Part shown: piece after piece, positions 1 through 64,000 of the stretch
Numbering within the stretch: position 1 is the first letter of the stretch
How the letters are laid out: each line of letters begins with the position of its first letter
DNA from: Eledone cirrhosa
Taxonomy: Eukaryota
Assembly: GCA_964016885.1 (NCBI GenBank)
Contig: OZ024742.1
Location: forward strand, 243,288,001-243,352,000
Reading direction: 5' to 3'
DNA: 64,000 nt
Notes under the pieces: generated by a model
What the model was told of the DNA's origin: nothing
The model's database searches: none
Seen by the model: the letters and a program-made list of their open reading frames with translations, nothing else
Program-made: the position numbers and the translations under genes

Positions 1-1100
1 AATTGATTAACTGATTGGTTTATTAAGTGGTTGGTTGATCTGTTTGTTTTGTTGGTTGGCAGGTTAGTTCATTGATTGGCCGGTTGGTTGGTTGGTTGGT
101 TGGTTGGTTGGTTGGTTGACTGGTTGGTTGCCTGGTTGGAGGATTTATTGGCTGGTTGGTTTATTGGCTGCTTGGTTGATTGATTGGTAGATTGGTTGGT
201 TGGTTAGTTGATTGGTTGGTAGATTGGTTGGTTGGTTAGTTGATTGGTTGGTTGGTTGGTTGGTTGGTTGGTTGGTTGGTTGGTTGGTTGGTTGGTTGGC
301 TGGTTGGTTAGTTGGTTAGTTGGTTGGTTGGTTAGTTGGTCGGTTGGTAGATTGGTTGGTTGGTTGGTTGGCTGGTTGGTTGGTTAGTTGGTTGGTTGTC
401 TGGTTGGTTGGCTGGTTGGTTGGTTGGTTAGCTGGTTGGTTGGTTGGTTGGTTGGTTGGTTGGTTGGTTGGTTGGTTGGTTGGTTGGTTGGTTGGTTGGT
501 TGGTTGGCTGGTTGGTTGGTAGATTGGTTGGTTAGTTGGTTAGTTGATTGGTTGGTAGATTGGTTGGTTGGTTGGTTCGAAGCTGGTCGGTTGGTTGGTA
601 GATTCGTTGGTTTGCTACTTGTTTGTTAGGTTGGCTGGCTGGTTGGGTGGCTGGTTGATGGGAACTTGGTAATTAGTTGGCTAATTCGGTTAGCTGATTC
701 GGTGGTTGACTGACTGTTATTGATTGGTTGGCTGGATGGATGGTTGATTGCTTGCTAGCTGGGATGATTTGCTAGTTGGTTGATTGGCTGGTTGGCTGGG
801 TGGTTGGTTTGTTGATTGCTTGCTTGGAATGTTGGGTAATTGGTGGGTTTCCTGATTGCTTAATAAATTATTTATTTGGTTGGCTAATTAATTGAATATT
901 TAATTAACTAATTGGTTAGTTTATTGGTATGTTGTTTGTTGTATTAGTTCATTGATTGTTATAATCCTTGCTTGGTTGTTTCGTGGAGATATTCTTTGAC
1001 TGGTTTGTTGCTAGCTTGTTGATTGATCAGTTGGTAGAGTGGGAGTTCGATTTATTGATCTATTGAGTGATTGTTTGATTTGTTGGCTGGTTGATTGACT
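1..1100. repeat. (TTGG)n microsatellite, degenerating 3'-ward
   Basis: Direct inspection; source of ORFs 320-535 and 444-629. Confidence 0.95.
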
Positions 1101-1204
1101 GCTAAACTGATTAACTGATTAACTGATCGAATTATAGTTTAATTGTTCAGACCAGGTTTCCGGTTTAAGGACTTTTCCCGGACTAAGCAATGAATTTTTA
1201 TGCC

Positions 1205-1435
1205 ATTTTTTTTTGTAATTCAATTTTTTTTGTAATTCAATTTTTTTTTGTAATTCAATTTTTTTTTTGTAATTCAATTTTTTTTGTTTTTTTAATTCAA
1301 TTTTTCTTTTTTTGTAATTCAATTTTTTTTGTTTTTGTAATTCAATTTTTCTTTTTTTGTAATTCAATTTTTTTTGTTTTTGTAATTCAATTTTTCCTTT
1401 TTTTGTAATTCAATTTTTTTTTTTTTTTGTAATTA
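1205..1435. repeat. T-rich tandem repeat (Tn-GTAATTCAA unit)
   Basis: About 10 copies of gtaattcaa separated by T runs. Confidence 0.9.
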
Positions 1436-1449
1436 AAAAAAAATATTGT

Positions 1450-1940
1450 GAGATTCGGATCTTCGGTTACAGACCGTAGCATCTCAAGAGTCTTTTATCG
1501 TTGCTTTGACTTGACAAAAGATTTGTCAGTGATATTGGATAGGCGGAAACTGTGTGAATGACCAGTGAGTGGGCTGTACCTGTACTTCAAAAGGCGAGGT
1601 CGTGTTATATAGCGTCACACTAATTCCGTTAGAGGATTACATAAGGCGTTGAAGTGTCTGTAGAATACTCAACCACTTACATGATATAAGCCTACAAGAG
1701 CTGACATTGATAAAGGCCTAACGCGGGAATAGGCAAAAACCAAGCATATATGTTATATGATATATACTAAAGGCAAGGTCGTGTTATATAGCGTTACACT
1801 AATTCCATTGGAGGATTACATTAAGCGTTGAAGTATCTGTAGAATACTCAACTACTTCTAAGTTGACATTGATATAAGAGTTGACATTGATAAAGGCCTA
1901 ACACGGGAATAGGCAAATACCAAGCATATATGTTATGTGA
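1450..1940 (+). mobile_element. Degenerate SINE (second family) with a ~180 bp tandem duplication of its 3' part
   Basis: 1589-1760 and 1768-1940 are near-identical. The body resembles 14160-14340, 41820-42010 and 53925-54065. Confidence 0.6.
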
Positions 1941-2976
1941 TAAATAACTATTTATCACATATGTATGAAATTTGTAGAAATTTGTTGCTTTTTTCTACAA
2001 ATTTCTATAAATTTCATACTTGACGGTCCAACACTAGCACATATGTAAGATTTAACAATGTATAAATACAGTGTATAAATACAATGTATAATATTGGGTC
2101 GTCAAGTATGAAATTTGTAGAAATTTGTGTTTTTTCTATAATTTTCTACAAATTCCGTACTTGATGATCCCATACGCGGCAAGAATGAAGGCTGAACGTA
2201 ATTTACAGAAACATACCGACATGTATAGATCCACGAGCGACTTGATGAAAGACTTATTATACAAACGAATGCGTGATTTTATAGTGTGCAACTTTACATT
2301 CTCAAACTCTGTGTGTGTGTGTGTGTGAGTGTGTGTGCGCGTATGCGTTTGTGCGTGAGTGTGAATGCCATAGTTTCATGTGTTTGTGTGTGTCGTGATT
2401 AAGATAAACATGTTTTGTCCAGTTTAAATATTTCTGTTGAGTGAGCTCGTGTACACGCACGTGTGTGTGTGTGTGCGTGTGTGTATGTGTGTATGTGTAG
2501 GTGCGTGTGTGTGTCTGTGTGTGCGTGTATGTATGTGTGTGTGTATGTATGTGTATGTATGTGTCTGTGTGTGCGTGTATGTATGTGTGTGTGTATGTAT
2601 GTGTATATATGTGTCTGTGTGTATGTATGTGTGTGTGTCTGTGTCTGTGTCTGTGTGTGTGCGTGTGTGTGTGTGTGTGTGTGTATGTGTAGGTGCGTGT
2701 ATATGTGTGTGTGTGTGTCTGTATGTGTGTGTCTCTGTGTCTGTATGTGTGTGTGTATGTGTGTGTGTGTACGTATATCTGTAGGTATACAAATACTGCA
2801 GTAGGTTCGGGTGGCAGTCCAATATGTCGTCACACAGCTTACATTGTCCACTAATTCGAAGATAACTGTTGTTCCTTGTTCTCTCTTTCATCAACAGCCA
2901 CTAGTAAATTAAGTTTATTGACCCAACTCAGAGAATGCCGTCCCTCAACCAGTTTCTATAAATTTCAATCTCTCTC

Positions 2977-3017
<41 letters not shown>

Positions 3018-3095
3018 TTCTCTCTCTTTCACTCTTTTCTCTCTCTCCCTCTCTCTTTCACTCTTTTCTCTCTCTCCCTCTCTCTTTCACTCTTT

Positions 3096-3164
<69 letters not shown>

Positions 3165-3283
3165 GGGAATCAGTAAAATCGAATCTCTGGCGGTTTGCAA
3201 GATATATATATATATTGTTATACTATATATATATTGTTATATATATATATATTGTTAAATTTATAAATTTAATTTATAATAAA

Positions 3284-4235
3284 CTAGCAGTAAAGCTCGG
3301 CGTTGCTCGGGGTCGCTCAGTAGCTGTGTTAAAGTTACAATGTTAAGTTTCTTTCTTGGCTTAAAAACTGTAGTGTCTACTGTGCAGATTTGCATGTGGT
3401 GTTTTTGATTAATATTCCCTCAACCAACAATATGCCTTATGAAGTTAAGAAAACATAACGATAACCCGAATGTTATAACAAAAGAGGATGCTGGGGATAG
3501 AAACTGCACTGGTTATTTATTAACAAAGATCGAAAATGTAAACACTGCAACGCAGAGAAAAACATTAGCGTAACCAAATTATCAGTTATGTCTGGCTGCA
3601 CGCCTATATCACCTCTCTGCACGACTGTCTGTCTGCACGCCTATATCACCTCTCTGCACGACTGTCTGTCTGCACGCCTATATCACCTCTCTGCACGACT
3701 ATCTGTCTGCACGCCTATATCACCTCTCTGCACGACTATCTGTCTGCACGCGTATATCACTTCTCTGCACGACTGTCTGTCTGCACGACTGTCTGTCTGC
3801 ACGCCTAACGACGAAATATTTGCTTGTTTTACGTAGTCTTTAAATAGACTTGTTTTCAAGTAAAAATATTGTTTTAAAATGCTTTTAAATGGAAATGAAG
3901 CAAAACGGAAGCTTAGTGTTCGAACTGATGAATTTTGCAGGTCAATATTTTGCTGGCTCGACAACTGTTAAAGCCAGCGTAATTTTTTACGTAAGACGCT
4001 CAATGTAAACAGAACAAAGGGAAATAACTGATAACTTACGCTCAAAAATCGATACATTATATTCGATTTCGTCACATAGGGTGGGTCAATTTGAAATTTT
4101 TTTTTTTCCGATGTCTTCGCTAGGGCTCAATGTACAAGTCTCGCAATTTCGGTGCAATTCCGTGAGAGATTCTAAGAGGAGATGTGTGCCGAAAATCGAT
4201 AGACAGACAGACAACCACAGTTTTATATATATAGA
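3284..4235 (-). mobile_element. Non-autonomous Helitron
   Basis: On the minus strand: A|TCTATATATATAAAA 5' end followed by (CTGT)n, subterminal hairpin CCCGAGCAACGCCGAG, and CTAG|T 3' end. Confidence 0.8.
3596..3806. repeat. 37-bp minisatellite (~5.5 copies) inside the Helitron
   Basis: Unit ctgcacgcctatatcacctctctgcacgactgtctgt starts at 3596, 3633, 3670, 3707 and 3744, plus a partial copy. Confidence 0.95.
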
Positions 4236-4357
4236 TTGGAGTGAAAGCAACTGGTGCGTGTGTTTCTTATTCGCAACATGACCCTCCCAAAGTATAACAA
4301 TATCGGTTTCAACACACGTTTTCAGATAAAGAATCTTGCTAAACAAATTCAGAAACG

Positions 4358-4431
<74 letters not shown>

Positions 4432-4496
4432 CTCTCTCTCTTTCCTTCTTTTTTCTGTCTCTCTTTCTCTTTCTCTTTCTCTCTCTCTCTCTATTC

Positions 4497-4615
<119 letters not shown>

Positions 4616-4742
4616 TGTGTGTGTGTGTGTGTAAGAGAGTAATTGAAAGTGGAAAAATCCACTCGTGTTTTAACAAGGTGCGTTGAAGCTCATTATGATT
4701 TCCTTCGAATGAAACAGTTCTAGTCCTGTACAAGCCATTTCC

Positions 4743-4787
<45 letters not shown>

Positions 4788-4789
<2 letters not shown>

Positions 4790-4969
4790 CGAAGGTAGTG
4801 TGGCAAGGAACCAGGTGGACCATAACGCATCAGAGTACTCTATACTTAGGGTACTAGAGTGGGTAATAGGAAAATGTTCAAGACCCCGAGGGCAGAGCTC
4901 AGGCCGTTTCGACGGTTGAGGGACGGCATTCTCTGAGTTGAGCTCTGCCGTCGGGGCCTTGAACATTTT

Positions 4970-4974
<5 letters not shown>
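4788..4974 (-). mobile_element. Fold-back Penelope-like miniature element, family B
   Basis: Lies between (TA)n tracts. Inverted arms 4866-4901/4939-4974 with a one-sided tail; homologous to 6243-6443 and 36518-36753. Confidence 0.65.
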
Positions 4975-5007
<33 letters not shown>

Positions 5008-5012
<5 letters not shown>

Positions 5013-5440
5013 TAAAATAACAAATTAAAGTTTAAGCAAAGAATCGCTGCTTTCACCCTTAACGGGATCTTCTGAAACTAACAAAGTCAATCTGTAAACG
5101 CAGAACTGGATATTTCAAAAAACGTTGCAACCGGAGGAAGACAGGAAGACGATACTTTGGTTCATGGTGACGTTCGCTGGCAAAGAACGGGAAAAAAAAC
5201 GAATAATACGTCATTAATAGGTGCGGTGAAAAACAATTACGTGCAAGGACAGAACCACGTTTGTGGTATAAAAGAGGTCGTAGACTAATGTTCTCTAAGT
5301 GGTGCATAGAGACGTTCTCTGGCAATGAACGAAAAAACGAAGATAATAAGTCATATGTGGAGCGTGGAGAACAATAGCACGCAAAGACAAAACCACGTAA
5401 ATGGTATAGCAGAAGTCGTAGACTAAAATTCTAACTAGGA
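5008..5440 (-). mobile_element. (TA)n-associated repeat family C (probable PLE 3' region) with an internal ~140 bp diverged direct repeat
   Basis: 5010-5120 is the reverse complement of 19410-19510 and 37615-37685. Related tail pieces lie at 5725-5768, 19600-19655, 37545-37590 and 38352-38470. Confidence 0.55.
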
Positions 5441-5990
5441 GACCGAATGAATCTCCGCTACAGAGTTAAGAACAAAGTAAATAAATACATTACAGAAGTA
5501 ATAGAAACAAATAAATACATACGCGCAAACAGATACGTACATACACAAGCATACGCAAAACCTTACCATAGGTATACAAAACCACGCACATATAAATATG
5601 TGTGTGTGTGTATGCTTGTGTACAAATAAATAAATAATTATATAAACGTATATAAGTAAATAAATACGTATATAACAAGCGCACACACATACCTACAAAT
5701 AAATACACGAAGGTTCGGAGACGTAAGCCCTCTCTGGATTTTAGTCTTCAATTTTATTATTATTACTATATATATATATATGATATAATATATATATGGT
5801 ATGGTCTCGTAACTCCTGAGAATGATACAAAGTGAGAGAGAGAGGAAGCGAGAAAGAGATGTCGAGGAAGAATCGACCTCAGCACTTGACTGGTATTTTT
5901 TTATCGACCTCGAAAGAATGAAAGGCAAAGCTGACCTCTGCAGGATTTGAACTCAGGTAGTGCAGATTCGGAACACAAAGCATTCTGACG

Positions 5991-6022
<32 letters not shown>

Positions 6023-6024
<2 letters not shown>

Positions 6025-6224
6025 GTTATTCCGGGTTGAATCGGGGGTAACCACGGTAAGTAAGGTACTCAATACATAGCAGAGTATAAAAGTTTTAATA
6101 TAGATGAGATTCTACAGGACTAGAACTGTTTCATTCTTAAGAAATCATGAGGAATCCCGATTCCTGATGATTTCTTAAGAATGAAACAGTCCTAGTCCTG
6201 AAGAATCTCATTTATATTAAAACT
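6023..6224 (-). mobile_element. Fold-back PLE-like element, family A, with hammerhead-like core
   Basis: Arms 6091-6156/6159-6224. Core CTGATGA-TTTCTTAAGAAT-GAAAC...GTC at 6164-6197. Homologous to 25853-26013 and 4690-4745. Confidence 0.65.
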
Positions 6225-6242
6225 ATATATATATATATATAT

Positions 6243-6443
6243 ATAGGAACGAGTAGGACCCCGACGGCTGAGCTCAAGCCGTTTCGACGGCTCATTCTGG
6301 ATTTAGTCCAGAATTAGCCGTCGAAACGGCTTGAGCTCAGCCGTCGGGGTTTTACTCGTTCCTATTACCCACTCTACTACTCTAAGTATTGAGTACTTTG
6401 GTGCGTTATGGTCCATCTGGTTCCTTACCACATTTCCTTCGTT
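6243..6443 (+). mobile_element. Fold-back PLE-like element, family B
   Basis: Arms 6243-6301/6307-6365, then a tail containing GTATTGAGTACT; flanked by (TA)n. Confidence 0.65.
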
Positions 6444-7695
6444 ATATATACACATATATATATATATATATATATATATTCATTTTATTAAGGCTAAATA
6501 GTGAGTCTTGTTACTCTGGTGTTAAAATACCTCTGCTTAAAATACCGTTTGTGAGGCTTATATATGTTATTATATATAAACATATTGTATATGCTTCTAT
6601 ATATATATATACATCTTTCCTTCGCTTTTTCTCTCTTTCTCTTTATATATATATAGAGAGAGAGTGTGTGTGTGAGAGAGAGAGTGGGGCGTAGAAAGAT
6701 AGATACAGAGAGGGGGGGGGCTATTATGTGCACTAGAGCATATACGCGTGTGTATGAACGTGTGAAAGAATGTTCATGAAATTTTGATTGCAATGGTAGA
6801 TGTCTATTGTAAGAGTGTTCATTAAAAAAAATTGAGACTTACTCCATGTATGAGTAATAGAATATGTTAGTGTGTGAATGAATAAATGAATGAATAACGA
6901 ATAAATTCCGTTCTACCATAGATCTGCAACCATTCAAAACAAAGGTTAAGGGTATTAACCCCAGGCAATTACTTATCCCTATCCATCATCCGACATAGAA
7001 ACGTTAAGTTACTTTTGGGCCACCTAACTGCTGTTTTCAATGATTTATTTTTGTTGTGTTTGGGCTTTTATGTTGATGTTTTGGGTTCTTTTTGATGTTT
7101 TTGTGGGGGGGGGGGGGGGCTACACCCCCCAACCGCCTCAACGGACTGGTGCTTAGCTCCAGTTTCCTAACGTTAGTCAGATGAGAAAATAAATCTTCTT
7201 CTGGAGAGTTCGTCGGTCTATTTCATGCTTCATTTTCAGTCTCTGGTGATTCGGTAACTGCTACAATGTAACATTATATGCGCTAATCTCTGAAAATTTG
7301 AATATTAATTATATATATATACGATGATAATCTACTATGATAAATAGACTCAACTAAGTAAGCTATTTTGTTTCGACTGCACATCATTATAGGGAAACTG
7401 TCGTTTCATGTAAGAGCAACGAATAGAAATGTATGTGTTTATCAGTCCTCAAATAGTGATGCATGCATGGAGCTGATTATATTTACTAAATAGGTGTGTA
7501 ACCATCCTTGTATGCCAATGTGTATGTGGATGTATGCATGTGTGTATATCTAAGTATATTTGTGTATGTATGTATGTATGTATGTATGTATGTATGTATG
7601 TATGTATGTATGTATGTATGTATGTATTATGTATGTATGTATGTATGTATGTATGTATGTATTATGTATGTATGTATGTATGTATGTATGTATAA

Positions 7696-8287
7696 GCTAC
7701 TGGTAACATTTATTCCAGTACAACCTGTCCCATGGTCGGGTCGTTGGCGACTAAACTGGCAACCTCACCAATGTTTCTTGGTGAGGAGGGTGACTTTGGA
7801 CATCCTGCAGGACTAAAAACAAAACCTGTCAAAGGGCAAAGGAGCTCTTAAGAGTCAATGGCCATCCAAAATCACCGGGAGAGATGACCCCTTAGCCTTT
7901 GTCAAGGCAGAATTCTAGGAGAAGGAAAAGTCTGATATAACACCTGCAACCATGATGGTATCCAATGATGTTGACTTGTTCTTCTTTTTGGTAAATATCA
8001 TCTTGGTTAAGAGAGTGGGACTGGCTTTGTGCAGTGCCTTTGCTCACTATAAAAGCTTCACGGCACAGGCATTGCTTTATATCTGGAGATCTCTCTGCAC
8101 TTGTCGTCACATGGTACCATGGGCCCAGCACTATGTGTCAATAATTGTCACAAGTGTAGTGTTTGTACCAGAGTTTTCAAGTCACTGGCTGGACTAAAAA
8201 GTCACACTCGTTCAGCGCATCGGTAGGAGTTCTCCTACATGGATATAAAGTAGTGGCCGTACTCGAAAACGAGTTGGAAGCCACCAT
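7696..8287 (+). mobile_element. RTE-derived bipartite non-autonomous retroposon (SINE)
   Basis: RTE-like 5'UTR motif GGAGAAGGAAA(A)NTCTGA. The 3' part encodes C2H2 CSVCTRVFKSLAGLKSHTRSAH, followed by a short tail. Sits in (TATG)n; near-identical to 43584-44080 and 48478-49035. Confidence 0.75.
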
Positions 8288-8414
8288 ATATATGCATATA
8301 TATACACATATACACATATGGAGGGGGCAGAGGCAAATGTCTGAATACGCACGTTTTCCGTTCCTTCCTCATCTCACTCTCTATATTTCTATTTCATCTT
8401 TTATTTCTCATTCT

Positions 8415-8452
8415 ATCTACTGATGAAGAATTAATGTCCGAAACGTTAAGAC
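8415..8452 (+). ncRNA. Minimal hammerhead-like motif, family D
   Basis: CTGATGA-A-(helix II)-CGAAACGTT-AAGA. Homologues at 21138-21173, 55288-55324 and 40290-40317 give consensus TCTT CTGATGA A GGAC-TAAT-GTCC GAAA CGTT AAGA. Confidence 0.55.
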
Positions 8453-8704
8453 TCTTTTCCTATTATTTCAAGCGTTAAACTTATATATTTCTTCATTGTA
8501 CTGTCTCGTTTGCTTTGTTATTCCTGTTTACTTTTTACATACATGTTTTTGTATATATACATATATATGCATATATATATATACGGGATAACAAATTATT
8601 CTTATAGGTAGTCCACCTAGACCGACCAGTTCAGAGAAACAATTGTCAGCAATGTGATTAAAGCCCTTATTGTATAGCAAACCGTGTCACTCTTCTTTCT
8701 TGAT

Positions 8705-8772
<68 letters not shown>

Positions 8773-9064
8773 TCTACTTTAGGCACAAGGCCAGCAATTA
8801 CCCAGTGCATTACTGGTACTTTATTTTATCGACCCCGTAAGGATGTAAGGCAAAGTCAACCTCGGCGGTATATATATATATATATATAGATATATAGATA
8901 TATATATATATATATATTGATAGATAGATATGTTTCTAGATAGATAGATAGATAGATAGATTAGATAGATAGATACGTACAAAGACACACACACACACAC
9001 ACACATACATACATACATATATGTGTGTGCGCGCGTGTGTGTGTGTGTCTGTGTGTGTGTGTGT

Positions 9065-9149
<85 letters not shown>

Positions 9150-9498
9150 TATGTATGTATGTATATGCATGTGTTCGATCCAATTTTTCCGTCTCCCGAA
9201 TTATCTAACATTAGGAAGGCTTTCAGTGCCAGACACTGTAAACCAGCTGGAATTTGCTCGACCTATTAGACACGGGGATTAAATCTTCCCCAAACAACGC
9301 TCTACAAATCAATATAGTTCTGAACATAAGAAATAACAGGATGGTTAAAGTTGAAAAATATTTTATCATAGTTTTGAGCGATAAGGGCTGACTTTAAGCT
9401 AAGCAGGAGACGAATTGGCAGCGTCCTTAGAACAAAATACCTGACTTCAAATCCTGTTGAGATCAACTTTACCTTTCATCTTTTCGAGATCGATAAAA

Positions 9499-9690
9499 CT
9501 GACCTGCCAACCTCTAAAAACTCAAACGGGGGGTACCATGAAAAAGTGCCCCCAAACAGGGAAAAATCAGGCAAAATGAGGAGATTTTACATAATGAAAG
9601 TTATACCCATTTTCATAAGAGAAGTCATTTCTCATCCACTCCAAAGGCTATTGCAAAGCTCCCCGTCGGACGGGGGTGTTGACAGGTCTG
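9499..9690. mobile_element. MITE with C(A)GACCTGCCAAC terminal inverted repeats (TIRs), inserted in a SINE
   Basis: Ends ctgacctgccaac...gttgacaggtctg with ATAAAA duplicated on both sides. Second copy at 56234-56402 in the opposite orientation. Confidence 0.7.
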
Positions 9691-10264
9691 ATAAAATAAA
9701 GTACAAGACCAGGCTGGTGGACTGCTGGATTTGTTAAAGTAGCTGAAGAATTGCCTTGCAGTATTTGTTCCGGCTCGTTGCATTCTGATTTGGTGGGGGA
9801 GCTTAAACCGTAGCCCAGTTTAACACCACCACTTCACACTTGTTATACGTATTGCGGCCATATCTCCAGTTTAAGGATAACTTCTTCCCCTCTTCCCATT
9901 AGTCTAGCAAAAAATCAAAAACGCTCAAAGAATCAAAGCCTTCTTTCCTTGACAAAGTAACAGAAAATATTAAACATATTAAATAACATATTATGTTATA
10001 AAATGTGAACCAAAATGGAATCGCTATTTGCTTAATAATGAGTATGGACATTCTGACTAGGACTGCTTTCATAATTTGTTTCGATTTCAGTTTTGCTATT
10101 TAATACATGATAAATAGCTAAGTATCTCATGTTCCATCATCTGTCTGATCGAGACAACAACAACAACAAGGAAAATTAAAAATACATAAACTGCAGCTCT
10201 CTTCAGTTCGATAAAAATAAGAAAAAAATTAATAGACGTAATCACTTACAGAGCGACAGCAACA

Positions 10265-10290
10265 GTAACTACTACTACTTAATACTACTA

Positions 10291-10325
<35 letters not shown>

Positions 10326-10435
10326 ACTACTACTACTGCTATTACTACTACTACTACTACTAATACTAGTACTATTACTACAATTACTACTACTACTACT
10401 ACTACTACTACTAATACTAGTACTATTACTACAAT

Positions 10436-10482
<47 letters not shown>

Positions 10483-10918
10483 TTACTACTATTACTACTA
10501 CTACTAATAGCTAATGACAGAACCTCTGTGTGGTCGATCAAACTGTTAGAAATAACAGGCAAATCTCCCTTAAAACACTCTTTCATCTCAAACTATCGAA
10601 AGTATTCATTAGGTAATGTAATTTTCTCCTACATATCCCTCATAAGATGTGATGAACTCGGCTAGAATGCCTTTGCACGTAGGCCTCGAAGTCGGGGTGG
10701 ATACGGGGCTAAACAGTAACAACTGCTACTGCTGCTGCTGCTGCTACTACTACTACTACTACTACTGTTACTACTACTACTATTACTACTACTACTACTT
10801 CTACTGCTACCATTACTACTAACATTACTACTACTACTACTACTACTACTATTACTACTACTACTACTACTGTTACTACTACTACTACTACTATTACTAC
10901 TACTACTACTATTATTAT

Positions 10919-10951
<33 letters not shown>

Positions 10952-10960
10952 TGCTACCAT

Positions 10961-10994
<34 letters not shown>

Positions 10995-11520
10995 GTTACC
11001 AATTCAATAACAACAACTACAGTAGCGAAAAAAAAATGTTTAATAATATAAACGGTTTTATCAACCGCAGTAATTACAACTACAACACTAACAACAACAA
11101 AACTAACAACAACAACAACAACAACAACAACAGCAAAAGCATTCATTCAGAATGCATCGACGCGAAAGTAATTTTTCATTATAGCGAAAACAACAAAGAA
11201 TATTTTACCCTCACAACAACAATAACAACATTTTTCAGTAGCAACAGCAATAACAACAGCAGCAATAACAACAACAATAACAACAACAATAACAACAACA
11301 ATAAAAACAACATCATTGTTCAACGAAACCGGGGCAGCAACAATAATGACAATCACAATAGCAAGAATGTTCGGCAAGAATGTAACAGTAATAAGAACAG
11401 TTACAATAACAAGCAATCTTCAGTGTGAAAGTAATTACTAAATCAACAACAACAACAACAACAATAAGAGCAACAGCAGCAATAAAAAACATCAACAGTA
11501 ACAACAGCAACCTCAAAATT
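10265..11520. repeat. (ACT)n and (AAC)n trinucleotide microsatellite block
   Basis: Direct inspection; produces the poly-S/V/N ORFs. Interrupted by a SINE fragment at about 10520-10715. Confidence 0.9.
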
Positions 11521-11929
11521 AACAATTTTGATAATGATTTTGAAGTAGCGGGACCTTTATAAATTTCATGTTTTATCATTTTTAATTTCTATTTTGATCT
11601 TTATAACACTTTTTCAATAAGTTAAATATTTAGATTATGTCATCGATTTTTTTTATAATTAAGGGTTTTTGATAGTGTAACACTTGAACACATACTGTGG
11701 TAACGACAATGATGTTATACATAAGGATTTCTTTACTTTTTTCGCGAAAAGCGAACTAGCCAATTACACCAACTCACACACCCTATGATATTATAAGCAA
11801 TAATATTTTCTATATTTTCAACTCAGACCTTAAAGGACCGTAACTCTATGCTGCAAAGCATGGTGTCCGATGCTCTACCAATTCTTCCAATCCACCACCC
11901 TACTGTCTCCTTAAATAATGGACACTTTA

Positions 11930-12110
11930 CATAATTGTTTCTACTTTAGGCACAAGGCCAGCAAATACCCAGTGCATTACTGGTACTTTATTTTATCGAC
12001 CCCGTAAGGATGAAAGGCAAAGTCAACCTCGGCGGGATTTGAACTCAGATCATAAAGGGACGTAACTATACTGGAAAACATGGCGTCCGACCCTCTACCG
12101 ATACTGCCAA
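11930..12110 (-). mobile_element. tRNA-derived SINE, dominant family (representative copy)
   Basis: Consensus TGGCAGTATCGGTAG (A-box-like) ... GAGTTCAAATCCC (B-box) ... GCCTTTCATCCTTACGGGGTCGATAAAATAAAGTACCAG ... GGCCTTGTGCC..AGTAGAAAC(AATT). The central domain resembles my recollection of the MetaSINE domain (unverified). Confidence 0.85.
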
Positions 12111-12424
12111 TAATGTAGTCTTACGTGTTGGAATACAGTGGTCATGCCTGGAGTACTTTGAATCATAGGAATATATTGGGTAACAGTTCTACATACCCTT
12201 AAAAACAAGATGGACATGGCTAGGATGCTTTTGATCATAGCTTTCCTGGACCAGAGCAACAATAACAAAAGTTATCTTCAGTAATACAATAATCAGCGTG
12301 GAACGAAAAACAAAAAAGCATTAAAAATGACAAAAGACAGGACCAAAAGTCAGACAATGATTAATAACGTTTTTATTTAGTCACAAATTAAACCTTATCT
12401 AGTAAATCTATGATCAAACACGTT

Positions 12425-12655
12425 CCAGCCGGTTCAATCCAGTTGAGCTGGCTAGCCGCAGGTGTGAGCCTCGCGAGATGGAATGCCTCTTCCAGAGCAT
12501 CTCCCTTACCATCCTCCGGGGAAACGCCTTCTCCATTCTGTTCGCCGGGAGCTGTGGGGAGGCCAGCACGTGGGACCCCATTTGCTCATAATACAGAGAG
12601 ATGGAAGCGATGACAGTGGGAGTTCGGCACTTCTGTGTTCGGACCTGGTGTGGAG
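12425..12655 (+). mobile_element. CRE-like non-LTR retrotransposon 3' fragment
   Basis: Translates VELASRRCEPREMECLFQSISLTILRGNAFSIL, the C-terminal QRxSxxxxRGNA motif. Homologous to 63409-63785. Confidence 0.75.
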
Positions 12656-13407
12656 CGTCAGTTGTCCGCAAGAAAGTAAAAGTTCTTTGGTTTCTGTAAT
12701 CATTAGTATTAGAATTATTAGTAAATACAGAACAAAATGTTATAACATCATTCAATCCACCTGCTATTTTTGCAGGTCATGCAACCATGTAGAGGATCGT
12801 AGTTGTTGTCGCTGGTGTTCTTATAGTTATTATTGTTATTGTTTTTGTTGATGTTGATGTTGATGTTGCTGTCTAGCCCACAAGTCAACCTTGTTTAAAC
12901 AAGTATATCATCTAAAGTATCTAAGCACCAATATGTATCTTCTTTTTTAAAATTATGAAGTGTGTTTTGAGGAAGATTTGGCAGCTATTTTTTATATATC
13001 GCAAGACACATTGGCTGGCTCACTAGTGGTTGATAATTAATTAGAGTGATAAAATTATCTAGTCTTTCAATCATTCAACATATATTCTGCAAATTCAATC
13101 TATAAGCGGAACAATAAAAATATACAAGATTTTTTAATATGTAACTTTTTATTGTTATTGGTATCTAAGATGTAATGATTAGCACCTTCTTTCTAGGAAG
13201 ATTTCAATGATTCCAAATTCCCGAGCGAACGAAACAAAGGAACATTGAATAATGTAGCCATAGATGTATTATGCCCCCCCCCCCCCCCCCCCCAAAAAAA
13301 AACATGGGATAGATTCACTTAACTTTCGTTCTATAAGGATTTTATAAATGAGTAAGAATATCTGATTCTGGTTTTCAGTGTAAAAGTAGCGTGGGTTTTA
13401 TATAGTA

Positions 13408-13909
13408 CTAGCTGAATTACCCGCCTCTTGTTGCGTTTCACACATTTTTTTTCTTTTGTAAGAAAATGATGATTGATTTTAAATCAGTGATATAATTTAT
13501 GGAGAAAAACTCTACATTTCAATATTACTCTGTAAAATTTAATGCATGAAAAATTGGAAAACATTATTTTTTGTAATATATCAAATCAAAATTACATTAT
13601 TCTTATTTTGTTTCTTGTAAATAATTTTTTTCAAAATATCAATTCAAAACTTTTGTGAATAGGCATCATATCTTGTCATTTACCTATGGCTTAAATTTCA
13701 TATAAATCGAAGGAAAAAAAATTTCAGCGGGGTTTTGTGCCCCCGAGGAACCCTTTCATTAAAATGAAATATACTTATCCAAGTACCCTGGGCAATGTAG
13801 TTTCAGAATATATATGGTTATGGGGTCTATCTTCAAAACCTTAGGAGGAGTTCGTGAACAAACAAACAAACAAACAAACAAACAGAAACTACAACTTTAT
13901 ATATATAGA
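13408..13909 (-). mobile_element. Non-autonomous Helitron
   Basis: On the minus strand: A|TCTATATATATAAAG plus (TTTG)n at the 5' end and CTAG|T at the 3' end; subterminal hairpin is degenerate. Confidence 0.7.
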
Positions 13910-14619
13910 TATAAAAAGTATATATATAGTTGAATACATTTTGAGGTACTATATTCTATCTTTATATAAGTCTGAACATGTTTATGTAAAACCGAATGAG
14001 CTCACATGGGACGTTATATGTTTTTGTAAGTGGATGTATGGAAGCATCTTAGTGGATAGTATGTGTATTCGTAAGATAGCTTGTATCATTGAATATGAAA
14101 GTGAATATGTGTGTATATATATATGTGTGTATATATATATGTGTGTAAGTTGGCAAAAATAAATTGTACCTGTAATTCCATGGGCCAGCCTTATCACGCT
14201 GAATCTCCCTGGGAACTACGTTAAAGGTTAATGTCGAAGTGGGATGCTCAGCCACATGCAGATTAATTTGACGAGAATTATGTTCTCTTGTTCGAACAAC
14301 TGAAACATTCCTTGTCTAAACCGACGAAGGTCTAACAACAATAACATATACATGTGTATTTATATATATACTTTTAACGATATCTTATAAACTCGTATAA
14401 GCGTCTGGGGAAAGGTCCCTAATTTGATGCCTCTTTTATTTTGGAGGTGTGGTTAAATTTGGGCTTGAAGCTTTGGGTAACGCTTTTGTTCCGTGTATGA
14501 ACAGAAATAAATAACGTGAAAGTCCAGAAAAACAAGATTCACTATTTAGCCTTAATAAAGAGAATATCGAAACTCTACTTCAGTATTGAGTACTCTTTTC
14601 TCTCGGCCGTCAACTACAT

Positions 14620-14674
<55 letters not shown>

Positions 14675-15630
14675 GATATGCATACACACACACACATGCA
14701 CACATTCACGCACACTTAAACGTACATACACACATACAAGCATACATACATACATACATACATACATACATACATACATACATACATACATACATACATA
14801 CATACATACATACATACATACATGTATGTATGAATATACACATTGATATACATTCATATATATAAATAAATAAAAATGTATGTATGTATATATGTGTGTA
14901 TATATCTCTTTATGTATAAATGTGCACATAAACACATACAATACAAAACAAGGTTGCGTGTATGGCAGTACATATGTAGCCATGTGAGGAAAACATGGTG
15001 TTTTGTCCTGAATGTTATACCACCAGTTAATCAGTGACCCTTGTTATGATTGCTGTTGTATCAACACTAAACTCATTGATCCGAATTTGAAAGTAACGTA
15101 GAATCATAGGTTTGAAGTGAGATGAATGCAGGTGAGAAGGAAATTCCGTTCCAGAAGAATTCCGTTCATAGTTATGTCATTATGGTGGAAATATAGGCTC
15201 CTTGGCGTCTAAACATACATTGTAAGGCAGTTCTGTTGGATACGTACGTGTGCAAGATATGTGACTGTCTGGTTAAAATGTAAGAAGAAATTCCAGTAAG
15301 AAAAAATATTCATATTGTTACTATTAAGTAAAGAAAAGTGAATGTCAGAACGAGGATATAATTTAGTGGTGCGAAAAGCAATATATCTGGTTATATGGGC
15401 AAGGAGTTAATTTTAACTCTATGTTTACTGCAAAGCTATAAGTGTATCGTTTTCTTAAACGGCACATAAGATATTGGATACTATCAAACTACACCTCTGA
15501 GGCAACTGTTATTATCATCATCACCATCATCATCATCATCACTATTATGTTTTTCTTCTCTTTACTAAGCATTTCGTTGTTCTTCTGTTGGTATTTGGAT
15601 AGCTAGATGTCGAGCTGTCTTTTGCAGCCT

Positions 15631-15780
15631 TAGATATCTAGCACTTTTTGTATGGTTCTTGCTGTGCCAAGCAAATACGCCTTCTGTAGAGTCAGTAAAT
15701 TTATTTCTACATCCAATATCTTCAGTCAATCGTTCAAACTTCTAGCCACTGTCCCTAGTCTGAATACTTACAACCACTAA
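15631..15780 (-). pseudogene. Degenerate R4/Dong-like LINE C-terminus
   Basis: Minus strand reads LGTVARSLND*LKILDVEINLLTLQKAYLLGTARTIQKVLDI*, homologous to 58029-58334. Confidence 0.75.
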
Positions 15781-16182
15781 ACACATCCAAGGGTCAACTA
15801 CTAGTGCTAAACAGAGCAACGGATTAAATCCGCCACGTAAGAACAAGAACGATCCTCCTACAGGCTTCTACGAAGTTTCCTTCTACCGAATTCCTCTCAC
15901 AGGCTTTTAGTAGACACAGGCTTGGATAGAAGACATTTGCCGAAGATGTCGTACAATAGGATTGAACCCAAAACTTATAGTTCTTTAACCCAACCTCAAC
16001 CCTGGTCGACAAGAACTATGAATAGATTAAAGCCGTGTTTTCAGACACATGATTCAGACACATGATTCTACTTAAGTAGATGCGTTGTATTGTAACTTGG
16101 AATTGACAGATACCGTGTTACTGGGGAATTTTGTAGACGGAAAGTGTGCAGAAGACCATCGTCTCTCTCTCTCTCTCTCTCC

Positions 16183-16665
<483 letters not shown>

Positions 16666-17185
16666 ACATAAATGTTTACCACTGTAATAAGCGGAGTTGT
16701 CTCAACATGGTAACTTTGGCTAAGATGGGTAGGACTGGAACTCTTTTAATCACAAATAAAAACTCCCTCTGCGTATTTTGACAATCTGTTTATATATCAA
16801 ATATAACTATATAGATGTTGTTGTTATTCTTCTTCTTATTATTATTATTATTATTCACACACGTATTCTTGGGAGGGTCGTCATGGCAGAGTCCTCAAGA
16901 TCTTGTCAGAAGCAACTGTCTCCAAACTGTGAAATCTTGCATACAAGATTTCACAGCTCTCGCATCACTCCTTTATAGTCAGCCTATGACCTTTTCAACC
17001 AACCCTCGTAACACGAAGGAAAATGTATAATGCTGTTTAATGTAATTTGTTTTTTATTCAGATTGTATGTAAAATTCATTGAAAATATTTGATATATAGA
17101 TATGTAATCGTTATAAAGAGATACTGCTTTGTATTGGACAAGTTCTTTTCTAAGTGCTATGAAGGCAGAAAGAATGCGATTGTAC

Positions 17186-17317
<132 letters not shown>

Positions 17318-17469
17318 TTTGAGTATATGTTGGTTGTATACCAACACCTCAGTATGCAGGCTGGAGCACTCGAGAAATAACAACCTAACCAGGAACTGGA
17401 CATATCAGAGTATTGACAAAATTATACACCTCAACAACATATGTACTTGTCTATACCACACTAATTCGG

Positions 17470-17524
17470 ACTGCCTGAAGAGGTCACAGCCAAAGATGGC
17501 TGTCACTGAAATATATATAGCAGT
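17470..17524 (+). ncRNA. Type I minimal hammerhead ribozyme motif, family F
   Basis: ACTGC-CTGAAGA-GGTCACAGCCA-AAGA-TGGCTGTCACT-GAAA-TATATATA-GCAGT, immediately followed by AATAAA. Helices I and II pair; loop III is palindromic. Confidence 0.75.
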
Positions 17525-17636
17525 AATAAACGAAGCTAAATTTTAAACATTTGTCTTTTTATTTAACTTTATTTTATATATATATATATGTATATGTGTG
17601 TCTGTGCGTATATATGTGCATGTGCGTCTATATGTT

Positions 17637-17693
<57 letters not shown>

Positions 17694-17990
17694 CTGTGTG
17701 TGTATGCATGTGCGTCTATATATTTGCATATGTATATGTGTGTGTCTGTGTGTGTATGTGTCTGTGTGTGTATGCATGTACGTTTATATGTTTGCATATA
17801 TATGTGGGTGGGTGTGTGTGTATGTGCCTGTGTGTGTATGCATATGCGTCTATATGTTTACATATATATGTGTGTGTGTGTGTATATATGTGTCTGTGTG
17901 TGTATGCATGTGCGTCTATATATTTACATATAAATATGTGTGCGTGTGTGTTGTGTGTGCGTGTGCGCGTGTGTGTGTGTGTGTGTGTGC

Positions 17991-18126
<136 letters not shown>

Positions 18127-19018
18127 CTGTGTTGACGATAACATTTTCATAAGACGTGTGTAAAAACATGTCCGACACTAATTTGATTGCCAGTTATTCT
18201 CTACAAATTACTAGTTTATTCCGTACAGAGTGTAAAAGAAGAAATAGGCAGAGGTTTCTGAAATGGTTATAAGATGGTTTGTTGTTATTAAGATTATAAT
18301 TTTCAAGATCTTTCAAGTGTATATTTAGAACATTTAATTTTACTTGTGATCTACGTTGTGATCGGTGCAGATCGTTATACACGATACCAAATTGGATTAG
18401 AACTGGAAACCTGTATTTCTAAACTAAAGTTAGTAATAATTTCTTAAACTAAAGTGTAATAATTGTTTCTATATTTGTCACAAGGCCAGCAATTTGGAAG
18501 ACTAAGCTAATCTCGGCGGGATTTGAACTCAGAGCCGTAACTCGATGCTATTAATTGTTTCTACTTTAGGCACAAGGCCAGCAATTTGAGGGAGCGTAAA
18601 GTCGATTAAATTGACCCCAGTGCACTACTGATGCTTTATTTTTCGATCCCGTAAGAATGAAAGGCAAAGCTAACCTCAGCGAGATTTAAATTCAGAACAT
18701 AATGGGCTGCAAAGTATGGAATCCGGCACGTGCAGAATTACGACAACTGGAGATCAAATTAATTGAAATGTAGTGTATGTATATATATATATGTGCGTGT
18801 GTGTGTGGGGGGGGGGGGGGGGTGTTGGAAGTTCGTTTAGAAACGATGAACGAAATTTGAAATTTATAAGAAAGTTAGGAGCTTCTTCGAAATTTTTTAC
18901 AATAGAAAAATAGTCTAAATAGTAGGGTATATATAAACCTGCTTCAGGGAAAAAATTGACATTTTTTGTCCATTAAAGTGTGCCCTAATAATTATGTGCC
19001 CTATTATGTGCCCTATTA

Positions 19019-19332
19019 TCTATATATCTAAAACAGAGAATGTATTTCTGTCTGTTCGCTCACTAAAACTCGAGAACCACCCAACCGATTGTTTTCAAAT
19101 TTTACAAACTTTACACATGTGAGTGTTTTGAGAAAGAGCTATTTCGAATTTTCAATGTCCAAGGGACCGCATTAACGATCTAACGATCTCTCTCTATAAT
19201 TCTTAGTCTTTCTTTTTAGATAGATACATAGATATAACGTTGCGCCCTTATAATATCTGTCTGTATGTCTGGCTGCCTGCATTACAACATTATGACGTCG
19301 CTATATGTATGTGTGTGTATGTATATATAGTG

Positions 19333-19385
<53 letters not shown>

Positions 19386-19684
19386 TGTGTGTGTGTAACG
19401 TTTCTCGAAATATTTACTTCTGCGTTCACAGATTGATTTTTTAGTTTCAGAAGATCCCGTTAAGGGTGAAAGCAGCGATTCTTTGCTTAAACTTGAATCT
19501 GTTATTTTAATATATATATATATATATATATATAATTATATATTCGTGTACAGATATTTTTGCATACACAATAACAAAATATAGACAAACGTATTTATTT
19601 CACGAGGCTCGATAAGAATAAATATATATCAAATATATAAGAACCCTAGAGCAAATCCCGAGCAACGCCGGGCCATTCTGCTAG
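19019..19684 (+). mobile_element. Non-autonomous Helitron
   Basis: A|TCTATATATCTAAAA 5' end, hairpin CCCGAGCAACGCCGGG at 19657-19672, CTAG|T at 19681-19685. Contains family C pieces. Confidence 0.75.
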
Positions 19685-20216
19685 TTTTTACTATTTTGCT
19701 CCAGTCCACTCAACTGAAAAAAAAACCAATTACTTGCAACAAAACTGATTCCAATCCTTTGTATTTCTCTTGGGCAACACCGAGTCGTAAAGAGAGGAGA
19801 CTGGTATGCAAGGATGACTGCTGGTGGTCCAAAAAACGTCCTGCCCAAGCTTATGCCTCGGAGAGGCAAAGTCATAGTGAGTCAGTCATGAGTGTACAAC
19901 CCATGGTCAAATATGGTTCTGATTTTATGTTAAATCATATCTCTGAATATTACAATCCACCCATTGCGCAGTTGGTTTTATTATTGTTGATATGAGTCTG
20001 TATTAATTGTTAGTTCTTACTTCAGAAAGTTATATAATCGATCGAGGAAATAAGAAGACTTGGTTCTTATTGTCTTGTTTAAATAAATAATCATCCTGTC
20101 CAGATATTTAATTGTGAATTATGAAAGATTGTCTACCGATATCAGTCAGCTTCAGAAAAAACATTTGTACAAGTTATAAGTCAGCAGTCGATATTGAAAA
20201 GAGCAAGAAAATAGAC

Positions 20217-20323
<107 letters not shown>

Positions 20324-20394
20324 TACATACATACATACATACATACATACATACATACATACATACATACATACATACATACATACATACATTC

Positions 20395-20925
20395 ATGGTG
20401 GCTGCAAACTCTGCTAAGAGTATTGCAATCGCTTGTCAGATTATAGAAAGTAATGCACTTCTAGGCTACGGCCAGCCACACGAACCTGTAACAGATCCTG
20501 AACAAGCAATGCCTGTGCTTTGAATGTTTTTTAAGTGGGGAAAGGCCTTGCACTCGACCAATCCCACTCTCTGAGCATCGAAAACACTACCCGAAAAAAA
20601 CACTACCCGAAAAGGAGAACTGGTCAACATCATCGGATGCTTCCGAAGCCGCAGGTTTTCTTTTTCAGAGGTTCCCTCTCCTAGAAAGGTGTTGTGACAG
20701 CAACTGGGGCCTTTCACTCCCAGGTGAAAAAAAAAAAGTACTATTTGGATGGCTGTTGACTCTGCTGAGTTCCTCCGCCCTTTGCCAGGTCTTGTATTTC
20801 ATCCCGCAGGGTGTCCAAATATCACCCTCCTCACCAAGCTAGCTTGGTGGGGTTGCCGGTTTAGTCGCCAAAGACCCGACCATGAGACGGGTTGTACTGG
20901 GTTACATGTTACTCGCAGCACTCGA
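20395..20925 (-). mobile_element. RTE-derived SINE, diverged subfamily
   Basis: Reverse-complement homology to the 7696-7960 5' half; flanked by (CATA)n. Confidence 0.7.
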
Positions 20926-21315
20926 GAGAAACATACATACATACATACATACATACATACATACATACATACATACATACATACATACATACATACATAC
21001 ATACTAGTGTTGCATCGATCAACCATCAGATAATTGGTATTGGTATTGGTTAATCAGCCATTTTGCTGATTAATCGGCCATTATTGTTTTAAAAAAACAT
21101 ATTGGATTCGACGCGTAGAAATCTATTTCTCGTTCTATCTTCTGACGAAGGACTAACGTCCAAAACGTTAAGTCTCTTTTCATACTATATTAAACTAATA
21201 AATATATTCATTGTATTGTATCGTACCCCTATTTTTGTATTCGTTTACGTTTCACATACACACACGCATACGCACGCGTGTGCGCACACTCACACACATA
21301 CATATATATATACGA

Positions 21316-21377
<62 letters not shown>

Positions 21378-21834
21378 AGAGAGTAGGATTAGGAGAGAAG
21401 ATGATTAGATAGATAGATATAAACAATGTGTACTGTTAAGAGAAGCAATAGTGATTTTGCTGTTATTCTAATGCTATTGTTATTTTCAGTTAAAAAGACA
21501 TTCTTTTCACTCAGTCTTTATCCCAAGTCTAAACATGGAGACCTTGAGATCAGCTCATTTGCAAGAAAAAGAAATAAAAGAAGAGAAAACTCCTAATTAT
21601 CCTAGAAACATTGTAGCATAGGGAAATAAATTGATCGCTTTCAACACTCCTTGAATCAACAAAGGGTGGACTCTTGTTACAAACGAAACAGCTTTCTATT
21701 CGTCAATATTACACAACTGGTTTCGTATTCTCTTGTATGTATTTACAAGCAGGAAGAGAAAGAATAAAATATGAGAGGAAGAAAAAAATATATATATAAG
21801 CAAAAAGAAAAGGAAGTGGGAAAAAGACAGACTC

Positions 21835-22030
21835 GACGCTCGATATTAAAAGCATTGTTGAGGAGAATAGCCAACGATACCCACTGTATCAGCCATTCCA
21901 CCTCACGTGGCTCATTCCTCAGCCGCGATACCCTCGTCCCGTTTGGCGGGTGAAATGGCAGTCCATAGACTGAGAACACCAGAGGTCTCGATGGAAACTG
22001 GCACAAAACTCAGTCAGTCAATGCCCGGTA
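21835..22030 (-). mobile_element. CRE-like LINE 3' fragment
   Basis: FVPVSIETSGVL, then a frameshift to RNEPREVEWLIQWVSLAILLNNAF. Confidence 0.7.
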
Positions 22031-22297
22031 CAAGTTCTTTGTCATTCTCTCTACCATAGTTTCCTCTCTCTTCTCGTCTCTTCTCTCTCTCTTTCTCTTA
22101 ACTCTCTCACACTCTCTCTCTTTGTTTTCTTGTATATCTCTCCCTCAAACAGAGATGTACATTTTTCAACGAGTTATGTATTCGTTTCCCACTTTACATT
22201 AATTACTGTTTCATCATATTTGTGCTTTCTATTCTCATTTATCTAAGACTTGAGAATTACTTGTGTCACATGACGTGTAATTTGACATTGTGGATAA

Positions 22298-22480
22298 TAA
22301 TTGTTTCTACTTTTGGCACAAGGCCAGCAATTATCCCAGTGCATTACTGGTACTTTATTTTATCGACCCCGTAAGGATGAAAGGCAAAGTTAACCTCGGC
22401 GGGATTTGAACTCAGACCGTAAAGGGCCGTAACTCTGTGCTTGCAAAGCATGGCGTCCAACCCTCTACCGATACTGCCAA
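22298..22480 (-). mobile_element. tRNA-derived SINE, dominant family
   Basis: Near full-length copy of the consensus. Confidence 0.85.
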
Positions 22481-22647
22481 TATGTCTATGTATGTGTTTG
22501 TTTGTACTCCCAACGTCGACGCCAAGCGGTTTTAGCTGCAACCGTTTGGCGTCGCGGTCGGGATTTTACATCTGTATCTCCCCATGCATTGAGTGCTCCT
22601 GTAATTAGTAGTCTCCTCGGTCTCAGCACCACAGACTCTCGCTCTCT

Positions 22648-22753
<106 letters not shown>

Positions 22754-22877
22754 TATCAGTCTAGAACTAGCTGTTGAAGCAGCAAGAACTCAGCTATCGG
22801 GTCCCGACCTCTTTATAATATGTGTGCATGTGTGCGTGTGCGCGTGTGTATGCGTGTGTGTGTGTATGCAAAAGGCA

Positions 22878-22920
<43 letters not shown>

Positions 22921-23340
22921 TGCACAACCAAAAGATAAGATCAAGATAAATAATGAATGCGTAAGCATGTAATAATATGCATTCATTCTTCAAAAATATT
23001 CATATAACGAAACCTCAATTCTCATTAACTAGTTTTTTCTAATATTCTTACACAGTCATTCTGGCGCCAGTTCAAAACATTTCGTGAACGATGAACTAAT
23101 TAATCCCCTGCATTTTTTAAACGTACTTTAAGAATCCCACCTTTCTTAGTAAAATAAATTGATTATTTCATTTAACCTTGAAGCATATTCCATTTAAAAT
23201 TGAAACCCACAGTATTTTTTTATTTTTAACATAGATGGAGACAAGTTGATGTAGCAATTCACTTCTTTAGGTTAGTATAATAATGATTATTTCTGCAACG
23301 TGTCATAGATTTTTCTGACACTGTTAGGTGCAAACAAATA

Positions 23341-23419
23341 TAGGGTGTCCTCCAAAAATGTGTACATACTTCAATAGCATTCTAATAAAAGTATGTATAT
23401 ATTTTGGGGGGACACTCTG
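23341..23419. mobile_element. Tiny Tc1/mariner-type MITE
   Basis: TA|(T)AGGGTGTCC...GGACACTCTG|TA with imperfect ~30 bp TIRs. A related end lies at 34174. Confidence 0.6.
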
Positions 23420-23997
23420 TATATAGGCTCTGATTTTAGGAACCCAGAAACTATATAATATAAATTGAATATTAATTAATTATCCATTATATACTATTTG
23501 GTGCCTTATTATAAATTAAACCGATTTCTTAAAGGCTCTCATATCTTCCGCTTGTAAAAGTCATGATTGTCTTCCTATATTCTTATCAATATACTTGTAT
23601 AAAGATCTGTTTGTGAAACTATTGAGAACATTTGATCAAGACAATCACTAATAATAATCCTTAAGAATCAATATTGATTACTAAGGCAGACGTCTATGTA
23701 AAAAATTCTTTAATACAATGAAATTAGACTAACGTTTAACTCCTCGTAAAACAAAATCCAACATATTTGTAATCAATTGTAGTTAAACTGCAGAATTTTG
23801 GTTCGTATTTTTAACTTTTCTGATTTATAAATCTAGTACAAAAAAAAAACCATTTGGCAATAATTGCTACCAATTAAGGTATATAAATATATTCGAGATA
23901 AAAAGAAGTTAAACGTATAAGTTTGTGAATCGATAAATAAATATATATATACAGAAGTAAGCTTTATTTCTTCTTTATGTTTTTCTGTTCAACTTCT

Positions 23998-24059
23998 AGC
24001 TGTCTGATGAAGTCATAACTGTTGCATAACGGTTATCACCGAAATATATATAAATCAGC
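23998..24059 (+). ncRNA. Hammerhead-like motif, family F variant
   Basis: GCTGT-CTGATGA-AGTC-ATAACTGTT-GCAT-AACGGTTAT-CACC-GAAA-TATATATA..CAGC, then AATAAA. Helix II differs in sequence from 17470 but still pairs. Confidence 0.6.
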
Positions 24060-25224
24060 GATTATGAATAAACTTGTACTACATGGTTATAAATAGACTC
24101 CGGAGGAAACAGACCCACTTTTGTAATTAGTTGAGTGCATTCGTTCGGTTACATTTCAAAATCGAGATTAAACAAATAACATTTCCAAAACTTCGCATAA
24201 AGTTTCTCTTTATTTAGGTTTGAATAACGTAGAACATTAATATAGAACTAGAAATGAAACTTGTCAAGTGGTGACAAATTCTCACAAAGATTCCAACGGT
24301 CAACTATACATGGATATGAGATAGGCACCATCAGGTTCTCTCCTGTGCACCCTCATCCTCCTTTGGATATAGATAGGGCGGAGGTGAATTGATGAGAATT
24401 TGGTAGCCAAAGCATTTTATTTGAAGCATTTAGTAAACATGGGAGTTTGTCTTAGTTGCTAGAAAAGGAATGAAATACTCAATTTAAAAATCTGACATGA
24501 TACAACCGACTGTTTTACTGATGGATACAGGTGCTGTAGTTAATATTATTAGTATATAAAATTCCGGGGGGGGGGGGTGAGACTAACATTAGCACCAGTC
24601 TACTCTAATTTCAATTTCATCTTTAAAAGGGTTGTATATGAATATTATATAGTGAATTTTATGTTGATAATTCTTTCAAAGCAGTATATCTTGACTTCCA
24701 GCTGCATACCTTTCTAGACGAGTTTCGTTCGATATCTTATCTAAATCAAAGAAATATTTAGAGATATGTATACCAAATTAGACTTGCTATAGTGAACCTT
24801 TCCAATATATGTATAATTTTAGTAGGCGAACAAATTAGGACAATATTTTAAAATTCAATACCAACTAAAATATAAAATATTATTTAAGATCCCTCTGACA
24901 TACAGCTTAGTGGAATATATTAGATAAATCCACCGCCTTTTATGGCACGCATGTAAAGAATCCCTCAGACTTCCTCATTACTTTTCACATCATCTAGACA
25001 GCTCGTGAATCTAACCTTTACTCCTTATCTCTATTCCGAAGGAACCTAACAGCTGTTACACTATGATTATCTTCATGCCGGGTTTCTACTCTATAGAAAA
25101 TGATCTTCCATTGCTTAAATATATTTAAAATAGCTGTTGCACAGGACAGAACAAGGTCATATAATTCATGAATGAGGAGCATTATTTTTGACACGAAATG
25201 CATTCATTATATATACTAAATGAA

Positions 25225-25445
25225 GGACGGTGGGTTGGCAGTATCGGTAGAGGGTCGGGCGCCATGCTTTGCAGCATAGAATTACGGCCCTTTATGATCT
25301 GAGTTCAAATCCCGCCGAGGTTAACTTTGCCTTTCATCCTTGCGGGGTCGATAAAATAAAGTACCAGTCACGCACTGGGGTCTATTTAATCGACTTTCCC
25401 CTTCCCCTAAAATTGCTGGCCTTGTGCCTATATAAGAAACCATTA
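25225..25445 (+). mobile_element. tRNA-derived SINE, dominant family
   Basis: Full-length copy. Confidence 0.85.
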
Positions 25446-25703
25446 TATATGCTAAATGAATAATTCAGTTTTGGTTTTCCTTCCTTTTTATCCCATAGGA
25501 ACTAATTATAACACTGAAAATAGGATGTGTATATTTTTTTTATCATTTCAATTTTAACAGGCTGCAATGTTTCATTTAATTTGTTGTTTTATTAAAGTAT
25601 ACCAAATAAATTTATTGCGGTGAGATTGTTCTGGTGAGATTATATAAACTATACGTTGCTACCTGGATATTTTTTAAAATATCTGAGTTATATATATATA
25701 TAC

Positions 25704-25815
<112 letters not shown>

Positions 25816-25819
25816 CAGA

Positions 25820-25852
<33 letters not shown>

Positions 25853-26013
25853 TCCCGGGTTCAATCGGGGGTAACCACAGTAAGTAAGGTACTCAATACA
25901 TTAGTAGGGTATATACAACAAAATTAAATATAGAAATGGCTTCTACAGGACTAGAACTGTTTCATTCAAAGGAAATCATCAGGGCTTTCCTGATTATTTC
26001 CTTTGAATGAAAC
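25853..26013 (-). mobile_element. Fold-back PLE-like element, family A
   Basis: Homologous to 6023-6224. Minus-strand core CTGATGA-TTTCCTTTGAAT-GAAAC-AGTTCTA-GTC at 25949-25982. Confidence 0.65.
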
Positions 26014-26041
26014 ATATACATACATACACACGCACACACAT

Positions 26042-26110
<69 letters not shown>

Positions 26111-26549
26111 GTGGTCTACCCCGCTAATCCGTTAGCAAGTAGTTCAGTTAGATCCAGAGATTGGTTCCATGTTTCGCTGAGTCAATGCCTCATTGTTTCC
26201 GAAGATAACAGTATGATCGAACCCATATATTATGTCTGATCGTATACAGTATACAATCCTCTAACAGCTATAAATGAGTCAATTATATCAATATGACCAA
26301 CCCTCCGAAACGATTGGAAAACAATGAATGTAATAGTCCATAACCTCCCTTATTTTCGTAATTCCTATTAAACAGGTTTCAACATTTGGCTTACAGAAAA
26401 CACGGGAATGAAATCAACTTACAAAAGTAAACTAACGTATGAACAACTCCTTCTTTTCAAGCTTGGTGCCTTGCCAATTGGGTTACGCTGACAATTCTTA
26501 AAGTTACGATGATCGGAACAGTAAATATCGGGTCAATTATATGTACGTC

Positions 26550-26749
<200 letters not shown>

Positions 26750-27294
26750 AATAAAGATTCTGCGAGAATCGCATTTCGGCGGGCAGAAAGAGCGAAGCGA
26801 AATGCAAAAGTCAGAAATGATACTGCAAAGTAGTCAATAGTTAAAAACCTGAGCTAAACAATGTGTTAAGAAGCCATACAAAGCTGAAAAGGTGGTCAAG
26901 AAAGCATTAACCACCCAAGCCAAAAAACCAAATCAAGCTAAACAGGTCAAAACAAAACGTGTGTCTATGTGTGTGCACGCGCGTTTATGTGTGTGTTTGT
27001 GAGTGGAACCAATACTTAATATAGGAATGTTATAGCTTCATGGAAACATCTCACCGTTTCGTTAAGTGTCTGTAAGTAGGCACAATGTGTGAAAGCAACA
27101 ACTATTTAGATTTAGAGACACGCACGAAAAATAATATATGTATATATATATATTATTTTTCGTGCGTGTCTCTATATATAAATATATATATATATTCCTA
27201 ACGATCGACTTTCGTCAAATCGGACCGAGGAAACAATGTTTCCGTTGGTCTTTCCAATTGCTAATACTATCTATCGGTCGCAACTCCAGGTAGA

Positions 27295-27412
27295 AGGAGC
27301 AACGTGAAATAAAGTGTCTTGCTCAAGGACATAACGCATCGCCTGGTCCAGGAATCGAACTCACGACCTCACGATTGCGAATCCAGTTCTCTAACCACTC
27401 AGCCACACGCCT

Positions 27413-27413
<1 letters not shown>
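27295..27413 (-). mobile_element. tRNA-derived SINE head (different family)
   Basis: Minus strand GGCGTGTGGCTGAGTGGTTAG (A-box) ... GAGTTCGATTCC (B-box) ... TGTCCTTGAGCAAGACACT. Confidence 0.7.
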
Positions 27414-27489
<76 letters not shown>

Positions 27490-27789
27490 GAGGGGGGGAC
27501 AGTTATAGACATACTTAATTAGAGAAAAAAGAAAAAAAGAAAAAGACGCTCACATATTCAGACAACACCCCCCCCCTCCTTCCTTCCTTGTAAACTTCAC
27601 AGTATTCTTTCAGTTGCACTTGCAGACTATGTACCATTTGTGGCAGCCAAACACTGCCTCTGATGTTATCACCAATGTCTACTTCCACACGCCTTCATCT
27701 AAAGTACTGGCTGGCCATATTTCTTCATATTCTACTTTATCGCTATTTCTTCGAAATTGGAGAATTGTGAGATGGTATGTGAGCTGCTC

Positions 27790-28240
27790 TTTCTTCCTTC
27801 TTCTGCTTCTTCTTCTTCTTCTTCTTCTTCTTCTTCTTCTTCTTCGTCGTCGTCGTCGTCGTCTTCTTCTGCTTCTTCTTCTTCTTCTTCTTCTTCTTCT
27901 TCTTCTTCTTCTTCTTCTTCTTCGTCGTCGTCGTCGTCGTCGTCTTCTTCTTCTTCTTCTTCTTCTTCTTCTTCTTCTTCTTCTTCTTCTTCTTCTTCTT
28001 CTTCTTCGTCGTCGTCGTCGTCGTCGTCGTCGTCTTCTTCTTCTTCTCAATATCATTATCATCATCATCATCATCATCACCATCATCATCATCTACCACA
28101 ACTGATATCATCATCATCATCATCATCATCTACCACAACTGATATCATCATCTTTATCATCACCATCATCATCCTCACCATCATCATCATCCTCGGCATC
28201 ATCATCAGCAGCAGCAGTAGCAACAACAGCAGCAGCAGTT
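27790..28240. repeat. (TTC)n/(GTC)n then (ATC)n microsatellites
   Basis: Direct inspection. Confidence 0.95.
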
Positions 28241-28459
28241 ACACTATTATTTCTGCTCTTCTTTTTCCCTCCTTTTCTACCTCCTCCTCCTCTGCCTGCT
28301 TTTTTTTTCTTAATCTTTACATTCATTTTCAACAAATCCCCCTCCATCAATGTTATTTCTTCCTCTTTTAAATATAAGTTTATTGGTAGTCTGAGCTTCG
28401 GGATAAAGCACTCATACTCCGTAAGTTTGGGATAGTGTGTGGCCGCGAAACGTATACAT

Positions 28460-28595
28460 ATACACCAGGTCCGAACGCAAAAGAACCAAACTTCCATTGA
28501 ACCATTCCAGCTCACGTGGCTCACACCCGCGGGTAGCCAACTCTGTGCCCATAGTGGTGAGCAGGGAAGTGGCCCTGGGGCTAAGATTCCCAATT
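28460..28595 (-). mobile_element. CRE-like LINE 3' fragment with internal deletion
   Basis: SLLTTMGTELATRGCEPRELEW plus a 3'UTR (TTCGGACCTG) shared with the 12425 and 63409 copies. Confidence 0.65.
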
Positions 28596-29002
28596 TAGAC
28601 TATGATTTATGTCCCTGTGTATATATATACAAGACATTTTTCAACACTTCTGACAGCAACGATTCTGAGTTCAAATCTCACCCAGACTGAATTTGCTTTC
28701 CATTATTTTAAAGTACCAGTAATGCACTGAGCAATTGGTGGCCTTGTGTCAAAAGTAGAAACAATTATATTTAGGTCGACTAGGGTATGGGATTGGCAGC
28801 ATCCGATCTTTGCTATATTCGCCCTTATTTTTTAAATATAATTCAGTTTAAATATATTTATGCAACATACAAAATTTCACAATGTCATGAAAAGTCATTG
28901 ACATTATATAAAAATAATTGAGTAGTATCTAATGAATGCAAAACACACTATTAACCCCTTACAATTTACATTACTCTATATTTACTATTATATTTTCACA
29001 GC

Positions 29003-29225
29003 AGGGCGGCGGATTGGCAGTATCGGTAGAGAGTCGGACGCCATGCTTTGCAGCATAGAGTTACGGTCCTTTACGGTCTGAGCTCAAATCCAGCCGAGGT
29101 TAACTTTGCCTTTCATCCTTACGGGGTCGATAAAATAAAGTACCAGTAACGTACTGGTGTCGATTTAATCGACTTTCCCCTCCCCAGAATTGCTGGCCTT
29201 GTGCCTATACTAGAAATCATTGTTA
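29003..29225 (+). mobile_element. tRNA-derived SINE, dominant family
   Basis: Full-length copy. Further copies or clusters at about 5870-5990, 8765-8870, 18460-18730, 29700-30240, 32565-33090, 42020-42160, 50550-50735 and 56935-57225. Confidence 0.85.
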
Positions 29226-30759
29226 TTATTATTATTATTATTATTCCTTGCATCAGATCGTGCAGTTGTGGGATTATGTTGACCTCCTAATTCTAATGAA
29301 AAGCAAAAATGGCCTCAACGCTCTCCACACCCATCTCCGAATGAATTTCAGCTCAGAAAACAGAAAGGACAAAACTATACATGGTAAAGCGCTACGGACA
29401 ACGCTTTACCGTTTCTACCACACAAATCGACATATTTTATCGAACCCAGAAATGTAAGGTGGCGTCAATACTAATATTCCTTTTCATTGATTAGTGTGGC
29501 TGATGAAAAAGATGAGAACTGATAACATCGCTTAAACAATAAGATATCGACTTACGTATCATGAAAATGGGGTTAGACTGAACTACATCCCATATTCATT
29601 CCTTTAGCTATAATTTGAAAACGAGGAAATGTTTAGGGTATGTGTTTGGAGAAATTGTATATTGCGACATCCATGTATCTCCTATGGTTATTAAGAATTG
29701 GTAGAGCATCGGACAAAACGCGTTATGGTATTTGACCGTATTTCTTTACGTTTTGAAATAAATATCCTGTCAGAGTCGACTTTGTCTTCCATCCATATCG
29801 GCTTCATAAAACTTTACTGGGATCCATTAAATCGACTTAATCCTCCCTAACAAAATATGTGACTTGGAGCTTATTTTATATATTATTGGCAGTATCGGTA
29901 GAGGGTTGGACGCCATGCTTTCCAGCATAGTTACGTCCCTTTACGATCTGAGTTCAAATCCCGCCGAGGTTGACTTTGCCTTTCATCCTTACGAGGTCGA
30001 TAAAATAAAGTACCAGTAATGCACTGGGTAATTGCTGGCCTTGTGCCTAAAGTAGAAACAATTATTATATATATTGGATTGGCGGTATTGTTAGAGCGTT
30101 GGACAACTGCTTTGCAATATTCTAAGTTCAAATTTCGTCGAGATCAACTTTGCCGTTCAGTCAAGTACTGAGGTCGATATAATCGTGTTTCTCCTCCCTC
30201 TAAATTGCTGGCCTTGTGCCAAAATGAGCAACCATTAGTGGTAGTAGTAGTTTATTATGCATGTTTGAGATATTCTCTTGGTTTCGTTTGCCATTTGGCT
30301 CCATTTCATTTCAATCACATTTCTAATGTTCTTCATGTAGATAGTAGATTCGTTGCGATTTTTGGTTTCATATTTCCTTAAAAATTTTAGTTTTCATGAC
30401 TGATTTTCTTTTTAAATAATAATTGTTTTGCAATCGGAATGCTGCAGTTTTGGATCAACCCTTTTGAGACCATATTTCTGACGAAAAACATTGTCGATAA
30501 CTTTCAAATAATTATGAAAATAATCAAGAATTTGGAAGGGTGTAGAAACAATCTTTCTCACTATCTATTTGTTTTTGTTTTTTGTTGTTTTTTGTAGGGG
30601 TATTTTTAGCATAACAAAGTTCTTCATTGTGCAGGGCTTTAAACACTTTAAACTTATCTCTATGGTTTTGTGAGCATAACTTAACGAAGGTCTTTATTTT
30701 GCAGGGTATTTAGATAAATATAAACATTTTACAATAAATGGCTTAGTTACCGAAAACTA

Positions 30760-31046
30760 GAGGCAGTTTCAGACAATTTGGTACCAAAAGGTAGACCCCG
30801 AGCTTGATGGTTGGATAACATCCATGAACTCGGGATCCAGTCAGATCAATTGGAGGCGGTTGCTTCTCTCAGGACACACAGAAAGGACTCTGTCACAACG
30901 TATCATTTAGATACGGATGCTTCTGAGTGGACCTGCTGAAAGGTATGTTTGAGGACTCTGGCCCCACGACGCCCTCAAGAAGAAGAAGAAGAAGAAGAAG
31001 AAGAAGAAGAAGAAGAAGAAGAAGAAGAAGAAGAAGAAGAAGAAGA
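30760..31046 (+). mobile_element. RTE-like LINE 3' end with (GAA)n tail
   Basis: PKGRPRA*WLDNI motif. A related reverse copy lies at about 16860-16975. Confidence 0.55.
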
Positions 31047-34000
31047 TTATTTATTTGAGTTCTTTACCGGCTCTGTCAATCCACTTTCATAATATATAAT
31101 ATTGTTGTAAATCAGTTAAATTTGCTTTAATGATATTTTTATTGACGGCCCCTGGAAAGATGAAATGCTAAGAAAGTCTTGATGGGATTTGAACTCGACC
31201 ACAAATTGTCGTAACTAAATATAGTAAGGCATCCACCCCCAAAGCTCCTAGCATATATATATATATATACCATCCATCACCAATGATATCATATTAAAAA
31301 TACTAGTATATTAGTCGAAGTAGCCGTACTACTGTTGCTTGTGCTGTCTCTGCTGCTGTTAGTATGTTTGTGTGAACGCAGTATTTCGCCAGAAAAATAA
31401 AACCAAAATGTTTGATAAGGTTCAGAAGGGCGCAAAGAAAGCTAAATACAGGAAACGATGCAAAACAAAGTCAAGTGACCCAAGAAGGGCGGCATGATAA
31501 GAAGTGGGTGTGGCAGCAATTTAAGAAGGTACTCCAAGTGATAGTGATATTTATTTTTACTACATTAGCCTTACTTCAATAAATAAGTAAATAAACAAGG
31601 TGTGGGATATGCAGAAATCTTGTGCCGTTGATATTTGAATAACATGTTCAGCATACATCTCAAAAGATGCGTGTTTATACATGTTTGAGTGCTTGCATGC
31701 TATGTACGTACGCGCGTGTGTGTGTGTGCGTATGTGGGTGGGTGTATGTGCGTATGTGTGTGTGTGTGTATGTGCGTGTGTGTGTATGTATGTGTGTGTA
31801 TATGCGTATGTGTGTGTATGTGTGTGTATATGCGTATGTGTGTGTATGTGCGTGTATGTGTGTGTGTGTGTGTGAATGTGCATGTGTATGTATGTGCGTG
31901 TGCCTATGTGTGTATGTATGTGCATGTGTATGCTTGTTTGTAAGCACATATGAGACGCAGACCTTCCTAACTTGTGTAATCTTACGTTAAGTCAAGCGTT
32001 AGATATGCTTTTTGTACTTGAAAAAAAATTCTTGTTTCTTCTTTTCTTTTTAATTATCCTTTAGTTTAAAACATTTTTTCCGGGACATACAAAAATAAGC
32101 TACTAGTAATGTTAGCTATTAAATATATTCACCAAAACGGTAATGTCTTTGAGAATATCTTGAAACTGTATCTGTAAGAATCTGCGTAGGTTTCTCAAAG
32201 TATGAAAGCATTTTATCTGCAGCTGCTTTATGAACAAATGAATTCGGTATTCTAAGAAGAAAAATGTTTATTCTTTTTATGTTTTTTGAGAAATGCATAC
32301 GAATTGATGTTTTTTTGTTTTTTTTTGTAAATTATTTTATAAATATTTATGTGATAACAACATTCTGAATTTAATCGGTATTGTGATTCTTATTAACTAA
32401 TTTTTCGTTCACTTTCATTACACTTCTCAAAACAACTTTTATAAATTTATTTCTCTTTTTTAGTTGTTTTTTTGTTGTTGTTTTTTTTTGTTTTTTTTTG
32501 TTGTTGTTTTTTTTTTTGGGGGGGGGGGGGGTTGTGGAATTGTTATTATTTCAGTAATCATAGAGGGTGGTAAGTTTGCAGTATCAGTAGAGCGTTAAGC
32601 AGGATTTGCGGTATTTAGTTACGAATTTCAGAGTTCTGAGTTCAAATCCTACCGAAGTTAGCTTTTCCTTTCAACTTTATGGAGTCGATAAAATGGTTTC
32701 TTATATAGGCACAAGGCCAACAATATATGGGGAGGGGGGAAGTCGATTAAACCGACCCCAGGGCGTGACTGGTATTTTATTTTATCGACCCCCGTAAGGA
32801 TGAAAGGCAAAGTTAACCTCGGCGGGATTTGAACTCAGACCATAAAGGGCCGTAACTCTATGCTGCAAAGCATGGTGTCCGATCCTCTACCGATACTGCC
32901 AATCCACAATATGGAGTCGATAAAATAAATTACCAGTAACGTACTTGGGTCGATTTAATCGACTTTCTCCTCCCTTCAAATTACTGGCTTTGTACCAAAA
33001 GTAGAAACAGTTATTTCAGCAGTCAAGAGGGCGAAGGATTGACAATATCGGTAGAGCGTTGGACAAAATGATTTGCAGTATCTAGTTATAATTTGTGGGG
33101 TTGTATCAGACAACTGTTATTACATGTAGAACAAATCCGGCTATCTACCGAGTCTGTGGTGAAAATTGAACTGCCACTTTACTTCAGAAAGGAAGTCTGT
33201 CTCTGCCAGCTAGCTATGATGAAGGAAGCTGTATGGTGGGCACGTCTAAAAGATTTGATGACATGAACCTTCCTCTCCGGCCAACCCCTCATCAACTTCT
33301 TCAGCAGTACAGTACTATTGTCATCGTTATCGTCGTCATCACTATTATACTATTTATGATATATGTACTCTACTCTATTGGAGCCTTTTTACAGCTCTAA
33401 ATAGAGTAAGTTTGTTCTCTGATCAATGGGTGGCAGTAGTTCCAGCTGCACGCATCGAAAGACTGGTGTAGTGGTTCTGAGAACAATGCGGCTTTGCAGA
33501 TTATCAATGCAAATTGACAATGGAAAGGTGCTCCCGCTCGAGTTAGAAGAGAACTATTGACCTTCAGGAGAAGCAGCGACCCCTGATTGTATTCAGCAAC
33601 CGAAACAAATATGAAGTACACCAAATCCAATGCTCCTAGGAGCGGTCCTGGTTCTCCTTATTTGCGAGTGTAAACTCGGTCAGATTAGATTAGATTAGAT
33701 TGTTCTCTGAGCTTTGGGCAGTCGTCTACTGCAACTGGCAGTAGAACGTCCTGTGAGGAGTGTAATGACGGCGCTTATAAGAAAAGACATGATTAAGGGG
33801 GACATAATCGATAATTTGCGTTATCTATACCAGCAGTTTACGTTCTGCATTTAAACCAAACCAAGATAAACTTTGCCTTTCATGCTTATGGATTTGATAC
33901 CAAAGTACTGAGGTTGGCTTCATCGATTATGCCTTCTCCAGAACGATGTAACTTGTAGTAGTTAGAAATCAATATTGCTGGAGAAAAACAGTGTGAGTGT

Positions 34001-35064
34001 GTATGTGTGTGCGAGCGTGCGTCTGTATGTATGTAGACATCACGTGATTAGAAGATGGCGCTGGAATTTGAAAATTGAATTGAATTAGTAACTTTCGCCG
34101 TATTTTTTACAATAGAAAATAGTCTAAAAATATCAGGGCATATGAACCCCCAGAAATATATACACATATATATACTGGGTGTCCCAAAAAGGTGTATACA
34201 CACTTTGATTACCTGTACAGGCAATATTTATTAGAAGGCACAGCCTTTCCTCAAAATAAAATGATCTACAGACATAATTCAATTGTATGCAAACACCTAA
34301 AAATGTTTTCATAATTTAAATAATGCATATAAAACAGAATTTCAATGCATTTTTTTTTTTTTTGCTGTTGGGATATACTGTTTATATATAATGTCTAATA
34401 AAGCAATCAAAACGCGCAGTGTAAATAAATCCCTCTATCTATAAATCTGACCAATATCTGAAGCTTTCTCTTAGAAGCTGATCAGATAATGTATCTTCTT
34501 TTTAAAAAAAACACTCAATTAATTCTATAGAAAGAATGGTAAACTTAATTCGTCGCCTGGTTTAACACGAATGTTCGGTCCTTGAATATCTTTTCTGAAA
34601 TCCACTCCATTGCAATCATTTGAGCTAGGTCTACTCTCGCCTCCTTCCACCAATCTCAAATGCTTTTAAAAAGGGTCATGGCTGCTATCCTTTCTCCTCT
34701 GGCTTAGTAATAAAAAGAAAATATTTCTAATTTTGTTCTAAACCAATTTTTAATTATAAAACTCAGTATATACCATTCTAGGCGTTGAATTGGCAGAGTC
34801 GTTAGAACATGCGGTCAACTTTGCCTTTCGTCCATTTATGGTCGATAAAAAAGTACCAGTCTAGTAGTAGGGCTGATTCTTCTCTGTGTCTCTTTCACAC
34901 TCTCTATCCTTCTCTGGAAGAAATTTATTATATTCAGAGGTGGAGAGGGATGGGCTCCGCCAGGTTTAAAGTTGCCCTAGAAACGCCGTATGTCAATCCG
35001 GTGCCCCTGCGACACCCTCGGGAGTTTTGGGACCATCCATCCATATACCAATCTAACAACCAAA

Positions 35065-35107
<43 letters not shown>

Positions 35108-35260
35108 GCAGACTTGGAGTCTGGCCTGGAATTCCAACTCACATTACGTGCCGGCTGCTTTAGAAACATTTGTAACCAGGATTGAGTAATAAATCTCATA
35201 TGTAACACCTCCACTTTGTTCTTATTATATATATATATACATATATATACATATATATAT

Positions 35261-35317
<57 letters not shown>

Positions 35318-35655
35318 TATATATATATATATATCATGATCACTGTTTTCGAATTAGTTAATCTGTAGCAGGTTTGATGCAGTTCTAACAATGCTGTTCT
35401 CTCAATCATAGAGCTTGTATATTATTCAATATCCAGAATAAATTATTTACTAGTGTTGATTTCTTAATTATTATTCTAAGACGAATAATGAAAGTCGTTA
35501 GAACGTCGGATAGAACGATTTGTGATATTCGTTCTGGCTCTCTGCTTCTAGAATTCAAATCCCGCCGAGGTGAACTTTTCCTTTTATCCTTTCAAGGTCG
35601 ATAAAAAATAAGTACCAGTCTAGTACTCGGGGTCGATTCTTACTTTCTCTCTCTC

Positions 35656-35691
<36 letters not shown>

Positions 35692-36111
35692 CCTCTTTCT
35701 TTCTCTCTCTCTCTCACTTTCTCTCTCTCTCTCACTTTCTATCTTTCTCTGGAAGAAATCTGCTGTTCAGACGTGGAAAGGGATGGGTTCCTACCCAGTT
35801 GAAATGTCCAAGAGACGTTGCATACCACTACGGCACCCCTTCGACTCCATCAGGAGTTACGGGACCACGCATGTATTTTGAAGAAAATTATGTAATATAC
35901 CATTAAACATAGGAATAAATAAATTAGAAACTATAAAGATATGTATCAGACTATATTGTGACATGCGTGTTTTGTTTTTTGTTGTTTAGGAGACTAATCA
36001 ATATGCAAGCTGATTATATACATACCTTAATATATTTACGAGCACTCATAAACTACTGTTCACATATGTATACACACAATCGCATATAGTGAAATTTCTA
36101 TGGAGACAACT

Positions 36112-36400
36112 ACATCAACACACATGTATCTCTATACACACATGTATCTCTATACACACATGTATCTCTAAACACACATGTATCTCTATACACACATGTA
36201 TCTCTATACACACATGTATCTCTATACACACATGTATCTCTAAACACACATGTATCTCTATACACACATGTATCTCTATACACACATGTATCTCTATACA
36301 CACATGTATCTCTATACACACATGTATCTCTATACACACATGTATCTCTATACACACATGTATCTCTATACACACATGTATCTCTATACACACATGTACA
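36112..36400. repeat. 18-bp minisatellite (acacacatgtatctctat), ~15-16 copies
   Basis: Near-perfect tandem array. Confidence 0.95.
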
Positions 36401-36434
36401 TTTTCAAATTATACACGATTATACACACGCACAA

Positions 36435-36517
<83 letters not shown>

Positions 36518-36522
<5 letters not shown>

Positions 36523-36753
36523 AGAAAGTATGACCCCGACGGCAGAGCTCAAGCCGTTTCGACGGCTATTTCTGGATTAAAATCAGAGAGATCAGGTTAT
36601 TGGAAATCAATATGGATGTCATGAAATAGCCGTCGAAACGGCTTGAGCTCTGCCGTCGGGGTCATACTTTCTCCTATTACCCACTCTACTACCCTAAGTA
36701 TTGAGTACTCTGGTGCGTTATAGTCCATCCGGTTCTTTACCACAACTCCGTTA
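36518..36753 (+). mobile_element. Fold-back PLE-like element, family B, with captured loop
   Basis: Arms 36518-36572/36623-36677 and tail to 36753; flanked by (TA)n. Confidence 0.7.
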
Positions 36754-36776
36754 TATATATATATATATAAATATAT

Positions 36777-36848
36777 GATGTGTTGGTGTAAATGGTAGCA
36801 CAGTGGTCTGGATAACCAAAGATGTAGGTTCGACTCCCATGTACGTCA
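36777..36848 (+). pseudogene. tRNA-like sequence (pseudo-tRNA or SINE head)
   Basis: 72 nt. D-arm TGGTGTAAATGGTAGCAC, anticodon arm TGGT-CTGGATA-ACCA, T-arm GGTTCGACTCC. The acceptor stem needs three G-U pairs. Confidence 0.55.
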
Positions 36849-36985
36849 ATACTCATCTTTTTCCATTTATCTGAGAGTTCTAAACCCCATTATCAGACTA
36901 AAATTTATTTAGTTGAAAAGTACGGTGAAAGCTATTCTATTTTCTAATTTCAAACCTGCTCACTGTTTCCAAACATACTTACTTG

Positions 36986-37021
<36 letters not shown>

Positions 37022-37159
37022 CCATGTACATAGAATTAATTATTCTTGGCAAGGTTAAACACACGTACACATGTACATATTCAAATTATGCACCGCTATT
37101 TACGTATCATTTACACACACACACACATACACACACACACATACACACACACACAGACC

Positions 37160-37200
<41 letters not shown>

Positions 37201-37707
37201 TTATATAAATCCATGTAACAGACAATCATACTTGGCAGACTTAAGCACACGTACGTACACCCACAAACATAAACACAAATATGTATATGTATATATGTAT
37301 GTGTGTATAAATACAAGCATGCACGCATGCTTTCACCCGATACTCAACTATTATGAAACTTGTTTCTCTGAGGTTGTAAACACCAGTTTTAATTGGTTCC
37401 GTTGTATCACATGACATCCATATTGATTTCCAATAACCTGATCTCTCTGTTTTTAGCTCTTCCTTTTCTCGGTTTCCTCTCAACAAAGACAAAGATATGT
37501 TGGTACAGACAACTTATTTACTTTATTTTTCTTACTACATATATAATAATGAAAATGTGAAGACTAAAATCCGAAGGGGACTCGATAACGATAGTATATA
37601 TATATAAATATATATTCCAGAAGATCCCGTTATGGCTGAAAGCAGCGATTCTTTGCTTAAACTTTAATCTGTTATTTTAATAAATAAATATATATATATA
37701 TATATGT

Positions 37708-38353
<646 letters not shown>

Positions 38354-38544
38354 ATAATAATAAATTTGAAGACTAAAATCCAAAGAGGGCTCGATAAGGA
38401 GAAATATATATCAAATATATAAGAACCGTAGAGCAAATATTTATTAAATAACAGATTAAAGTTATTTAATAAATATATATATATATATATATATATACAT
38501 AATATAAAACGAAAAATCAGTGATGCATCTGAACTCAATTTATT

Positions 38545-38635
38545 GTGTGTTACAATTGTTTCGCCGGCGGACAGCTCGAGACGCGATCATTGTGTGGATC
38601 TGTCTGATTCTAGACCCGCAGGTTCGACGGACACG
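38545..38635 (-). ncRNA. Degenerate hammerhead motif, family E
   Basis: GTGT-CCGTCGA-ACCTGCGG...CCGCCGGC-GAAAC-AATT-GTA-ACAC..AATAAA; the CUGANGA box is mutated. Confidence 0.55.
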
Positions 38636-38719
38636 TCTAATGATTTCGGAGTTTATTCTCTAAGAGCATACAGTGCTCAACCGACATACCGCCTATGGAA
38701 GCATCTTAGCTACCATCAG

Positions 38720-38819
<100 letters not shown>

Positions 38820-39157
38820 CTTGGAGTAGTAGAGTGGATAATATAAAAAGATTTAAGACCTCCGAATTTTTTCATATATATATATGTGTGTGTGTCATCC
38901 CTCTATTCATTTATCCATTTAACAATCCAGTTATTTGCTACATATCTTACTTCTGTATATCAGCTTCACTATTTAACCATTATTCATTCTACCTTCCTTA
39001 CAGGAGTATTGTGATAAGACATGTCTCTGACTTATCACAATACTTCTGTCTCCTATCGTTTATCCAAATAGTTTTATCTGTTTATCTCTTTACCAAATAC
39101 TTTATCATGTGTATAAATATATATACTCACATACACACGCACATATATATATATTTA

Positions 39158-39206
<49 letters not shown>

Positions 39207-39213
39207 CAGAAAT

Positions 39214-39292
39214 CTGATGAGCTTTTGATTTGAGAGTCGGGTCAGATCGATACAGATTGAACCTTCAGCTGATCAATCGCCAAACGCGCGTC
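39214..39292 (+). ncRNA. Degenerate hammerhead motif in a (TA)n insert
   Basis: CTGATGA-GC..TTGAT...ATCAA..GC-(C)AAAC-GCGC-GTC, then AATAAA; G12 is replaced by C. Confidence 0.5.
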
Positions 39293-39352
39293 ACACCTCA
39301 ATAAACGTAATGAAGACCTAACGCTTCATCCTTTTTAGTAGTAGTAGTAATA

Positions 39353-39398
<46 letters not shown>

Positions 39399-40285
39399 AA
39401 ACAAGGGCTTGCTCAAACGTTCCCGGCTTTCAGGGTATCGAGAAGGGATAGCTGGTGGCCTAACCTGCCGAGTTCTTTTTACAGGTCTTAGAAAACCTGC
39501 GATGAATGATCCAGGGCACAGAGCCACATAAAATACCGACCCACTAACAATTTTGTCAATGAATCACCTCTGGACTGGTATTTTTGTATCAAGCCGGGAA
39601 GAATGAAAGGTGTTTTTTTTTCATGGGAGCGGTACTGTTTTCTGACTTTGTAGGCATGCCCACCTGCCAGCTCGTTGCTTTAAGTGGTGGAATAGCGGAG
39701 AAGATTTCATATGATGTTTTGTTACGCCATATTTACGTCCAGTTTTAGTCAACCTTATCCTTCATCCTTCCGTCAGTTGACGAAAACATAAGTACCAGTG
39801 AAGTACTGAAAATTGTGATGCTGTGTCTGTGAGGGAGATAATATGGTGACGTTTAATTATCAATAATTGATGGTTAAATATCACAGAGTAGCATTTTGCA
39901 TATTAAAAAAAAATACAATAGCACTTTACATATGTATTATAGTGAGTTAATAAAAAGAAACCTCGAGTAACTGAGATTAGCTATACAAGTGAATCAGGTT
40001 TCGGCAGCAGTCAGCTAGACAATCTTTCGTTCTGTCTTCAATATTATTTCCCTTTGTTATAAGACGTTTTTCGTAAACTAGTGTTTTTAGCACGCATTAC
40101 TTTTAACGGTATCTTATAAAATCGGATAAACGTCAGACGATTAGGTCATAATTTTTATCCCTCTTCCATTCTGGAGATATAGTCAAAATTGGACCTTGAA
40201 AACTTAGGTAGTGATTTTATTCCGTGTAATTAACATAGAAAAATAATTTGGAGCTCAGCCGTCGAGGTCCTGACTCTTTTCCTTT

Positions 40286-40320
40286 TCTCCTGATGAAGGG
40301 CTTATGCCCGAAACGTCGTT
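40286..40320 (+). ncRNA. Minimal hammerhead-like motif, family D variant
   Basis: CTGATGA-A-GGGC-TTAT-GCCC-GAAA-CGTC. Helix II covaries with the GGAC/GTCC copies. Confidence 0.6.
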
Positions 40321-40415
40321 CCCCATCCCCCACTCTCAAGCGTGAAACTAATTATAATATCATTTGTACTGCCTCTTCGTTTTTCTGTTTTTTGTTCTCT
40401 GTTTACTTTTTAAAA

Positions 40416-40470
<55 letters not shown>

Positions 40471-40473
40471 TAT

Positions 40474-40549
<76 letters not shown>

Positions 40550-40664
40550 TTAATATAGAAATGGCTTCTTGAACTGTTTCGTATAAAATCGTTATTAAAT
40601 AATGATGTTTACCTCTACTAACGGTTTGGGTACCTTTTTAACTATGTTTACACATGGGATGTAC

Positions 40665-40764
<100 letters not shown>

Positions 40765-41659
40765 TGCTCACACCATATTCTCATGATCGTATTTTATTCG
40801 ATTTTCATCACGTTCACGTTTAGAGTGAGTTGAGGTTTATTTTTAGTTTTAGTTTTCTTGCTTGTTTTGTTTTATCTTTTGTCATTTTTGTTATATATAT
40901 TTTTCTTTTTGCGGCGAGACAATCTGACGGCTGCAAAATTGCTATTCTAGTCCGAAGCTTGCCCTCATCGACCTCAACACGTACCTGTGCAATGCTATGT
41001 GTCATTTTTGTTGTTGTTTTTCTATGTGTGTATGCGTGTGTTTTTCCTTCTTTTGTTTGTTTTACTGTTATGACAATGGTGTCCTATAAATATCGGCTGA
41101 GCACACCTGATGACTGGCTCATTAACGCATCGGCAAGCAATGAACAGGATCAGCAGCCAGCTACAACGACAAACCTCTCGACAGGCGGACGGCCAAAGGA
41201 CAAGAGAAATAGGCAGCGAGAAACCTTCATCTCCCCTCACACGACCCTGCAGCACCCTCCGTCACCACCAAATGCAGTTATCCCCACACTCCGTTTTTTC
41301 TAGTTAATCTTTATCACACTATATTACATAGTCAATAGTTGGGCTGGTCTTTGTGCATGTCTGAGTACCTTGAACAGACACATTTATTTCCTATTAGTTT
41401 TATTTCTTTGCCGTTAGTGTTATTTTATTTTGTTTTGTTGCGGGGGTGGGGGGGTTACCTTGAAAAAAAGTGTGGGAAGTGTTTAAGGCCTTTCTCGTGC
41501 ATTTCATTGCCACAAAAGAGTGTCATAACAACATTTTGGACATATTACAATGTAATATTAATCTCATCTGAGTATGGCATACGCATGTTCAGTGAATATA
41601 ACTTTGTTAATACGCGTGTGAAGTGTGGAGTTTCTCTCTTTCTCTCTCTTCCCCCTCAC

Positions 41660-41736
<77 letters not shown>

Positions 41737-42947
41737 CACACAGACATATTTATGTATGTTTGAGAGAGAAAAAGAGGGGAAGGAGAGAGAGAGAGACTGT
41801 TTAGACGTCTGTCGGATGAATTGTACCTTGTACTTATAATTCAAAGGCCCAGCTTTGTCAAACGCTTTGTTATGATGATTCTGTCTGGGAATTACGTGAA
41901 TGGTGCACGTGTCTGTGGAATGTTCAGCAACTTATGCGCTAATTCAGTAAACAAGTAGCTCAGTTACTCATATAACTAAATACTCATCACCGAAACCGAG
42001 GGAAATCCAGCCACCATCTTGGTACTTTATTTATCGACCCTGACAATATTAAAAGCAAAGCTAACATCGGCGGCATTTAAACTCTGAACGTAAAAGGACG
42101 AAACTCTATGCTGCAAAGCATGTTGTCCGACACTCTACCTATGCTGCCAATCCACCACCCTTACTTGACAAATGAAAAATCCGAAGTGAAACTCAACTGG
42201 TACGTGAGGTTTTATTGGCAGAGTGATCCTACCAAAGGATAGCATTATATAATACATCTTATTCTGAATTAGTTATAGTTTTTTTCCTCCCATTCTCATA
42301 CATTATATACACGATATAGAGCTTCTGTTTATCACACCACACCATATATTTAATGCAATATTAGCCTTATATAAACAGCAATGTTTAACAATATTCAGAA
42401 GCGTCTAGATAAATAAATAAAATAAAATAATAATAAAACAAAATCCTAATAAAATTTTCATTGGAAGCTTACTTGAAAACCATTTCGATAGCTAATCGAT
42501 ATATTTCCTAACTACTTCATCGTTATCTGGACTCATAATTCCCTCGCCGGATGATTAAAACTAGATTTCCGATCGAAAAACCGTCGAGTATTATATCAAG
42601 TATGCAATTGAAGTAAACAATCATGATGGTTCAGATAATCCATCACTTAGTCGGCTCTCCAGACTGTTTATCAACTATCATATCATGAACATAAAACTAA
42701 AGACGGTTAGCAAAAGCTCACCGTCAGGACATTAGTTGCCACATAGCAACGAATATTAACTTATAATAACTTTTATGAGTATGTACACATATAGTAGATG
42801 TATTTATGTATGTGTGTATGTATGTATTATGTATGTATGTATTATGTATGTATGTGTTATGCATTATGTGTGTGTATGTACGTATTATATATGCATGTAT
42901 GTGTGTGTATGTATGTATGTATTATGTATGCATGTATTCATATGTGT

Positions 42948-44080
<1,133 letters not shown>

Positions 44081-44989
44081 GTATATATGTATGTATGGAT
44101 GGATGCATGGATGGGTGGGTAGATGGATGGATGGATGGATGGATGGATGGATGGATGGATGGATGGATGCATAGATGGATGGATGGGTGGGTAGATGGAT
44201 GGATGGATGGATGGATGTATGTATGGATGGATGTATGGATGTATGGATGGATGTATGTATGGATGAATGTATATACGCGCACACACATAGGTTGGATTTA
44301 GAAACAATAGAAAAGCGATAGTTTTTACGTGTAATAGAAGTTATTTATTTTTTCAATGTCAAGGTTTTACTCCGTCGCTACTCTGAGTCTCTTATTACAG
44401 TTTTACAGGTTATGTGCGCGTGTCGGTGTCTATGTGTGTTTGTGTGTGTGTGTTTATGTGTTTGCGTGTGTGTGAGAGAGAGAGAGAGGGAGAGTATGAT
44501 ATGTGCGTGCTCGCATGTATAATGAAAGAAGGAGGAAGATGAGAGCCGTAGAGAAGTAGGATGGGATATTTAACAATATTGCGTCATTGCTACGATCGAC
44601 AAAGGAGGTATTTTAGTGCAATGGCAGCATGACCGACAGATCATAAATGATATTTTTGTTTTAAACAAATATCGGTTCTTCGTTGCAAGCATCGCACTGA
44701 ATTACTCACTTTAAATGATTTTAGAAACTCATAAACACAACAGCTTCCCAAATTGAACAGATCAATGATCAAAACCATCCTAGACGTGACCCAGTGACGT
44801 AGCTAGAATGTGTCCCGCCCAGGGAAGCCCTTCAGTTTGCTGTACCCGGGCCCCCACAAAAATACATATTGCTCTTAAAATATATATATATATATAAATA
44901 TAACTCTTAAAGTTTTTTTTATATATATATATATATATAGTAAAAGAATGAAGAATAAGATGGTCGGCTGTACAAAAGGGTCTATTTAC

Positions 44990-45103
44990 AGTATTAACAA
45001 TTGTTTCTTTAATCAGGTGAGTCTAAAAGCCACTGATGATCGTTAGAAGTTACGTCATTCGACCTTAATTACAGTCTATGCCTGATCAAATCGTCAGAAT
45101 ACC
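44990..45103 (-). ncRNA. Type I hammerhead ribozyme motif with ~70 nt insertion in helix II
   Basis: GGTATT-CTGACGA-TTTGATCAGG...CCTGATTAAA-GAAAC-AATT-GTT-AATACT. Helix I is 5-6 bp and helix II 10 bp. Lies in the 44940-45222 insert between (TA)n tracts. Confidence 0.75.
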
Positions 45104-45219
45104 GGCCACCCGACTAAGAAAAATTCTTGTTGGGTCAAACAACGCCGTACGTTAAAACTATCCTCAACACGGAGTACTCATAACCTCTAGCTGAATTACC
45201 TTAATCGATACCTTGTGAT

Positions 45220-45348
<129 letters not shown>

Positions 45349-46879
45349 GCCTTCTGATTTCATTTTACATTACGTACATGACTGTATATTTTAATTATTT
45401 AAAAAGTTATTTTTAAGTGAAGAGGATTTTTCAAAAAATCTGTTTAAATGAACGTGACCCAACCGGTCGCGGGTGGTCTAGTTGTTATCTTTTGGGGCTG
45501 GAAATTTTTTTATAACAATAACTCGCTGATAACATTAACCAGAGAATATAACAGTATTCGGAGCCTGTTTGAGACTAATTTTGTCAACAACAACCATTTG
45601 ATAACATTAATCATGATTATAATAAGCGGCTTCAACTATAATAGAGAAAAAAGCACAAATTCGGTACAATAAATCTAACGCATTACGAACAATTTGTCTC
45701 AAATATAAATTTGTTTTAGAAAAAATCTTCGTTGTAGATTTTCATTTTTTTATAGCTAAAGATTTATTTACTAAAACATAAGTGCTATTGCTACCGGAAA
45801 TAAATTAGAATGCTAGAGTACAATTTCGTTTCGTTAATATTTTAATAACATCATGGTACCAAATACTTGAGAATTATTCGCCAAATAAACTTTTCAAGAC
45901 ACTTCTTTGCCACTTAAGTTTTACTTTCAAATATCGCCATAATCCTTAGAGAGAGTGTGTGTGTGTGGGGGGGGGGGGGGGTTGTGTGTGTGAGTGTGTA
46001 AGTATGTTTGCATAGGTATCAGTATTTAAGTATGTGTATGTGTCTGAATGTGTGTATGTGTGAGGGTATTTGTCTATGTATGTGTGTGATTATGTGTATA
46101 CACATTTTGTTTATTGTGTGTACATACATGTTTGTGTGCGTGCATATACTATGCGTATAAGGTTGCCTCTTGTAAAAACTTATGTTTACAAACTTACACA
46201 GGCCATATTTTACTGATTAGATCTGATAAGACCGAAACATGTCTTTAACTCTCGCCTTGCTCGCGAATAAAGTTCAGGTTTTCACCTAAGCATGAAACAG
46301 TTTTTGTGAAATATATTCTTGAAATTATCTCACCTTTCCGCCTTTTTTTTTTTTTTTTTGCGAGCCACTAATTCTTGCAGTTAGTTGTAAGATTTTTCTT
46401 ACTCCAACCAAAACTTATATGTTCACTCATTAGAAATTGTTTGTGTATGTCCTCCTTATGTGAATTAGTTAAATTCACATATGGTGTATTAGAATTGTTT
46501 GTTTCAATTCACTTATTGTAATTATGCAAGCTGAACTGGCCAAAGTTATTCGTAATACAATGTGTGAAGCTCGAATTTTCGAACTTACGGAACGCTAAAG
46601 AAATAATTTTATGAGATGTAGGATGTTCAAGTGCAGAAAATAACTGCAATTACAATGAGTTGCTTAAAAATAGCTTATAAAAACCGGCTAAAGAGCCTTA
46701 GAGACAGTTGCTATAAACGCTGTTTTATAGCAACTGACTGTGCTTGCAGTTATTTTCTGCACTTCAGCATACTACATCTTATAAATAAATATATATGATA
46801 TATATGAATACATATATATGTACTCTGTTCTAAACATAGAGCACTCATTTTTCCTTTGCTTTTCCTTCGGAATTACCTA

Positions 46880-47033
<154 letters not shown>

Positions 47034-47078
47034 AGACCGAACGGACCAACAATCATATTATATACCTATCTCTATATC

Positions 47079-47122
<44 letters not shown>

Positions 47123-47415
47123 GGTATTTAAAAGCATCGTGTTGACCGGAAGTTAGATGATGAAAATACACCATTAATGAGTGCATTTGGTTATTTCGTG
47201 TACAACAGTTACTAGTTACAACTAGTTACAACTAGTTACATACCAACAGAATCAATGTCTAAAGTACATCACTAACCTTGCACGCGCTTCAACCAAATTA
47301 GTCATCGTATGTGTATCATAAAAACACTGTGTGTATGTATCTATGTATCTATGTGTCTATGTGTGTATGTGTGCGAGTATATATACATATATACACACAT
47401 ACATATATAAAAACC

Positions 47416-47447
<32 letters not shown>

Positions 47448-47927
47448 TACATGCAAAAATACATATATATACATGCGTATACACATACATACACATACAT
47501 ATATACATGTAAAAATACATATATGCATACATACAGCATACATACATACAAACATACATACACATACATATATACATATAAAAATACACACATGCATACA
47601 AACATACACATACATATATCTATACAAACAAAAATACATACACATACATCTATAAATATATACAAACATACATACATAAATATATACATACATACATACA
47701 TACAAATATACACACCCATACATACATACATACATACATACATACATACATACATACATACATACATACATACATACATACATACATGCATACGTACTTC
47801 ATATATACGTCATACATACACACATACATCCATAAATATATAAACACATACATACATACATACAAATATACGCACACATACATACAAATATACATACATA
47901 TATAGATACATACATATATACATACAT

Positions 47928-49035
47928 GATGGCTGCCCCCTCGTTATCGAGTATGGCCATTGCACGATATACCATTATTAATAATTATTAATTAATTCTA
48001 TCGTGCAATGCCTGTGCGTGAAGATATTTTTTAAAGTGAGGAAAGACTGTGCACTGAGCCAATCCCACTCTCTGAGCGACAGTAGCTATAACCTGAAAAG
48101 AAGAAAAGATCAACATCATCGGTAACTACTGAGCCGCAGGTTTTATATCGGAGTTATCCCAGTTTCCTGAGTTGCCTTCTCCTAGAAGAATGCCCTGACA
48201 AAGGCTAGGGGTCCTTCACTTCCAGTGGTTTAACCGCGCGTACATGTGTATATACATATTTACACACTTTTGGATGGCCGTTGACTCTTATGAGTTCTTC
48301 CGCCCTTTGTCAGGTTTTGTTTTTTGTCCTGCAGGGTGTCCAAAATCACCCTCCTCGCCAAGTAAACTTGGTGGGGTTGCCGGTTTAGTCGCCGACGATC
48401 CGACCATACGACAGGTTGTACTGGGTTACATGTTACCAGTAGCACTCAAGAGTGACCCGACATACATACATACATAGATGGTGGCTGCCAACTCGTTTTC
48501 GAGTACGGCCACTACTTTATATCCATGTAAGAGAACCCCTACCGATGCGCTAAACAAGTGTGACTTTTTAGTCCAGCCAGCGACTTGAAAACTCTGGTAC
48601 AAACACTACACTTGTGACAATTATTGACACATAGTGCTGAGCCCATGGTACCATGTGACGACAAGTGCAGAGAGATCTCCAGATATAAAGCAATGCCTGT
48701 GCCGTGAAGCTTTTATAGTGAGTAAAGGCACTGCACAAAGCCAGTCCCACTCTCTTAACCAAGATAATATTTACCAAAAAGAAGAACAAGTCAACATCAT
48801 TGGATACCATCAGGGTTGCAGGTGTTATATCAGAGTTTTCCTTCTCCTAGAATTCTGCCTTGACAAAGGCTAAGGGGTCATCTCTCCAGGTGATTTTGGA
48901 TGGCCATTGACTCTTATGAGCTCCTTTGCCCTTTGACAGGTTTTGTTTTTAGTCCTGCAGGATGTCCAAAGTCACCCTCCTCACCAAGAAACCTTGGTGG
49001 GGTTGCCAGTTTAGTCGCCAACGACCCGACCATGA
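47928..49035 (-). mobile_element. Two tandem RTE-derived SINEs
   Basis: 47928-48443 is a diverged subfamily. 48478-49035 is a near-identical reverse complement of the 7696-8287 element. Confidence 0.75.
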
Positions 49036-51179
49036 GACATACATAGATACATACATACATACATACATACATACATACATACATACGCACACACATACAT
49101 CCATAAATATATACACACATGTATCCATAAACATATACATACTTACAAATACACACACACACATACGTACATACATACACATACATACATACACACACAC
49201 ACGCACACATACATATGGGGGTGAATTCGAATGTTTTTCTTTTTAATTATTTGTAGCGTGGGGGTTGGGGGTATGTGTGTGTGTGTGTGTGGTGTGTGTG
49301 TGTGGTATGTGTGTAAATTTGTAAATATTTATGGCTTGCAGGTGTACATGTTTGTGGTGTGAGTGTGTGTGTATGTGTGCTGTGTGTGTGTGTATGTATG
49401 TGCTGTGTGTGTGTGGTATGTGTGTATGTGTGGTATGTGTGTGTGTGTATGTGGTATGTGTGTGTATGTGTGTGTTTGTGTGTGTTGTGTTTGTCTCAGG
49501 TCTGTGTATGTTGGGAATGTGTGTTGTGTGTGTGTGTGAGTGTGTGTGTGTCACGCGTGTGTGTATGCTGTGTGTGTCAGGTGTACATGTGTGTGGTGTG
49601 AGTGTGTCTGTGTGTGTGTGTGTGTGAGGTGTGTGTGTTATCTGTTATTTTCTTATATTACAGATGTTTGTATATAATCTAATCATTTGATAATGTTATG
49701 AAAATATATGAAAAGGTATTTCTATATCTCTCTATTCCCTCTCTATATCTCTCTCTATTCCCTCTCTATATTCCCTCTATATATATATATATCTATTCCC
49801 TCTCTCTATTCCCTCTCTATATATCTCTGAATTCCCTCTCTCTATTCCCTCTCTATATCTCTCTCTATTCCCTCTCATTTTCTTCTCTTTTGCTTTCATC
49901 TTTTCCTTTCTTCAGTCTCCCTTGCTCTCTTTTTCCTCCCGCACGTGGGTTCTGTCCTATGTCAATTATTAGTATTGTTTTAGAACAGATTTTCATTAAG
50001 GTTTATCGGCATTTCCTATTTTTTCACCGGTGAAATCCATAAATTGATTTAAAGGCAATAACTAAGACCCTTTACTCACTTCCCGTCAATAATTAGACTC
50101 CTACAATTGATGCACTTCGGTACTTAATGACGTTGTAAGCACATCTTTCCACTACAGGTAGTAAGTAAATATAGTGGGGGAAGTTCAGACACTTACTACA
50201 CCTGGTATTCTACGCGGTAACGCTTTTACCGTTTTGTCCGCGGGGTGCGGCTGAGGTATAGCTTTGTTGGAGTGTAGTTCTTGACCTTCCCCCTCTCCCT
50301 TTCGTTTATTGCTTGATCATTTCCCTTTTCTTTTTTCCCCCCTTCCTTTTCTGTTTCCTTTAACCTTTTAGCATTTAAACCGGCTATAACCGGCCGGAAC
50401 TCTCTCACCTCTTTCTGTTCAAACCGGTTGTAACTGGCTGCTCATACCTACATTAAGGTATTGTTCTCAAAATAAATAGCATCAAAATTTTGTAGATTCG
50501 ATATTGTGTGAGATTATTATGTAAGGTAAAGCCTTTACTGTGAAAATATAATGATTTCTAGTATAGGCACAAAGCCAGTAATTTGGGGGCAGGGGAAGGT
50601 CGATTAAATCGACCCCGTAAGGATAAAAGGCAAAGTTAACCTCGGCGGGATTTCACTCAGACCGTAAAGGACCGTAACTCTATGCTGCAAAGCATGGTAT
50701 CCGACTCATTACCGATACTGCCAATCCGCCGCCCTGCTGTGAAAATATAAAAGTAAATATTGAGTAATGTAAATTGTAAGGGGTTAATAGTGTGTTTTGT
50801 ATTCATTAGATACTACTCAATTATTTTTATATAATGTCAATGACTTTTCATGACATTGTGAAATTTTGTATGTTGCATAAATATATTTAAACTGAATTAT
50901 ATTTTTAAACAAGGGCGAATATAGCAAAGGAACGCCATTAAACATACGATCTCCATTCAGATCATGCGTTTGCGGTCTTGTCCGCGGGGCACAGCCCCAA
51001 TACCACCGCACCCTAGGCCTAGAGCCCATGACCCTCCCCACTTTCCCCTCCCATCCTTCTGTGACCCCAGAGCCCTTACTCTTCCTTTAATTTTCCGTTT
51101 TTAAATATCTGTAGAATTGTTGTTATTTGAAATAGATTTGTTTAGGATTTTTTTAATTTTTATTAATAAAATATTAAGG

Positions 51180-51780
51180 ACAGTGGGTCGGTAGAGGGTC
51201 GGACGCCATTCTTTGCAGCATAGAGTTACGGCCCTTTATGATCTGAGTTCAAATCCCGCCGAGGTTAACTTTTCCTTTCATCTTTACGGAGTCGATAAAA
51301 TAAAGTACCAGTTCCGTACTGGGGTCGATTTAATCAACTTCCCCCTCCCCAAAAATATGCTGGCCTTGTGCCTTGTGCCTAAAGTAGAAACAATTATTAA
51401 TAAATTAGTATATGGCGGTGAATTGGCAGTATCGGTAGAGGGTCGGACGCCATGCTTTGCAGCATAGAGTTACGGCTCTTTACGGTCTGGGTTCAAATCC
51501 CACCGAGGTTAACTTTGCCTTTCATCCTTACGGGATCGATAAAATAAAGTACCAGTAATGCACTGGATCATTATAATCGATTTTCCCTTTCCCTTCAACT
51601 TGCTGGCCCTGTATCAAAGGTAGAGACAATTATTATTGAAGTAAAGGCGTTGGCTTGGCTTGGCAGTATCGGTAGAACATCGGACAATATACTTTGCGGC
51701 ATATAGTTACGCCCCTTTACGCTCTGAACCAGCTGGTAATTTGCTGGCCTTGTGCCAAAAGTAGAAACAATTATTAATAA
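51180..51780 (+). mobile_element. Cluster of three tandem tRNA-SINE copies
   Basis: Repeated consensus head-to-tail. Similar clusters at 53130-53480 and 60480-61105. Confidence 0.8.
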
Positions 51781-53759
51781 ATTATTTATTCTGTATGTAA
51801 AAAAAAAAAAGAATTACTCATCAATGATGCTACTCTGTGCTCTACCCTCAATACTAGTTAAGTTGTCTTTCAATGTAACTGCTTCAAATTTTTGCGAAAA
51901 TGAAATTTATTCCTGCTCGTCTGTGTGCCTGCACACGAACGTGTCGATATGTGTATGTCGGTTTATGTAAACACGTGGCAGCAGGGGTTTGTTAACTTAC
52001 TTCTTCCAATTGAGATGCAAATAATTACTACTGTTAAAGACCATATGTTTATTAATAATGTTAATATAATAACTATATCACCACATATATATCTATTCAT
52101 CTAAGTATATGTTATATATTTAATCTAATGTAGTGCAAATGTGTGGAAAATTTGCACCACAGCATCCGGAATTCTTCATCAGAACTGTGTTGTAATGAAT
52201 TGCGTGCAAATACAGTTCTTCTTAAGAATAGTGCAAAGATGGTAGGAAAAATAGCAATGAAATGGATAGAAATATAAAACAGAGAATTGGGGTGTTAAAG
52301 GGAGTTGAACTAATCGCAAAAATATTAATTTAAATTTCAGAATGTTCTCCCCTGCCTTCCTTGACCAAAATTAATCGTATTTTTTCTGTCCTACATGAGT
52401 AATTTTGATTGATATTTATTGGTCTACTGCATTGCCTATGTTAGCAACGACTTAAATAATATGTATAAAACCTTGTTATTACTCTGAGGATCACAAGCAT
52501 CGAGTAGGAATGTCGTTGGTCAGATATAGGAGATATATATATTATTACATAACATACAAAATAACATCCACAGTGAAAAACTGTGTTTCAGTTGACTTGG
52601 CAAAGATAGAGAGTTAGTTTTCTTTGATCTTTTTTACGGGATATTAATAAACGAATAGCATAAGAAACTATGATCTGTGCAAAGTATTAAAAGTTTTAAA
52701 GCTTTAATTTTAAAAAGAAAATCGAAAGAATATATTTATTTTGAAAAAATATGTTCCTTTTTCCTCCTGTATTTTGAAATATGTATTATGGTAAAGTATA
52801 TGGCTTGCTTGGCCTGGAGAGGGATGAGCTCTGCCAGACTTTAAAATGCCCAAGAAACGCCGTGTGTCAATATGGCGTCCCTACTCTATGAGGAGTTACG
52901 GGACCATACATACATATGGCTTGCTTGTCTAGGATATATGGAGAGAGAAATGGAAACAAAACGATGGCGTATTAGGTTAGGCAACGTTCTTTCTTGCGTA
53001 ATTGGTTTTAGAAAAAAAATTGAAATTCATTGAACACGAAACAACATGCGGGGGAATTATATAAAAACATAATGAATTACCAATATTTCACCGATAACCT
53101 ATATTATTAGGAGACCTATATTATTACGGTTGATTGGCAGCATCGGTAGCGCGTCGGACACCATGCTTTGTAGCACAGAGTTACGGCCCTTTATGTTCTG
53201 AGCTCAAATCCCGCCGAGGTTAACTTTGCCTTTCATCCCTACGGGGTCGATAAAATAAAGTACCAGTAATACACTTGGATGATTGCTGGTCTTGTGCCAA
53301 AAGTAGAAGCAATTATTTTTCCAAATCGTGGGCGGCGGATTGGCTCTATCGGTAGCGCGTCGGACACTATTCTTTGCAGCATAGAGTTACGGCCCTTTAC
53401 GGCCTAAGTTCAAATCCCGCCGAGGTTAACTTTGCCTTTCATGCTTTAGGGTCGATAAAATAGAAACAATTATTATAAAATAGAAACAATTAGTACGAAA
53501 CAGTAAAAACAGCGTTTTGTTCGGAACTTGTTAAAAATATACTTATTGCTCTTTAAAATGTGCACTCTTACGAAATCCATTGAGTCCAAATGTTAGAAAA
53601 TAATTGTTTTTACTTTTGGCACAAGGCCAGCAATTACCTCAGTGCATTACTGGTACTTTATTTTATCGACCCCGAAAGACAAAGTTTTTGCTCCCAGTGT
53701 ATTCAAGTGGGGAAAATGAATTGTACTTGTAATTCAAACCACTATCCTTACCACACACT

Positions 53760-53924
53760 CGGTGCTGGAATTACCATTGTGCTTAGGTGTACTTAAGCAC
53801 AAGGTCCCTTTGGCTAGGGGCGCCCATCTTCCTGTCAAAAACATTTTTTACCTCTTTCAGGGCCCAAGTTAGGGGCCTCAAAACTTAACTACACAGGGCC
53901 TCATTTGTCCTAAATCCAGCGCTG
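53760..53924. mobile_element. hAT-type MITE
   Basis: TIRs CGGTGCTGGAATTA/TAAATCCAGCGCTG; 8-bp TSD CACACACT (53752-53759, 53925-53932). Confidence 0.8.
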
Positions 53925-54063
53925 CACACACTGGATCACACTGAATTTCCCTAAGAACTAGTTTAATGGTATATGTGCCTGAGGAATGCTCAGCTACTTC
54001 ATGAGCTGGCTGTTCCATTGTTCGAACAACTGAAACACTCGTCGTCAGAATTGACGGAGATCC

Positions 54064-54130
<67 letters not shown>

Positions 54131-54654
54131 GCGCACATACACACGCACACACATATACGCACATACGCACACATTACGCAATTAAATCAGTAAATTAAAG
54201 AGATTTTCATTGAGATTAAATGTATTAATTTATAGGCAGTGTGTCACCTACTTGTTCATTTTCTATTGGTTGTTGGACTATTACAGTTACTACATTCCAC
54301 TAGTGGGGAACTTGAGAGGTATATCTACTCAACATTGATGCAATGATACCAACAAACACTTGAACCTATTGGAATGTTTACAATTAATATATAAAATGAG
54401 TTTGCCATGCATACTTCCGCAAATTAAGTTATACACTTAACACAGCATGGTATTCATGGAACCAATTTGTATCATTTCTATAAAGAAATCACATATATAT
54501 AATATACTTTTAGTATTTAGCTAGTTTTAGGCATAAGCTCCTGGCCATTCTGGGGCACCGTCTTCAGGGGATTAAATCGATTATATCAATCCAGCATTTT
54601 TTCAGATCTAGTACTTTTTGTCGAACCGTTACATAAACAAATAGTAAACACACG

Positions 54655-54706
<52 letters not shown>

Positions 54707-54709
<3 letters not shown>

Positions 54710-54925
54710 GTAGAACACTGGAAGGTAATATCCGTAGTGGTAGAGCACTCAGTCCATGGGACGAGTTAGGTACAAGTGGTTACACAACAGTTAGTTCACC
54801 ATACCGAGAACAATTGTTTCACCTTAGCGGATCCTCAGCTTGTATAACCATGTCCATTACGAGCTGAGGATCCGCTAAGGTGAAACAATTGTTCTCGGTA
54901 TGATGAACTAACTGTTGTGTAACCA

Positions 54926-54928
<3 letters not shown>
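54707..54928 (-). mobile_element. Fold-back PLE-like element carrying a hammerhead on each strand
   Basis: Arms 54774-54844/54858-54928 and tail 54707-54773; flanked by (TA)n. Confidence 0.75.
54858..54900 (+). ncRNA. Minimal type I hammerhead ribozyme motif
   Basis: TACGAG-CTGAGGA-TCCGCTAAGGT-GAAAC-AATT-GTT-CTCGGTA. Mirror copy on the minus strand at 54802-54844. Confidence 0.75.
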
Positions 54929-54988
<60 letters not shown>

Positions 54989-55098
54989 GCACATGTGCAC
55001 ATACAAACTCAAATCAGTAACTTAAAAACATTTTCATTGAGATTAAATGTAATAATTTATAAGCAGTCTGTCACCTACTCAAGCACTATATATGTATG

Positions 55099-55176
<78 letters not shown>

Positions 55177-55392
55177 CTCAAAAATGGCTGGCTGAATACG
55201 CACGTGTGTTTTTTTCTCCACTTTTTCCCCCGATCCTTCCTCTTCTCACTTTTTATCTTTCTATTTTATCTTCTGTTTCTAACTCTATCTTCTGATGTAG
55301 GACTAGTGTCCGAAACGTTTAGACTCTTTTCTTGATATTTCAAGCGTTAAGCTAATATATTTCTTCAATGTATTTGCTTTGTTATTTCTGTT

Positions 55393-55466
<74 letters not shown>

Positions 55467-56233
55467 CGAGTAAGTTACATTCCACTTGAAAACAGAGTTG
55501 ATCAGTTATACATACAACTACAGCTAGAAGAGAATGGCTGATTGGATGTGACGAGTGCAAAGAAGCATAAGAGAATGGTGTTGGTTGGTATGTAAAAAAT
55601 GGTTTGAAACTACGTATTGAAAGAGTAAAAGCATCACAGATCACAGGTGTTAAACAAAATAAAAAGATTAAATGAAAAGTGGCGTAAAGAAAGCCATGAC
55701 TAAATTTTAGTTGGATGAGCAAAGCTATGCATTGGTCAAGTCGAAAGCAATGTGGGGGAGGAAGTACTCAGGAAAGAATCGGCGGTAATGTTAGTAATTA
55801 TTTCCTTGAAGCTTGAAACTTAAGATTGGATCCATGCAGCTCGGGTCTTAGAAGAAACTATATCAATTTCTAATTGTAGATTTACTGCTACTGTTGTTTT
55901 TGTCATGGCTCACACCTCCGTAGATTCAGGTGAACACTTTTGAGGGTGCACCTCATTGAAATTGTTTTAATAATAGAGTTTTATTCCTATGATGTCACCA
56001 TTTTCTGGTGACTGGAGGAAGAATTTGAAGTCAGAATGCTACTTATTTATTGACACCGAATAGATGAAAGGTATGAATTCAGGGTGCAGAGAGCCGGGAC
56101 AAATAGCAGAAGACTTTGCAAGTTGTGAATTATGTCATGAGAAATGTAAGAATATTTCTGACACCATAATACTAATTCATGAATGACTTAAAACTGCCTG
56201 CAAGAAATGATCAGCTGAAAGGCTTACTAAAAA

Positions 56234-56402
56234 CAGACCTGTCCGCTCTCTTCATCGGGGTAGGTGAAAGATGTCTTCTTTTGTAAAAATGAGTATAGCT
56301 TCCACTATGTAAAATCTCCCCATTTTGCCTCATTTCTCCCCGTTTTGGGGCACATTTTTTCATGATACTGCCCGTTTGGGTTTCTGGAGATTGGCAGATC
56401 TG
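56234..56402. mobile_element. MITE, second copy of the 9499-9690 family
   Basis: CAGACCTGTC...TTGGCAGATCTG with CTAAAA flanking both ends. Confidence 0.7.
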
Positions 56403-57586
56403 CTAAAACCATTATGTGAACCTTGCGCAGAAGTAACATGAACTTGGAATAGGAGAAATGTAGCAAAATTACCAAACAATGCGCTAGCTTTACAAAACTA
56501 AAAATCACTTTAAAAAGTATTGGATATGGAAGTCTGATTTTTAAAACAAGAACAACCAGATTCATATTTTTAACAAATATCGCAAATCTATGGCCTGCTG
56601 GTCAAATATATCTTGCAGATTCATTTTATCCGGTGCATAAAATTAATGAATTATGTGACGTTGCATACAAAAATTCTGCGTTTTCTGCATCAATCTTTTG
56701 TTAGCAAAAAATAAGATTCCAAACCATGATAAACGAAAAAGTCTCATTTTTTGCAGTAATCTAAAACAATTTTTGTTTTATATTAATACAAAATTAGAGG
56801 TACCTTCAATTGGTAAAAAAGTTTACCCGGGTTCGTCCACTGGATTGGCCAAAATAACTTTCATTTTACTGAAAAACATTTATTTAGTTCTACATGAATT
56901 TGTTTTCTTATTTGGGCACATTGCCAACATATTTTAGGGTAAGGGGAAAGTCAACTATATCGACTGCAGTATTTAACTGCCACTTTATTTTATCGAGCCG
57001 AAAAGTATTAAAAGCAAAGTTAACCTCCACGGGATTTCAACTCAGAATGAAAAGAGCAAGAACAAATAGCATAACGCATTTGTTCGACGTTCTAATAACT
57101 CTGCCAATACACCGCTGGGGGTCGATAAAATAACGCACCAGTAATGCACTGGGGTCTATTTAATCGACTTTCTCCTCCTCCTTCAAATTGCTGGCCTTGT
57201 GCCTATAGTAGAAATCATTATTTAATCGCCACGGTGTAATCATAAGGTGTAAAAACATTCTCAATCCAACCAGCCTCTAAAATGTTTGCTGAGTCCTGGC
57301 TTTAGAAGATGAAATACAAATTTAGAATAGCAAAACGGGAAAATCTAGACAGATCATTTGTTTGAGCATTAGTATTTTATTGATGCAACTCTGGAAATTG
57401 AATTTGATACGACGATAATTTTCGAACCCATGTCACGCAATATTTTATCTTTTTCCAATCGTATTAGATCAATAAAAAAGAACTTTTATTAATCTTTTTA
57501 CTTTTGATATTGTTTTGGTTTTTCCCCTTCCAGTCACATATCCATATTTTCAAATATAACATTTAACTGTTTCTCTATTTACACAG

Positions 57587-57768
57587 GCCTGCCCGCCGAG
57601 AAGAAGGAGTGGTACAGAGCGGCCCGTACAGAGATTGAATACAAAAAACTGAATGATGATACCTGGGAAATCAACGTTGGTATTGTAGGAGTACCCAAGG
57701 GAAGAACATTCAAGTTCAAATTTGGTCAAACTTATGAATCAGCTTCCATTGATGGATCTCCGATGCAG
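57587..57768 (+). CDS. Internal exon (exon 2 equivalent) of a fatty-acid-binding protein / iLBP family gene
   Basis: Polypyrimidine tract plus acceptor (tttctctatttacacAG) and donor GTaaag. The 182 bp exon starts in phase 1 and ends in phase 0, and reads without stops: (G)LPAEKKEWYRAARTEIEYKKLNDDTWEINVGIVGVPKGRTFKFKFGQTYESASIDGSPMQ. The FxFxxGxxY/F..DG motif and intron phases match FABP exon 2. It is absent from the ORF track. Confidence 0.85.
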
Positions 57769-57951
57769 GTAAAGTTTTTTCGTTTAATTATAAATATCGA
57801 TTATCCCACTGAGGTTAACTTTGCCTTTCATCCTTCCGGGGTCGATAAAATAAAGCACCAGTAACGTACTGGGGTCGATTTAATCGACTTTTCCCTCCCC
57901 CAAATTACTGGCCTTGTGCCTATACTAGAAATCATTATTATTATTATTATT

Positions 57952-58362
57952 GTTCTTTGAGTCTCAGTCATTGATGTTAGTTAACTGGAAAGTTTGTTGA
58001 AATGAATATCAAGCCGCTACCTGCAGCCTCAGATATTCAGGACGTATCGGAGGGTTCTTGCTGTTCCCAGCAAGCATGCTTTTTGAAGTGTTCCAAAAAG
58101 CGGGGCTGGACTAACTTTCTTTAAGCATCCTTGGAAACTCTTTGAGATAGTACCTAGTGCGCCTATGACAATCGGGATGACCATGACTTCATGGCAGTTC
58201 CAAATCCTTTTTACCTCCCACTTTAAATCCTGGTATCGGTTAATTTTCTCCCTCTCCTTTTCTTGCACTCTCGTGTCGAATGGGCAGGCTACATCTACAA
58301 TCAGGCACGATCTTTTTTCCTTGTCCAAAACCACCAGGTCAAGCCTATTGTGTTCTAATTTC
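57952..58362 (-). mobile_element. 5'-truncated R4/Dong-like non-LTR retrotransposon (restriction-like endonuclease C-terminus)
   Basis: EHNRLDLVVLDKEKRSCLIVDVACPFD...EKINRYQDL...IPIVIGALG...LQKACLLGTARTLRYVL. Both ends lie in (TAA)n-like repeats, the known Dong/R4 target type. Confidence 0.85.
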
Positions 58363-61300
58363 TTTATTACTATTATTATTAAGGCTAGCTAACTTGAGGA
58401 GAAGGGTGCTCTCCCTGGGTGCCCTAGAAGCGCAGGGTGGTTCAGGATTGGTGGGGTACCTGAGTCACCCCAGGGTCGTCCACCCCCTATCGGGGAATTT
58501 ATTTTGTTATATTTATGCATAGTTTATTTTATATTTTTATATCTTCATTGTTAACTTAGTCTTGCCATTGTGCACTTTTACTCGACTTTATTGTAAACCC
58601 CACTGTCCCTGTCTTTGTATTGTCCCCTACATGTCGGCCTTTGTGGTTAATAAATGAAATCATTATTATTATTATTATTATGTGTAACTCCAACGGCTGC
58701 GTGTGTTTTTATTGGCAACATGACCCTCCCAAAGTACAACAATATATGTTTCAACACGCGTTTTCTGATAAGAAATTTCGCAAAACAAATTCAAAAACGA
58801 ATTTTATTTACATTATTCTCAAACTTCGGAGCTGGAAATCATTCGGTTATTCTAAATAGAATATTAGTCTAATAATTTATTTTATAGCATAAATGTGTTT
58901 TTGTCTTTGCAAGAAATTGTTCTTCTCGCTGCTCCACATAATGACGTAATAAAAAAGGAAAAGAAACAAAAGAAAAAAAAGAAATAAGGAAATATAGAGA
59001 AAAAAGAGAAAAGGAAAGGAAAAAAGAACGGGAAGGGGGGGATGGCAATAACTCTAGTGTCACAGAAGAAAGGGGAGGGGTGAATGGGGAGGGGGTTGGG
59101 CTTTGGTCCTAGGGCAAGGGAGCAGAAGTGCTGCCCCCGCGGACAAGACCGCAAAAGCATTCCCGCGGACAATGACCAGTGACACCCTCTGCAACAGCTA
59201 CCCTACTTCGTGGGGCTCCCCCACAGACGGGCCGCTGACGTTTATTATTAAATAAAGAAATAGTTATTAGATATGATACACAAAGTTATTGCCTATAAGT
59301 TACACAAAATGCTATTAGCTATAAGTTGAGTTAATCGCTTAGCCAGAGTTTTAAAAATAACAAGAGTAGCTTTATGCATTATAAGCCCCATTCATAGACA
59401 ACAGAAAGAAACTGGCGAGACACGAACAACGTATCTATCATTGAATGCCTGCTTCTTTTTCCTGTCTCAGATTGGTAAAGTCTTAACAATTAATTCCTAA
59501 GAATGACTTTTTTGTTTGGATGCATTTCGAAATCGCTTTTTTTTTCCTTTCTTTATAAATTTATATGTATAAAAACGTGGAATATGTCGCTTTATAGATG
59601 TGTATGAGTGCAATTATACTTTTAAACATTCAGGATTTGGACATTTTCCAAATTCTATCATAAAACATTTAATCTGAAGTGTTTGGTTTGCAGTCAGAAA
59701 CCCAATGAATTAAATTCATTCAGATGTTTTCATCGTAATTTCATGATTCTAATGTTTGTGCAGCTGCTTGTAAACATAAAATAGAATAGTTGCATAGGCT
59801 GTCCTGCACATTGGCTTTTTTCTTAAGGATTTGTGCGTACAGTTGTGTTTGTATATGTGTACCAGCTATATGCCCCGTACGCACGTATACGTGTTCACAG
59901 AAGACAGAGGCAAAATACGACTTTACAGTTTGAAATTTCTTTTTTGTTTTTTTGCCATCAAAGCAGGAACAGATGTAAATTTATTTGCACAGGACCACTG
60001 CCTGGTCACATATCATTATAAAAATAAATAACAACAACCCCCAAAACAAACAAACAAACCACCCTTGTAGACACTAGGCCAGCAATTTGAAGCGAAGAGG
60101 AAAGTTGAATAAATTTATCCCAGTGCTTTACTGGTGCTTTATTTTATCGACCCCGTAAGGATAAAAGGCAAAGCTAACCTCTAAGCATAGCATCCACTGA
60201 TGATAGCAACATATATGTCCCTTAAAATCAAATCTAACAGATTTAAGCAGAAAATAAGAATTAGAGTTGAACAAACAATCCTAATGTTTGTAAACTCAGG
60301 TATTCGCACTTAAACACACTCAAGTGACGACAGTCAAAGTTTTAACACCAGAGGGAGCCAGAAAAAATTGCTGGCAAGAATTGTTACTTTTTGAACAGTG
60401 TTTAACGTTTTGAGCTCTGGCGTGACTTGTATATTTTTTGTTCATATATTTATGAACCTAATGTTCTTCTTATTATTATGGATTGGCAGTATCGGTAGAG
60501 CGTCAGACGCCATGCTTTGCAGATAGAGTTATGGCTCTTTATGTTCTGAGTTCAAATCCCGCCGAGGTTAACTTTGCCTTTCATCCTTACGGGGTCGATA
60601 AAATAAAGTACCAGTAAGGTAGTGGGGTCGATTTAATCAACTCCCCCCCCCCCCAATTTACTGGCCTTGTGCCTATAGTAGAAATCATTATTATTATGGA
60701 TTGGCAGTATCAGTAGAGTGTCAGACACCATGCTTTGAAGCATAGACTTATGGCCCTTTATGATCTGAGTTCAAATCCGTCGAGATTAACTTTGCCCTTC
60801 GTCCTTATGGGGTCGATAAAGTAAAGCACCAGTAATGCACTGGGTAATTGCTGGCCTTGTGCCGAAAAGTAAAAACAATTATTATTGGCACTAGGGCGGT
60901 GGATTGGCAGAATCGGTGGAGCGCCGGAAAACATGCTTTTCGGCATAGAGTTACGGCCCTTTATGGTCTGAGTTCAAATCGCACCGAGGTTAGCTTTGTC
61001 GTTAATCCTTACGGGGTCTATAAAATAAAGCACCAGTAAAGCACTGGGATCGATTTAATCGACTTACCTCTTCCCTTCAAATTGCTGACCTTGTGTCTAC
61101 AATCATTATTATTGGTAATATTTTCACTTTCATGCAACATATCCTGTATATTGATCATTTCTAGAATCTTACACATTGACAGCTACCCCACCTCCTTCCG
61201 TGCGATGTTTTAGTCAGAAGGAATCGAAATGTCTATGACAGTACAGACATGTTCCTTCCAGCCTTTCATTTGGCAGTAGTGCGGTGAATTGGCAGTATCG

Positions 61301-62062
61301 GTAGAGGGTCGGACGCCATGCTTTCCAGCATAGTTACGTCCTTTCATTCTTACGGGGTCGATAAAATAAAGTACCAGTAATGTACTGGTTATTTGCTGGC
61401 CTTGTGCCAAAAAGTAGAAACAATTATATATATTATATATGGACGGTTTACTTTGATCCACCCTTTAGTCTAAACAAACATACCTCAGATGATTTTGACC
61501 AGTTCATTGTCATGTACCGTGATGAAAGGCAAAGTTAATCACGCCGAGGTTAACTTTGCCTTTCATCCTTACGGGGTCGATAAAATAAATCACCAGTAAT
61601 ATACTGGTATAATTGCTGGTCTTGTGCCAAAAATAAAAACAATTATATATATTATATATGGATGGTTTACTTTGATCTACTCTTTAGTCTAAACAAACAT
61701 ACCTCAGAGGATTTTGACCAGTTCATTGTCATGTATCGTGTTTGCTACATGTTTACATCATTTTATACCTGCTTTCACGTCGAAGTGTTGACATATTGTC
61801 CAGTAGACATAGCTGCAACTTCGACACTATCTGTGAATGTCGTCACAGCAAAGACTAGACAATTGGAAATGAAATGGTCAACCGTTTCATTGTACTGCTT
61901 GCATTGTCTACACTTAGTGTTAGCATCTTTTATTTATTTTTTTATTTTTTTGTTGGGTAGTTTGTTTGTTTGGGAGGGAGGGGGGGTTGATTTTTACAAT
62001 AATATGTGACCTGTACGACTAAATTTACATCTGTTCCTGCTTTTAGGGCAAAGCTTTTAAGC

Positions 62063-62219
62063 CAGACACGGGCAACCTTTTTTTAGCAGTGGGCCGCAAT
62101 AGGATGTGGCTTATCATATGGCGGGCCGCACTACTAAAAAATGCAAGGCAATTTGGGAATTGGGCGGGCCATTCAGAAAGCCTGCACGCGGCTCGCGGGC
62201 CGCAGTTTGCATATGACTG
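62063..62219. mobile_element. hAT (Charlie-like) MITE
   Basis: CAG...CTG termini, GCGGGCCGCA subterminal repeats, 8-bp TSD TTTTAAGC (62055-62062, 62220-62227). Confidence 0.85.
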
Positions 62220-62663
62220 TTTTAAGCCATTATTAGCTTTCAATCTAGTTTGTCTTTTCTCGGACAAGTCTTGCAAGATATTGACTTTGAGGTGCTTTTC
62301 CTTTCAATTTTTCTTCAGTGTATTTTACTATTCCATTTTGGCCTTATCTTTTGTTTGTATTGTTTTTATGTTGTTTTATTTACCGTTTCTATTATTTTGT
62401 CCTCATTTAAATATTCTTCTTCTACGTAGTTAGTTTGCAAGTAATTTTCTTAAAGTATTTTTCTGGCCTCAGTGTTGTTCGTTCCATAATTTGTTCTTAC
62501 TGTGTCAAACCACCTTCTACTTGTCTGTGGAATGGGTATATTTTGTATATCTCAGCTTTGAAACGGTATTTGTATGTGTGTATGTATGTTTATGGAAGTA
62601 AATATATATTAATATATATATATATATATATGTAGAAGTGCAAGATAATTATCTTGCACTTCT

Positions 62664-62694
<31 letters not shown>

Positions 62695-62698
<4 letters not shown>

Positions 62699-63131
62699 AA
62701 CGTTAGAATATGTGTAATAAGGCCAAGACAATGCAGATATGGACATAGAAAAAAGAATGCAATAGTGAAAGATATTGATGAGAATTCGTCTTTCACCTTG
62801 AATTTATTTAAATGTCCTTAATTTTCGAGATAATATCTCTTCTTCGGAGGGAAGTAAAAGTCTCAGACCAGCGTCTAAATTTCCAATTGGAAATTTCATT
62901 GGAAATTTAGACGCTGGTCTGAGACTTTTACTTCCCTCCGAAGAAGAGATATTATCTCGAAAATTAAGGACATTTAAATAAATTCAAGGTGAAAGACGAA
63001 TTCTCATCAATATCTTTCACTATTGCATTCTTTTTTCTATGTCCATATCTGCATTGTCTTGGCCTTATTACACATATTCTAACGTTTATACCTCATTACA
63101 CAATGCTTCAAGTGAACTATAACCTCCTCCA
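62695..63131 (+). mobile_element. Long perfect fold-back element with tail, PLE-like
   Basis: 193-bp arms 62695-62887/62898-63090. Hammerhead-like CCGAAGA-A-GAGAT-ATT-ATCTC-GAAA-ATTA at 62938-62966, then AATAAA. Confidence 0.7.
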
Positions 63132-63408
63132 TATATATATATATTTATGTACTAAGTTCAAATCCCACCAAGGTTAGCTTTGCCTTTCATCCTTACGGGG
63201 TCGATAAAATAAAGTACCAGTAACGCACTGGGATCAATTTAAAAGGCTTTCCTTCTTGTCCCAAAAGTAGAAACAATTATTGATAAAAACCAAATAAGGG
63301 AAATAACTATTAATAAGGTTTCCATTTGTAAGAGATTCTATGAAGGATGATTGTGCTATAACTCAATGTCTTCTAGTTTCATGTTTTGTTTTTGTATTGT
63401 GATTTGTT

Positions 63409-63785
63409 GTGACTAATCCAGGCTCTGCTGTACTTCGGGCCGAGGAGAGTAAACTCTCCAAATATCGGTTACTCTCCGTCAAGTTTGCAGTCGAGCTCAT
63501 ACCAGTGGAAACTTCTGGTGTCCTTAGCCCTAGGGCCTACTTACCACCATCGGCATGGAGTTGGCTACCCGCAGAAGTGAGGATCGCGAGCTGGAATGGC
63601 TCTTCCAGCGCGTTCTTCTCACCATCATCCGGGAAAACGCCTTCTCTTTTCTGTCCGCCAGAGCTGCAGAGCAGCCAGTGCCTGGAACCCATATTTGCTC
63701 ATAATAGTGAGAGATGGGGAGAGTGGGAGAGACGGAGGCAGTGACAGTAGGAATTTGGTTCTTTTGTGTTCGGACCTGAGATGTA
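63409..63785 (+). mobile_element. CRE-like non-LTR retrotransposon 3' fragment
   Basis: PGSAVLRAEESKLSKY...IPVETSGVL, then a frameshift to LTTIGMELATRRSEDRELEWLFQRVLLTIIRENAFSFL. Confidence 0.8.
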
Positions 63786-64000
63786 TACGTGTGTATATAT
63801 TTCACAGACATACACTCACAGGAAATATTAGTTAGTAAGTTGTTGTATTAGATTCTTGCGTTAAATGGGAGGTCAGACGATGAGAAAATATTTTAAAACA
63901 ATAATCCGGAAAAACAATAATCCGTGTCTCCTTAAGAAGCCACAACTTGGCATTCATTACTACCAGACAATTTTGTATTTATACACAATCATATTATTTC

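What the first reader, a model, noticed from the sequence alone, without database searches (positions are those of the whole stretch)
4914..4940. Hairpin tip of a family-B element is an exact inverted copy of DNA 2 kb upstream
Seen: 4914-4940 (GGTTGAGGGACGGCATTCTCTGAGTTG) is the exact reverse complement of 2924-2950, with 2-3 nt microhomologies (GG, TTG) to the element arms. The other family-B copies have different loops. Inference: the junction between the two arms was patched from local DNA, either by RT template jumping or by polymerase-theta-like templated insertion.
Basis: partly seen in the sequence, partly recalled or inferred. Interest (0 to 1): 0.75.

Follow-up and report, generated by a model that had tools for sequence, protein, structure and literature searches.

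The report
Repair patch copied from nearby DNA
The 27 bases at the tip of this hairpin-shaped repeat are an exact inverted copy of unique DNA 2 kb away, likely a scar left when a break at the hairpin tip was mended by copying nearby DNA, and similar scars sit at other copies of the same repeat.

Summary
Window 4914-4940 is the exact reverse complement of 2924-2950 (0 of 100 shuffles match). In the 3.0-Gb genome the 27-mer occurs only at these two places, allowing up to 2 mismatches.

"Family B" is a very abundant repeat, with at least 5,506 places. It has a 77-nt head plus a long near-perfect palindrome and is embedded in (TA)n. Its normal "loop" is simply the continuing palindrome, whose centre is deleted to varying extents.

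Copy A lost that centre plus about 16 nt of the right arm. In their place it carries the 27-mer, joined through GG (left) and TTG (right) microhomology. This is a deletion plus templated insertion.

It is not a one-off:
- Copy C in the same window carries a 46-nt tip that is 45/46 identical to an inverted copy of DNA 786 nt away.
- Of 126 sampled long-tip copies, 21 have private inserts. For 9 of those 21 the best match among 126 flanks is their own flank (about 0.2 expected by chance).
- Sources lie 0.2-4.6 kb away. Six patches are inverted and four are direct.

Nothing supports the RT-jump idea.

The kind of scar is known (Pol-theta or MMBIR-type templated insertion; palindrome centre revision). 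Templates here are unusually far away and patches unusually long. Independent reads did not confirm the junction.

The parts
4914..4940 (+). Templated patch: exact inverted copy of 2924-2950. The first 2 nt (GG) and last 3 nt (TTG) are also what the element arms would carry, so 22 nt are unambiguously foreign.
2924..2950 (-). Source (template) of the patch: unique DNA between a (GT)n and a (CT)n tract. 1,963 nt lie between it and the patch.
4789..4865 (+). 77-nt head of family-B copy A (the non-palindromic part, present in all copies).
4866..4913 (+). Left arm of copy A. 4866-4901 pairs with the right arm. 4902-4913 is inner left arm whose partner was deleted.
4941..4974 (+). Right arm of copy A, truncated: it lacks about 16 nt of inner arm plus the palindrome centre, compared with copies B and C and subfamily relatives.
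4747..4788 (.). (TA)n tract flanking the head. All copies examined sit in (TA)n.
4975..5010 (.). (TA)n tract flanking the right arm.
6247..6442 (-). Family-B copy B: canonical form. The palindrome runs to a 5-nt loop (DNA fold -69.4 kcal/mol).
36517..36744 (-). Family-B copy C, with its own foreign tip.
36578..36623 (+). Tip of copy C: 46 nt, 45/46 identical to the reverse complement of 37410-37455. A second local templated patch in this window.
37410..37455 (-). Source of copy C's patch. 786 nt lie between it and the patch, on the head side of the element.

Best explanation
The 27 bases at 4914-4940 replace the lost centre of a palindromic repeat copy and are an exact inverted copy of unique DNA at 2924-2950; they were likely put there when a break at the hairpin tip was repaired by a DNA polymerase that primed on 2 bases of microhomology, copied the nearby strand and rejoined on 3 bases of microhomology.

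Shown:
- The patch, its uniqueness in the genome, and the deletion it replaces.
- GG and TTG shared between the patch ends and the arms.
- Recurrence of local patches at other copies.

Inferred course of events:
1. The long palindrome extruded a hairpin or cruciform and was cut, or a fork collapsed there.
2. The ends were resected by at least 2 kb.
3. The 3' end of the left arm (...CGACGG) folded back on its own strand and paired GG with CC at 2949-2950.
4. It was extended by about 25 nt, which gives the inverted orientation.
5. It came off the template, and its new end TTG paired with the right-hand end at ...CTTGAGCTC. The gap was then filled and sealed.

Direct-orientation patches at other copies would arise the same way, with the other broken end acting as primer on the resected strand. 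The enzyme (Pol theta, or Pol delta as in yeast foldback insertions) is not known. The result is a shorter stem with a 37-nt spacer, predicted to be less prone to further breakage.
For: - The 27-mer is exact, inverted, and present only twice in 3.0 Gb.
- Copies B and C, 29 canonical copies and 29 subfamily relatives show what copy A should carry: a palindrome continuing through ...CGACGGCTATTTCTGG... and back. Copy A therefore has a deletion plus an insertion.
- Microhomology is GG on the left and TTG on the right.
- Palindrome centres of the family are deleted to different extents in thousands of copies. 5,506 places have a shortened centre. All 50 places listed there are centre deletions, with at most about 9 nt of filler by eye.
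- Local templating recurs. Copy C has 45/46 inverted, 786 nt away.
- Of 126 sampled long-tip copies, 21 have private inserts of 15 nt or more, and 9 of those 21 hit their own flank best among 126 flanks. Six of them do so by a wide margin: L034, L061, L081, L136, L150, L159.
- Details: L034 42/42 inverted; L159 65/65 inverted; L150 59/60 direct; L081 39/42 inverted; L129 52/53 inverted; L136 66/67 direct plus a second 30-nt inverted piece; L061 39/42.
- L157's 52-nt patch has its only other genomic match 4.6 kb away on the same chromosome.
- In L034 the patch lies inside the right arm, 6 nt past an intact turn-around. This fits a break in an existing palindrome.
- DNA folds: canonical copy B -69.4 kcal/mol, copy A -41.9 kcal/mol.
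- Published signatures: inverted or direct templated inserts with minimal microhomology from Pol theta (PMC5068794, passages read); foldback inverted insertions at yeast breaks (PMC11724301, abstract read).
Against: - Canonical Pol-theta inserts are mostly under 25 bp, with templates a few bases from the junction, and snap-back is a minor class (PMC5068794, passages). Here patches are 27-67 nt, templates lie 194-1,963 nt away (4.6 kb in one case), and 6 of 10 are inverted. The scale therefore fits the textbook Pol-theta scar poorly.
- Nothing here separates a break from a stalled fork.
- Timing is not settled. Copy A differs from its subfamily consensus at 6 of 127 positions while the patch has 0 of 27 differences. 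Under equal age, P(0) = 0.078, only a hint that the patch is younger.
- Only a minority of private inserts have a local source. 12 of 21 did not hit their own flank best. Some are pieces of dispersed repeats (L045, L137; L152 matched other loci's flanks better) or of the family's long form (L080, L141).
- The junction in copy A rests on the assembly alone.
Confidence: 0.55

Rival explanations
1. Replicative template switch without a two-ended break (FoSTeS/MMBIR type). The hairpin formed by the palindrome stalls a fork. The nascent strand leaves its template at ...CGACGG and primes on 2 nt of microhomology on a nearby single-stranded stretch of the same fork or sister. It copies about 25 nt and switches back past the hairpin on TTG. 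The outcome is the same scar.
For: The published MMBIR-type templated insertion signature is an inverted copy of a nearby template flanked by microhomology. Classes in quasi-palindromes and multi-template events are described (PMC8421209, passages read). Patch lengths (27-67 nt), the two-piece patch in L136, and template distances of hundreds of nt to kb fit template switching at least as well as end joining.
Against: The published search defined templates as lying within 100 bp (PMC8421209), so kb-range templates are not documented there either. Pure centre deletions with blunt or near-blunt symmetric junctions dominate the family, which is what hairpin-tip cleavage and end joining give. No feature measured here separates the two.
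Confidence: 0.3
2. The patch was made at the moment the element inserted. The polymerase (a reverse transcriptase or a transposition-linked DNA polymerase) that built the second arm by turning back on the first jumped briefly onto local nucleic acid.
For: Local sources mean the event happened at the locus, which integration also satisfies. 10 of 29 subfamily relatives lack a recognisable right-arm anchor within 400 nt: 7 truncated copies, 2 long forms and 1 with a diverged arm end; 2 further copies counted as unanchored by the script do carry a right arm on reading. The family has a constant head end and a variable other end, which loosely recalls 5' truncation. A long, non-palindromic form exists (L172, L174). 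Patched copies are young (1-3% from consensus), so patch age and element age cannot be separated well.
Against: No reverse transcriptase, ribozyme or poly-A tail was found. The long form ends in a 29-nt inverted repeat, like a DNA element. Identical tips occur at unlinked loci (L011, L024, L025, L026), so the tip is copied faithfully on transposition. L034's patch is beside the turn-around, not at it. Summed over 8 events, 9 patch/source differences were seen where about 23 would be expected if patches were as old as the elements (my arithmetic). That test is biased towards well-preserved patches.
Confidence: 0.08
3. Assembly or sequencing artefact: a chimeric read at a hairpin was built into the consensus.
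For: The 100% identity of the patch is what an artefact would give. Palindromes are hard to sequence.
Against: The same kind of patch occurs at other loci with 1-3 substitutions relative to the source (copy C, L081, L061, L150, L129), which an artefact would not show. The junctions have microhomology and replace a deletion precisely. A consensus assembly would not normally fix a rare chimera.
Confidence: 0.05

Closest known systems
Polymerase-theta-mediated end joining with templated inserts (delins); snap-back and trans synthesis (van Schendel et al. 2016, PMC5068794, passages read; Kent et al. 2016, PMC4912351, and Yu & McVey 2010 SD-MMEJ, PMC2943611, search listing only)
   Same: A deletion plus an insert copied from the flank; 1-3 nt priming microhomology at both junctions; both inverted (same end) and direct (other end) copies; occasional multi-piece inserts.
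   Different: Published inserts are mostly under 25 bp with templates a few bases from the junction, and snap-back is a minority. Here inserts are 27-67 nt, templates lie 0.2-2 kb (once 4.6 kb) away, and 6 of 10 are inverted. Enzyme dependence is untested.
MMBIR/FoSTeS templated insertions (MMB-TI; Osia et al. 2021, PMC8421209, passages read)
   Same: Insertions of 10 bp or more that are inverted copies of nearby templates with microhomology at the junctions. Germline examples, quasi-palindrome classes and complex multi-template events are described.
   Different: That work searched only within 100 bp. The events here are at a defined structure, the centre of a transposable-element palindrome, and use kb-range templates.
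Foldback inverted insertions at yeast double-strand breaks (Yu et al. 2024, PMC11724301, abstract read)
   Same: Inverted templated duplications made by a 3' end folding back on microhomology, with the other end captured by end joining.
   Different: The yeast events are about 5-34 bp and use microhomology adjacent to the break. Here the template is up to 2 kb from the break.
Centre-break palindrome revision, and cleavage of palindromic AT-rich repeats (recalled from memory: Cunningham et al. 2003; Akgun et al. 1997; human PATRR work; only citing papers were listed)
   Same: A long palindrome loses its centre, which creates a spacer or asymmetry that stabilises it. Thousands of family-B copies show such centre deletions.
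   Different: The known cases are single transgenes or a few human loci. Here a whole repeat family records the outcomes, including templated patches.

Membership tests
Templated-insertion repair scar (Pol-theta / alt-EJ type) | The insert is a copy of sequence near the junction | tested here: met
   27/27 identical to 2924-2950, inverted, and the only other occurrence in the genome
Templated-insertion repair scar (Pol-theta / alt-EJ type) | Microhomology of 1 nt or more at the priming and closing junctions | tested here: met
   GG and TTG are shared by the patch ends and the arms
Templated-insertion repair scar (Pol-theta / alt-EJ type) | The insert accompanies a deletion at the same site | tested here: met
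   The palindrome centre and about 16 nt of inner right arm are missing compared with copies B and C and 29 subfamily relatives
Templated-insertion repair scar (Pol-theta / alt-EJ type) | Typical scale: insert under about 25 bp, template within a few to tens of bp (PMC5068794) | tested here: not met
   27 nt, with the template 1,963 nt away. Other copies: 42-67 nt, with 194-1,258 nt between patch and source
Templated-insertion repair scar (Pol-theta / alt-EJ type) | Dependence on POLQ | not testable with these tools
   Needs genetics
MMBIR-type templated insertion (MMB-TI) | An inverted copy of a nearby template flanked by microhomology | tested here: met
MMBIR-type templated insertion (MMB-TI) | Template within 100 bp (operational definition in PMC8421209) | tested here: not met
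   1,963 nt
MMBIR-type templated insertion (MMB-TI) | Arises during replication or BIR | not testable with these tools
   No time-resolved or genetic data
Centre-break palindrome revision | The starting structure is a long, nearly perfect palindrome | tested here: met
   Canonical copies: stem of about 55 bp with a 0-5 nt loop, -69.4 kcal/mol. Older forms are longer still
Centre-break palindrome revision | The change is centred on the symmetry axis and leaves a spacer or asymmetry | tested here: met
   Copy A keeps a 36-bp stem with a 37-nt spacer. 5,506 places have shortened centres
Centre-break palindrome revision | Hairpin or cruciform cleavage by a structure-specific nuclease | not testable with these tools
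   Inferred only
Retroelement insertion with RT template jump | The element shows retroelement hallmarks (RT partner, poly-A or ribozyme, target-site duplication) | tested here: inconclusive
   No Rfam family above threshold. The long form has 29-nt terminal inverted repeats and an internal A-rich stretch. Duplications cannot be read inside (TA)n. No autonomous partner was found in 20 kb beside one related element
Retroelement insertion with RT template jump | The tip is created anew at each insertion | tested here: not met
   The identical tip occurs in L011, L024, L025 and L026 on four chromosomes
Non-autonomous DNA element (MITE / foldback-like) as the carrier | Terminal inverted repeats and small size, in many copies | tested here: met
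   29-nt inverted ends in the long form and full palindrome in short forms; at least 5,506 places. The 77-nt head outside the left repeat is atypical
Non-autonomous DNA element (MITE / foldback-like) as the carrier | A defined target-site duplication and a transposase-encoding partner | tested here: inconclusive
   Always embedded in (TA)n, so a TA duplication cannot be told apart from the tract. No partner was identified

The most novel reading that the evidence does not exclude
Family-B palindromes act as thousands of built-in break sites that record a long-range form of templated repair in this animal's germline. The broken tip copies DNA 0.2-5 kb away rather than a few bases away. The reach may come from the (TA)n tracts that flank every copy: in resected single strands they could pair with distal (TA)n tracts and bring the 3' end next to the template. 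In copy A the tip is 125 nt from its (TA)n and the source is 167 nt beyond a distal (TA)n. The figures are 128/214 for copy C and 137/223 for L129. If so, microsatellites steer where repair copies from.
Probability: 0.12. Interest if true: 0.75.

Novelty: new variant of a known kind. Interest (0 to 1): 0.5.

Why it matters
Templated insertions are the main footprint used to recognise Pol-theta end joining and MMBIR in cancer and germline genomes. Current catalogues look for templates within tens to 100 bp. Here a single repeat family with thousands of near-identical palindromes provides a natural, replicated record of what happens when a hairpin-forming sequence breaks in an animal germline.

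The record is mostly centre deletions, with some self-templated duplications. A measurable minority are patches of 27-67 nt copied from 0.2-4.6 kb away. A whole-genome scan could confirm this. If it does, it would give rates, orientation bias, distance distribution and microhomology use for long-range templated repair without any experiment. It would also argue for widening the search radius of templated-insertion callers.

For annotation, odd "loops" in palindromic repeats should be checked against local DNA before being read as subfamily markers.

Tried and rejected
1. Independent reads.
   - (four runs, Logan contigs, 90% likeness or more): the stretch is swamped by other copies of the repeats, and no contig spans the patch.
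   - (X15-X18, 99% or more, 76-nt target): 0 contigs laid. The tool warns this is no proof of absence.
   - The junction is therefore neither confirmed nor refuted by reads. Five earlier tries of that call did not complete.
2. RNA families. In 401 bases around copy B, nothing reached a gathering score; there were only weak hairpin-like miRNA hits.
3. Search for an autonomous parent. 20 kb beside a related element next to L010 showed no ORF over 195 aa in the first 10 kb and no second terminus. I gave this up.
4. Age test of patch against element: inconclusive, and biased by subfamily differences and by finding only well-preserved patches.
5. 'Snap-back only' (all patches inverted): rejected, because direct patches exist (L150, L136, L061; L157).
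6. (TA)n-pairing geometry: fits 3 of 6 inverted events (copy A, copy C, L129) and not L034, L081 or L159. It was not tested against chance, so I keep it only as the novel case.
7. Earlier notes of this scan: nothing for this genome or this repeat.
8. The 27-mer as part of a larger inverted duplication: no extension beyond 27 nt.

Full report
**1. The observation**

Window 4914-4940 is the exact reverse complement of 2924-2950. At up to 3 mismatches there is no other match in the window, and none of 100 dinucleotide-preserving shuffles gave two matches. In the whole genome (G000, 2,995,841,428 bases; the window is C3:243288001-243352000) the 27-mer, at up to 2 mismatches, occurs only at these two places. 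The match does not extend beyond 27 nt.

**2. What 'family B' is**

BLAST of 4789-4975 against the window finds two more copies: B at 6247-6442 (-) and C at 36517-36744 (-).

Abundance in the genome:
- A search with copy B returned 40 full-length matches at 93-100% identity out of 2,155 first-look candidates.
- A pattern of the two outer arm motifs with a 20-50 nt gap matched 5,506 places.
- With the head motif added and longer gaps, it matched 404 places (gap 99-129) and 116 places (gap 130-160).

Aligned copies show a 77-nt head followed by a long, almost perfect palindrome, always embedded in (TA)n. Sequence beyond the (TA)n is unrelated between copies.

So the 'loop' of a normal copy is just the continuing palindrome. 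Its centre is deleted to different extents, both symmetrically and asymmetrically, in copy after copy. Older or longer forms carry a still longer palindrome.

Two relatives of copy A (L172, L174) are a non-palindromic form of about 565 nt. It has the head, the left arm, about 380 nt of internal sequence with an A-rich stretch, and only a 29-nt inverted repeat at the right end.

No Rfam family reached its threshold on copy B. I could not classify the element further. It looks like a non-autonomous DNA element with inverted ends, but the head outside the left repeat is atypical.

**3. What happened in copy A**

I compared copy A with copies B and C and with 29 relatives picked only by similarity to its head and left arm.
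- Copy A keeps the left arm through ...CGACGG.
- It lacks the palindrome centre and about 16 nt of the inner right arm.
- It carries the 27-mer in their place.
- The first two bases of the patch (GG) are what the left arm has anyway. The last three (TTG) are what the right arm has just before GAGCTC.

Among those 29 unselected relatives, none has a foreign patch of 20 nt or more, and one (L181) has about 18 nt of unknown origin. The 50 short-centre places listed show only deletions, with at most about 9 nt of filler by eye. Patches like copy A's are therefore uncommon.

**4. Is local patching a property of the family?**

Sample:
- From the first 100 rows, I dropped copy C itself and two second-strand rows of overlapping places. 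The remaining 97 places were fetched with about 5 kb on each side.
- The first 30 places came with 1.5 kb on each side. One was a duplicate place, which leaves 29.

Result:
- Of these 126 copies, 21 have an insert of 15 nt or more made of 11-mers found in no other sampled copy.
- Each insert was compared by BLAST with all 126 flanks, with the elements masked. For 9 of 21 the best hit is in the copy's own flank. About 0.2 would be expected if flanks were interchangeable.
- For six the margin is wide (own flank vs best other flank, in bits): L034 83.8 vs 36.2; L061 48.1 vs 26.3; L081 60.0 vs 34.2; L136 125 vs 101; L150 111 vs 26.3; L159 52 vs 28.2.
- L129 is best in its own flank, but its source is a repeated sequence (81.8 vs 73.8). 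L071 and L040 are borderline (21 and 14 nt).

Junction-level alignments:

| Copy | Match | Orientation | nt between patch and source |
|---|---|---|---|
| L034 | 42/42 | inverted | 520 |
| L159 | 65/65 | inverted | 1,258 |
| L150 | 59/60 | direct | 194 |
| L081 | 39/42 | inverted | 353 |
| L129 | 52/53 | inverted | 861 |
| L136 | 66/67, plus a second 30-nt inverted piece | direct | 588 |
| L061 | 39/42 | direct (a weaker inverted hit also exists) | 1,087 |

L157 had no match within 1.5 kb. Its only other hit in the genome (52 nt, 98%) lies 4.6 kb downstream on the same chromosome, in direct orientation.

Copy C of this very window carries a 46-nt tip that is 45/46 identical to the reverse complement of 37410-37455, 786 nt away. 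Two of the three copies in the window are thus patched from local DNA.

Against the reading:
- 12 of 21 private inserts did not hit their own flank best.
- Some are pieces of dispersed repeats (L045, L137; L152 matched other loci's flanks better), microsatellite (L130, L156), or the family's long form (L080, L141).
- Four remain unexplained (L050, L075, L140, L142).

**5. Mechanism**

Many tips also carry duplications templated by the element itself. Examples are L036, L041 and L070, which re-copy the left arm, and L076, which is a triplication. The palindrome centre is therefore a hot spot for deletion and for microhomology-primed re-copying.

My preferred reading has four steps:
1. The hairpin or cruciform tip is cut, or a fork breaks there.
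2. The ends are resected.
3. A 3' end primes on 1-4 nt of microhomology. It does so either on its own strand, which gives an inverted patch (copies A and C, L034, L081, L159, L129), or on the other end's strand, which gives a direct patch (L150, L136, L061, L157).
4. After a short extension the end rejoins on microhomology.

All steps after 'the centre is missing and a local copy is in its place' are inferred.

The scale differs from the published Pol-theta scar. There, inserts are mostly under 25 bp, templates lie a few bases away, and snap-back is a minority (PMC5068794, passages read).

The signature matches MMBIR-type templated insertions in being an inverted nearby template with microhomology, and in having multi-template events. 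That work, however, searched only within 100 bp (PMC8421209, passages read).

Yeast foldback insertions at breaks are 5-34 bp and need Pol delta plus end joining (PMC11724301, abstract read).

I therefore keep a replicative template switch as a strong rival, and I cannot name the polymerase.

**6. The RT-jump idea**

- Tips are inherited. The same tip occurs in L011, L024, L025 and L026 on four chromosomes.
- The long form ends in inverted repeats.
- In L034 the patch lies 6 nt past an intact turn-around, inside the right arm.
- Copy A differs from its subfamily consensus at 6 of 127 positions, while its patch has 0 of 27 differences from the source. If they were of equal age, 2.55 differences would be expected, P(0) = 0.078.
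- Summing eight events, about 23 differences would be expected and 9 are seen (my arithmetic). This comparison is biased towards well-preserved patches and inflated by subfamily differences, so I count it only as a hint.
- Patching at the moment of integration is not excluded, but nothing supports it.

**7. Structure**

Folded as single-stranded DNA:
- Copy B's palindrome gives -69.4 kcal/mol with a 5-nt loop.
- Copy C gives -60.8 kcal/mol with a roughly 50-nt loop.
- Copy A gives -41.9 kcal/mol.

A spacer of tens of nt is expected, from the palindrome literature as I recall it, to curb further hairpin extrusion. The patch would then stabilise the locus.

**8. What remains open**

- The junction in copy A rests on the assembly alone. 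Public short-read contigs were uninformative.
- The carrier element is unclassified.
- The (TA)n-pairing idea for how a template 2 kb away is reached fits three of six inverted events and is untested against chance.
- My literature searches listed no paper describing local kb-range templated patches at transposable-element palindromes. Three searches do not show that none exists.

**9. Verdict**

The templated-insertion interpretation is supported, and it extends from one case to a recurrent property of the family. The RT alternative is not supported.

The kind of event is known. The setting (a genome-wide set of repeat-borne palindromes) and the scale (27-67 nt copied from 0.2-4.6 kb away) make it a variant worth a whole-genome follow-up.

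Noticed in passing
window 36578-36623 and 37410-37455: The 'loop' of family-B copy C is 45/46 identical to an inverted copy of DNA 786 nt away. This is a second local templated patch in the same window.
   Followed up: yes
L172 and L174 (G000:C2:407097575-407100699 and C2:54440327-54443451): A long, non-palindromic form of the family, about 565 nt. It has the head, the left arm, about 380 nt of internal sequence with an A-rich stretch, and only a 29-nt inverted repeat at the right end. The palindromic short forms look derived from it by re-copying of the left arm.
   Followed up: partly
window 4695-4737; also about 5990-6130 (right flank of copy B): Another very high-copy repeat: summed contig word depth in the hundreds of thousands in run X15. 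Beside copy B it forms its own palindromic, MITE-like unit. The genome seems rich in palindromic small elements.
   Followed up: no
L136 (G000:C1:311077463-311080659), element 1501-1697: A two-piece patch: 67 nt direct plus 30 nt inverted, both from local copies of a repeated unit 0.5-1.2 kb away. This implies more than one template switch in one event.
   Followed up: partly
L036, L041, L070, L076, L154 and others: Many long tips are duplications templated by the element itself. The left arm is re-copied in direct orientation, a 21-nt arm segment is triplicated, and the head plus (TA)n is copied into the tip.
   Followed up: partly
copy A, copy C, L129: In three inverted events the tip lies 125-137 nt from the element's flanking (TA)n, and the source lies 167-223 nt beyond another (TA)n tract. 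Pairing of the two tracts in single-stranded DNA could juxtapose primer and template. Three other inverted events do not fit.
   Followed up: partly
window 3580-3800: A tandem array of a roughly 37-nt unit (…ctgcacgcctatatcacctctctgcacgactgtctgt…), about six copies, between the source site and copy A.
   Followed up: no
window about 36900-36990 (left flank of copy C in element orientation): A stretch that looks like the 3' half of a tRNA (…GGGAGTCGAACC…), possibly a tRNA-derived SINE fragment.
   Followed up: no
window about 36200-36400: A long tandem array of a roughly 20-nt unit (…ATACATGTGTGTATAGAGAT…) just beyond the (TA)n and (GT)n on the right-arm side of copy C.
   Followed up: no
L167, L168, L171, L176, L179, L184, L189: 7 of 29 relatives of copy A have the head and left arm but no right arm. 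In some the left arm runs straight into (TA)n. Whether these are deletions or truncated insertions is unclear.
   Followed up: no

What the first reader, a model, noticed from the sequence alone, without database searches (positions are those of the whole stretch)
36578..36623. Second independent local-sequence capture in the same family
Seen: the 46-bp spacer 36578-36623 matches the reverse complement of 37410-37455 (45/46), about 0.8 kb downstream. Two of the three family-B copies in this window therefore carry locus-specific spacers between constant inverted arms. Inference: this is a reproducible property of the insertion mechanism. Each insertion records nearby sequence, and if transcribed would give a hairpin RNA displaying a locus-matched loop. 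Any regulatory role is speculative.
Basis: partly seen in the sequence, partly recalled or inferred. Interest (0 to 1): 0.8.

Follow-up and report, generated by a model that had tools for sequence, protein, structure and literature searches.

The report
Penelope retrotransposon junction copies nearby DNA
The hairpin is two short, head-to-head pieces of a very abundant Penelope-like retrotransposon, and its loop is a 46-base copy of DNA lying 0.8 kb away; such copies occur in only about 1 in 100-200 hairpins and are likely repair scars left when the insertion was sealed, not guides.

Summary
Observation confirmed: 36578-36623 matches the reverse complement of 37410-37455 at 45/46, and that sequence occurs only twice in the 3.0 Gb genome. 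'Family B' is not a fixed-arm cassette. It is the 5'-truncated end (pLTR plus tail) of a Hydra-clade Penelope-like retrotransposon, inserted head-to-head in (TA)n, with about 13,500 hairpins genome-wide. The claim that each insertion records nearby sequence is wrong: about 90% of hairpins have a short direct join, and 0 of 83 junctions chosen by position held a local capture. But local capture is real and repeatable in the rare long spacers: 30 of 72 picked spacers map within 5 kb of their own element and better than to 139 other loci. Sources lie on both sides, in both orientations, mostly within 1 kb (median about 0.7 kb). Best reading: both ends of a cut are reverse-transcribed from the element's two start sites, and the two cDNA ends are joined by polymerase-theta-like repair that sometimes copies nearby DNA (inferred). 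No regulatory role is shown. New variant of known kinds; useful as a large natural record of how Penelope inverted repeats form.

The parts
36447..36520 (.). (TA)n target microsatellite, left flank
36518..36581 (-). Inverted 5'-truncated pLTR piece without tail (perfect arm 36518-36572; element-like letters continue to about 36581)
36578..36623 (-). Templated insertion (spacer), inverted copy of 37410-37455, 45/46; 4-nt microhomology at the left join, 1 nt at the right
36623..36677 (+). Sense 5'-truncated pLTR piece: 3' half of a hammerhead-like fold (stem II 3' strand, GAAAC, stem III, GUC, stem I 3' strand)
36678..36752 (+). About 75-80 nt one-sided Penelope 'tail', followed by (TA)n to about 36769
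37410..37455 (+). Single-copy source of the spacer, about 660 bp beyond the tail end; no element arms beside it
4790..4975 (-). Second family copy (tail on the left) with a 27-nt capture at 4914-4940
2924..2950 (+). Source of the 4914-4940 capture (inverted, 27/27)
6243..6445 (+). Third family copy, ordinary direct head-to-head join, tail on the right

Best explanation
The hairpin is two head-to-head, 5'-truncated ends of a Hydra-clade Penelope-like retrotransposon in a (TA)n tract, and the spacer is a copy of nearby DNA that was likely added by end-joining repair when the two cDNA ends were sealed. Shown: element identity, one arm with the tail and one without, both arms stopping at the same hot spot, variable joins, rare local copies from either side in either orientation. 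Inferred: the GIY-YIG nuclease cuts both strands of (TA)n; each 3' end primes reverse transcription, one at the tail end and one at the internal pre-tail start site; both cDNAs stop at the base of the inner stem-loop of the hammerhead-like region; the two single-stranded cDNA ends are joined by polymerase-theta-like synthesis. Usually this uses 0-7 nt of microhomology or short copies of the arms themselves. In about 0.5-1% of cases an end anneals to exposed (resected or invaded) flank DNA within about 1 kb, copies 20-110 nt and returns. The spacer is a scar with no predicted function.
For: Identity: long copies of the arm run 5' into a 710-aa ORF (P0001) with RWR, DKT, FDIESYY, YRDD, CxCx5C, GIY-YIG-like, CxxC and CxH motifs, the Hydra features in PMC8557442 section 11. 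Inverted 5'-truncated copy, one-sided tail and (TA)n target are the textbook PLE pattern. A purified PLE protein cuts and extends both strands and starts at two RNA sites that bound the tail (PMC11167929); here 80 of 83 junctions have the tail on exactly one side (partly built in for loci from the list). Joins are heterogeneous, with microhomology, poly-A/T and iterated arm copies. Captures: 30 of 72 examined picked spacers beat all 139 other 10-kb loci; 18 of these have no other locus scoring 20 or more. All four side/orientation classes occur (non-tail direct 11, non-tail inverted 7, tail direct 5, tail inverted 4, 1 side unknown), as two nascent ends and two flanks would give. 20 of 28 unambiguous sources lie within 1 kb; uniform is rejected (log-likelihood -81.7 vs -62.3 for an exponential of 0.9 kb). 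Arm end positions match ordinary copies. Multi-piece and microhomology-bounded inserts (L204, L211, L216, L254) match described POLQ templated insertions (PMC7454005).
Against: No enzyme was tested; polymerase theta is inferred from the scar pattern. My first prediction (sources on the tail side and inverted) failed. Many capture joins show no microhomology but extra filler (38 of 62 ends have negative overlap). 24 of 51 spacers with 18 or more foreign bases had no called local source; two were also sought out to 15 kb without a hit. Reported L1 templated insertions come typically from within 15 bp of the site, much closer than here. Pfam did not recognise the RT and gave GIY-YIG only at E 0.069 on a sister copy. 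No empty allele was seen, and no read spanning this spacer was listed.
Confidence: 0.62

Rival explanations
1. The element's own reverse transcriptase makes the spacer: on reaching the end of its template it jumps to nearby single-stranded DNA or a nascent transcript, or recopies the last 10-15 nt of its template in a telomerase-like way, before the two cDNAs are joined.
For: Sharp shared stop point in both arms; many spacers are tandem repeats of the last template segment or poly-A/T; PLE RTs are sister to telomerase; template jumping by R2 RT is in print (search listing only).
Against: Both orientations from both sides and multi-piece inserts fit repair synthesis equally well; no strand rule was seen.
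Confidence: 0.2
2. Capture happened after insertion: the perfect palindrome extruded as a cruciform, was cut at the loop and repaired with a templated insertion.
For: Arms are perfect inverted repeats (55/55 here); break repair gives such insertions.
Against: Arms of capture copies are not eroded relative to ordinary copies (median 14 vs 14, p=0.74; the search patterns partly fixed the arm length); spacer-source divergence (30/1432) is of the same low order as arm-arm divergence (72/1488).
Confidence: 0.08
3. The hairpin arises from one priming event plus fold-back or self-priming on an antisense template (the model in PMC3846280), with the spacer added during the fold-back.
For: Palindromes at inverted junctions were read this way; many joins here are self-templated.
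Against: A single strand folding back predicts inverted sources on one side; 17 of 28 are direct and both sides are used. The tail-less arm begins at the known second start site.
Confidence: 0.06
4. One reading: a programmed system in which each insertion stores a locus-matched loop for a regulatory hairpin RNA.
For: The copy would fold into a 55-bp stem, z = -19; spacers are locus-specific.
Against: About 99% of hairpins have no local spacer; length (20-110 nt), side and orientation are not fixed; the captured part lies in the loop, not the stem.
Confidence: 0.02
5. Assembly or sequencing artefact (chimeric hairpin reads).
For: No listed contig or read spanned this spacer.
Against: Spacers differ from their sources by point changes (30/1432; 1/46 here); 30 independent loci; head-to-head joins of the family are seen in contigs of public runs (table 5).
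Confidence: 0.02

Closest known systems
Hydra-clade Penelope-like elements (Craig et al. 2021, PMC8557442)
   Same: C-terminal GIY-YIG-like domain, RW[KR], DKT, CxCx5C linker, CxxC and CxH, no CCHH, (TA)n target, 5' truncation, inverted 5' copy, one-sided tail.
   Different: Very high copy number here (34,606 exact arm 30-mer hits); tail about 80 nt rather than 30-40; hammerhead core is not canonical CUGANGA; local captures at the inverted junction are not mentioned in the passages read.
Adineta vaga Penelope elements (Arkhipova et al. 2013, PMC3846280)
   Same: Inverted pLTR palindromes; host DNA captured as spacers (0.9-1.5 kb in Pen1_Av; unrelated sequence between solo pLTRs).
   Different: Here inserts are 20-110 nt, sit at the head-to-head join and are mapped to a source within a few kb; that paper's passages give no local source and propose antisense self-priming.
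L1 twin priming and L1 templated insertions (10.1101/2024.08.27.596794)
   Same: Both DNA ends prime cDNA; rare chimeric insertions (22 cases among about 3,600) copy nearby genomic DNA, under 250 bp.
   Different: L1 templates lie typically within 15 bp of the site; here median about 0.7 kb, up to 4.6 kb. Here both cDNAs cover the same RNA segment, giving a palindrome rather than a 5' inversion.
Polymerase theta-mediated end joining with templated insertions (PMC7454005)
   Same: Snap-back, direct-repeat, nearby and distant inserts, often bounded by microhomology.
   Different: The joined ends would be two retrotransposon cDNAs; inserts are longer than the 2-35 nt quoted there; the enzyme was not tested.

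Membership tests
Penelope-like elements | Single ORF with RT and GIY-YIG endonuclease linked to the repeat end | tested here: met
   L043 ORF P0001 lies upstream of the family-B end; RT motifs and IY...YIG by motif search. Pfam gave no hit on P0001 and only a weak GIY-YIG hit on the L032 copy, so the call rests on motifs.
Penelope-like elements | 5'-truncated copies with an adjacent inverted copy | tested here: met
   About 13,500 head-to-head hairpins; arms of variable length
Penelope-like elements | Tail on one end only | tested here: met
   80 of 83 junctions; about 80 nt, longer than the 30-40 nt in print
Hydra clade | RWK motif, DKT, CxCx5C linker, CxxC and CxH around the conserved E and N, no CCHH | tested here: met
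   RWR 27, DKT 109, CNCPDRSIC 564, CNLC 662, CKH 690; no CX2-5CxxC
Hydra clade | (TA)n insertion | tested here: met
Hydra clade | Canonical hammerhead ribozyme in the pLTR | tested here: inconclusive
   Type I three-way fold with GAAAC and GUC, but core positions 3/8 read U/A in 13 and C/A in 9 of 24 matches, never C/G; no hammerhead among the 150 of 171 Rfam rows shown for the window; activity untested
Hydra clade | RT phylogeny groups with Hydra | not tested
   No reference Hydra proteins were fetched
MITE or other DNA transposon with terminal inverted repeats | Fixed TIRs at both element ends around a family-wide internal sequence | tested here: not met
   Element extends past one arm as a tail; arms are truncated pieces of a retroelement; inner sequence varies per copy
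TMEJ templated insertion | Dependence on polymerase theta | not testable with these tools
   Pattern only
Programmed spacer-acquisition system | Most units carry a spacer of set length and polarity | tested here: not met
   0 of 83 position-chosen junctions; 20-110 nt; both orientations

The most novel reading that the evidence does not exclude
Penelope inverted repeats are made by twin priming from the element's two RT start sites, and the telomerase-related RT itself finishes the join by repeat addition and by jumping onto DNA or RNA a few hundred bases away. The roughly 100 captures in this genome are then a fossil map of what a germline insertion complex can touch, with a near-empty zone under about 200 bp that reflects DNA looping (1 of 27 sources once a microsatellite case is dropped, p=0.03; 2 of 28 with it, p=0.10).
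Probability: 0.2. Interest if true: 0.7.

Novelty: new variant of a known kind. Interest (0 to 1): 0.42.

Why it matters
How Penelope-like elements form their inverted repeats is described as unresolved (PMC8557442, PMC11167929). This family offers about 13,500 natural head-to-head junctions in one genome, with a shared stop point, a one-sided tail and about 100 mappable local captures. That makes twin priming versus self-priming, and host repair versus RT jumping, directly testable, and gives a natural read-out of template reach (about 1 kb) at germline breaks. It is not a new guide or regulatory system.

Tried and rejected
Rfam scan of the window: no hammerhead among the 150 of 171 rows shown; miRNA hits are microsatellite noise. 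Pfam on three ORF pieces: no significant RT or endonuclease hit. MITE/Tc1 reading (TA flanks, inverted arms): rejected because of the tail and the link to a retroelement ORF. Prediction of tail-side inverted sources: failed (side 18 vs 9, p=0.12; orientation 17 vs 11, p=0.34). Looping minimum in distances: exponential, log-normal and monotone power fits are about equal (-62.3, -62.6, -63.3) and a polymer-looping form fits worse (-66.7) with all 28 points; kept only as a lead. L221 and L222 spacers: no source out to 15 kb. Reads: no RNA holder listed; no listed contig or read covered 36584-36619 in four runs from at most two samples and none spanned the locus; the tool says holes prove nothing, so the artefact and polymorphism questions stay open by reads. 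The 38070-38132 inner part of the neighbouring hairpin is family sequence, not a capture. Earlier-findings look-ups returned nothing. The 4.9-kb window copy was not scored in the control because the script masked it; it rests.

Full report
Observation. The 46-mer at 36578-36623 equals the reverse complement of 37410-37455 at 45 of 46 positions and the match ends sharply on both sides (E 7.6e-15). A 32-mer from it, with one mismatch allowed, occurs exactly twice in the 3.0 Gb genome: spacer and source. The arms 36518-36572 and 36623-36677 are a perfect 55-bp inverted repeat. The second window capture (4914-4940 versus 2924-2950, 27/27) is real too; the third copy (6243-6365) has a direct join.

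What family B is. The element continues past the right arm as a tail of about 80 nt that ends in (TA)n, and the left arm starts directly at (TA)n. An arm 30-mer has 34,606 exact hits genome-wide. Long copies run 5' through a UTR into an ORF. The 710-aa ORF of L043 has RWR, DKT, FDIESYY, MGATDS, YRDD, WFNPP, CxCx5C, IY..YIG, CxxC and CxH and no CX2-5CxxC. These are the features given for the Hydra clade of Penelope-like elements (PLEs) in PMC8557442 section 11 (read whole). Pfam did not recognise the protein and no tree was built, so the clade call rests on motifs. 5' truncation, an adjacent inverted copy, a one-sided tail and (TA)n targets are the usual PLE pattern (passages). The arm is the 3' half of a type I hammerhead-like fold; core positions 3 and 8 read U/A in 13 and C/A in 9 of 24 matches (one match is a chimeric capture; some are twin copies), never C/G. 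That U3-A8 is a natural compensating pair is recalled, not from a call. The host is an unnamed animal; the repeat landscape reminds me of octopods (recalled, untested).

How common is capture. With perfect 16-nt inner arms, hairpin counts by gap are: 5-35, 12,265; 36-66, 966; 54-84, 343; 85-115, 88; 116-146, 76; about 13,500 without overlap. The window copy has a gap of 58. Of 109 distinct junctions first examined, 83 came from loci chosen by position in listings; 5 of the 83 had 15 or more unmasked bases, all element- or self-derived on inspection, so 0 of 83 held a local capture. Most long gaps are longer arms, poly-A/T, or iterated copies of the arm end (listings). Scaling the called captures among the first 50 listed per bin gives about 76 of 13,500, or 0.6%, a lower bound because the 36-53 bin and sources beyond 5 kb are left out. 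At 1%, two of three in a window has a chance of 3e-4, and about one such window is expected genome-wide. The window is the lucky one.

Is capture local. I picked 76 hairpins by eye from the listings for foreign-looking or odd spacers and fetched 10 kb around each. Four gave no pattern or no foreign part; 72 were scored against their own flanks and against 139 other 10-kb loci. 30 of 72 have a local match scoring 20 or more that no other locus reaches; 18 of these have no other locus at 20; among the 51 with 18 or more foreign bases, 27 were called and 24 were not. The uncalled include iterated short units, other-repeat pieces and about nine unexplained spacers; two of these had no source out to 15 kb. 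Dropping two ambiguous cases and the window copy leaves 28: median 704 bp from the element edge, 20 within 1 kb, maximum 4,558. Uniform placement is rejected; an exponential of 0.9 kb fits as well as any. Side and orientation are mixed: non-tail direct 11, non-tail inverted 7, tail direct 5, tail inverted 4, one unknown. My prior prediction of tail-side, inverted sources failed. Sources under 200 bp are few (2 of 28, p=0.10; 1 of 27 without a microsatellite case, p=0.03), and the nearest flank is often unmappable TA repeat, so this is only a lead.

Timing. Arms in capture copies end at the same point as in ordinary copies (median 14 nt past the anchor; 62 vs 134 arms; p=0.74; the patterns fixed part of the arm length). 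Spacer-source mismatches are 30 of 1,432 and arm-arm mismatches 72 of 1,488 (the first is biased low by trimming). Both fit capture at insertion. Joins show 1-6 nt microhomology at some ends (L254: 4 and 4; window copy: 4 and 1) and filler at 38 of 62 ends; some inserts have two pieces from nearby spots (L204, L211, L216).

Mechanism. A purified PLE protein cuts and extends both target strands and starts at two RNA sites that bound the tail (PMC11167929, parts 1-2 of 4 read). Here 80 of 83 junctions carry the tail on exactly one side (partly by selection for the list). I infer that both break ends are primed, one at each start site, that both cDNAs stop at the base of the inner stem-loop, and that the two ends are joined by polymerase-theta-like repair, which now and then copies exposed flank DNA. 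Two nascent ends and two flanks give all four side/orientation classes, as seen. Snap-back, direct-repeat, nearby and distant inserts are POLQ hallmarks (PMC7454005, passages). L1 cDNA intermediates joining each other with little homology is in print (PMC13526784, passages), and insertion donors needing contact with the break is reported (10.1101/2022.09.30.509517, abstract). The main rival is that the PLE RT itself jumps or repeats; sequence alone cannot separate them. Later cruciform repair, single-strand fold-back, a programmed guide system and artefact are less likely.

Reads. Contigs of public runs show head-to-head joins of this family, but none listed covered this spacer; the tool states that holes prove nothing. 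No RNA holder was listed. Expression and polymorphism are untested.

Known versus new. Inverted pLTR palindromes and host DNA captured between pLTRs are described in Adineta vaga (PMC3846280, passages). Rare L1 templated insertions are described, typically from within 15 bp (10.1101/2024.08.27.596794, passages; its Supplementary Fig. 4d was not seen and may show a longer tail). Seven searches listed no paper on short captures from 0.2-5 kb away at PLE head-to-head joins; the library lacks most subscription papers. Passages of PMC13282606 and 10.64898/2026.07.22.740005 added nothing on this. Verdict: a real observation, an overstated rule, a known element class and a known kind of repair scar, in a new setting with unusual reach and a sample size that makes the PLE inverted-repeat question testable. 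Interest 0.42.

Noticed in passing
window 36482-36484: A lone TCC inside the left (TA)n tract; it equals the last bases before the pre-tail start site, so it may be an ultra-short insertion of the same family.
   Followed up: no
window 36777-36848: tRNA-like match (Rfam 41.6 bits, above the gathering score) with very high depth in public contigs; probably the head of a tRNA-derived SINE.
   Followed up: partly
window 6091-6224, 4695-4745, 54771-54931: Other palindromes beside (TA)n with canonical hammerhead cores (CTGANGA..GAAAC), likely further PLE families with the same head-to-head structure.
   Followed up: partly
window 37930-38290, 62695-63090, 16320-16550: More one-sided-tail hairpins in (TA)n; 62695-63090 has 193-bp perfect arms around 10 nt. 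The inner part of the 38-kb one recurs in many loci, so it is family sequence, not a capture.
   Followed up: partly
G000 hairpins (e.g. L154, L164, L174): Many spacers are 2-5 tandem copies of the last 8-15 nt of the arm, like telomerase-style repeat addition or iterative end-joining synthesis.
   Followed up: no
L043, L032, L040 pLTR: Hammerhead-like core has U3/A8 or C3/A8 rather than C3/G8 in a family with tens of thousands of copies.
   Followed up: partly
L213, L267, L268: Three unlinked hairpins hold related non-local spacer sequence, probably from a composite element or another repeat.
   Followed up: no
L221, L222, L236, L242, L244, L251, L252, L255: Long foreign spacers with no source within 5 kb (15 kb for L221, L222); possible captures from distant or other-chromosome contacts.
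   Followed up: partly
L031:4500-5100: Three tandem copies of a 60-nt truncated element plus flanking microsatellite, a local tandem amplification.
   Followed up: no
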